From the NCBI GenBank assembly GCA_043732305.1, contig JAYTHU010000051.1, forward strand, positions 1 to 39,253: a stretch of DNA of 39,253 nt, written 5' to 3'. The DNA is from Oligoflexia bacterium (GTDB taxonomy: Bacteria > Bdellovibrionota > Bdellovibrionia > JABDDW01). Made by a program: the position numbers and the translations under genes. Shown piece after piece: positions 1 to 39,253 of this stretch; within the stretch, counting starts at the first letter, position 1; each line of letters starts with the position of its first letter. The notes under the pieces are model-generated. The model saw only the letters and a program-made list of their open reading frames with translations. It did not search any database and was not told where the DNA came from.

Positions 1-258
1 GGCCAGACGCTCACTCGTTTTATTGGCGCCTACGCTGAAGGCTCGATGGAGAAAGGGTCGTTCGGCGCAAATACCGGTGGGAGTGAAAACGGCGCGAGAA
101 ATGCCGTGTCTGAAACTGCAAAGGATCGAGCGGATGCCTGGGCTGCGGATCTTAAGAAAGAAAATAAGTGGATTGAGATCGAGGCCGACAGTGAATCGAT
201 TGCGATTCTCAATCAGTCCTTCGTGTTTCGAGATCCGGGGGCGGTGTATGGAAGATAA
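1..258 (+). CDS. C-terminal fragment of a TraB/TrbI/VirB10-like T4SS core protein (5' truncated by window edge)
   Basis: Frame 1 is open from base 1 (GQTLTRFIGAYAEGSMEKG...KWIEIEADSESIAILNQSFVF...). The pattern of helix, Gly-rich loop, helix and IEIEA beta strand resembles VirB10/TraB C-termini. Its stop overlaps the start of the coupling-protein gene. Confidence 0.5.
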   Translation, partial: GQTLTRFIGAYAEGSMEKGSFGANTGGSENGARNAVSETAKDRADAWAADLKKENKWIEIEADSESIAILNQSFVFRDPGAVYGR

Positions 259-1825
259 AAAAGTTTCTGGCGGAAGTACGGATCATTTGGTTGTGATCAG
301 TTGCCTGGTTTTCTTTTTGGTCAAACTTCTAGATAAATTTGAAAGATGGTGGGCGGTTTGGACTAAATCCCCCACTCATCAAGCTACACTTGGTTTAGAG
401 AGCGCTCTTGTAAGTTTTGTTCTTTATTATTATTTGACGTGCAAGCTCGAGATGTTTTCCGCCAAGAAAGTTCACGAGGCTTCGATCTTAGGACCAGCGC
501 ACAACGCAGTTTATTGCGGTGAGACTGTTAAAAGAGAAAGCGTCTTCATTAAAACTAAGCAACGAGCCATGCACACGCAAGTCATTGGCACAACCAATGC
601 TGGAAAGACAGAGTCGGTGATTCTTCCTTGGTCGATCCAAGACATTGAGCAAGGGCGCGGATTGATTCTCATCGACGGAAAATCAGACAGATCATTGCTT
701 GATAAAATTTGGGCTTACGTTGAGAAATCAGGAAGGCAAAAAGATTTTAGACTTTTTTCGCTCAGTAACATCGACGAGTCTTATCAATTCAATCCTTTGA
801 TTGGCGGATCGCCCGAAGAAGTTTCAGAGCGGGTTTTTAATTCATTTGATTTCGATAATCCCCACTACCGAAGCGTGCAATTTGAAGTTTTCTGCCAAGT
901 CATGAGAGTGTTCGACGCCGTCGGCGAAGTGCCGACATTTTTGAGGCTGCATCAAGCGATCACCACGCCCGCGACTCTCAAAGCAATGATGAAAGATCAT
1001 CCGCAAGATCCTTTGAAGACGTGGCTTGATCATTTTTCTTCGATTCCGCTGAAGGAAAGAATCGAGAGCACGAGCGGCTTAACTGCGGCGCTCAGCCATT
1101 TTGCCTTTGGCAGATCATCGTTACTTTTTAATACTGAACATCCGACGATTGATCTAGATGAGGCTCTCGCAAATAACCAGATTATTTATTTTCAATTGCC
1201 GGTGCTCCTCACTCCATTTTTGGGTAAGGCTTCCGGAAAGATGATTCTTCAGTGTTTGCAAAGTGCAATTGCCAATCGGCATCGAGGCCTCAACCGAGTG
1301 CTCCCGTTCTTTTCAGTTTTCTTAGACGATTTCACCGAATACCTTTATCCGGGATTTGTTTCGGTCTTAAATAAATCGAGAAGCGCCAACGTCGGAATTG
1401 TTTTTGCCCATCAAGCCTTGGGCGATATCAAAACTCTTGGTGACGCCATCGCCAATTCAATTCTAACGAACGCGAACATCAAAGTCTTCATGCGCGGCAA
1501 TGACCCGGACTCAGCAGAATATTTCTCGAAAGTCATCGGCACTGAAAAAGCGATCAAGTACACGGAGCGAACCAAGAAAAATATATTGAGGAATGAGGCG
1601 ACCGGCGATGCCTCCGCTCGCGAGGTTGAAGAATTTATTGTTCACCCCAATGTCTTCAAGAACCAGCTCGGTGTCGGTGAAGCGGTAATGATTGTTCCCC
1701 ACGAGAACGGGAGCAAGACAGTGAGTCTCAAATTTCGTAAATACGAGGATCTAGTTCCGCAGAACGCCGTTGCATACGTATATAAAGACCCAGCTGGGGG
1801 ACTGGGTATTCTCCAGCATAGATAA
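248..1825 (+). CDS. Type IV secretion coupling protein (TraD/VirD4/TrwB-like ATPase)
   Basis: Two N-terminal hydrophobic segments, HTQVIGTTNAGKT Walker A, LILIDGKSD, FNPL, VFLDDF Walker B, KSRSANVG..AHQ and AEYFSKVIG motifs. The ATG at 248 overlaps the upstream gene end and is preferred over the TTG at 23. Confidence 0.9.
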   Translation: MEDKKVSGGSTDHLVVISCLVFFLVKLLDKFERWWAVWTKSPTHQATLGLESALVSFVLYYYLTCKLEMFSAKKVHEASILGPAHNAVYCGETVKRESVFIKTKQRAMHTQVIGTTNAGKTESVILPWSIQDIEQGRGLILIDGKSDRSLLDKIWAYVEKSGRQKDFRLFSLSNIDESYQFNPLIGGSPEEVSERVFNSFDFDNPHYRSVQFEVFCQVMRVFDAVGEVPTFLRLHQAITTPATLKAMMKDHPQDPLKTWLDHFSSIPLKERIESTSGLTAALSHFAFGRSSLLFNTEHPTIDLDEALANNQIIYFQLPVLLTPFLGKASGKMILQCLQSAIANRHRGLNRVLPFFSVFLDDFTEYLYPGFVSVLNKSRSANVGIVFAHQALGDIKTLGDAIANSILTNANIKVFMRGNDPDSAEYFSKVIGTEKAIKYTERTKKNILRNEATGDASAREVEEFIVHPNVFKNQLGVGEAVMIVPHENGSKTVSLKFRKYEDLVPQNAVAYVYKDPAGGLGILQHR

Positions 1826-2195
1826 ACTCCAGCGGGAAATAATACATAATCCTCTAAATCGTAATTTCTGAAAACATTAAGTTTTGTCATGTTTGGCCGG
1901 GCTTCATAGAATCGTATCAATTCTTCGCCTTGGCTTACAACCTGCACTATTCAATATTGTGAAAAATTAATGAGTTTTCTACCGTGCTTTGTTCAAGGCC
2001 AGAATCAGCCGCGATTATTACGCTTACTCCGCTACTAAAGCGGTCTGTAACTTCGGAACTTTCTCAGAATTAATATCATTTTTAACGGCTCTATCGGCCG
2101 CTTTACAATACGAATTTTTGAAATTTAGAAACTCGTGACTTATCAAATTAGTCGAACTTACTGAGAAACTTAAAACCCCTCACCCAGGGATTCTA

Positions 2196-2648
2196 ATGAC
2201 TCACGAAAAAGCAAATTTCTATTATTTTGCGCTTATCCAAATGACTCTACTCTCACTCGTCTTGAGCGGCTGCGCCACAACCAACAAAAGCATTGGCCTT
2301 GGCGGTGCAATTGGCGCCGGCACTGGGGCCATCCTCGGTGGCATCGCTGACCCGGGTAAAGACGGCGAATTTAGAACTCGAAACGTCGTGATCGGCGCCG
2401 CTCTTGGTGGGATTGCAGGAATGGTGACAGGCTCAATTATCCACAAGCAAATGGAGGATCAAAAGAAAGAGGCCTTTTTAAAAGGCCAAGCTTCCGCTCC
2501 ACCCCCGCAGAACGGCGTCGCTCCCACTTTGACTCAAGCGAAAGTTCGAACCGATTGGATCGAAGGCCACGCCGTCGGCAACAGGTTTATCGACGGTCAC
2601 TTCGAGTATGTGATTGAAGAAATTCCGCGCTGGGATGTTGGCAAATGA
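2196..2648 (+). CDS. Lipoprotein with glycine zipper and TraV-like C-terminal motif
   Basis: LSGC lipobox; GxxxG repeats (GLGGAIGAGTGAILG, GAALGGIAG); C-terminal VRTDWIE...GHFEYVI...RW resembles the F-type TraV tail. Confidence 0.6.
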   Translation: MTHEKANFYYFALIQMTLLSLVLSGCATTNKSIGLGGAIGAGTGAILGGIADPGKDGEFRTRNVVIGAALGGIAGMVTGSIIHKQMEDQKKEAFLKGQASAPPPQNGVAPTLTQAKVRTDWIEGHAVGNRFIDGHFEYVIEEIPRWDVGK

Positions 2649-3379
2649 AGGCCTATGATCCAAGCGCAGAAATAGAACTCGCGGTCAGATGTGGCTTTTT
2701 ATCAAGATCAGTTTGGAACGATTTTTTCGCAAATGGCAAGCCGCGCTGGCGACGCTATGTTTGGAGTCGACTCATCAGTACCGGCTTGTTTAAGCCCCAC
2801 CAGTCAAGGCGAGCTTTTGATATAATCGTGCCTAACGAAGATCACCCACTGGTTAAAAAACTTTCCGGCGGCGAAATTTCTCACCCGCCACCCATTGCGC
2901 AAATTGACCACGATGAAATTATTGTCAGAAGTTTTTTATTATTAAAGAAACACCAAATAATTCTAAATGCGAAATTTGAGTCTGAACTTAAAAGAGAAGA
3001 TCTGCGGACGCAGCGACATTATAATCCAGCCGATAAGGTTAAGTATCCTGATCTGGTGATTGAAGTTGGCGCTCACGAACTCACAAAAAAAATTGCTATC
3101 GAGCTTGAACTTTCCCGCAAAGAACCAAAACGCTACAGGCAAATGATGAACACTTACATGACCTCAAAGCAATTCTCTTCGGTCATTTTTGTTACGAATC
3201 GAGAGACCATTGAAACCTCGATCGAGTCCGCAATTCGAGAAACTTTTTATCCACGATGGGAGCGCCCGGTAGGATTTGTTGAGCTTGCCGAATGGATTAA
3301 GAATCCGAGCGAAGCGGCGATTGTTGGTGATGGTAAAGTGACTACCTTGGCAATGCTTCGGATCGCTGCGAGTGCTTGA
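2645..3379 (+). CDS. MOB_C / Replic_Relax-like relaxase (wHTH + PD-(D/E)xK nuclease fold)
   Basis: PD-x16-ELELSRKEPKRY matches the MOB_C signature D-x(6-17)-E-x-E-(R/L)-x2-K-x3-R-Y. ATGA overlap with the upstream gene; close to a coupling protein gene. Confidence 0.75.
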   Translation: MKAYDPSAEIELAVRCGFLSRSVWNDFFANGKPRWRRYVWSRLISTGLFKPHQSRRAFDIIVPNEDHPLVKKLSGGEISHPPPIAQIDHDEIIVRSFLLLKKHQIILNAKFESELKREDLRTQRHYNPADKVKYPDLVIEVGAHELTKKIAIELELSRKEPKRYRQMMNTYMTSKQFSSVIFVTNRETIETSIESAIRETFYPRWERPVGFVELAEWIKNPSEAAIVGDGKVTTLAMLRIAASA

Positions 3380-3390
3380 TTTGGTTGGTG

Positions 3391-3423
3391 GTCGTGCCGC
3401 AACTCTGCCGGAGGCGGCACGAT
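3391..3423. repeat. GC-rich inverted repeat/hairpin directly after the relaxase gene
   Basis: TCGTGCCGC (3392-3400) and GCGGCACGA (3414-3422) are perfect 9-bp arms, with an inner CTC/GAG pair. Confidence 0.75.
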
Positions 3424-3479
3424 GTTTGAGATAATCGAAATTCTGAAAAATTATAAATCGAGAAAAATAACCAAGACTT

Positions 3480-3590
3480 ACCGACCGCCGCCCTCAAGTC
3501 ATTGTCCCCTGATCGCAGGAGACCACTCCCACCCTACGAATGGTTGGAAGTGGTCTCCTGCTGGTGACAAGACAGAGGGCGGTGGTGGGT
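3480..3590 (+). repeat. ~110-nt imperfect rod-like inverted repeat (candidate oriT, single-strand origin or structured RNA)
   Basis: Nested arms: 3484-3495/3575-3586 (12 bp, one G.T), 3498-3500/3571-3573, 3502-3506/3566-3570, and 3515-3527/3549-3561 (13 bp perfect). Confidence 0.85.
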
Positions 3591-3610
3591 GGATACAAAG
3601 GAAATAAAGT

Positions 3611-3994
3611 ATGAATGATAATCTAGGAATAAGAGAAGAGAATACAAATACAAATACGAAAACAGATGAGGTCTATCGAATAGCGGTGACGAGAGAGGCT
3701 GAAAAGGCTCTGAATGAATTGCTTGAAAAAGTGAATCACGGTTTTGAAGGCGGCAAAGTAAACCGGACAGAAATGGCAAGCTGGGCCTTAGGTCGAATGA
3801 GCAAAGACTTTGACGATGTCGCACTCCAGGATATACGCGCTGAGCATTTCGACGAGATTGCCGCATTAGAATCACTCTGGCGCAAAGCAAAGGAGACAGG
3901 TAAGGTTTCGAGCGAGATGAAGCTTCTTCTCCTTAGACAGACAGGCTTTGATGGCTCGGGTAAAAAAACCGGCAAATTAAAAATTGACAGATAG
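3611..3994 (+). CDS. Hypothetical protein, possible ribbon-helix-helix relaxosome accessory/regulator
   Basis: Alternating beta strand YRIAVT, then helix REAEKALNELLEK and helix NRTEMASWAL, which fits an RHH pattern. Lies beside the hairpin and the relaxase. Confidence 0.55.
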   Translation: MNDNLGIREENTNTNTKTDEVYRIAVTREAEKALNELLEKVNHGFEGGKVNRTEMASWALGRMSKDFDDVALQDIRAEHFDEIAALESLWRKAKETGKVSSEMKLLLLRQTGFDGSGKKTGKLKIDR

Positions 3995-4013
3995 TACGTC
4001 AATGACGTAACTT
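3984..4013 (+). promoter_or_regulatory. Sigma70-like promoter with overlapping palindromic operator
   Basis: TTGACA at 3984-3989, TAACTT at 4008-4013 (18-nt spacer), and perfect inverted repeat TACGTCA-A-TGACGTA at 3995-4009, just upstream of the HTH gene. Confidence 0.6.
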
Positions 4014-4031
4014 AAATTTGAAGGAAACGAA

Positions 4032-4259
4032 ATGAAACCAGAAGATATTAGGGCCACAAGAGAAAAATTTGAACTAGATCGCAACGAGTTTGCTGAAGTC
4101 TTCGGGCTGTCCTCATACAACAGCGTGTCCAACATTGAACTCGGGCACCGCAATCCAAATAAACTTTTGATTATTATTTTAAAAACTCTGAACGGACTTT
4201 CGAAGTCAAAAGCCTATGACCTAATTGCTTTAATGAGGAAAAATGCTGAGCGTAAATAA
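4032..4259 (+). CDS. Small XRE/Cro-family helix-turn-helix protein
   Basis: IRATREKFELDRNEFAEVFGLSSYNSVSNIELGHRNP is a typical HTH_XRE pattern; AAGGA RBS upstream. Confidence 0.85.
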   Translation: MKPEDIRATREKFELDRNEFAEVFGLSSYNSVSNIELGHRNPNKLLIIILKTLNGLSKSKAYDLIALMRKNAERK

Positions 4260-4485
4260 CTTCCACCTTTGGAATCAATTTATGGCCATGAAAAAAGAAA
4301 AAGATGAAAATCTTCATAATGACAATTTACCGAAAATAATTTTAGTGAAATCCGAAAACCCAAATATAGATCACCAAATAAAATCTGATGAGGTCCGTTA
4401 CTACCTGACTCAAATTATTCTTCTCGCGGATAAAATGGGTCGTCCAAGCAAGAAAGAATTTCCAGAGGTGCCTAGTGCCGCTTAA
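4243..4485 (+). CDS. Small hypothetical protein preceding the recombinase (candidate recombination directionality factor)
   Basis: ORF overlaps both neighbours; contains basic GRPSKK; true start may be ATG 4282 or 4288. Confidence 0.5.
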   Translation: MLSVNNFHLWNQFMAMKKEKDENLHNDNLPKIILVKSENPNIDHQIKSDEVRYYLTQIILLADKMGRPSKKEFPEVPSAA

Positions 4486-6304
4486 AATTGGTGCGTACAT
4501 TCGTGTCAGTACGGAAGAGCAAGCAAATATTGTTGAGGGCTCACTTGTCTCCCAACAACATCGCATGAACGCCTATGTTGATCTCAAAAATCATCAAGAC
4601 AAAACATGGGGAAAGGTCATCGAGTATTATATTGATGACGGTTTTTCTGCAAAAGATACCAAGAGACCTGCGTACCAAAAGATGGTTCGAGATTTGAGAA
4701 CTGGCAAAATCAATTTAATTTTGGTGACGGATCTGTCGCGTCTTTCCAGACACGTAAACGACTTCGGCAGACTTTTAGAAGAATTAGAATCATACAAAGC
4801 TAAATTTCTTTCGATCAAAGAGCAGTTTGATTCGAGCACTCCGGCTGGCGAGATGATGCTGAATAATATGATCAATCTTGCCCAGTTTGAAAGAAAACAA
4901 ACGTCTGAGAGAGTCTCTCTTAATTTCCATTCACGCGCTCTGAGAGGACTTTCTAACGGCGGTTGCAATATTCTTGGCTATGATCGTGATCCAACAAACA
5001 AAGGCAAACTCGTCGTCAATGAGGATGAAGCTCTGGTGGTAAGAAGAGTTTTTGAATTGTACTTGGATTCCCGAAGTTTAAAACAAACGGCAAGACGCTT
5101 GATGGATGAAAATCATTTGCCAAAAGTTCATTCTGAAAAACGCGCGAGACTTGCAAGAGAAGGCAAGTGGACGCTTTACTCAGTGAGATCCATCTTGAAA
5201 AATATGTCTTACGTTGGCCTTCGTGAAATCAATAAAAAGAATGAAAACGAAGATCAAGAGTACATTAAGCCTTGGCAGAAATACCAAGTTGTTAAAGCCG
5301 TCTGGCCGGCGATAGTTTCTAGCACGGTCTTTGAGGAGTCTCAAAAAGCTCTCGAGGAAGGCCGTCTTGTTGAAAATCAGCGACTCAGCACGGCCGAGAG
5401 CCGGGTGTTTTTGTTATCTGGAATAATAAGGTGTGAGGCTTGCGGTCGCGCACTGATGGGACAAAGTGCACATGGCTCAACCAAAGTTCATCGTTACTAT
5501 GGTCATTCAAAGTATGATTTGAATGGTAACGCCTGCACGGTAAAAAATGTTCGTGCCGATGATATTGAAACCGCCGTGCTCAACTATTTGGATGAGATTT
5601 TATTAGAATCTGGTCATCTCAACAGAATTGAAAATAACATCAAATCTTTTTTAATGGCGTCGAATGACGATCTAAAAAAGAACAAAGAGTTAAAAGAAAA
5701 ATCTCTCTTTGCGCTCGAGGCTGAAATCGAGTCTGCACTTAAGTTTCAGTTCTCATTAGACGCAAAATCCCAGACCGCTCAGCTCTTGGCTGAGAAGCTT
5801 GAGAAAATGGCCGAACAGAGAAAGCTTTTAAAGACAGCGGTAGAGTCAGTCAAAGACCGACTCAATGCTGGCGGGGAAGCAAAGGCTGCCAGATTAGATC
5901 TTGAAGACAGTCTTCAGAAGTTTAAACGCGGTTGGAAGAAAGCCAATCCCATCGTTCAAAAAAGATTCTTGAGAAGAATGATCGATTGTCTGATCTACAC
6001 GCCAAATGGGATCAAAGCTTACTATCATTCTGCCGTTGCCGAACAATCTCATGACCAATTGAAGACAACAAAAAAGGCCGGGGAGCAATCGCTCTCTGGC
6101 CTTTCTTTTTTGGGCATCAACCAGTCCCTTCGGAGGGCACTGGCTAGTTCGAGCTTAAGGGTTGGGAATTTGTCTGCGTTTGAAATTGGTGCGGCCGACT
6201 GGATTCGAACCAGTGACCCTCAGATTCGTAGTCTGATATTCTATCCAGCTGAACTACGGCCGCTAATGTCAAAAAATCTATTGAGATCTCAACGCATAGC
6301 ATGA
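4475..6304 (+). CDS. Large serine recombinase (integrase)
   Basis: YIRVST catalytic serine motif, DDGFSA..KRP, DLSRLSR, AQFER, LGYD recombinase domain, CEACG zinc ribbon and coiled coil. GTG start with GAGG RBS. The 3' end overlaps tRNA-Arg on the opposite strand. Confidence 0.95.
   Translation: MPLKIGAYIRVSTEEQANIVEGSLVSQQHRMNAYVDLKNHQDKTWGKVIEYYIDDGFSAKDTKRPAYQKMVRDLRTGKINLILVTDLSRLSRHVNDFGRLLEELESYKAKFLSIKEQFDSSTPAGEMMLNNMINLAQFERKQTSERVSLNFHSRALRGLSNGGCNILGYDRDPTNKGKLVVNEDEALVVRRVFELYLDSRSLKQTARRLMDENHLPKVHSEKRARLAREGKWTLYSVRSILKNMSYVGLREINKKNENEDQEYIKPWQKYQVVKAVWPAIVSSTVFEESQKALEEGRLVENQRLSTAESRVFLLSGIIRCEACGRALMGQSAHGSTKVHRYYGHSKYDLNGNACTVKNVRADDIETAVLNYLDEILLESGHLNRIENNIKSFLMASNDDLKKNKELKEKSLFALEAEIESALKFQFSLDAKSQTAQLLAEKLEKMAEQRKLLKTAVESVKDRLNAGGEAKAARLDLEDSLQKFKRGWKKANPIVQKRFLRRMIDCLIYTPNGIKAYYHSAVAEQSHDQLKTTKKAGEQSLSGLSFLGINQSLRRALASSSLRVGNLSAFEIGAADWIRTSDPQIRSLIFYPAELRPLMSKNLLRSQRIA
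6076..6111 (+). terminator. Intrinsic-terminator-like hairpin inside the recombinase ORF
   Basis: GGCCGGGGAGC-AATC-GCTCTCTGGCC (11 bp, two G.U on the + strand) followed by TTTCTTTTTT and preceded by an A-run, so it may be bidirectional. Confidence 0.6.
6187..6263 (-). tRNA. tRNA-Arg (anticodon ACG), 77 nt with encoded CCA
   Basis: Reverse complement GCGGCCGTAGTTCAGCTGGATAGAATATCAGACTACGAATCTGAGGGTCACTGGTTCGAATCCAGTCGGCCGCACCA has acceptor stem GCGGCCG/CGGCCGC, anticodon arm TCAGA-CTACGAA-TCTGA and T-loop TTCGAAT. Confidence 0.97.
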
Positions 6305-6380
6305 GCCAAAAGGGATTTGCAACTACTGATTCCTGCAGTTACCCTAAAGCCCAATTCAGTCAAAAATAAAAGGGGAAGCC

Positions 6381-7193
6381 ATGGATATGATTCATAGTTT
6401 GATACTTGGGGTAGTGCAGGGAATTGCCGAGTTTTTGCCTATTTCCAGTTCGGCTCACTTGATCATCATTCCTTGGCTCTTGGGTTGGTCTGAAGACGGT
6501 GGGCTGACTTTCGATGTGGCACTCCACTTTGGAACGCTCATAGCCATCATTGTGTACTTTCGTCATGAGTGGGTTCATCTGGTGAAAACCTTTTTCCGTG
6601 TGGGTTTCAAGGGAAAAACTAGCGACGAAAAAATGCCTTGGTTTTTGATTCTTGCGACCATTCCGGGGGCGATCTTTGGATTGCTGCTGGAGAAAAAGGC
6701 GGAAACGACTTTTAGAAATCCTGGAACCATCGGGGCAACCCTTGCCATTATGGGCGTGATGCTCTATTTGGCAGATCGTTTTTCCAAGCGATCGAAGAAT
6801 CTCGCTCAGATCACGTTACAGGACATACTCCTGATCGGATTTGCACAAGGGTTTGCACTCGTCCCGGGAGTATCACGAGCGGGCGTGACCATCATGGTGG
6901 GGCTTCTCTGTGGCCTCGATCGGGAATCTGCTGCGAAGTTTTCTTTTTGGCTCGCCATGCCCATAACAGCCGGAGCTTGTCTTTTAAAATTGAGACATCT
7001 TCACGGGGCAGATCTCACGCCAGAATTCCTCGTTGGAGTTGGTGCCGCCGCAGTGTTTGGTTTCTTGTCTATTGGTGGACTCATTCGGTTTTTGCAGAAA
7101 AGGTCCTACGGAGTGTTTGCATTTTATCGCGTGGTTGTTGGAATTGCGGTCATTGCACTTATTGCTTTGAAAATAAAAAACCCCAGCATTTGA
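6381..7193 (+). CDS. uppP: Undecaprenyl-diphosphate phosphatase (BacA/UppP)
   Basis: GVVQGIAEFLPISSSAHL and ALVPGVSRAG motifs; multiple TM helices. Confidence 0.97.
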   Translation: MDMIHSLILGVVQGIAEFLPISSSAHLIIIPWLLGWSEDGGLTFDVALHFGTLIAIIVYFRHEWVHLVKTFFRVGFKGKTSDEKMPWFLILATIPGAIFGLLLEKKAETTFRNPGTIGATLAIMGVMLYLADRFSKRSKNLAQITLQDILLIGFAQGFALVPGVSRAGVTIMVGLLCGLDRESAAKFSFWLAMPITAGACLLKLRHLHGADLTPEFLVGVGAAAVFGFLSIGGLIRFLQKRSYGVFAFYRVVVGIAVIALIALKIKNPSI

Positions 7194-7204
7194 CTGGGGC
7201 TTTT
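7175..7204. terminator. Likely bidirectional terminator between uppP and the convergent gene
   Basis: AAAAAA-CCCCAG-CATTTGA-CTGGGG-CTTTT. Confidence 0.55.
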
Positions 7205-7244
7205 CTAAAACTAATTTGGCGTACAGGAACTGCTCTTCAGAAAC

Positions 7245-7763
7245 TTAGAAAATCACGCCGACAACTAGGTTATCAACGTTAGGATAGGCCCCAATGTTGG
7301 TGGTAGCTTGGGTGAGGGTGGTGTTGTGTCGATAGAGTATTTCAATAGCAGCTTCTTTATTTCGATAAAGATCTATACCGATTCCGACACCTAACATGGG
7401 ACTAGCATCCGTGTAGCGGTTATTTCCACCGTAACCTACGTCAATTCGCAAAAATGGTGAAGTCTCAGCTCCGCGATCACCTTGAAACACTTTAATTGCT
7501 GCACCAAATTCAGTGATCAAAGTACTTCCAGCGCTGGACGTGTTTATAGCTGCATCGTAAAAATATTGAAGATTTACTCTTTCTGTCATTCCTAATTCAT
7601 AACCAAGCATCAAATCAAATTTTGTGCCGCCAGTTCCGATAAGGTCACTTGAAAAGGCTGGGCCTACGCCAGCATACCAATGTTTCTCTTTTTTCATGTC
7701 ATCGGCTTTTGCAAAACCGGCGAAGGAAATAAAGATTAACAAAACTAATACTAATCGGGTCAT
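7245..7763 (-). CDS. Small outer-membrane beta-barrel protein
   Basis: Signal peptide (AKA cleavage), amphipathic beta strands, C-terminal Phe (VVGVIF); AAGGAG RBS. Confidence 0.75.
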   Translation of the reverse strand: MTRLVLVLLIFISFAGFAKADDMKKEKHWYAGVGPAFSSDLIGTGGTKFDLMLGYELGMTERVNLQYFYDAAINTSSAGSTLITEFGAAIKVFQGDRGAETSPFLRIDVGYGGNNRYTDASPMLGVGIGIDLYRNKEAAIEILYRHNTTLTQATTNIGAYPNVDNLVVGVIF

Positions 7764-7965
7764 GATGTTGTCTCCTTGGTGAATATTAGCTTTTGCTAAT
7801 TGTGTCTTTTTTTATTTTCATCTAATTCAAATTAAAACACAAGGTTGAGAAACAAGACCGGTCTTAAGTCTTGAATTTTTTTTTCTTCTTGTAGACAAGG
7901 GTAAAAGCCCGCAGATTAAAGTCATGCCCTGTTAACGTATGTTAAACATCTAAGGAGATTCTAAA

Positions 7966-8565
7966 ATGAAAAAATCTAGCTTTCTAAGCGCGGCCGGCGT
8001 TGTCTTAATGAGTGCCGTCGTCGCTTGTTCAACTGCAAAAAAAAGTGACACTGGTGAAGTTGCCAAAGTTCCTGAGTCTAACTTGACCGCAACCAATGTC
8101 TATGATGCCGGGACTTTTAATGAAAAAGAGGATGTCTCTAATCTAAATCTCCGAGGCGGAAAATTTTTTGATTCACTACCCACTGAAAAATTCTATTCTA
8201 TCGATAGAGAGAAGATCGCACCAGTTGGAAAACTTTTTTATGTCGTTACAGACGAAGAGACCGCTCGCTGTATTCCGGCGAAATACACTGTTCTAGACAA
8301 TAAAAAAAGATTGGTTGTTTATTCTAAAACAACTGTGCCAAACACGTATTGCATCTATCAGAAAATCCTCTCGAATGAGCCTGCAGGCTTTATTGTGCTC
8401 ATGAAAGATGGCGGAATGTGTCGCCCAGCTATGATCACTTCCAAAGTTGATATGCAGAAAAAAACAGTTTCTAGCATCGAAGTTTTCAATAAAATTATTT
8501 CTATGAAATATTGTTTCGAAGATACCACTCCATTCGGAGTTAACGGTTCAAGTAAAAAGCATTGA
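7966..8565 (+). CDS. Hypothetical lipoprotein with two Cys-containing repeats
   Basis: VVAC lipobox; TAAGGAG RBS; duplicated C-x-PA...D-x-x-K-K/R-x-V...YC unit. Confidence 0.75.
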   Translation: MKKSSFLSAAGVVLMSAVVACSTAKKSDTGEVAKVPESNLTATNVYDAGTFNEKEDVSNLNLRGGKFFDSLPTEKFYSIDREKIAPVGKLFYVVTDEETARCIPAKYTVLDNKKRLVVYSKTTVPNTYCIYQKILSNEPAGFIVLMKDGGMCRPAMITSKVDMQKKTVSSIEVFNKIISMKYCFEDTTPFGVNGSSKKH

Positions 8566-9453
8566 TCAGTTGAAGCTGCGGCAGGCGGGCAAAGTTTGTA
8601 TAGCCCAAAGCCGCAGTTTTTTTGAGTTTGTCGACACTGTCACTTTCATTTCTTTCCCCGCCAAAGCTTCCGTCGCAGAAACAATCTCATAATTTTTTAG
8701 ATATCTGATAGTCACTAGTGATGATTTTTGATCATTGACGGTGATCTTTAATAATATTTGACTGCTGTCGGAACTCGCGACAACGCTCATTGCGGTTTTA
8801 GTTGTCACTGTTATTACAGATGCCTCCGTAGCGGAACTTTCAATCCAATTGTCTTTTTGAGCCCAAGTAGATCCGATGACTACAGGATCGTGAGCCCATG
8901 CCGATGATTGTTTTTTACCAAGAAAATAGGTCTGTGAATTTGGACAATTGTGGCGATCCACATCTTGAGTGTATTCTTTAACCGGAAGTTTCGAGAAATC
9001 GTTTTCTTTTAAAACTTTCTGCAAAGACTTTTCATAAGCTGCGGGATCAAAATTTCCTGGATCGAAGTTGATTACTTTTCCATCTTTAAGAACAAGAATC
9101 ACCGTGGGGGTGACGTAAGCCCGCCACTGTTTGGAATAGGACCCACCGCTATCTAAAAAAGTTGGAAAGTCGTAGTGGCCGTCTTTAAGAAAAAGATTTA
9201 CGAGGTTATCGGAAAATGGAAACGCATTTTCTGGTCTGACGATTGCCAAAAAGTTTACGCCGAAGGACCTATATTTTTTTTGCAGGTTCTTCCAGACATC
9301 GAGCACTTTAATATATTGGCTATCGAGTGGAGAGCCAAAAGCCACCGCATACACGGTGGCTGAGGTCATTGGTTTTTCATTGAGCCAGGGTCCATCCGGC
9401 CAAGCAGCAAAGGCCCCTTGCGCAATGAATAAAAGCTTAAAGAGAAATACCAT
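8566..9453 (-). CDS. Secreted thioredoxin-fold (TlpA/DipZ-like) protein lacking CxxC
   Basis: Signal peptide; WLN..P, LQKKY...GVNFLAI, FPTFLD, W.AYVTPTVILV.KDGKV follow the redoxin pattern, but no CxxC is present. Confidence 0.6.
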   Translation of the reverse strand: MVFLFKLLFIAQGAFAAWPDGPWLNEKPMTSATVYAVAFGSPLDSQYIKVLDVWKNLQKKYRSFGVNFLAIVRPENAFPFSDNLVNLFLKDGHYDFPTFLDSGGSYSKQWRAYVTPTVILVLKDGKVINFDPGNFDPAAYEKSLQKVLKENDFSKLPVKEYTQDVDRHNCPNSQTYFLGKKQSSAWAHDPVVIGSTWAQKDNWIESSATEASVITVTTKTAMSVVASSDSSQILLKITVNDQKSSLVTIRYLKNYEIVSATEALAGKEMKVTVSTNSKKLRLWAIQTLPACRSFN

Positions 9454-9788
9454 TACGCTTTTGGAGCCGCATCCGCTGGAGCTGCGACTTTTTTGCCGGC
9501 AACAGCAGTCATAGCCGCAATTTTTTCGATCAAAGACTTTCGAGTGATTCTTTTTGAGATCACACGGAGTACTTTTTTGCTTTTATCGACAGCAATCAGA
9601 GGAAGAACCGATTTTTTGATGAAAGCGTTATCTTGAGATCGCAAAGCGTTCTTAGCAGCTTGGGCTCTGACTTTCGCGTTTGTACTTTTGAGACCTTCAG
9701 TTAGCTTGGAGGACATGTCTCCCTTAGCAACCATGGATTTTCGGAATGTTGATAATGCGGTTTTTTTCGCGACTTTTTCTTCGGCCAT
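9453..9788 (-). CDS. Small Lys/Ala-rich protein with a HEAT-like repeat
   Basis: AGGAG RBS supports the ATG at 9788; GLKSTNAKVRAQAAKNAL resembles a HEAT repeat; translationally coupled to the downstream gene. Confidence 0.65.
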   Translation of the reverse strand: MAEEKVAKKTALSTFRKSMVAKGDMSSKLTEGLKSTNAKVRAQAAKNALRSQDNAFIKKSVLPLIAVDKSKKVLRVISKRITRKSLIEKIAAMTAVAGKKVAAPADAAPKA

Positions 9789-9889
9789 ATATACTCCTGA
9801 CATTTTGCGTTAAATTGAGAACTTGACAAGTTCTATGTATATCTGGAATGTCTATCCCAAACCAACTATTTTTTTCATAAGGAGAAAAA

Positions 9890-10084
9890 ATGAAAAAACT
9901 CGCAATCGTATTGTCTTTGATGATGTTCACATCTGTTGTTTTCGCTGAAGAAATGGCTGCTCCTGCTGCTGATGCTTCCAAGACCGAAAAAACCGAAAAA
10001 ACCGAAGTCACCAAAAAAGTGACAATGAAAAAAGCTAAGAAAATGAAGAAGCCTGCTGCTGAAGCGGCTCCTGAAGCTAAATAA
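9890..10084 (+). CDS. Small secreted low-complexity Lys/Ala/Glu-rich protein
   Basis: TAAGGAG RBS, signal peptide ending VFA, KTEKTEKTE repeat, downstream terminator. Confidence 0.8.
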   Translation: MKKLAIVLSLMMFTSVVFAEEMAAPAADASKTEKTEKTEVTKKVTMKKAKKMKKPAAEAAPEAK

Positions 10085-10112
10085 TTTTTTCTTAGAAATA
10101 AGAATCGATTTG

Positions 10113-10151
10113 AAAACTCTGTTTGACCTTTGGGTTAGACAGAGTTTTTTT
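10113..10151. terminator. Bidirectional intrinsic terminator
   Basis: AAAACTCTGTTTGACC-TTTG-GGTTAGACAGAGTTTTTTT between convergent genes. Confidence 0.8.
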
Positions 10152-10830
10152 ATTTTATATAGACAACTGCAATCCCAAACGGTGAGTTTTCGTTTTCTTG
10201 AATGGCCACCTTCACTAAAGAATCTACGACATGATCACCAAAGTTTTTCATTCCAAAAAATGAATTGGGAAGTGTCGTTCCCGTGTAGAGAACAATCTGA
10301 TCACCATGCTTAACACTGATGTTCTGCACTTGTGCTTCCACATGTTTGTCTATCCCAAGAAGTTGGTAGGGGAGAGGAGACGCCATAGAAAAATCTACGG
10401 ACAAGTCTCGCGCCGATTGGAGAACCGTCAGAACATTGTTTCTTAGGAGAAGAATATGGGGTTGGCCAATTTGAACCCAGCTCAGTTGATGTTCACTTAA
10501 GCTAAATAATGTTGCTTCACAGCCAGTCGTGTAAGCCGTTTTGTTGAATTGCTGATAAACATTTAAATTTATTTTTGTCAAAAATGTTTTTAATTTTTTT
10601 GCTTCATGACTGAGGTTTTGCCCGTCCGCAAATGGAAGCGTGATCTCCGTTGCTGTTTCGTCGTTCTCAAGATTTGGCTCGTTAAGTGCCGCAGTCAAAG
10701 TGTTGTAGGCTTCATGGCTTCCCCAGGGAACGGCCAGACAGAAAAGTTTTGCATCATCACTTAGCGAATATTCAGCTCTCGGTCTGGCAAAATTTCCGGG
10801 GTAAAAAGTAGAGTCAAAGGTCATGATCAT
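10150..10830 (-). CDS. PP2C/PPM-fold protein with degenerate active site
   Basis: Motif order matches PP2C (LFCLAVPWGSH, GCEATL, WVQIGQPHILLLR, QLLG, GDQIVLYTG, NSPFGIAVV), but the Asp metal ligands are absent. Confidence 0.65.
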   Translation of the reverse strand: MIMTFDSTFYPGNFARPRAEYSLSDDAKLFCLAVPWGSHEAYNTLTAALNEPNLENDETATEITLPFADGQNLSHEAKKLKTFLTKINLNVYQQFNKTAYTTGCEATLFSLSEHQLSWVQIGQPHILLLRNNVLTVLQSARDLSVDFSMASPLPYQLLGIDKHVEAQVQNISVKHGDQIVLYTGTTLPNSFFGMKNFGDHVVDSLVKVAIQENENSPFGIAVVYIK

Positions 10831-12719
10831 TTTTCGTATTTTCCGAGTTTTATGTGTGCTTTTTCGTAGTAGGAATCACTCTTGACGTTTTGATCTAAAA
10901 TAGTACGCCATTTCTTTTTAGCGGATTCAATATTTCCTAAATTCTCTTCGATGACACTTTCCGAATAGATGTTTTTCATGTCGATGCGAAGTTCCGCCGC
11001 GGCTTTAATTTGTAAATCCTTGGCTTCATTGTTGGTGCCGTCAAGTTCTAGAGCGCTGCTCAAAAATTTCAGAGAATTTTTATATTCTTTGTTTTCAAAA
11101 GCTGTTTTGCCTTTTTGCACCATCACTTGACTATCTTGTCTCATTTTTGACCGAGCTACTTTTAGAGCCTCCATTGCTTTTAGCTTTAAACCCGAGTCAT
11201 CAGCGAAATCCATCTTAGCGACACTAGACAAATCACTTACAGCAGCGGGGTAGCGTTTATTATTAAAAAGATCTCTAGCGTGTTCGAGAAGTTTGATCGC
11301 TAACGCTTTCTTCTGTTTATTTTCAACGAGAGCCTGTCTGCGGGTTTCCATATTTTCCATTCGCGAGGAGGCGTCATCGGATAGAAATTTAGCCCGCGCA
11401 TTTTCCGGATCGACTTCGGTGATGCGGCCCACGCATTCACTTATTTGGGACCACTTCTGTGCGTTGTAGAGTACTTCGCAATCAACTAGTAGTGCTTCAA
11501 CCTTTTGTTGAAGTGCTTCTTGATCATGTTTCACGCGGTCCGCTTCATCATGTTGTTTCTTGATTTCAATTGCCTGTTGACTGAGTGCCTCTATATTTTT
11601 AGCATCTTTGAAGTTTGGCGCCATTTTTAAAATTTTTGCGACTTCAATGGCGGCCAGATCATATTGCCCAGAGGTATAAAGATTTAGGCTGAGATTGTAA
11701 GTGTCATCGAGAAATTTTCTTTGATCAGGCGAGAATTTTCCGAGCGGATCATTCGTTTTCAGAGCATCAACGTTTCCGCTTTTTATTGGATCACCATTGT
11801 AAAATACAAGTTTTATGACCAGCAAAACAATCATCGCCGCCGCGAAAGCCATTAGTGTGGGACGGATGTTTTTTTTGTCTGAAGATGCAGCATGATGAGC
11901 CACAACATTGACATTTTCGGATTCGTGTTTATCCAGTTGCCGAAGGGCCGGAACATTGACCATTGTTTCAGCTGGTAAACTTTCAAAGTGAGGATGAATT
12001 TCTTGATAACAGAATATTTCATCGCCAACTTGAATTTTGTCTCCGGATTTAAGAGTTTTCGAAATAATTTTTTCACCATTGACGAGCAAGCCAAATTTGC
12101 TTTCGATATCGGTGATGACATAGGAAGGACCAGATTTGACTAGGGAAAAATGTCTGCGGCTAGCCTTCACATCGTGAAGCATGATTTGACAATCTTCGTC
12201 GCGACCGGCTTCGATCAAACCTACTCCGAGCTGCAATTCTTCAAACGCTTCGCCTTGGCGGTCCACTTTTAGCAAAACATATTTCATCTTTACATCGGAA
12301 ACGTTAGTTTTCGCTCCCCAAGAGCCTGTGGTTTCTCCACCCTTACCAAGCTTAGTTGTGTGATCTGTTGCGTGGCTTCCAGCTAAAACTTCTGTTTTAT
12401 CTCCAACACATGTCTCAGCAGTGAGAGACTTTTCGGTTTCTTGGTAATAAAAATCAAAAACGGCCACCTTGAAAGTTGACCCGTCGGCAAGACTCAATCG
12501 AGCGACAGGGTGACCGCTGGTGTAAAGGTTTCCATACTGTGAAAGCAATTCGCATTCCCAGTGTCCGTAGGCATATTTCAATCGAAGATGACGACGAGAA
12601 ATTTCTGTGTGAGTCAAAATGATCTCGCATTGGCGGGATCTTCCAACCATGTATTCTTTTGAAGGATCGAGTGTTCCCTCAAAAATGATTTCAGAATTTA
12701 ATTTAACAATTAGCTTCAC
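10827..12719 (-). CDS. Membrane protein with two FHA domains, one TM helix and TPR/coiled-coil repeats
   Basis: VGRSRQC...ISRRH and AGRDEDC...ASRRH...VNG FHA motifs; TM LMAFAAAMIVLLVI; TPR-like helices. Confidence 0.88.
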   Translation of the reverse strand: MKLIVKLNSEIIFEGTLDPSKEYMVGRSRQCEIILTHTEISRRHLRLKYAYGHWECELLSQYGNLYTSGHPVARLSLADGSTFKVAVFDFYYQETEKSLTAETCVGDKTEVLAGSHATDHTTKLGKGGETTGSWGAKTNVSDVKMKYVLLKVDRQGEAFEELQLGVGLIEAGRDEDCQIMLHDVKASRRHFSLVKSGPSYVITDIESKFGLLVNGEKIISKTLKSGDKIQVGDEIFCYQEIHPHFESLPAETMVNVPALRQLDKHESENVNVVAHHAASSDKKNIRPTLMAFAAAMIVLLVIKLVFYNGDPIKSGNVDALKTNDPLGKFSPDQRKFLDDTYNLSLNLYTSGQYDLAAIEVAKILKMAPNFKDAKNIEALSQQAIEIKKQHDEADRVKHDQEALQQKVEALLVDCEVLYNAQKWSQISECVGRITEVDPENARAKFLSDDASSRMENMETRRQALVENKQKKALAIKLLEHARDLFNNKRYPAAVSDLSSVAKMDFADDSGLKLKAMEALKVARSKMRQDSQVMVQKGKTAFENKEYKNSLKFLSSALELDGTNNEAKDLQIKAAAELRIDMKNIYSESVIEENLGNIESAKKKWRTILDQNVKSDSYYEKAHIKLGKYEK

Positions 12720-12723
12720 TATC

Positions 12724-13671
12724 TCACCTGTTATTCATCAGAATTAGTTTAATGGCTTCAATTCTTTTTTGAGCCAATTGCACGTTTTTGTTGTTGAGAT
12801 CATTGGTTAGCAAAATCACCGTTCTATATTCGTTAAACGCACTCATGTATCTTTCAGTTTGAAAATCTTTTTCGCCGCGCTCCAATGAGCCCGTTATTTC
12901 TTCGTTGAGCTTCATCTGACTTCGGGACAAATATCGTTTGGCTAGTGGGTGATCAGGATAAAGAGTCAATGCAGTTTGGAAATTTTGAATAGCTCTGGAA
13001 AAGTTTCCTTCTCGAAATTCGCGGAATCCTTGAAGATAAAAAGATTGAGCCTCACCATATTGTTGGGTGTGTTTTCCCTTTTGGTAAATTTCATTCTGCG
13101 TGGTTTCATTTTTCTTATTTAAGTCCTCAATGGTTTCATCCATCGCAGTCTCATCATTCACATTGTAAATTTTCCGTTTAATCGTTTCGTTTTTAAACAA
13201 AAACACAGTAGCCACAACTGCAAAAGCAATGACAAAAATCGGGAGTATTTTTTTATTTGTAGGTTGATTATTATTTAAATTATGTCGCTGATGCCGAGGT
13301 GTTTCACTACTGCTTCTCATTAGCTTTAATGAAGGGGCTTTGTTTAAAACCGGCGCGGGTAATCCAAAAATAATTGTGGATTGCCCAAAAACAATTTTGT
13401 CTCCCGGTATCAATTTCTTTTCTGCCGTTTTCATACCGTTCACGGCAAAATCACCATGTGCACTCGTGTTCACAGCCCAATAATCATCGCCACGCTTTTC
13501 TATTCTGGCATGAGAGCGACTCGCCTTTGCATCTGCAAGGACGATGTCATTCTCGGGTGCACGGCCCAAAGTGATAACTGAACCCAATAGCTTATAGGAA
13601 ATTCCCTTGTCAGGACCCTGAACAATATTGAGGGCGTAATCTGGTTTGCTTTGGAGGGCCGCATTGTTCAA
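12724..13671 (-). CDS. FHA + TM + TPR protein
   Basis: LGRAPENDIVL...ASRSHARI; TM ILPIFVIAFAVVATVFLF; TPR YLQGFREFREGNFSRAIQNFQTALTLYP. Confidence 0.88.
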   Translation of the reverse strand: MNNAALQSKPDYALNIVQGPDKGISYKLLGSVITLGRAPENDIVLADAKASRSHARIEKRGDDYWAVNTSAHGDFAVNGMKTAEKKLIPGDKIVFGQSTIIFGLPAPVLNKAPSLKLMRSSSETPRHQRHNLNNNQPTNKKILPIFVIAFAVVATVFLFKNETIKRKIYNVNDETAMDETIEDLNKKNETTQNEIYQKGKHTQQYGEAQSFYLQGFREFREGNFSRAIQNFQTALTLYPDHPLAKRYLSRSQMKLNEEITGSLERGEKDFQTERYMSAFNEYRTVILLTNDLNNKNVQLAQKRIEAIKLILMNNR

Positions 13672-15254
13672 GCTTCAGCCCCCTTTTTGACTGTCACGAT
13701 GACGTAGTTTACAACTTTACCATCGGTGACTGCTTGAGCATCAAGTTCATATAGAATGCCTGAAATTTCTAGCTGACTTGAAGAAACTTGTTGAGGATTC
13801 GCGCAAGATTTTTGCAGCAGGTCCTCAAGGTTGAGTTGTAACGGCTGATCATTGATGACAGAAAGATTTTGTTCCTGCAAAGTCAATAGTCTCTGGCTAG
13901 TGAGTTCCTCAAACTTGGAATTCACTGAGAGTATTCTTCCTGACGTATCAATGCAAATAGCTGGATCCGTTATAATGCGAGTGAGATTTGCGCCTTCAAG
14001 AGGTCTATCAAATATTGGTTGTTGAGTGTCTGCGGGATTTCCCATCCGCGCGAGAGCACTGTTCACATTATTTACAAAGTGACTGAACGTCTGAAAAATA
14101 TATTTAGTTTCTATCGTGCTGATTTCGCCGCGAAGGGCTCGATCAAGCTGTATGCTTGCATCGCGAATTGGCTCGGTGACGATTTTGTAGATAAATACAA
14201 AGATGAAAAATCCTACCAAGAGAGAAATCATCAACACGCGAGCAAATAGTCCTACGGTGGCGCTCCAGTCGAGAGTGGTCATTTTATAGAGAACGATAGC
14301 ATCCGCCACAACAAGTTGCTGTCCGGTCTCATTCGAGAAAATTCTTACTGGAACACTTGCTCCAATGGTTGTGGATGAGGTTTGCAGAACAAAGGCTTCC
14401 TCATGTTTGCGTGCCTGCGCCACAAATTGTTCACCAGAATAAGACTGCGCTTTGCTAAGTGGAGCAATGATGTGTCCGTCTTCCTTGGCGACTACCATTG
14501 CTTCCTGCACGCCGTCTTCGTTTTCTGCAAAGTCAGTACGAATGCTGCTATCCGCAGATTGAGAGAGTGCTCGTTCTGCAGCGTCGGCTAATTGTCGGGC
14601 AATGGTAAGAGCGCGTCGTTGTGCTTCTTTTTGTATGGAATCTTTCATCATGCCAGACATCGGAACAGTAGATAGGAAAGTCACCACGAATGCGAAAATC
14701 AAAATCATGGCCGCAAGAATATGTTTGGTGTGATAGTTTTCATTTATTTTATAAACCCCAGGCATGACGATATTTTCAAAATAATAAGTGGCAAGCTCAT
14801 TAATGTTTTTCGGCTTGGTCATCACTGAGTTGTTCGGGGATTGTTGCATGTTCATGTGAGGGTCAGATGCTAAAGCATTGTTGCCATTTGCGAATACATT
14901 CACACCATTGTAATTACCATTGTTAAATGTGATTTGGGACATTTGTCCGTGATTAGTCACGACCGGTAAGCTATCCGATTTCAATTCAAGTATGACATCG
15001 TGGAAAGCAATTCGATCGCCGGATTTTAATATTCGGTCTTGAACCTTTACCCCGTTCACGAAAGTTCCGTTGCTTGATTTTAAATCCGTGACCGAGCAAA
15101 TATCGTCTTTGACCAAAATCTGCGCATGCTTTTTACTCACACCGTCCGAAGCGATAGCTACGTCGCAAGTATCGGATCGTCCAACGGTATTGGTACCCTC
15201 ATGAAGTGTATAAACTTTCTTTTCCGCTCCGCGCAGAACTTTAAGTTTCAACAT
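13668..15254 (-). CDS. FHA-domain membrane protein with periplasmic loop, HAMP-like and PAS-like regions
   Basis: VGRSDTC...VSKKHA...DLKSSNGTFVNG canonical FHA; two TM helices; C-terminal DPAICIDTSGRILSVNSKFEEL is PAS-like. ATG 15254 preferred as start. Confidence 0.85.
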   Translation of the reverse strand: MLKLKVLRGAEKKVYTLHEGTNTVGRSDTCDVAIASDGVSKKHAQILVKDDICSVTDLKSSNGTFVNGVKVQDRILKSGDRIAFHDVILELKSDSLPVVTNHGQMSQITFNNGNYNGVNVFANGNNALASDPHMNMQQSPNNSVMTKPKNINELATYYFENIVMPGVYKINENYHTKHILAAMILIFAFVVTFLSTVPMSGMMKDSIQKEAQRRALTIARQLADAAERALSQSADSSIRTDFAENEDGVQEAMVVAKEDGHIIAPLSKAQSYSGEQFVAQARKHEEAFVLQTSSTTIGASVPVRIFSNETGQQLVVADAIVLYKMTTLDWSATVGLFARVLMISLLVGFFIFVFIYKIVTEPIRDASIQLDRALRGEISTIETKYIFQTFSHFVNNVNSALARMGNPADTQQPIFDRPLEGANLTRIITDPAICIDTSGRILSVNSKFEELTSQRLLTLQEQNLSVINDQPLQLNLEDLLQKSCANPQQVSSSQLEISGILYELDAQAVTDGKVVNYVIVTVKKGAEA

Positions 15255-15591
15255 GAATGATGTCCCCAATCTGCGTTCCAGATTGTTCAAGCACGCCAGC
15301 CGGGAGTTCAAGGCAATCGGTATTTCTTAGAAGAGGGGCGAACACAAGTTTCCACGGCACAACATTTTTTTTCAGATATTTCACTTCGCCTTTTTTATCG
15401 ATAAATAATAAATCGATCGCGAATCGCATGAAAAAAGTGTGAATGGAATTTCCACTGCGCTTGATCAGAAGTCCCGATCCCTTATGAAATTCTTTACGCC
15501 CCATCAAGCCAATCATGCGTGAAACCATACTGTTTGCGAATTCGAGATTGTTAACAAGAACACTTTGTCTGGTCATATTTTGAGCGCGCAT
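15241..15591 (-). CDS. DUF192-family protein
   Basis: RMIGLMGR, SIHTFFMRFAIDLLFID and LELPAG motifs; GGAGG RBS before ATG 15591. Confidence 0.88.
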   Translation of the reverse strand: MRAQNMTRQSVLVNNLEFANSMVSRMIGLMGRKEFHKGSGLLIKRSGNSIHTFFMRFAIDLLFIDKKGEVKYLKKNVVPWKLVFAPLLRNTDCLELPAGVLEQSGTQIGDIIHVET

Positions 15592-15592
15592 T

Positions 15593-16504
15593 TTATTGGC
15601 CTCCCATAAATTGAAGGATGACTGGACCAAATACCATGATCAAAACTGCGGGTAGAATAAATAGAATAAGTGGCAGATAAATTTTCTGAGAAGCTTGGGC
15701 GCCGGCTTTTTCTGCGCGAGTGAAACGCTCTTGCCTCATTTGATCTGACTGTTGTCTGAGCACTCCACCGATACTTGCTCCAAGCATGTCTGCCGTGGTC
15801 AGGACCGCAATAAAACTTGAAACTTCACTCATATTCAATCGCCAAGCCATGGCGTTCAGAGATTCCGAACGTGAACTTCCTAATTTCAGATCGCGCAAAA
15901 CCTGAGTGAGTTCTTCGGCCAATGCCCCTTGGGTCATTTTGTCGGTTACCTTTTGAATAGCTCCAATAAAATCACTGCCCGCCTCAATCGACAACGAAAG
16001 AAGGTCAACAACAAATGGAAGATCGACTAAAACTTGCGCGCGACGAGCGTTCCTGTGTCCCTGAACATAGAACCTCGGGAAGAAAAATCCAAGAAATCCA
16101 AAAAGTACAATAACAATTAAGGGATAGCCAAGGGAGAAAAGGATGTTCATGGCGAGCACCAAGCCGGGAAGAAAAATTCCCATAAAAACCTGTAGAGCCA
16201 CATATTCATCTTCATTCATTTCTCGCACTAGCCCTGCTGAACCAAGCTCACGAGTGATACTTTTTTTATGTTCTTCGAATTTGTACTTTGCCAAAAGTGG
16301 AATCACAAGTTTGTGTAGCAGGGGTCTTGTCAAAGTGATGATGGGAGATTTCGATTTGATAGGAAGATCTGAAGATTCCCCCCAAACAAGATTGGAAGTG
16401 ATCTTGTTTGCGAAGAGCGAATCAAAAAACGACCGGCAACTATAGAAGACGCAAAGGCCTCCAGCCAACATTCCTAAAATCAGTAAAATTTGATTCGAGA
16501 TCAT
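15593..16504 (-). CDS. tadC: TadC-like type II secretion system F-family inner-membrane platform protein
   Basis: DLPFVVDLLSLSIEAG, LGASIGGVLRQQSDQMR..RFTRAEKAG..ASQKIYLPLILFILP; GGAG RBS before ATG 16504. Confidence 0.88.
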   Translation of the reverse strand: MISNQILLILGMLAGGLCVFYSCRSFFDSLFANKITSNLVWGESSDLPIKSKSPIITLTRPLLHKLVIPLLAKYKFEEHKKSITRELGSAGLVREMNEDEYVALQVFMGIFLPGLVLAMNILFSLGYPLIVIVLFGFLGFFFPRFYVQGHRNARRAQVLVDLPFVVDLLSLSIEAGSDFIGAIQKVTDKMTQGALAEELTQVLRDLKLGSSRSESLNAMAWRLNMSEVSSFIAVLTTADMLGASIGGVLRQQSDQMRQERFTRAEKAGAQASQKIYLPLILFILPAVLIMVFGPVILQFMGGQ

Positions 16505-16519
16505 GATATGCTCCGCAAA

Positions 16520-17179
16520 ATGAAAACAAAAAAACCAAAATTTCTGAAACTCATCCTTGCATCTCAATCTCCACGCCGCCGTGAGATACTTACTGACGCC
16601 GGTTTTAAATTTGATGTTTACCCATCCAACTCATCGGAATCATTTGATGAAAACCTAACTTTCGAGGAAAACTTGTGTGCAGTTGCTGAAGGGAAAGTTG
16701 AAGCCATCTCAGATAAGATAACTAAGCGATTTAAAAAGGGATTTCTAATTCTCTCTGCTGATACAACTGTGGTTCTAGAGGGAAAAGTATTAAACAAGCC
16801 GAAAGATCGTCGTGACGCTGTGCGCATGCTTAAATTTTTGAGTGGTAAGATTCACACAGTTTGCACTGCCTATAGCTTGTACAATCACGACGAAGGTCTC
16901 GGAGTGACCAAAATAGTGCAAACCCGAGTTGGTTTCAAGAAATTAGAACGTAGCATTATTGAAGACTACCTTGACTCTGGAGAGGCATTCGACAAAGCTG
17001 GGGCATATGGAATACAAGGTCTGGCTCGAGCTTTCATCAATCTGGTTGATGGGGATTTGTTGAATGTTATCGGCCTCCCAATCACCGATGTTAGAGACGA
17101 GCTTAGAAAACGGAAATGGAATGTCCAAACTTCAAGACGTCCTAAAAAGAATAAGCGAAGCGGAAGTCCGCGCAGGTAG
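16520..17179 (+). CDS. maf: Maf-family nucleoside triphosphate pyrophosphatase
   Basis: LILASQSPRRREIL, SADTTV, KPKD, DKAGAYGIQG, NVIGLP; start at 16520 (or 16508). Confidence 0.95.
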   Translation: MKTKKPKFLKLILASQSPRRREILTDAGFKFDVYPSNSSESFDENLTFEENLCAVAEGKVEAISDKITKRFKKGFLILSADTTVVLEGKVLNKPKDRRDAVRMLKFLSGKIHTVCTAYSLYNHDEGLGVTKIVQTRVGFKKLERSIIEDYLDSGEAFDKAGAYGIQGLARAFINLVDGDLLNVIGLPITDVRDELRKRKWNVQTSRRPKKNKRSGSPRR

Positions 17180-17813
17180 AGCTGCGGGAAGTGTTACTCT
17201 TATTGCAGTAAGCAAAACTAAATCATTGGAAGAAATGGTTGCCGTTGCTGCGACCGGAGTTTTGAACTTTGGCGAAAACTATGTTCAAGAAGCCACTCGA
17301 AAAATTGAAAAAATTAAAACTGGTAAACCTGAGATCGATATCAAATGGCATTTGATTGGAGCTCTTCAAACTAACAAATCAAAATTTGTTGTTGGAAAAT
17401 TTCTAACAATTCAAAGCGTTGACCGTTTTGAACTTGGGAAAACTTTGGATCAAAGAGCCGTCGAAGCAGGTGTCATTCAAAATATCATGATCCAAGTTAA
17501 GCTTGGAGATGAACCTACAAAAGGCGGCGTTTCCGCTGCGGATCTTCCCGAACTTTTGAAAAAAATAGTACCTCTTAAAAACTTGCGCATTGAAGGTTTG
17601 ATGGTTTTGCCACCTTTAAATGTCGAGCCCTCTTCTTCGAGAAAATATTTTGCACAGCTTCGAAAACTTCGAGAAGAAACTGCCAAGTTTGTTCCCGCTG
17701 AAAGTGGCAGCTACAAAGAATTAAGTATGGGCACGACTCATGATTTTGAAGTGGCCATTGAAGAAGGCGCAACTATGGTCAGAGTTGGAACCGCTATTTT
17801 CGGGCCTCGCTGA
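17121..17813 (+). CDS. yggS: PLP homeostasis protein YggS/PLPBP
   Basis: LIAVSKT, FGENYVQE, WHLIGALQTNK, LSMGTTHDFEVAIEEGATMVRVGTAIFG. Confidence 0.96.
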   Translation: MSKLQDVLKRISEAEVRAGRAAGSVTLIAVSKTKSLEEMVAVAATGVLNFGENYVQEATRKIEKIKTGKPEIDIKWHLIGALQTNKSKFVVGKFLTIQSVDRFELGKTLDQRAVEAGVIQNIMIQVKLGDEPTKGGVSAADLPELLKKIVPLKNLRIEGLMVLPPLNVEPSSSRKYFAQLRKLREETAKFVPAESGSYKELSMGTTHDFEVAIEEGATMVRVGTAIFGPR

Positions 17814-17817
17814 TTCT

Positions 17818-18666
17818 ATGAAAAGCGGAAATAAAATCTGGGGATTTATTGGTTGTGGAAATCTTTCTCAAGCGATCATTTCCGGAGCTTTACAGAAAAA
17901 AACATTGCTCCACAGACAAATTATTGCCACCAATCGCTCTCAACCAAAAATTTTAAAATTTTCTAAAAAACATAAATTCATCAATTCTAAATCGAACTCG
18001 GATCTTATTTCCAAAAGTTCCGTTGTCATTTTAGGAGTAAAACCTCAAGATCTTGAGCCCGTATTAATGGAGATGTCCAAGCTCCAAAACTATTCCTCGT
18101 CGGCCACTTTTCCAGTTGTGATCTCACTTGCAGCCGGCGTAAAAATGTCGCGACTGCGAGAATTTTTTCCGAACAATCCCGCAGTTATTCGAGTTATGGC
18201 GAATCTTCCTGCGCAAGTCTTTCAAGGTGTTTTTGGGATATATCTCGATTTTCATCCAAAGCTTTCGGCAGCCGCACGTCTGAAGGTGCGTAAGGAAGTT
18301 CTGGCTGTGTTCTCTAGTCTGGGTTTGGTGGTCGAGGTTCATAGTGACGCCGAAGTGAATGTCATTACGGCTGCGGCCGCCTCAGGAGTTGGTTTTGTTT
18401 TTGAATTCATCCGCATTTTTGAATCATGGATTCAAGGCCAAGGTTTAGAAACTGGTGACGCGAAAAGTATCGCCATTCAAACCTTTTTTGGAGCGTCACT
18501 CATGGCGTTACAAAATCAGGACGTGAGCCTTGAATATCAGCGCGACGCAGTCACAAGTAAAAAGGGAACAACATTTGCCGGACTAAAGTCTCTTTCGGAA
18601 AATAATCTAGAAAAAATTCTAAAGCTTGCGCTCCAAGCTTCCCAATCTCGTGCGGAATCACTATAA
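17818..18666 (+). CDS. proC: Pyrroline-5-carboxylate reductase
   Basis: GFIGCGNL, LGVKPQ, ISLAAGV, IRVMAN, VTSKKGTT; yggS-proC synteny. Confidence 0.93.
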   Translation: MKSGNKIWGFIGCGNLSQAIISGALQKKTLLHRQIIATNRSQPKILKFSKKHKFINSKSNSDLISKSSVVILGVKPQDLEPVLMEMSKLQNYSSSATFPVVISLAAGVKMSRLREFFPNNPAVIRVMANLPAQVFQGVFGIYLDFHPKLSAAARLKVRKEVLAVFSSLGLVVEVHSDAEVNVITAAAASGVGFVFEFIRIFESWIQGQGLETGDAKSIAIQTFFGASLMALQNQDVSLEYQRDAVTSKKGTTFAGLKSLSENNLEKILKLALQASQSRAESL

Positions 18667-18717
18667 TAAAATTTGAGCCTCTCAATGATTGGGGGGAATT
18701 CGCACAAGGAGGTTGTT

Positions 18718-19233
18718 TTGAAGATTGCACCCATCGATATCACTCACAAAACTTTTAGCCGCAAAACTTTTGGTCTTGATCAAGAAGAAGTCATTTCATT
18801 TTTGAGAGATGTCGCGGAAGAGATGGAAGGCATCATTCGTGAGCGCAATCACTTGAAGGAAACCATTCGCGAAAAAGAAATTCAAATGATGGAATTTAAA
18901 GAGCGTGATAAATCCTTGAAAGAAACAATCATGACGGCGCACAAGATGACGGAAAATCTTCGAAAAGACGCCGAGCGCGAATCTGCATTGATCATGAATG
19001 AAGCCCAAGGTCGCGCTGAAGCCATTGTTCGCGATGCTCGCGACTCCTTACGAAAGACATATCAAGAGATCAGCGATCTCAAGCGACAAAAGATTCAGTT
19101 CGAAGTCGCACTTAAAAATCTCGTCTCTTCTCACCTGGAAATGATTGATAGGAATAATCACTACAACAATCAACCAACGTTAAGTGCCGACGAAGGTTCA
19201 TCGACCACTCGCAATCTCGAATTTTTAAAATAA
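18718..19233 (+). CDS. divIVA: DivIVA-domain coiled-coil protein
   Basis: KIAPIDITHKTFSRKTFGLDQEEVISFL N-terminal DivIVA motif plus coiled coil; AAGGAGG RBS before TTG 18718. Confidence 0.9.
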   Translation: MKIAPIDITHKTFSRKTFGLDQEEVISFLRDVAEEMEGIIRERNHLKETIREKEIQMMEFKERDKSLKETIMTAHKMTENLRKDAERESALIMNEAQGRAEAIVRDARDSLRKTYQEISDLKRQKIQFEVALKNLVSSHLEMIDRNNHYNNQPTLSADEGSSTTRNLEFLK

Positions 19234-19234
19234 A

Positions 19235-19912
19235 TTAGAATTTAAAATCGAGGCCGCCGCCGTAGATGAGAGTGTCGTATGTGAGTGAGAGGTTGCCGAG
19301 AGTCGGTACTGCGCGTGTGGAGTTATGTTCGTACTTCACCGCAGGAGTGAGGCAGATAGAGTGGGTTAGCTGAAGCTCAATGCCAAAAGATGAATACATA
19401 CCAAAATCTAAAGCCGAATCACTCGATCTGTAATCAGATCCAGCGGCCACAATAGCTGCGGTTTTAAGAGTGTTATCATAGGTGAATTGCGTGAATCCGC
19501 CGTTTACGCCGCCTTCAATGAAGGGTCGAATTCCGGAATTTTCCAGAAATTTCAATCGTAAACCCAATTGCACATCTAAATTATCGAAAGCAAAGTTAAC
19601 TTTGCTCGCCTGATAATTCACGCCGCTTGGACTGATGTAATTGTAGTTGAGAGTTCCGTTGGATTTTTTGTACTGAATCGCGCCGACCAAATGAAAACCG
19701 GAATTACCCAGTGCCTTTAATCCATACAGAGAAAAGGCCAAGCCATTGTTAAAAATGATCGTGTTTGCAGTGGGGTTGATGGGGTTGAAGCCCACCGTGC
19801 TGACAGAAATACCGCCTTGAATATTAGCGGGACGTTCTTGCTGAGCATTAGCCAAAGCAGAAATCAAAAGCACCGATGCCAAAACAAGAATCTGTAAGAG
19901 CGCTCTCGGCAT
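19235..19912 (-). CDS. Outer-membrane beta-barrel protein
   Basis: Signal peptide (ANA), RPFIEGG, C-terminal GGLDFKF beta-signal. Confidence 0.8.
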   Translation of the reverse strand: MPRALLQILVLASVLLISALANAQQERPANIQGGISVSTVGFNPINPTANTIIFNNGLAFSLYGLKALGNSGFHLVGAIQYKKSNGTLNYNYISPSGVNYQASKVNFAFDNLDVQLGLRLKFLENSGIRPFIEGGVNGGFTQFTYDNTLKTAAIVAAGSDYRSSDSALDFGMYSSFGIELQLTHSICLTPAVKYEHNSTRAVPTLGNLSLTYDTLIYGGGLDFKF

Positions 19913-20022
19913 TATTTCTTACGTTTAGCGTCGTCGATACGTTTCTTGGTTCTCACCTTTTTTTTCTTTTGAGCCTTGATACGTTTCATTTTCAGTGAGC
20001 GACGATTGTCGTTGCGTCCCAT
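19912..20022 (-). CDS. 36-aa highly basic small protein (MGRNDNRRSLKMKRIKAQKKKKVRTKKRIDDAKRKK)
   Basis: Not in the ORF track; AAGGAG RBS 6 nt before the ATG; TAATG stop/start overlap with the downstream gene. Confidence 0.75.
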   Translation of the reverse strand: MGRNDNRRSLKMKRIKAQKKKKVRTKKRIDDAKRKK

Positions 20023-20084
20023 TTGATCTCCTTCAATATATGGATGGTGCCTAATTAGTGGCGTGTCGAGTCACTAAATGACAA

Positions 20085-21071
20085 TCATTCATTGCCGCTG
20101 TCAACTTCAAACTTGTCAGGGTCTTGATTTCGTACGGGTTTTGCGTCGCGAGAACGCTTGTGGGACAAGGCGGGCTCTGAGTTCTTGCTCCGGGCCTCAA
20201 GGATGTGACTAAATGCGAGTGTCACCATCGCTCGAGATTCAAGATTGGTCCGTGCTCCGGTGATTGTTTGGTTCACCCCGACAGCCAAGTCGAAATCTCG
20301 GCTAATATTCCAGCCCAATTTCGCTTGAACGTAGAAAAACTGTGGGTTGATTGAATCGTAGATCGTGCTTCCACCGTTGAACAAAAGTATCGGCGTGGCG
20401 CGAACCGAGGGCGTGCTGGTATATTGATCGTTGCTCGTCGTGAACTCCCCGTAGACTTTTAGAAACAAGAAGATGTATTTCCCAAACTCAGTTCGAGAAA
20501 TAATCCCGACTGGTATTTGGGAACTCAAGCCTTGAGATCTCCACTTGTACCCAGCATAAAAAGACATATCCGTGATCCAGAATTTCTTGGCTAGGTAAGC
20601 CAATCCTTGAACTACAAAAGCTCCATCGGTGATAAAGGCAGCTGCGGTAGCACCGGGAAGCGGGGCCAAGTTGGTCACAAGGGTGATATCCGGGATGAGT
20701 TTAAAGCCGGCAACATCAAACAGCTGCAGGCCTGCTCCGAAGGCGGCTTCCCCAATCCCACTTGTTGTGAAGTTATATCCAGGACCTTGGGTTTGCACCT
20801 GCTTGAAATTGACATCGGCATGAACTCCGAAGAAATCTGTGATGTCATAAGTTCCGCCAGCTTGGGTCTTTATTTCCTGAAGTTGATAGCCATTGCCAAT
20901 CGTGAAAATGTTTCCGTTACTATCAAAATTACTATTTGTCAGAAGGTAGCTGGTCTCGTCGTAAAGACCGAGCCTCGTTTGAACGAATCCGAATGGATCC
21001 GCTTGAGCAAATAGGGGAAATGAAAAAATCAGCACTGATAGAATTTTTAACATGCTCTCAGCATTCATCAA
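20085..21071 (-). CDS. Putative outer-membrane beta-barrel protein
   Basis: Signal peptide (AQA), many amphipathic aromatic-ended strands, charged C-terminal tail. Confidence 0.65.
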   Translation of the reverse strand: MMNAESMLKILSVLIFSFPLFAQADPFGFVQTRLGLYDETSYLLTNSNFDSNGNIFTIGNGYQLQEIKTQAGGTYDITDFFGVHADVNFKQVQTQGPGYNFTTSGIGEAAFGAGLQLFDVAGFKLIPDITLVTNLAPLPGATAAAFITDGAFVVQGLAYLAKKFWITDMSFYAGYKWRSQGLSSQIPVGIISRTEFGKYIFLFLKVYGEFTTSNDQYTSTPSVRATPILLFNGGSTIYDSINPQFFYVQAKLGWNISRDFDLAVGVNQTITGARTNLESRAMVTLAFSHILEARSKNSEPALSHKRSRDAKPVRNQDPDKFEVDSGNE

Positions 21072-21114
21072 CTTTTAGATTGTCTCAAGCTCCAATTTAA
21101 GACAGATTTGTGCG

Positions 21115-22386
21115 ATGGAAATTAAACGCAAAAAGCTTTCTCCTATGCTGGTCATATTTCTCACGGTCTTTATCGATCTACTGGGATTTGGAATTATTAT
21201 TCCGCTCAGTCCTTACTACACAGAACATTTTGGTGGATCGGCACTCACTGTAGGTTTATTGAGTGCGAGTTATTCACTCATGCAATTTGTCTTTGCTCCC
21301 ATCTGGGGACGATTGTCAGATCGTGTAGGTCGAAGACCGATTATCTTGATTTCGATTTTAGGTGGAGCTGCTGCATTTTTCTCGTTCGCTGCAGCAGGGT
21401 CACTTGCCATGTTGTTTTTCACCCGCGCGCTTCAAGGAATGTTCGGGGCTAATATCAGTACGGCTCAAGCTTACGTCGCCGATATTTCTACCAAAGAAAA
21501 TCGATCTAAAGCTATGGGTATGGTTGGCGCAGCATTCGGTTTAGGATTTATTTTTGGACCAGCGATCGGCGCAAAATTAAGCGAAGTCGGGCCGATAGTT
21601 GGTACGGCACTTGGACACTCACCCGACGGTATTTTTGGAATGGGATTTCCGGGACTCGTTTCCAGTGCTCTTTGTTTGTTAAATTTTATACTCGCATACT
21701 TTATTTTGCCGGAAAGTTTGACTCCTGAAGTTCGCGCGCGAAATAAAAGCGTTGTCAAAAAATCTCGTTGGGAAGGTTTAACCACGCACTTTCGAAATCC
21801 AAGTTTGAATTGGCTACTGCTGGTATTTTTCTTGGCTACTTTTGCAATGACAAATATGGAATCAACTCTCGCACTATTTACGGAAAAACGATTGGCTTTC
21901 AAAGTCAGGCAAACCGGAGAACTTTTTGCTTACGTGGGCATCGTGATTGCTTTCACCCAAGGTTATCTCATTCGTAAATTTCTTCCTAAATTCGGTGAAG
22001 GGAAAGTTTTGGTGGCTGGTTCTTTACTAGGTGGAGTAGGTTTGATTTTAACTGCGTTTGCTTTCACGCAACCTGTTCTGATGTTTACTCTCGCTTTACT
22101 AGCCCTAGGGTCCGGCATGAGTAGCCCTGCCATTTTAGGTAGTGTGAGTTTGGCAGCTGGTGAAAATGTTCAAGGCGAAGTCATGGGCGTCACTCAAAGT
22201 TTGGGAAGTCTGGCTCGTATTTTTGGGCCAATCACTGGCGGATATTTGTTCAGTCGAATAAGTTCGGGAGCTCCTTACTGGCTTGCAGGAATGGTTATGA
22301 TCAGCTGTGGGATATTGGTCCTGATTAACTTTAAAAACATTCCTCAACATGCTGAAGGCACCAAACCACCTGGGTTCGCTCACTAA
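21115..22386 (+). CDS. MFS transporter, TetA-like drug:H+ antiporter (DHA1) family
   Basis: DLLGFGIIIP, GRLSDRVGRRP motif A, GAAFGLGFIFGPAIG motif C; about 12 TM helices. Confidence 0.93.
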   Translation: MEIKRKKLSPMLVIFLTVFIDLLGFGIIIPLSPYYTEHFGGSALTVGLLSASYSLMQFVFAPIWGRLSDRVGRRPIILISILGGAAAFFSFAAAGSLAMLFFTRALQGMFGANISTAQAYVADISTKENRSKAMGMVGAAFGLGFIFGPAIGAKLSEVGPIVGTALGHSPDGIFGMGFPGLVSSALCLLNFILAYFILPESLTPEVRARNKSVVKKSRWEGLTTHFRNPSLNWLLLVFFLATFAMTNMESTLALFTEKRLAFKVRQTGELFAYVGIVIAFTQGYLIRKFLPKFGEGKVLVAGSLLGGVGLILTAFAFTQPVLMFTLALLALGSGMSSPAILGSVSLAAGENVQGEVMGVTQSLGSLARIFGPITGGYLFSRISSGAPYWLAGMVMISCGILVLINFKNIPQHAEGTKPPGFAH

Positions 22387-22419
22387 CTTCCATTGTCTTT
22401 TCGCAAAAAATGCTCCCGA

Positions 22420-23721
22420 TTAAACTTTGCCTAAGATTTTTTGGGCTTTGACGTAATCGTGGGGCGAAACGTACACGCGATCGATGCGTCGAGTGTCTTC
22501 GTATTTTTTGTAGATTTGCGTGGCCTCTTCAATGCGCGTGACTTTCTTTGGATCCACGTGATTGTCCTCGATCACAAAAATATCAAAACCCTCTTTTTGA
22601 TCTTCAGGATAATAATATTTACTGAGCTTACCGGTTGAGCTCGCAGTGATAAAATCCAATCCTTCGCTTTCTAGATTTCGTGAGACGCGTGCTACATCGT
22701 CGGCGTTCTGAAAATGGCCTTCAAAAAATAGCCGGTATGGTCTTCGTTGGGCGATCATGCTGGCGAGTGGGTTAGAGTTTTTCGCCAAATGCGAATGGAT
22801 TCGATAATCGTCATACTCCAGATAATTTTCAATTTGCGCGGGCAAAAAGAAAGTGCAGTCTGGAGATTTCAAATACTTCAAAAGCATTTCGTCGTAAATG
22901 ATCGCCTTGTGATGAAAATAAACCATCAAGAACATGTGCAGCCGGGAAATCAAAAAATCATCGAAAGTATAAAGGGCGCGGCGATTCAGAGCCAAGTGCA
23001 CAGAGCCTTTGTGCTCATGATAAGTCAAATTGGCGATGAGCCAATCTGAATCGATGTGACCATAACTTGTTCCGCAATAGTAACTATCGCGAACAAGATA
23101 ATCCATACGGTCCACATCAAGTTCACTGCTTACGAGCTGACATAGAATTGGGCGGAAATTTAATCCCCCATCGATAAAAAAATCATCGTGTGCGGTGAGA
23201 TTGAGATCAATCAGTTGTGCGATGTGCAGGGGCGAGAGATCTGAAAACTCACTTTTCAAAACAGCCGTCATACTTGAATCGGTAATAATTTTGAGAGTGT
23301 AGTCTTCATGGTTAGCACGAATGCGTTTGGTCGCGCGCATCCCTGGAACGTTTAACTGTAACTCTGAAAGTGGCGGCATAACTTCTTCAGTTGTATGACT
23401 GAGAGGCCCATGGCCAATGTCATGCAATAGTGCCCCGAGCCTTAAAAGCTGACGAAATCGCCAGCGGACGTCTTTAGAAGTGAATTTATGGCCCTGGAAA
23501 ATGTGGTCGAACACGCGCCCGGCAAGGTGCATGGCCCCTAAAGAATGGCAATACCGGTTGTGCGTCGCGCCAGGGAAAGCAAACTCCGTGAAGCCTAATT
23601 GCTTGATATTTCTCAGCCTTTGGAAAAAAGCCTGGTCAATAACTGCCGTCTCGGGCGGCGTAAGTTCAATACTTCCATGCAGCGGATCTCTGACTTCCAT
23701 GAACTTTTCCCCCTTTGACAT
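22420..23721 (-). CDS. HD-domain phosphohydrolase (SAMHD1-like / dNTPase-related)
   Basis: [53 protein letters not shown]. Confidence 0.92.
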
Positions 23722-23781
23722 GGTTTACGTCTGGCAGATATATTAGTCACAACTTCGGATTTTCACAAGCAGGGGAAAGCC

Positions 23782-24576
23782 ATGCAGCAATATCAAACAC
23801 TTTTGAAACATATTCTTGAAACCGGATCTGATCGCACTGATCGAACTGGAACTGGCACCCGCGGGGTTTTTGGTTATCAGATGCGCTATGATCTGGCGGA
23901 AGGCTTTCCGCTTGTAACTACAAAAAAAGCGCACATGAAAAGTGTGATTCATGAGTTGCTGTGGTTCTTGTCCGGCGATTCAAACATTCGCTACTTGAAG
24001 GACAACAAAGTTTCTATCTGGGACGACTGGGCCGATGAAAATGGCGATCTTGGTCCAGTGTATGGAGTTCAATGGCGTTCTTGGTTGGCCGCTGACGGGC
24101 ACACAGTTGATCAAATTTCTCAAGTGATCGAAAATATCAAACGTGATCCAAATTCTCGCCGGCATATTGTCAGCGCATGGAATGTGGGGATGATCGAAAA
24201 GATGGCGTTGCCGCCTTGCCATGCGCTATTTCAGTTTTATGTGAACGATGGTGTATTGAGCTGCCAACTTTATCAGCGCAGCGCCGACGTCTTTTTAGGA
24301 GTTCCATTTAACATTGCAAGTTACGCGCTCCTCACTATGATGGTCGCTCAAGTTTGCAACTTGGTTCCCGGAGAATTTATTCACACACTGGGTGATGCGC
24401 ATCTTTATAATAATCATTTTGAACAAGCGAAATTGCAAATCACACGTGAGCCCAAGCCACTGTCAAAAATGATTTTGAATCGTGACATAAAAAATATTTT
24501 TGATTTCAAATATGAAGATTTCCAGCTCATAGGTTATGACCCACATCCTGGGATCAAAGCTGAAATTAGCGTCTAA
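23782..24576 (+). CDS. thyA: Thymidylate synthase
   Basis: [40 protein letters not shown]. Confidence 0.98.
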
Positions 24577-24593
24577 ATTTACCGAGGTCCCAA

Positions 24594-25145
24594 TTGATAA
24601 TTTCTTTTATAGTGGCAATGGCGAAAAATCGCGTCATTGGCAATAACAATAAGCTTCCCTGGAAATTACCCGAAGATCTCAGGCGTTTCAGAAAAATAAC
24701 GAGTGGGCACCCAGTGATCATGGGTCGAAAAACTTTGGACTCGCTTGATCGTCTTTTGCCCGGTCGAGAAAATGTTGTCATCACTCGTGCGCAGGACTAT
24801 TGGCCTAATTTCCTAAATAAGGGAACTTTAGAAAACAATCAAGCCATCAAGGGAATGCCTTCAGAGGGAACTTCCCTCAGAATATGTCATTCTTTGGAAG
24901 AGGCACTTGAGCCTTATAAATCTACAGATAGGGAAGTTTTCATTTTAGGTGGCGGCGAGATTTTTACGTTAGCGCTTCCGCAAATGCAAAGATTATATCT
25001 CACGATAATCGGAAAAAATTTTCGCGGAAATGCCCATTTCCCAAAAGTGAATTTAAACGGCTACCGCGTCTTTTTTGAAGAGCAGCATGCCACCAGTGAA
25101 GGTGACAATCTGCCCTACAAATTTATTGATTACGATAAAATTTAA
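24594..25145 (+). CDS. folA: Dihydrofolate reductase
   Basis: VIGNNNKLPWKLPEDL, IMGRKT, LPGRENVV, ILGGGEIF; follows thyA; TTG start with GAGG RBS. Confidence 0.95.
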   Translation: MIISFIVAMAKNRVIGNNNKLPWKLPEDLRRFRKITSGHPVIMGRKTLDSLDRLLPGRENVVITRAQDYWPNFLNKGTLENNQAIKGMPSEGTSLRICHSLEEALEPYKSTDREVFILGGGEIFTLALPQMQRLYLTIIGKNFRGNAHFPKVNLNGYRVFFEEQHATSEGDNLPYKFIDYDKI

Positions 25146-25146
25146 A

Positions 25147-26283
25147 TTATTGGGAAATTGTTCCTGAGCCGAAAATAAAACTTCCCACGTGCGCGCACTT
25201 GGTGAGCGGCAACTGATTGTCATTTTGGGTAACCACGGTGGAAAAGCATTGATCCAAGATCATGAAGTTTCCCGGAACCTGGTTGCTCACTTCATAAGTC
25301 CAGTTTAGTTTCATGGTGCTTCCATCGGGCGCAGTGTCGATCTCGACAAACTGAAGTCGTGTGGCGTTCGCAGTGCAGCCAGGAAGTTGCGAACAATTTG
25401 TAGTGGTGTATTTGTGTTTGGTCACCGTGAGACCATAATAACTGATCGTGTCACCGGCCACTGCGGAAGTGGAAGGGCTCGGAGTTGCTGTTGCTACCGG
25501 TGCCGGAGAAGCTGAAGGTGACGCGCTAGGAGTTGGTGACGCCGAGGACATCGCGTGCATTTTTCCTGCAAGAGTCGAAAGATTCTGGCTAGAGATTTTT
25601 CGTTTTAAAATATCGTGAATTGAATTTTCAAAAGTCGTGAGAGAACCTTCGGATCTTTTAAATACTTGAGGGCTGTCGTCACCCATAGCCGTAGATTTTT
25701 CGATTTCGATCTTATTCAGAGTTCGCGCAATCTGTCTGGAGCTTCCAGAAATCATGTCGGCAATTTTGCTCGGACTAGCAGCGGGGAAAAGTGGTAAAAG
25801 ATTTTCGACTTTTACTTCCATCTCGGTAAAAATCTTTTTCATTCTATTTTTAAACGAAACGGGTGAGTGCTTCACCAAGATCATGGACTTGGGTTGCACT
25901 GGTGGAGCAGTGGCGACAGGATCGCGGGCAATTTCATAATCCTGAGATGCACCAGTTTCCACGGTGTGATCCGAGTAGAAAATGTATTTAGGATTGATTT
26001 CAGTGACCTGCAAAATATGAGTTTCCTCAATGATTGAACTTTGAATGATATTATCCGAAAGTGTGAGGGTCCCGTAATCACCAACGTGATACGCCTGATC
26101 TTGAGTCACACCAGACTGAGCTTGCAAAATTGCCGCTTGGATTTGTTGCGCATTTGTTGGCGTTCCAAGATTACTTCCATCATCAGGTGGTTTCACCATA
26201 CAACTGGAAGTGATCAGTGCTGAGGCTCCGATAATGGAAACAACTAATATTGAAGTCGCACTTGATCCAAAATTTTTCTTCAT
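25147..26283 (-). CDS. Hypothetical lipoprotein with Ser/Pro/Thr-rich linker and Cys-containing C-terminal domain
   Basis: ITSSC lipobox-like signal; SASPTPSASPSASPAP linker; 4-nt overlap with the upstream GNAT gene. Confidence 0.65.
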   Translation of the reverse strand: MKKNFGSSATSILVVSIIGASALITSSCMVKPPDDGSNLGTPTNAQQIQAAILQAQSGVTQDQAYHVGDYGTLTLSDNIIQSSIIEETHILQVTEINPKYIFYSDHTVETGASQDYEIARDPVATAPPVQPKSMILVKHSPVSFKNRMKKIFTEMEVKVENLLPLFPAASPSKIADMISGSSRQIARTLNKIEIEKSTAMGDDSPQVFKRSEGSLTTFENSIHDILKRKISSQNLSTLAGKMHAMSSASPTPSASPSASPAPVATATPSPSTSAVAGDTISYYGLTVTKHKYTTTNCSQLPGCTANATRLQFVEIDTAPDGSTMKLNWTYEVSNQVPGNFMILDQCFSTVVTQNDNQLPLTKCAHVGSFIFGSGTISQ

Positions 26284-27395
26284 ATGCTATCCCAGCCCCA
26301 TATCCACATTTCAAAAGGAAAAATTTTATCTAAAATTTCGTTGGTTTCTTTTCCATGATCCACAAGTTTGCTAGGTTTCATCGGACCAAAAATAAGTTTG
26401 ACGATGTCACCTTCGTGATCCGTCTTAAATTGATTTTTACCGACGCCGTAATAATACCAACCTTCGCGGTATTCCAGATTGAAACTCTCAATACCCCATT
26501 CAAGTTTGGCATTTTTAATGATTTTATTGAATAAAGCTTCGCGATTCACAATTTTTATCATACCCAAGTAACCATCAACCCGTTTCACACCGAGACTTTC
26601 TAAGTGTCTGACTAAACCTTGCGCATGAGTGGGGCAAATCAATGTCACTGCTTTGTCATTTACCCCACGGATGTGAGAAAGCAGAGACGTCATTGCATCA
26701 ACACTTCCGCCCCATTCATGAATGTAGCCTTGAAGATCCGCGCCTTTCCCTTCAACAGCATAAGCTTCCAATTTACCAGTGGTGCTCCAAGCGGTGTAGA
26801 GACGTGAGTTTGGGATTTTCAAGAATTTATCGAAATCATCCAATGATCTAACCGATGTGACGCTGTGCTGAGAATAAACTCGGTAAAGAGCTGCTGGATC
26901 AACCTTATTGTCCTGAATAATTCTTAATGAAGGATGTTCTGCATTAATTTTAGGAACCAGCAGTGGTCGATCAATGAGAAAACTTACCTCAGTGCCGGCA
27001 AGTTCAAATCCCATCTTGCGATAGAAATCAAAAAGGTTCGTCCATAAAATAGCAAAATCACAGTTCTGATTTTTAATTTCTTCTAGACAATCTTTAATCA
27101 CATTTTGACTTAGACCTTGATTGCGATGTTTTTCATTTGTAACAACACTGCCCAGGCATCCAACTTTAAATATACCGCGGCGGGTTTTGACAATGATGGG
27201 TTTGATAACCGCGTGACTTAGAATCTCCGAAGACTCCTTGTCTTTGATGATGCGAAAATTATGAAGATTTGCTAGGTTGAATACCGTGGGATATTCTTCT
27301 GTCACTGACCACTCCGTATTTTCACGCAAGTTCTCATTTAAAAACTTAACAATGTCTGTGTATTCATTTGTTGTCGGGGCTCGAGGTCCTTCCAT
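26280..27395 (-). CDS. GNAT-family N-acetyltransferase (Eis-like architecture)
   Basis: GSVVTNEKHRNQGLS acetyl-CoA motif A, FYRKMGFE; second degenerate GNAT-like domain. Confidence 0.88.
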   Translation of the reverse strand: MEGPRAPTTNEYTDIVKFLNENLRENTEWSVTEEYPTVFNLANLHNFRIIKDKESSEILSHAVIKPIIVKTRRGIFKVGCLGSVVTNEKHRNQGLSQNVIKDCLEEIKNQNCDFAILWTNLFDFYRKMGFELAGTEVSFLIDRPLLVPKINAEHPSLRIIQDNKVDPAALYRVYSQHSVTSVRSLDDFDKFLKIPNSRLYTAWSTTGKLEAYAVEGKGADLQGYIHEWGGSVDAMTSLLSHIRGVNDKAVTLICPTHAQGLVRHLESLGVKRVDGYLGMIKIVNREALFNKIIKNAKLEWGIESFNLEYREGWYYYGVGKNQFKTDHEGDIVKLIFGPMKPSKLVDHGKETNEILDKIFPFEMWIWGWDSI

Positions 27396-27473
27396 AGAAA
27401 CTCATCCTTTTCCGGCATTTCACCTACCTTTAATAGTAGTCGAAATATGTATTTTTCAATACTCGGCCAAGGT

Positions 27474-29279
27474 CTAGTTCGCTCTGTCCAGACCCGCGTC
27501 ATTTTTTATGGAATTAAGTAAGGTGCGACAGCCATTTTGTGGGCGGTCGACAAGACTATCGATTAACTTTTGAGCCTCAGCGTTGTTTTGAGTGTAAGTT
27601 TGATCGGGATCTCGCATGTGTTTTATGAGTGGTGAGAGATCGGGAAAAGTGCTCTCGATTCTACTGGGACGATTGATGTATTTCGCACGTTCGATCATTT
27701 CATTAAATGCTTCTTGGGGAAGCTGAAGATGGTTCACCATTTCAGTCAATTGGTAGAGATAGATTCGCATAGCCAGATTGAGCTTGGGTTCTTTCAAGTA
27801 TCTATTGGCAAACGCCGAGCGGCGTCTAAAATCTTTCCGTTTATTGGCATTCCAGTTCTGAGAGGGTGTGAGAACCGAGATCCAAGCGTTCATTCTCTTT
27901 TCAGGATCCATAAATGAGACGCGAATAGATTCTCGAAATACCTTTCTCATGTCAAAAGCAGAGGGCTTGATTTCGCCACCATAAAATTTCACCGTCCTCT
28001 CCGCGCTTGTCTGTAGACTATTGGCGGCGATGTAAAACAGGCGTTTGTCTTTGGCGGACAGTGATTTTATTTGGATTGAGGTCAGTCCGAGTCGCTCTAA
28101 CCAGAGCTCCGTGAGTACCTTTTTAAACTGGAGATCAAATTCAGAGTAAAGCCAATTCAAATTTAACGGTGTGACACCGGGATAGGAAGGCAATTCCATA
28201 AAATGGGTAACCAGACCCATGTAATTTGAGATAACCATTGACTGATCTTTCACAAACAGTTGGCCATTCATGTAGGCCATCTCGCCGTGATGAGCGTCCA
28301 TCGCCATGAAAGTCCCGTAGTCGATCGGCATTCCGGCAGTGGTTTGATTTCCAGCTGTTGGCGATCCATGAACAAATGCAAGATCAACAAAGTAGGCGGC
28401 TTGAGTCGCTAGAGCTTTGTTGAGATCCACCAAATATTTTTCAACGTGGCTTGTGTCAACTGCCGTGGTGAGTGGAAGTCCCAGATTGCGTTTGACGGCG
28501 TAATTGAAAAAAATTTTAAAATTTTCGGGCGATTGATGATGGAACTCGAATTGTGAGATTCGAGTTTGGTTTCCTACTCTCACTGTAAGGGAGGCATTTT
28601 CCAATTTCTCACTAAAAGGATCAACCTTCTTGAGAGGCAATTCAAAAACGGCGAGATCAACCACCGCGTTGACTCCATTACCATCAACGGCTTGGCTCGC
28701 GATAAAACTTCTGGCTCCTTCGGACATTGTTTGGAGACCATCACTGTATTGAAGATTGGTTATATTTCCTTTTGCGTCTTTCTCAAAGGGCTTTGCGAGC
28801 GGAGTGCGACCAACACCCTTTAGGGAAACATCAAGATAAATGGTTTGTCCATTCGCTAACGGCAGAATGATTTCGCCACTCCATGTGACTCGACCGTCCC
28901 CCAGGGAACCTGTATTTTCAGTCGCGCCGTCCGGTCTAAATTCTGTCGAATAAGTGGAGAAAAAAAATCGTTCGGCTTTTTCCTCTGTCGTGACCATCAT
29001 CGCGAAATTTCCGAGCAACAGTTTTTGCAGATGTGTTTCATCAAGAGCGGTGAGTCCCAATTTTTCTGCGAGTTTGTGATTAAATAAAACAAGTCTTGCG
29101 CCCTCTATGTGCGCGACTGGAACGGGGACTGAAAAGATATCGCCGAGATCTCGAAATGAACTTTTGCCAGATGAAGCTTTCGCCCAGCCATTTGCATTTG
29201 AGATCGAGGATAATAAAAGAATGCTCGCCGCTAAGGCTGATGTTAGACATTTAAATAGACATAGACATATTTTTTTCAA
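27474..29279 (-). CDS. Divergent SelO/YdiU-family (protein adenylyltransferase-like) protein with N-terminal signal peptide
   Basis: ARLVLFNHKLA, LGDGR, LKGVGRTP, DG, VRV..TRI, FVHG....N, IDYGTF appear in SelO order; hydrophobic N-terminus ending SNA. Confidence 0.8.
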   Translation of the reverse strand: MKKICLCLFKCLTSALAASILLLSSISNANGWAKASSGKSSFRDLGDIFSVPVPVAHIEGARLVLFNHKLAEKLGLTALDETHLQKLLLGNFAMMVTTEEKAERFFFSTYSTEFRPDGATENTGSLGDGRVTWSGEIILPLANGQTIYLDVSLKGVGRTPLAKPFEKDAKGNITNLQYSDGLQTMSEGARSFIASQAVDGNGVNAVVDLAVFELPLKKVDPFSEKLENASLTVRVGNQTRISQFEFHHQSPENFKIFFNYAVKRNLGLPLTTAVDTSHVEKYLVDLNKALATQAAYFVDLAFVHGSPTAGNQTTAGMPIDYGTFMAMDAHHGEMAYMNGQLFVKDQSMVISNYMGLVTHFMELPSYPGVTPLNLNWLYSEFDLQFKKVLTELWLERLGLTSIQIKSLSAKDKRLFYIAANSLQTSAERTVKFYGGEIKPSAFDMRKVFRESIRVSFMDPEKRMNAWISVLTPSQNWNANKRKDFRRRSAFANRYLKEPKLNLAMRIYLYQLTEMVNHLQLPQEAFNEMIERAKYINRPSRIESTFPDLSPLIKHMRDPDQTYTQNNAEAQKLIDSLVDRPQNGCRTLLNSIKNDAGLDRAN

Positions 29280-29344
29280 AATAATTTACCTCGAACAAAG
29301 TCTGGTTCGATTTAAGTTTCACAATTGAAATTTCCGTCAGCTAT

Positions 29345-29361
29345 TGCAGGTTCGATGCCAG
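29345..29361 (-). promoter_or_regulatory. Sigma54 (-24/-12) promoter candidate for the SelO-like gene
   Basis: Minus strand CTGGCATCGAACCTGCA = GG-N10-GC, about 65 nt upstream of the start codon. Confidence 0.6.
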
Positions 29362-29446
29362 CACTTCTGTCACAAACTAAAGGCTGGGAAAATCGACAGA
29401 GACAAAAGTCCTGTAAAAAAAATATTCATTTTTATTCGAATAACAC

Positions 29447-29473
29447 TTAAGAAAATAACGGCAGCTCCGAATA
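29447..29473 (+). promoter_or_regulatory. Sigma28 (FliA) promoter candidate for the first flagellin
   Basis: TTAAG-N14-TCCGAATA upstream of the flagellin leader. Confidence 0.55.
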
Positions 29474-29480
29474 AGTAAGT

Positions 29481-29567
29481 GTCAGGAATGGTTCCTGGCA
29501 AAGGTCCCTGGGGGCATGAAGCCTCGCAGTTCTCAAGATGAGAACTGAGACATTCAAGGAGGATGAT
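29481..29567 (+). promoter_or_regulatory. Structured 5' UTR with four hairpins (CsrA-like sites)
   Basis: Hairpins at 29481-29499, 29511-29525 (loop ATGAA), 29527-29547 (loop AAGAT) and 29551-29565 (loop AAGGA, the SD). Confidence 0.6.
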
Positions 29568-30413
29568 ATGGGCTTAAGAATTAACACAAACGTGGCGTCA
29601 ATCAATGCGCAACGTAACTTGATGGGCACAAAACTCGCTCATGATAAAAGCTTGGAGCGTTTGTCTTCAGGTTTCAGAATCAATCGCGCCGGCGATGATG
29701 CTGCAGGTTTAGCAATCAGCGAAAGCTTGAGAGCTCAGATCCGCGGTCTCAAACAAGCTTCTCGAAATGCGCAGGACGGTATCAGTCTGGTGCAAGTCGC
29801 AGAAGGTGGACTCAACGAAATTTCCTCAATCATGATCAGATTGCGCGAGCTTGGAGTGCAAGCAGCTTCTGATACGATCGGGCACACCGAACGTCAATTC
29901 CTAAACGTTGAGTATGAGCAGATGCTCCAAGAAATTCAACGTATCGCAGACGGTACAGAGTTTAACTCTACTCCGCTGTTGAACGGAACTGGCGCCGTCT
30001 TTGATATCCAAGTGGGTATCAGAAATAATCCAAACATTGACAGAATAATGTTCGACGCATCCAAAGCCGATTCTTCGACTGCAGCTTTAGGAGTCAATTT
30101 GACTTCTGTTGCAGACAAAGCATCAGCTCAGAATTCACTCTCAGCAATCGACAACGCCATTATCAGCGTTTCGGCAATGAGAGCGGATTTTGGTGCACTC
30201 CAAAATAGACTCCAATCAACTGTTAACAATTTAGCTGTCAGCAACGAAAACATGTCTGCTGCGAATAGCCGAATCAGAGACGTTGATGTGGCCGAAGAAA
30301 CTTCGGAACTCACAAGAAATAATATCTTGTTGCAAGCTGGTGCCTCGGTGCTCGCTCAAGCGAATCAGTCTACAGGAGTGGCATTAACACTACTCAAACA
30401 ATCCATGGGTTGA
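29568..30413 (+). CDS. fliC: Flagellin (short, ~281 aa)
   Basis: LRINTN, RLSSGFRINRAGDDAAGLAISE, GALQNRL, SRIRDVD; AAGGAGG RBS before ATG 29568. Confidence 0.98.
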   Translation: MGLRINTNVASINAQRNLMGTKLAHDKSLERLSSGFRINRAGDDAAGLAISESLRAQIRGLKQASRNAQDGISLVQVAEGGLNEISSIMIRLRELGVQAASDTIGHTERQFLNVEYEQMLQEIQRIADGTEFNSTPLLNGTGAVFDIQVGIRNNPNIDRIMFDASKADSSTAALGVNLTSVADKASAQNSLSAIDNAIISVSAMRADFGALQNRLQSTVNNLAVSNENMSAANSRIRDVDVAEETSELTRNNILLQAGASVLAQANQSTGVALTLLKQSMG

Positions 30414-30527
30414 TTCCTGGCGGAACGAACCTTTGGCTGAATACACCCGAACTCTAGTTAAGTAGTTATTAGCAAATTTGAATTAACGAATCGTGGTCGC
30501 ACGATATTTGACACCTGTTTCCTGCGC

Positions 30528-30557
30528 GCTCCGGAGGCTTGACCTCCGGAGCATTTT
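30528..30557 (+). terminator. Intrinsic terminator after the first flagellin
   Basis: GCTCCGGAGG-CTTGA-CCTCCGGAGC (10 bp perfect) followed by ATTTT. Confidence 0.75.
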
Positions 30558-30609
30558 CTCTGTAGTTCCAAACAATAAATCCAAAAATTAAAAAAATTAA
30601 AATCTAGAC

Positions 30610-30637
30610 TCAAGTAAATAATATTTATTTCCGATTA
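30610..30637 (+). promoter_or_regulatory. Sigma28 (FliA) promoter candidate for the second flagellin
   Basis: TCAAG-N15-TCCGATTA. Confidence 0.7.
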
Positions 30638-30647
30638 TATTATGGGA

Positions 30648-30778
30648 TGCTTTAGGAGCAAAGCACTTCCTACAACTTTCATATGCTCTAGCGAATTTAA
30701 CCCATAGGCAAGATGCCTGTGATGGCCAATTGGATGGCCGCGAAACATGGAGGTTTCTGAGTATGCAAGGAGGATAGT
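30648..30778 (+). promoter_or_regulatory. Structured 5' UTR with four hairpins plus SD (CsrA-like sites)
   Basis: Hairpins at 30648-30665 (loop AGGAGC), 30703-30721 (AAGAT), 30724-30739 (ATTGGA) and 30742-30757 (ATGGAG); SD CAAGGAGG at 30766-30773. Confidence 0.65.
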
Positions 30779-31612
30779 ATGGGTCTTAGAATATCGACTA
30801 ACGTGGCATCTATCAATGCGCAGAGAAATTTATCAGAATCACAGCGTGTGCTACACAACTCAATGGCAAGGTTATCATCAGGCAGCAGAATAAATAAAGC
30901 GGCCGATGATGCCGCAGGATTAGCGATCTCGGAAAATCTCAAAGCTCAAATTAGAGGTATGAGAATGGCATCTCGAAATGCCAGCGACGGGATCAGCATG
31001 GTTCAAACCGCGGAAGGCGGCCTTCAGGAAGTCAGTAATATCCTGATCCGTTTTCGAGAGTTGGGTGTGCAAGCAGCCTCTGACACAATTGGTGATAGAG
31101 AACGTGGATTTTTGGATGTGGAATATCAGCAGTTGAAGCAAGAGCTTCAGCGAATTACGGAAGTGACCCGGTTTAATGGTCGCGATCTTTTGAATGGAAC
31201 GGGCGGAGTGCTAGCCATTCAAGTTGGAGTTCATAACGATGACTTCAAGGATCGAATCACCTTTAATGCCTCGGCCGCTGACAGCACGCTGGAAGCTTTA
31301 GGTCTGGTTCCTCACAACATCGCCACAAAAGAAGGTGCGCAAGTTTCCCTTGCCGCCGCTGATGAAGCGATCACGAGTGTGAACGGGATCCGAGCAAACT
31401 TCGGAGCCTTACAGAATAGACTTCAGTCCACGGTACAAAATTTGGGAGTGAGCGATGAAAATATGTCTGCGGCCAACAGCCGAATTAGAGATACGGACAT
31501 CGCGGCAGAAACTTCGGAAATGACTCGCAATAATATTTTATTGCAAGCCGGAGTCTCGGTCCTCTCTCAAGCAAACGCTTCTCAGCAGATAGCACTTAAA
31601 CTCTTAACATAA
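30779..31612 (+). CDS. fliC: Flagellin paralogue (277 aa)
   Basis: Same conserved N- and C-terminal flagellin motifs as the first copy. Confidence 0.98.
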   Translation: MGLRISTNVASINAQRNLSESQRVLHNSMARLSSGSRINKAADDAAGLAISENLKAQIRGMRMASRNASDGISMVQTAEGGLQEVSNILIRFRELGVQAASDTIGDRERGFLDVEYQQLKQELQRITEVTRFNGRDLLNGTGGVLAIQVGVHNDDFKDRITFNASAADSTLEALGLVPHNIATKEGAQVSLAAADEAITSVNGIRANFGALQNRLQSTVQNLGVSDENMSAANSRIRDTDIAAETSEMTRNNILLQAGVSVLSQANASQQIALKLLT

Positions 31613-31621
31613 GGAGATGTT

Positions 31622-31720
31622 ATGACTAATTCAATGACATGGATTGTGACTGCCGCGGCCGCACTGGCCGTAGCAAGCTTCGCCTCAGTGAGTTCTCTCA
31701 CTAACGGGTGGATGAATTAG
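31622..31720 (+). CDS. 32-aa hydrophobic small protein (MTNSMTWIVTAAAALAVASFASVSSLTNGWMN)
   Basis: Not in the ORF track; the flagellin stop codon is part of a TAAGGAG RBS; lies before the terminator; single TM-like stretch. Confidence 0.6.
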   Translation: MTNSMTWIVTAAAALAVASFASVSSLTNGWMN

Positions 31721-31776
31721 GTACGCCGTACCTAATCCGCAAACGTAGTAGTTTTGACAAGATTTAGTGAACAAAG

Positions 31777-31813
31777 AAAAGCCGTGCTCCTCACAAAAGG
31801 GGTACGGCTTTTT
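31777..31813. terminator. Bidirectional intrinsic terminator between the flagellin unit and prfC
   Basis: AAAAGCCGTGCTCCT-CACAAA-AGGGGTACGGCTTTTT. Confidence 0.8.
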
Positions 31814-31814
31814 A

Positions 31815-33383
31815 TTAGATTACTTTTGTCTTTGAGAACGTGAGATTGGGGAAGTTTTTGGCAACGTAATCGAGAGCCCATTCGTTTTCAAATAAGATGA
31901 CGGAATTGCCGTCACGATCTTCGATGAGCATGTTGTCTTTACGGTCGGCAACCTTTTGAATGTCGGCCTCTGGACCTTCTACCCATCGCAGATAATTATA
32001 CGAAAGTCGTTCGACGCGAATTTCCACGCCGTATTCTGATTTTAAACGATATTGAAAAATTTCAAATTGCAAAACACCAACCACGCCTAAGATGGGAGCT
32101 TGATCGCCAAGGAATTTCTGACGGAACACTTGAGCGACACCTTCTTCGCGCAATTGATTCAGTCCTTTTTGGAATTGCTTTCGTTTCAGTGGATCTTTGC
32201 TCGATACGTTTGCAAAAAATTCGGGAGAAAATTGTGGAATGCCTTCATAAGCCATCGGTTCTCCGTCGGACAAAGTGTCGCCAATTCGCAATTCACCACT
32301 CGTGTCGATCAAGCCGACGATGTCGCCAGGAAAAGCTTCTTCGATGATTTCTCGCTCTTGCGCGAACAAATGGAAGGGCTTATTTAATTTAAATTCCTTT
32401 TTCAATCGAGCGTGGCGCACGGCCATGCCCCGAGTAAATTTTCCGGAACAGACGCGCAAAAAAGCCACGCGGTCACGATGATCAGGATTCATGTTCGCTT
32501 GAACTTTAAAAATAAAACCCGAAAAGCGATCATCAGTTGCGTTGACAATCCCCGTGGTGCTCTCGCGTGCAGATGGAGCAGGCGCAAGTTCAATAAATTT
32601 ATTTAAGAAATACTCGACGCCAAAATTATTCATCGCGCTGCCGAAAAATATGGGGCTAAGTTGACCATTTAATATTTTTTGTTGATCGAAGGGGTCGCCA
32701 GCCAATTCCAAAATTTCAAGTGCGTCCATAAATTCAGGAGATTCCATCGCGGAAACGCGATTGGAGGTGAGTTTATTTTTAGCATTCGCTTCATCACTTT
32801 TGTGAAAAACTAAAACTTCTTTTGTTTGACGATCAAACACGCCTTTAAAATCTGGTCCCATACCAATGGGCCAAGTGGCGGGCCATGATCGAATGCCCAA
32901 AACATTTTCTAATTCGTCTATTAGATCGAGGGGGTCGCGACCGTTGCGATCCATTTTATTGATGAAAGTAAAAATGGGAATTCCGCGCATGCGACAAACT
33001 TCAAACAACTTTCGCGTCTGCGGCTCAACACCTTTGGCCGCATCAATCAACATGACCGCGGAATCGGCGGCAGTCAGTGTGCGATAAGTATCTTCCGAGA
33101 AATCTTTGTGACCGGGCGTATCTAGCAGATTGATTCGATACCCATCATATTCAAACTGCAAAGCGGATGTAGAAATCGAAATTCCGCGCTGCTTTTCGAT
33201 TTCCATCCAGTCAGAGGTTGTGTGCTTTTGATTGGTCTTAGCTTTGACCGCACCCGCTTGGCGAATAGCGCCACCATAGAGTAATAGTTTTTCGGTGAGG
33301 GTGGTTTTACCCGCATCAGGATGGGAAATAATGGCGAAAGTTCGCCGGCGAGAGATCTCGCGAATTTGATCGGGGTTTGACAT
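31815..33383 (-). CDS. prfC: Peptide chain release factor 3
   Basis: RRRTFAIISHPDAGKTTLTEKLLL, DTPGHKDFSEDTYR, NKMDR, HRDRVAF. Confidence 0.98.
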   Translation of the reverse strand: MSNPDQIREISRRRTFAIISHPDAGKTTLTEKLLLYGGAIRQAGAVKAKTNQKHTTSDWMEIEKQRGISISTSALQFEYDGYRINLLDTPGHKDFSEDTYRTLTAADSAVMLIDAAKGVEPQTRKLFEVCRMRGIPIFTFINKMDRNGRDPLDLIDELENVLGIRSWPATWPIGMGPDFKGVFDRQTKEVLVFHKSDEANAKNKLTSNRVSAMESPEFMDALEILELAGDPFDQQKILNGQLSPIFFGSAMNNFGVEYFLNKFIELAPAPSARESTTGIVNATDDRFSGFIFKVQANMNPDHRDRVAFLRVCSGKFTRGMAVRHARLKKEFKLNKPFHLFAQEREIIEEAFPGDIVGLIDTSGELRIGDTLSDGEPMAYEGIPQFSPEFFANVSSKDPLKRKQFQKGLNQLREEGVAQVFRQKFLGDQAPILGVVGVLQFEIFQYRLKSEYGVEIRVERLSYNYLRWVEGPEADIQKVADRKDNMLIEDRDGNSVILFENEWALDYVAKNFPNLTFSKTKVI

Positions 33384-33392
33384 TCGTTTCTT

Positions 33393-35033
33393 TTACTTCT
33401 TTTTCTGAAAAAGGAAAACTGAAATCCAAAAAGCGAGAAAATAGCAGGATAAAGTAAGCACAGGTAGCCCGTGGAGCTGAGGGCCCTTATTGAAGGACAG
33501 GTCGAAAGTTCCAGCAATAATGAGCGCCGCTGCCAAAATGCCACGAGCAAGCACAAAACCAGCATTTTCTAAAGCGACTTTGAGATCGCGAAGTTCGGAA
33601 ATATGAACATCAAGTGCGAAATCACGCGAGTTTAATTTCCGCATCATTTGTTTCAGTTGGCGAGGCAGAACCGAAATCAAACCTTTTGTGTCTCGACCAA
33701 AGCGATGCAATGATTTTAATAACTTCTGAGGGTCTAGTTGATCGGCGATCACTTCTTGAGAAAATTCCGTCATGTAGCTAAGAACATCGAAATCTTTGAG
33801 AATGGTTCTGCCCATTCCTTCGACTGTGACAATTGCTTTGAAAAACAACATCAGATCGGACGGCATGACAATGGAGTGCTTTGCAGCAATGGCGGTGGAA
33901 TCCATGAGAAGTTTCCCCATATTCACATTCTTAAAAGTCATTCCATAATAGGGTCCAAAGAGATCGCGAATTTCCCGCGTGAACTGATCAACCGAAACGG
34001 CGCCGTTGTAGGGAGCTAAATCCAAATATTCAAACGCAAACGTTTCATAGTCTTCAGTCGCAATCGCCAGTAACATATTGGCGATTGCATCGCGAATTTT
34101 TGGAGCCAGACGTCCAACGACTCCAAAGTCCACTAGACCAATGCGATTGTCTGGCAGAATAAATAAATTGCCCGCGTGCAAATCGCCATGAAAAAGTCCA
34201 TGTTTGAAAACCATCAAGAAAAAAGCGCGCAGTCCACGTTCAACAATAAGAGTGCGATTCACACTCTCATCACCGGGTCGCAATTGGCTTAAAGGAATGC
34301 CATCGAGCCGTTCCATGACCAGCACTTGCCCCGTGCAGTAGTTGTCATACACTTTTGGAATTTTCACTGTCGGATCGTCAGCAAAATTCAACGCAATTCG
34401 TTTTATGTTATTTGCTTCGATTAAGAAATTCGTTTCGAGCTCAAGAGTTTTGAAAAATTCATCCACAACCGCGATCGGATTGTACGGTCGAGACTCTGCA
34501 ATGTAGCGTTCGATCAAAGAACTTATCGTGTAGAGAACACCGAGATCTTCACGAATTAATTTTGCAATGCCGGGGCGCTGAACTTTCACGACAACTTTTT
34601 CACCGGTGGGTAAAATCGCTCCGTGCACTTGGGCGATGCTTGCCGCCGCCAAAGGGGTTTCATCAAAGGACGCAAAAATATCTAGTAATGGGCGTCCCAG
34701 TTCTGATTCAACTACGGACTTAATTTCCGCAAAAGAAATAGGCGCGACTCGGTCATGGAATTTTTTAAATTCTTCTGCAAATTCAGGAGGAATTAAATTG
34801 GGGCGAGTGGAGAGGAGTTGTCCAAACTTTACAAAGGTTGGACCCAGTTCCTCAAAAGATATTCTAGCCCTCTCGGCCGCGCTTAGCTTTTCGAGCTCGT
34901 CGGTTCTTGCTATTTTTCTTAGGATGAACTGCCCCAGCGTTGCCCTTTCCAGGACGTTGCGGAACCCGTGTTTCGCGAACACGCTCACTATTTGTCGCAG
35001 TCTTCCCGCGTTTCTCAGAATCTGTGCTGGCAT
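33393..35033 (-). CDS. ABC1/AarF/UbiB-family atypical kinase
   Basis: LGPTFVKFGQLLSTR, AAASIAQVH, VVKVQRP, FHGDLHAGN, VDFG; C-terminal TM helices. Confidence 0.95.
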   Translation of the reverse strand: MPAQILRNAGRLRQIVSVFAKHGFRNVLERATLGQFILRKIARTDELEKLSAAERARISFEELGPTFVKFGQLLSTRPNLIPPEFAEEFKKFHDRVAPISFAEIKSVVESELGRPLLDIFASFDETPLAAASIAQVHGAILPTGEKVVVKVQRPGIAKLIREDLGVLYTISSLIERYIAESRPYNPIAVVDEFFKTLELETNFLIEANNIKRIALNFADDPTVKIPKVYDNYCTGQVLVMERLDGIPLSQLRPGDESVNRTLIVERGLRAFFLMVFKHGLFHGDLHAGNLFILPDNRIGLVDFGVVGRLAPKIRDAIANMLLAIATEDYETFAFEYLDLAPYNGAVSVDQFTREIRDLFGPYYGMTFKNVNMGKLLMDSTAIAAKHSIVMPSDLMLFFKAIVTVEGMGRTILKDFDVLSYMTEFSQEVIADQLDPQKLLKSLHRFGRDTKGLISVLPRQLKQMMRKLNSRDFALDVHISELRDLKVALENAGFVLARGILAAALIIAGTFDLSFNKGPQLHGLPVLTLSCYFLAFWISVFLFQKKK

Positions 35034-36969
35034 TCTTGTGATTCACCCATTCAAAATCAATTTGTCGAGCGTTGTAGTCCGCTCGCACGACCTTCACGTC
35101 AATAACGTCGCCTAAGCTGATCACAGTTTTGGTCTTTTTTCCAATAAGCTTTTGGGACGTTTCGTTGTATGAAAAATAGTCAAAATCGAGACTGTTCACG
35201 CTTACCAGGCCGTCAACGTCATATTCTCGCAATTGCACAAAGAATCCGAACTTATGAACACCGGTGACAATTCCCTGAAATGTCTGGCCGACACGTTTTT
35301 CCATAAATCGCGCACGCTTCACGCTCAATAAATCGCGCTCGGCCTGAGTTGCTCTCTGCTCCGTAGACGAGAGATAAACTCCCATTTCCGTCATGCGTGC
35401 GGTTTCTTCTTCCTTTTGATCAGCAGTGAGCTTTTCACCTTTTAGAATTCTTTTGAGAGTTCGATGCACCACCAAATCGGGATAGCGTCTGATCGGCGAA
35501 GTGAAATGCGTGTAATGATTAAAAGCCAATCCAAAGTGGCCTTTATTTTCCTGATGATACTGGGCTTGTTTCATGGATCTCAAAGTGAGAATGCTCAAAA
35601 TAATTTCCATGGGCTGACCTTTGACGGCAGCAAGCATTTTCATAAGATTTTTTTGAATGTTTCCAATGCTCAATCGGGCTTTGATTCCCCAGTTGTGTGC
35701 GATGACTTCCAGATTTTTTAATGCGTCAGGGAATGGATCATCATGGACGCGGTACAGAGATGGAAATCCTTTTTCTGAAATAAATCGGGCAACAGTGACG
35801 TTGGCCAGCAACATCATTTCTTCAATCAATTTATGAGCGAAGATTCTTTCTTGGCGTAAAACATCAGTGGGTTCGCCTTGAGCGTTCATGACAAGTTGTG
35901 ATTCCGGAATTTCTAAATCGAGACTGCCTTCTTCAAAACGTTTCTTCATTAAAATTTGCGCGATGTCGCGCATGAGGAAAACATTTTCTTTCACGTCTTT
36001 AAATTTCTCAATTTCTTGACCATCAATGATTTCTTGGACTTCGCCGTAGATCATTCGATGATGACTCATAAAGACCGCATCAAAAATTTCGGAGTTGGTC
36101 ACATGCCCGCTGTGGTCTAAATCCATTTGTGCGACCATCGCTAAGCGAGGCAAGTGTGGATTCAAGGAACAAAGACCGTTACTTAATTTTTCCGGCAGCA
36201 TGGGAACAACCATGTCGGGAAAATAAACGCTTGTGCCACGCAGGTAGGCGTCTTGATCGAGTGCTGAATGTTCTTTAACGTAATGACTCACGTCTGCAAT
36301 CGCCACCCAAACTTTAAAGCCGGATGAAGTTTTCTCCGCGTAAACGGCATCATCAAAATCGCGAGCCGTCGAGCCGTCGATTGTGACGAATTTTTTCTCG
36401 CGTAAATCTCTGCGCCCGCGCCAATCATTTTCGGTGACTTCTTCAGGGATGCGTTTGACTTGTTCTAAAGTTTGTTTTGAGAATTCATAAGGGATGTGTT
36501 TTTCAAAAATTATTTTTTTTGTATCAATCTTGGGATCTCCAGACTCGCCTAAAATTTCTTTTACTTCGGCAACAAAACCACCCTTTTCGCCAGGGAAACT
36601 CAAGATGTGCATGTAAACCATGTCATTATCTTTAGCGCCTAAAGTGCTACCTTCTTTGATTAGAAGATTTTCACCCCAAGCTTTAGATTCATCAACGACT
36701 ACGCCACCTCCACCAACGGGTGAGGTTCTAAATCGACCAACAGTAGAAGCATGTGCTCGATTCACAACACGTGTGACTTCGCCGGAAAATCTTCCGTCGC
36801 GCTCGGTCTGACGATTCACTTCAACAGTATCATCTGTCATGATGCCAGTCATTGTGTGACGGGGTAGATAAATGTCTTCTAGTTCAGGGTCGTTGGGGAT
36901 CAGGAATCCAAATCCATCTGGGTTGCGTTTGACTCTTCCGATAACTTTAACAAGGTGCTTATTGCTCAT
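34864..36969 (-). CDS. rnr: Ribonuclease R
   Basis: GFGF cold-shock domain, TIDGSTARDFDDA, HFTSPIRRYPDL, S1 domain and basic C-terminal tail. Confidence 0.96.
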   Translation of the reverse strand: MSNKHLVKVIGRVKRNPDGFGFLIPNDPELEDIYLPRHTMTGIMTDDTVEVNRQTERDGRFSGEVTRVVNRAHASTVGRFRTSPVGGGGVVVDESKAWGENLLIKEGSTLGAKDNDMVYMHILSFPGEKGGFVAEVKEILGESGDPKIDTKKIIFEKHIPYEFSKQTLEQVKRIPEEVTENDWRGRRDLREKKFVTIDGSTARDFDDAVYAEKTSSGFKVWVAIADVSHYVKEHSALDQDAYLRGTSVYFPDMVVPMLPEKLSNGLCSLNPHLPRLAMVAQMDLDHSGHVTNSEIFDAVFMSHHRMIYGEVQEIIDGQEIEKFKDVKENVFLMRDIAQILMKKRFEEGSLDLEIPESQLVMNAQGEPTDVLRQERIFAHKLIEEMMLLANVTVARFISEKGFPSLYRVHDDPFPDALKNLEVIAHNWGIKARLSIGNIQKNLMKMLAAVKGQPMEIILSILTLRSMKQAQYHQENKGHFGLAFNHYTHFTSPIRRYPDLVVHRTLKRILKGEKLTADQKEEETARMTEMGVYLSSTEQRATQAERDLLSVKRARFMEKRVGQTFQGIVTGVHKFGFFVQLREYDVDGLVSVNSLDFDYFSYNETSQKLIGKKTKTVISLGDVIDVKVVRADYNARQIDFEWVNHKNASTDSEKRGKTATNSERVRETRVPQRPGKGNAGAVHPKKNSKNRRARKAKRGREG

Positions 36970-37029
36970 CTCATGAGCCTATGATAACTCAAGGATATTG
37001 TCTAGTTGGCATTCCAAGCGAGGTAAGAA

Positions 37030-37440
37030 ATGCAGTATTGGATTTTAAAATCTGAGCCCAATGTTTATTCGTTCGACGATCTCGTTTTCGACAAAAAAAC
37101 GGTATGGGATGGAATCCGAAATTATCTGGCGCGCAATAACTTGCGTGCGATGAAGGTCGGGGATCTCGCTTTTTTTTACCACAGTAATGTTGGGAAAGAG
37201 ATCGTGGGAATCACCAAGATCGTGAAGGGTGCTTATAAAGACCCCAAGAGTGAAGAGGATTGGTCCGCGGTAGATTTAGCGCCGGTCGAAAAACTTAAGC
37301 GACCTGTGACACTTGTTGAAATGAAAAAAGATAAAATCCTAAAGAATATAAGTTTAGTGAAAATGTCTCGGCTTTCTGTTTGTTCGATCACAGAAAAGGA
37401 CTACAACCGGATTATCGTCGTCTCAAAGATCTTGATTTAA
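37030..37440 (+). CDS. EVE-domain protein
   Basis: YWILKSEP, WDGIRNYLARN, FFYHS, RLSV. Confidence 0.95.
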   Translation: MQYWILKSEPNVYSFDDLVFDKKTVWDGIRNYLARNNLRAMKVGDLAFFYHSNVGKEIVGITKIVKGAYKDPKSEEDWSAVDLAPVEKLKRPVTLVEMKKDKILKNISLVKMSRLSVCSITEKDYNRIIVVSKILI

Positions 37441-39013
37441 CTTTACCTGCTTTTTTAGTAGACGGCTGAACCGCAGTGTGGGGAAAGATTTTAGAAATTT
37501 CTTCTGCACTCGTCAGTTTGTAAGCTTGAGGAAGTTCGGCAAATTCTTTCACCAAATCAGCTTCGGTTCGCTGACTGCAAATTCCTGAAGTCATTGGGCC
37601 AAGCCACCCAGGATGAATGGCCGTGAGGCTGATCGCATTTTTGATCTCTATTTCTTTAGCCATTCTACAAGTGAGATCGAGCTGTTCTATGTAATCGGCA
37701 GGGTTCACCGCGCTGGTCATTGCTTCGATCGAAATTAAACGCGCTGGAAGATTTCGAACTATATTTTTGCTCGTTGATTTTCCACGTTTGTTTTTGGAAG
37801 TCGCATGCGAAATTTTTGGAAGTTGCGCCTGCGGATCAATGTTTGCGAGCATCACATCTTGTTCATCATTGCGAGCGACTCGAATTTCAAAATGAAGGTG
37901 AGCTCCAGCCACGCAGCCTACTTTGCCATGAGCTAGATTCATGTGGTAACCGGTTGCTCCAGAATATCCAATCACATCGCCGGCATTGACGTTTTGTCCA
38001 ACGACAGATTTGCCGAACGACTTAAGATGTTTGTAGCTCGCATAAACAAAGCGCGGACTTCCAGGAATTTGATGTTGAACTACGAGAGTGTTTCCGGGGC
38101 AACCGAGATCTCCAAATGAAAATATTTTTCCCGAGTAAATTGCAACTACGGGTGTACCTTCAGGAATATCTAGATCTGTACCAATGTGTAAATTCCAAAT
38201 TCTCCAAAGGTCGTTCGTAGTTGACGGTCTAAAAACTCTCATTGATTTATTACCGACGATTATTTTTCCATCGGAGCCAAAACCTAAAGGACCGGTCGCA
38301 GTTTTAAAATCGATCAGTTCGCGGGATGCACCCAAACTGTTTAGAAGCCTTCCGCCGAAACCATGTCCACGAAGTGGTTTCAATGGATTTGCAGGTTTGT
38401 AATTATCTGCAACGGGCATGCGAAAGAAAAATTTCGCGGGAGCTTCTGGATTGACAGGACTCATTTGGGAGACGTCGCCGTCTTCTTCATCTTCCATTCG
38501 GATATTGGGATGTTTGACGTCAGCCGCCGTAGGCGGTTTCAGTGGGGTTAGGCTGTTAGTCACGGCTTCGATGATGGGGTCGACACTTGCCACTCCGCAA
38601 CTGTCCGGCTCTTTTTTAAGAATAACTAAAAAATGCCCATTCCCATTTGCGATTTCAATATGGATAGCTTCAGCAATGGAATTCTCATCCATAATATTTA
38701 GCGAAGCTATTTCGGGCCCGAGAAAATTCTGACCCAAGATCAAAAGATTGGAATAAGAAGTCGATTTTGATTTCGCGATTGTCTTAATATTTTCATAGGA
38801 ATTCCTATCGAATGAAGTCGAAGGACTTTCGAAGATCTGAATGAGCGTTTCTTCCGAGCTTGGGCCATATTCAAAGCTTGTCAGACGCACCCTCACCTGT
38901 GAAGTTGCCTGCAGGCACACAGATGCGACCGCGAGTGCCGAGCTTTGTGCCAAAGCCAAGGTTGATGCGACAGGGATAACTAAGAGTGTGAGGATTGCAA
39001 AAGCTTTTTTCAT
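37412..39013 (-). CDS. Secreted M23-family metallopeptidase with uncharacterised N-terminal domain
   Basis: Signal peptide (ALA); HIGTDL (HxxxD), YKHL, IGYSGATG, GAHLHFEIR (HxH); GGAGAG RBS before ATG 39013. Confidence 0.9.
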   Translation of the reverse strand: MKKAFAILTLLVIPVASTLALAQSSALAVASVCLQATSQVRVRLTSFEYGPSSEETLIQIFESPSTSFDRNSYENIKTIAKSKSTSYSNLLILGQNFLGPEIASLNIMDENSIAEAIHIEIANGNGHFLVILKKEPDSCGVASVDPIIEAVTNSLTPLKPPTAADVKHPNIRMEDEEDGDVSQMSPVNPEAPAKFFFRMPVADNYKPANPLKPLRGHGFGGRLLNSLGASRELIDFKTATGPLGFGSDGKIIVGNKSMRVFRPSTTNDLWRIWNLHIGTDLDIPEGTPVVAIYSGKIFSFGDLGCPGNTLVVQHQIPGSPRFVYASYKHLKSFGKSVVGQNVNAGDVIGYSGATGYHMNLAHGKVGCVAGAHLHFEIRVARNDEQDVMLANIDPQAQLPKISHATSKNKRGKSTSKNIVRNLPARLISIEAMTSAVNPADYIEQLDLTCRMAKEIEIKNAISLTAIHPGWLGPMTSGICSQRTEADLVKEFAELPQAYKLTSAEEISKIFPHTAVQPSTKKAGKVKSRSLRRR

Positions 39014-39044
39014 TATCTCTCCGATTGTTTGCAAGAGATTACAC

Positions 39045-39060
39045 TTCAATCCTTATGCCA
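39045..39060 (-). promoter_or_regulatory. Sigma54-like promoter candidate for the M23 gene
   Basis: Minus strand TGGCATAAGGATTGAA = GG-N10-GA (variant -12 box), about 30 nt upstream of the ATG. Confidence 0.45.
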
Positions 39061-39253
39061 TGGACATCCGGCACGGTCTCATAATATATGGTTTTTGGTC
39101 ACAAGCGTTCTGAACAAAGTTTAGACAAGGTGACGGCGTAGAGCGGGCTAAACTTCGAATTGAATCACGATAGATGTTACCGAAATCGAGCTCAGAAATG
39201 GCTCAATGGTGTCAAAAACTTGAGTTGACGCTTTGGTGGGCCATGATCCCACA

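Follow-up and report, generated by a model that had tools for sequence, protein, structure and literature searches.

The gene of a large serine recombinase (integrase) in the stretch of DNA analysed here, hereafter the window (39,253 nt, one whole contig), has a reading frame that crosses its probable attachment site and continues through an antisense tRNA-Arg gene, which raises the question of whether the C-terminus of the enzyme depends on the integration state of its element. Comparison with related islands leads us to an answer that we regard as probable: the integrase gene spans the predicted crossover, the enzyme of the inserted copy finishes with 37 incidental residues, and the circle would join the gene to an HTH and a second Recombinase domain (RD), as in relatives, likely giving an integration-biased long enzyme and an excision-competent short one. 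The features of the locus are collected in Table 1.

Table 1. Features of the window, with positions counted from its first letter and the basis of each assignment.
Feature	Position	Strand	Basis
VirD4/TraD-like coupling protein	23..1825	+	Pfam; homologue in 13/18 islands
127-aa conserved module gene, no family	3611..3994	+	homologue in 16/18 islands
XRE-type HTH regulator of the integration module	4032..4259	+	Pfam; homologue in 11/18 islands
80-aa gene overlapping the integrase start, candidate recombination directionality factor	4243..4485	+	motif survey, complex score
Integrase (large serine recombinase) as encoded when integrated, 609 aa	4475..6304	+	Pfam domains, 839 homologues
Integrase constant part, residues 1-572	4475..6190	+	conservation by region
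Terminator-like hairpin inside the integrase ORF	6073..6104		hairpin prediction; comparison of relatives
Element-side att arm inside the integrase gene	6165..6190	+	arm profile
tRNA-Arg(ACG), integration target	6187..6263	-	ARAGORN
Predicted crossover dinucleotide, tRNA nt 72/71, codon 573	6191..6192	+	inverted symmetry in relatives; homology here
Integrated-state tail, 37 aa, incidental	6191..6304	+	length spread and lack of conservation
Host att arm, antisense acceptor/T arm	6193..6215	+	best shift 5
bacA/uppP, host flank outside the element	6381..7193	+	Pfam; linkage in same-family genomes

As the initial annotation had stated, the integrase frame is open through the attachment site and the whole antisense tRNA, its first in-frame stop being the TGA at 6302-6304. 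The encoded protein has the domain set of the large serine recombinases, with Pfam matches to Resolvase, Recombinase and Zn ribbon, a coiled coil and an intact Ser12 in the catalytic motif. Its constant part carries the catalytic domain, the RD and the zinc domain/coiled coil up to approximately residue 520, followed by a poorly conserved linker; I571 and G572 fall on the anti-CCA of tRNA-Arg(ACG), and residues 573-609 are encoded by antisense tRNA and host DNA. This tRNA gene is the only one with an ACG anticodon called for arginine in the assembly, and bacA, 3' of it on the plus strand, is linked to it in three of five same-family genomes and is therefore host DNA. The same layout is found at tRNA-Arg(TCG) in the two closest named records, both Bdellovibrionales (89% and 74% identity). 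Within the reach of the reads, an assembly error was rejected: positions 3400-7400 are covered with 0 differences by a single 19,967-nt contig of run X1, a run from which the window DNA may itself derive.

A search of 390 genomes of the class found the integrase in 108 (E<=1e-80), and a search of 401 genomes sampled from the phylum found it in 39 (E<=1e-120). The regions compared below were taken for having integrase matches on long contigs, which makes them a non-random set of mutually related regions, and all the complete islands examined come from outside the window's closest subfamily (>60% identity). These regions hold 65 integrase matches, 47 of which (in 36 genomes) adjoin a called tRNA or tmRNA, with 13 RNA types represented; the anti-CCA is read in the G frame in 44 of them, in the V frame in two and in the W frame in one. 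The other 18 matches comprise seven tandem fusions, two out-of-frame tandem joins, four that read into tRNA-like sequence uncalled by ARAGORN, one broken remnant and four further cases. A survey for frames without a stop before the tRNA, proposed at the outset, gave a uniform result, since all 47 relatives that adjoin a called RNA of either kind are open across the RNA 3' end, which rules out a private stop loss in the window. Crossing of the entire tRNA, true of the window copy, is shared by only 16 of the 42 relatives at tRNA sites. No relative was found in the viral contigs searched, a first metagenome scan returned nothing, and the single close locus from a second scan lacked a tail within 10 kb. 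The genome of the window itself also holds the 3' remnant of a second integrase of the family (G000:C38:100-457, L236), which reads into antisense tRNA-Arg(TCT).

The position of the crossover was derived from the relatives. In 18 rebuilt attP sites the inverted symmetry is 0.60 at positions 5-6 of the anti-CCA, compared with 0.18-0.31 at 15 other centres, and the tRNA arm best matches both attP arms at a shift of 5 (0.42 and 0.38 versus 0.15-0.30), the T-loop motif lying 14-17 bp from the centre and the attP motif 19-22 bp. These 18 relatives thus display the attachment-site geometry of large serine recombinases, a 2-bp symmetric centre with the outer motif about 5 bp nearer in attB, and their rebuilt sites match the attP symmetry and 5-bp attP/attB shift of the canonical enzymes described in passages of PMC11722253. 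By homology we infer a crossover at codon 573 of the window copy; the claim that it lies inside the integrase gene is supported by the attP symmetry and by circle reconstruction in relatives. Here the element-side arm supplies the discriminator and CCA of the tRNA and has an outer motif at 6169-6172 with three of four consensus bases, and the T-loop motif (6206-6209) is closer to the centre by 5 bp than are the attP motifs. We infer that the conserved tRNA T-loop serves as the outer (DBD2) motif of attB, which would explain how one family can target at least 12 tRNA types and tmRNA; the host arm of attB shows no conservation beyond approximately 7 bp. No long repeat of the tRNA 3' end was found in the genome, as expected with a repeat of 6-9 bp, and the reads showed neither an excised circle nor an attP joint. 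In run X2, a 41-nt contig (depth 4; window 6168-6197) departs from the window after 6197 at the element end and continues into a different tRNA-Arg-like allele, not into a tail; the junction is in keeping with a crossover near the tRNA 3' end. The same contig hints at a second insertion site within the population.

What the integrase would meet on the circle can be read from the opposite, far ends of the related islands. Of the 47, 20 have a conserved upstream ORF that begins at a copy of the last 6-9 bases of the RNA (in one joined island the repeat has only 3 bases and the discriminator base differs). Reconstruction of the sites and translation from the circle, as the initial annotation had advised, was carried out in these relatives, and in silico joining of both ends gave an open circle ORF of 692-764 aa in 18 of the 20, the two failures being G110:C2, which has lost the junction, and G064:C1, whose tail contains a frameshift. 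Extending eight regions added seven tails, all in the integrase frame and six with the RNA called, and all six of these circles were open too. The predicted crossover of the relatives thus falls within the ORF, and their reconstructed circles bear out that integrated and excised forms would encode different C-termini. Overall, the tail is in frame with the integrase of its own island in 24 of 26 islands, and the frames co-vary: both are W in G316:C1, and both are V in G171:C81 as well as in G075:C91, whose RNA is uncalled; these three are the only pairs outside the G frame. Tandem arrays, in which an older integrase meets the tail of a newer island, provide seven in-frame natural fusions and three out-of-frame joins, the latter indicating, as a rough control, that frame matching is not automatic. 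One natural fusion (L028, 753 aa) carries two Recombinase matches and an HTH, and two others, P0157 (HTH and RD) and L003, belong to the window's own subfamily.

The tail is about 165 aa long, with an HTH in 16 of 19 cases and a Pfam Recombinase domain in 18 of 19, and its domains weakly match resolvase HTHs and the RD of the A118 integrase. Judging from these reconstructions, excision would swap the tRNA-read tail of related islands for this conserved HTH and second Recombinase domain. A second, shorter type of tail (77-83 aa), with the HTH only, occurs in L003 (5510-5761, 83 aa) and L154, and a homologue search with the L003 version scored nothing. Separately, a small hydrophobic ORF, mostly of one family (e.g. 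L056 after 5386), follows the tail stop within about 25 nt in 14 of 18 islands, and excision could couple it to integrase translation. In G075:C91 (L076-L077, L098-L099) five mixed-frame tails lie within 17 kb upstream of one integrase, a stack of repeated insertion and decay at a single site.

The window ends at the VirD4/TraD-like gene, with the far end of its island off the contig; read from this gene, the island is a candidate conjugative element. Further genes are common to it and to related islands on C235 and C227, and a 244-aa gene without a Pfam family (2645-3379, between virD4 and the integrase) has a homologue in 12 of 18 islands. Motif and HMM searches of the genome for the island's own far end returned only decayed or truncated tails, and there were no exact contig-end overlaps of 15-149 nt. 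Because this end is unassembled, the switch seen in the family is extended to the window copy by homology. The five tail remnants of the genome (on C165, C164, C120, C147 and C31) are scars of former islands. The closest, on C165, is 42% identical to the L004 tail and is truncated both by the end of its contig and by an IS21 element, whose istB/istA genes follow it. With the far end unassembled and this candidate tail interrupted by IS21, the window copy may no longer rebuild the long form. A copy locked or crippled in this way, whose excision no longer yields the long enzyme, would be compatible with the family mechanism, and we consider it possible, with less than even chances: the C165 fragment fits the tail of the window's subfamily best (45 bits versus at most 38 for 18 others), but it has no link to the window contig (C51) and may belong to another island, the genome contains the other decayed tails, and a second integrase has left its remnant on C38. 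An identical stretch at the contig ends of C20, C72, C124 and C211 of the same genome is probably the end of a multicopy IS.

The 80-aa gene, a candidate for a recombination directionality factor (RDF), is found at 54 of 95 integrase starts under a strict motif filter; the window protein has an RGRP motif and a C-terminal AA, and 45 of the 54 end in an Ala-type tag, which we take to resemble a ClpXP degron. It has no Pfam match and no usable Atlas match, and the 127-aa module gene no Pfam match above the cut-off. The complex predicted, from author-made alignments, for integrase residues 160-525 and the 80-aa protein scored 0.71, against 0.00 for the best control, with contacts agreeing in at least 86% and a partner pLDDT of at least 59; the mark set for this score was reached by 116 of 157 solved pairs and 2 of 215 mismatched pairs. 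The interface comprises integrase residues 359-393 and 479-521 and includes paired strands at 513-517, so that the protein is predicted to bind the DBD2/coiled-coil junction as a directionality factor would. According to passages of PMC12286644, known RDFs bind this junction, mostly adding a strand, and 4 of 11 tested virtual-pulldown matches proved false. The interface predicted here is at the RDF site so described. In a structure model of one natural fusion of 740 aa (mean pLDDT 84.8), the core is followed by the linker, a strand at the conserved QPHDxI motif, the HTH and the second RD; the linker holding the crossover (522-587) is disordered, with pLDDT below 50. The QPHD segment is a strand in the fusion model (pLDDT 71-74) and a coil in a tail-only model (55-63), the two tails coming from different islands.

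We propose that the integrated element would produce a short integrase ending in tRNA-read filler and likely competent for excision, and that excision would join the gene in frame to the far-end tail, making a long integrase likely biased to integration. The 80-aa protein is predicted to bind the DBD2/coiled-coil junction like a directionality factor; on the circle, the QPHDxI strand would fill its site in cis, the HTH and RD would add DNA binding, and the enzyme would ignore the factor. This cis block, based on the structure models, we judge about evenly balanced; it draws encouragement from a remark in the passages of PMC12286644 on SCCmec recombinases, whose additional strands at the C-terminus could block the RDF site. 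The complete scheme would be a self-rewriting directionality switch in which the tail strand plugs the RDF site while the HTH and RD bind DNA, circles only integrate, inserted copies respond to the RDF, and the universal T-loop is read as attB, giving access to many tRNAs, and to tmRNA, with a required identity of 2 bp; in this full form we put it forward tentatively, as less likely than not.

Rather unlikely, in our judgement, is a real fusion whose tail is only an accessory DNA-binding module, helping to engage an attB with one conserved half or acting as an autoregulator of the circle, with direction set by the 80-aa factor alone. Such a role would fit the DNA-binding folds of both tail domains, the lack of conservation in the host arm of attB past about 7 bp, the presence of a conventional RDF candidate beside the integrase and the linker between core and tail, which is long and disordered in the fusion model; excision, however, must engage the same unconserved half of attB without the tail, and a conserved QPHDxI strand, ordered only in the fusion model, precedes the DNA-binding folds.

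The proposed fusion also has to be weighed against another reading, in which the far-end ORF is translated from a start of its own as a separate small protein and the agreement of its frame with the integrase is a relic. Databases do annotate such ORFs as stand-alone "recombinase family proteins" and a start-like codon precedes the HTH in 9 of 18 tails, but the start is not conserved: the other 9 of the 18 have no ATG, GTG or TTG there, ATG is found in 3 of 18 at unlike places, and, among the best 150 database matches, 113 are full tails, whose gene-caller starts spread from -57 to +154. The tail is under purifying selection, with dN/dS of 0.09-0.22 in seven of eight pairs (non-independent; one saturated), and selection also acts upstream of the HTH, where dN/dS is 0.22-0.48. 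Given, in addition, that the tail frame follows the cognate integrase in all three frames, a separate protein is improbable.

The initial annotation had placed the weight on the residues encoded by the tRNA, which turn out to be the unconserved part. In relatives the integrated-state tail is 3-97 codons long (median 12), and its column identity is 0.14, versus 0.71 in the catalytic domain. What the family conserves is the crossing of the RNA 3' end and not the sequence read beyond it; the tRNA-read tail is incidental filler, and the selected part is the HTH and Recombinase domain that the circle would add. In the codons of the linker lies the terminator-like hairpin, with an A-run before and a T-run after it. 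In 17 of 18 islands the hairpin is stronger than that of a control stretch, and it is likely an element-borne terminator for the tRNA. Such a hairpin would end tRNA read-through approximately 85 nt past the CCA, which weakens the case for convergent tRNA transcription silencing the integrase and leaves that idea doubtful. A nonstop/tmRNA-tagging model via the same hairpin was dropped, as most relatives, by eye, have no plus-strand T-run after it. That the tRNA-encoded tail is itself the switch, as a degron like that of BPs, or that convergent tRNA transcription silences the gene, is therefore very improbable, even though this tail exists only when integrated, the window ORF ends in Ile-Ala and the two genes are convergent, in view of the unconserved tails of variable length and of the hairpin that limits read-through into the integrase.

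An attachment site inside an integrase gene has already been published for DsiB, the rumA ICEs, Mx8 and the SSV1 type, all of which are nearer to the window family than mycobacteriophage BPs, the parallel drawn at first. In BPs integration likewise rewrites a C-terminus, through a removable ssrA-like degradation tag (PMC4557955), but that of the repressor and with no domain gained, whereas in the window family att lies in the integrase and the circle form gains domains. DsiB, from the ssrA islands of Dehalococcoides, is also a large serine recombinase with a gene end overlapping att: in the passages available of PMC3146451, its 3' end always overlaps the att site/attL, its stop lies outside the island and islands occur in tandem, and the authors suggest that the gene may be whole only in the circular state, or when next to an island that bears the 3' fragment. 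These passages place its crossover in the tmRNA T-loop, with one target and a 20-bp repeat, and mention no conserved 3' domain; the window family differs in crossing over at nt 72/71, with a 6-9-bp repeat, at least 13 RNA targets and a defined HTH and RD tail. Neither the ssrA specificity of those islands nor their dsiA-parB-mom module is found in the window, where the target is tRNA-Arg and the upstream genes are XRE, 80-aa, 127-aa and VirD4.

The serine integrases of streptococcal rumA ICEs also have att inside the gene and a C-terminus that changes on integration; in the passages of PMC4701971 their target is protein-coding, the 3' ends are exchanged reciprocally and no added DNA-binding domains are mentioned. 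The same source summarises myxophage Mx8, with attP in int, where integration swaps a 112-residue C-terminus for 13 residues and lowers activity; this enzyme is a tyrosine recombinase and its tail is unrelated. The "suicidal" integrases of SSV1/pT26-2, as presented in passages of PMC7253208, share with the window family att in their own ORF, an orientation antiparallel to tRNA 3' ends, many tRNA targets and the rebuilding of hybrid genes by tandem insertion. These archaeal enzymes are tyrosine recombinases that become split into two pieces, both inactive, the catalytic residue being in int(C), whereas the window enzyme is of the serine family and keeps its catalytic domain, RD and zinc domain together in the single integrated ORF. 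Canonical LSR/RDF systems (SPbeta, A118/LI) share with the window family the domain order, the 5-bp attP/attB shift and a small RDF at the DBD2/coiled-coil junction, in the window family a predicted one; in the passages of PMC11722253 and PMC12286644, they differ in having the same protein in both states and no second RD. The window family works most like Mx8 and DsiB and belongs to none of the att-in-gene families compared. Our literature search, which covered open-access papers, found no paper on the HTH and RD tail, the nt 72/71 crossover or the 80-aa RDF candidate; "tRNA" is absent from the main text of an LSR survey preprint (10.1101/2021.11.05.467528), and the passages available of PMC12884075 do not mention split integrases.

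Serine integrases are core tools of genome engineering, and how their direction is controlled is actively studied. The informative tail of these enzymes is the one gained on excision and not the one read from the tRNA, and integrases copied from chromosomes may thus be the truncated form. The window family offers enzymes with predictable tRNA and tmRNA targets together with a candidate RDF family, and through it the 2011 idea on the missing 3' fragment of DsiB becomes testable. If true, the gain of two DNA-binding domains only on the circle would be a new coupling of recombination state to enzyme form.
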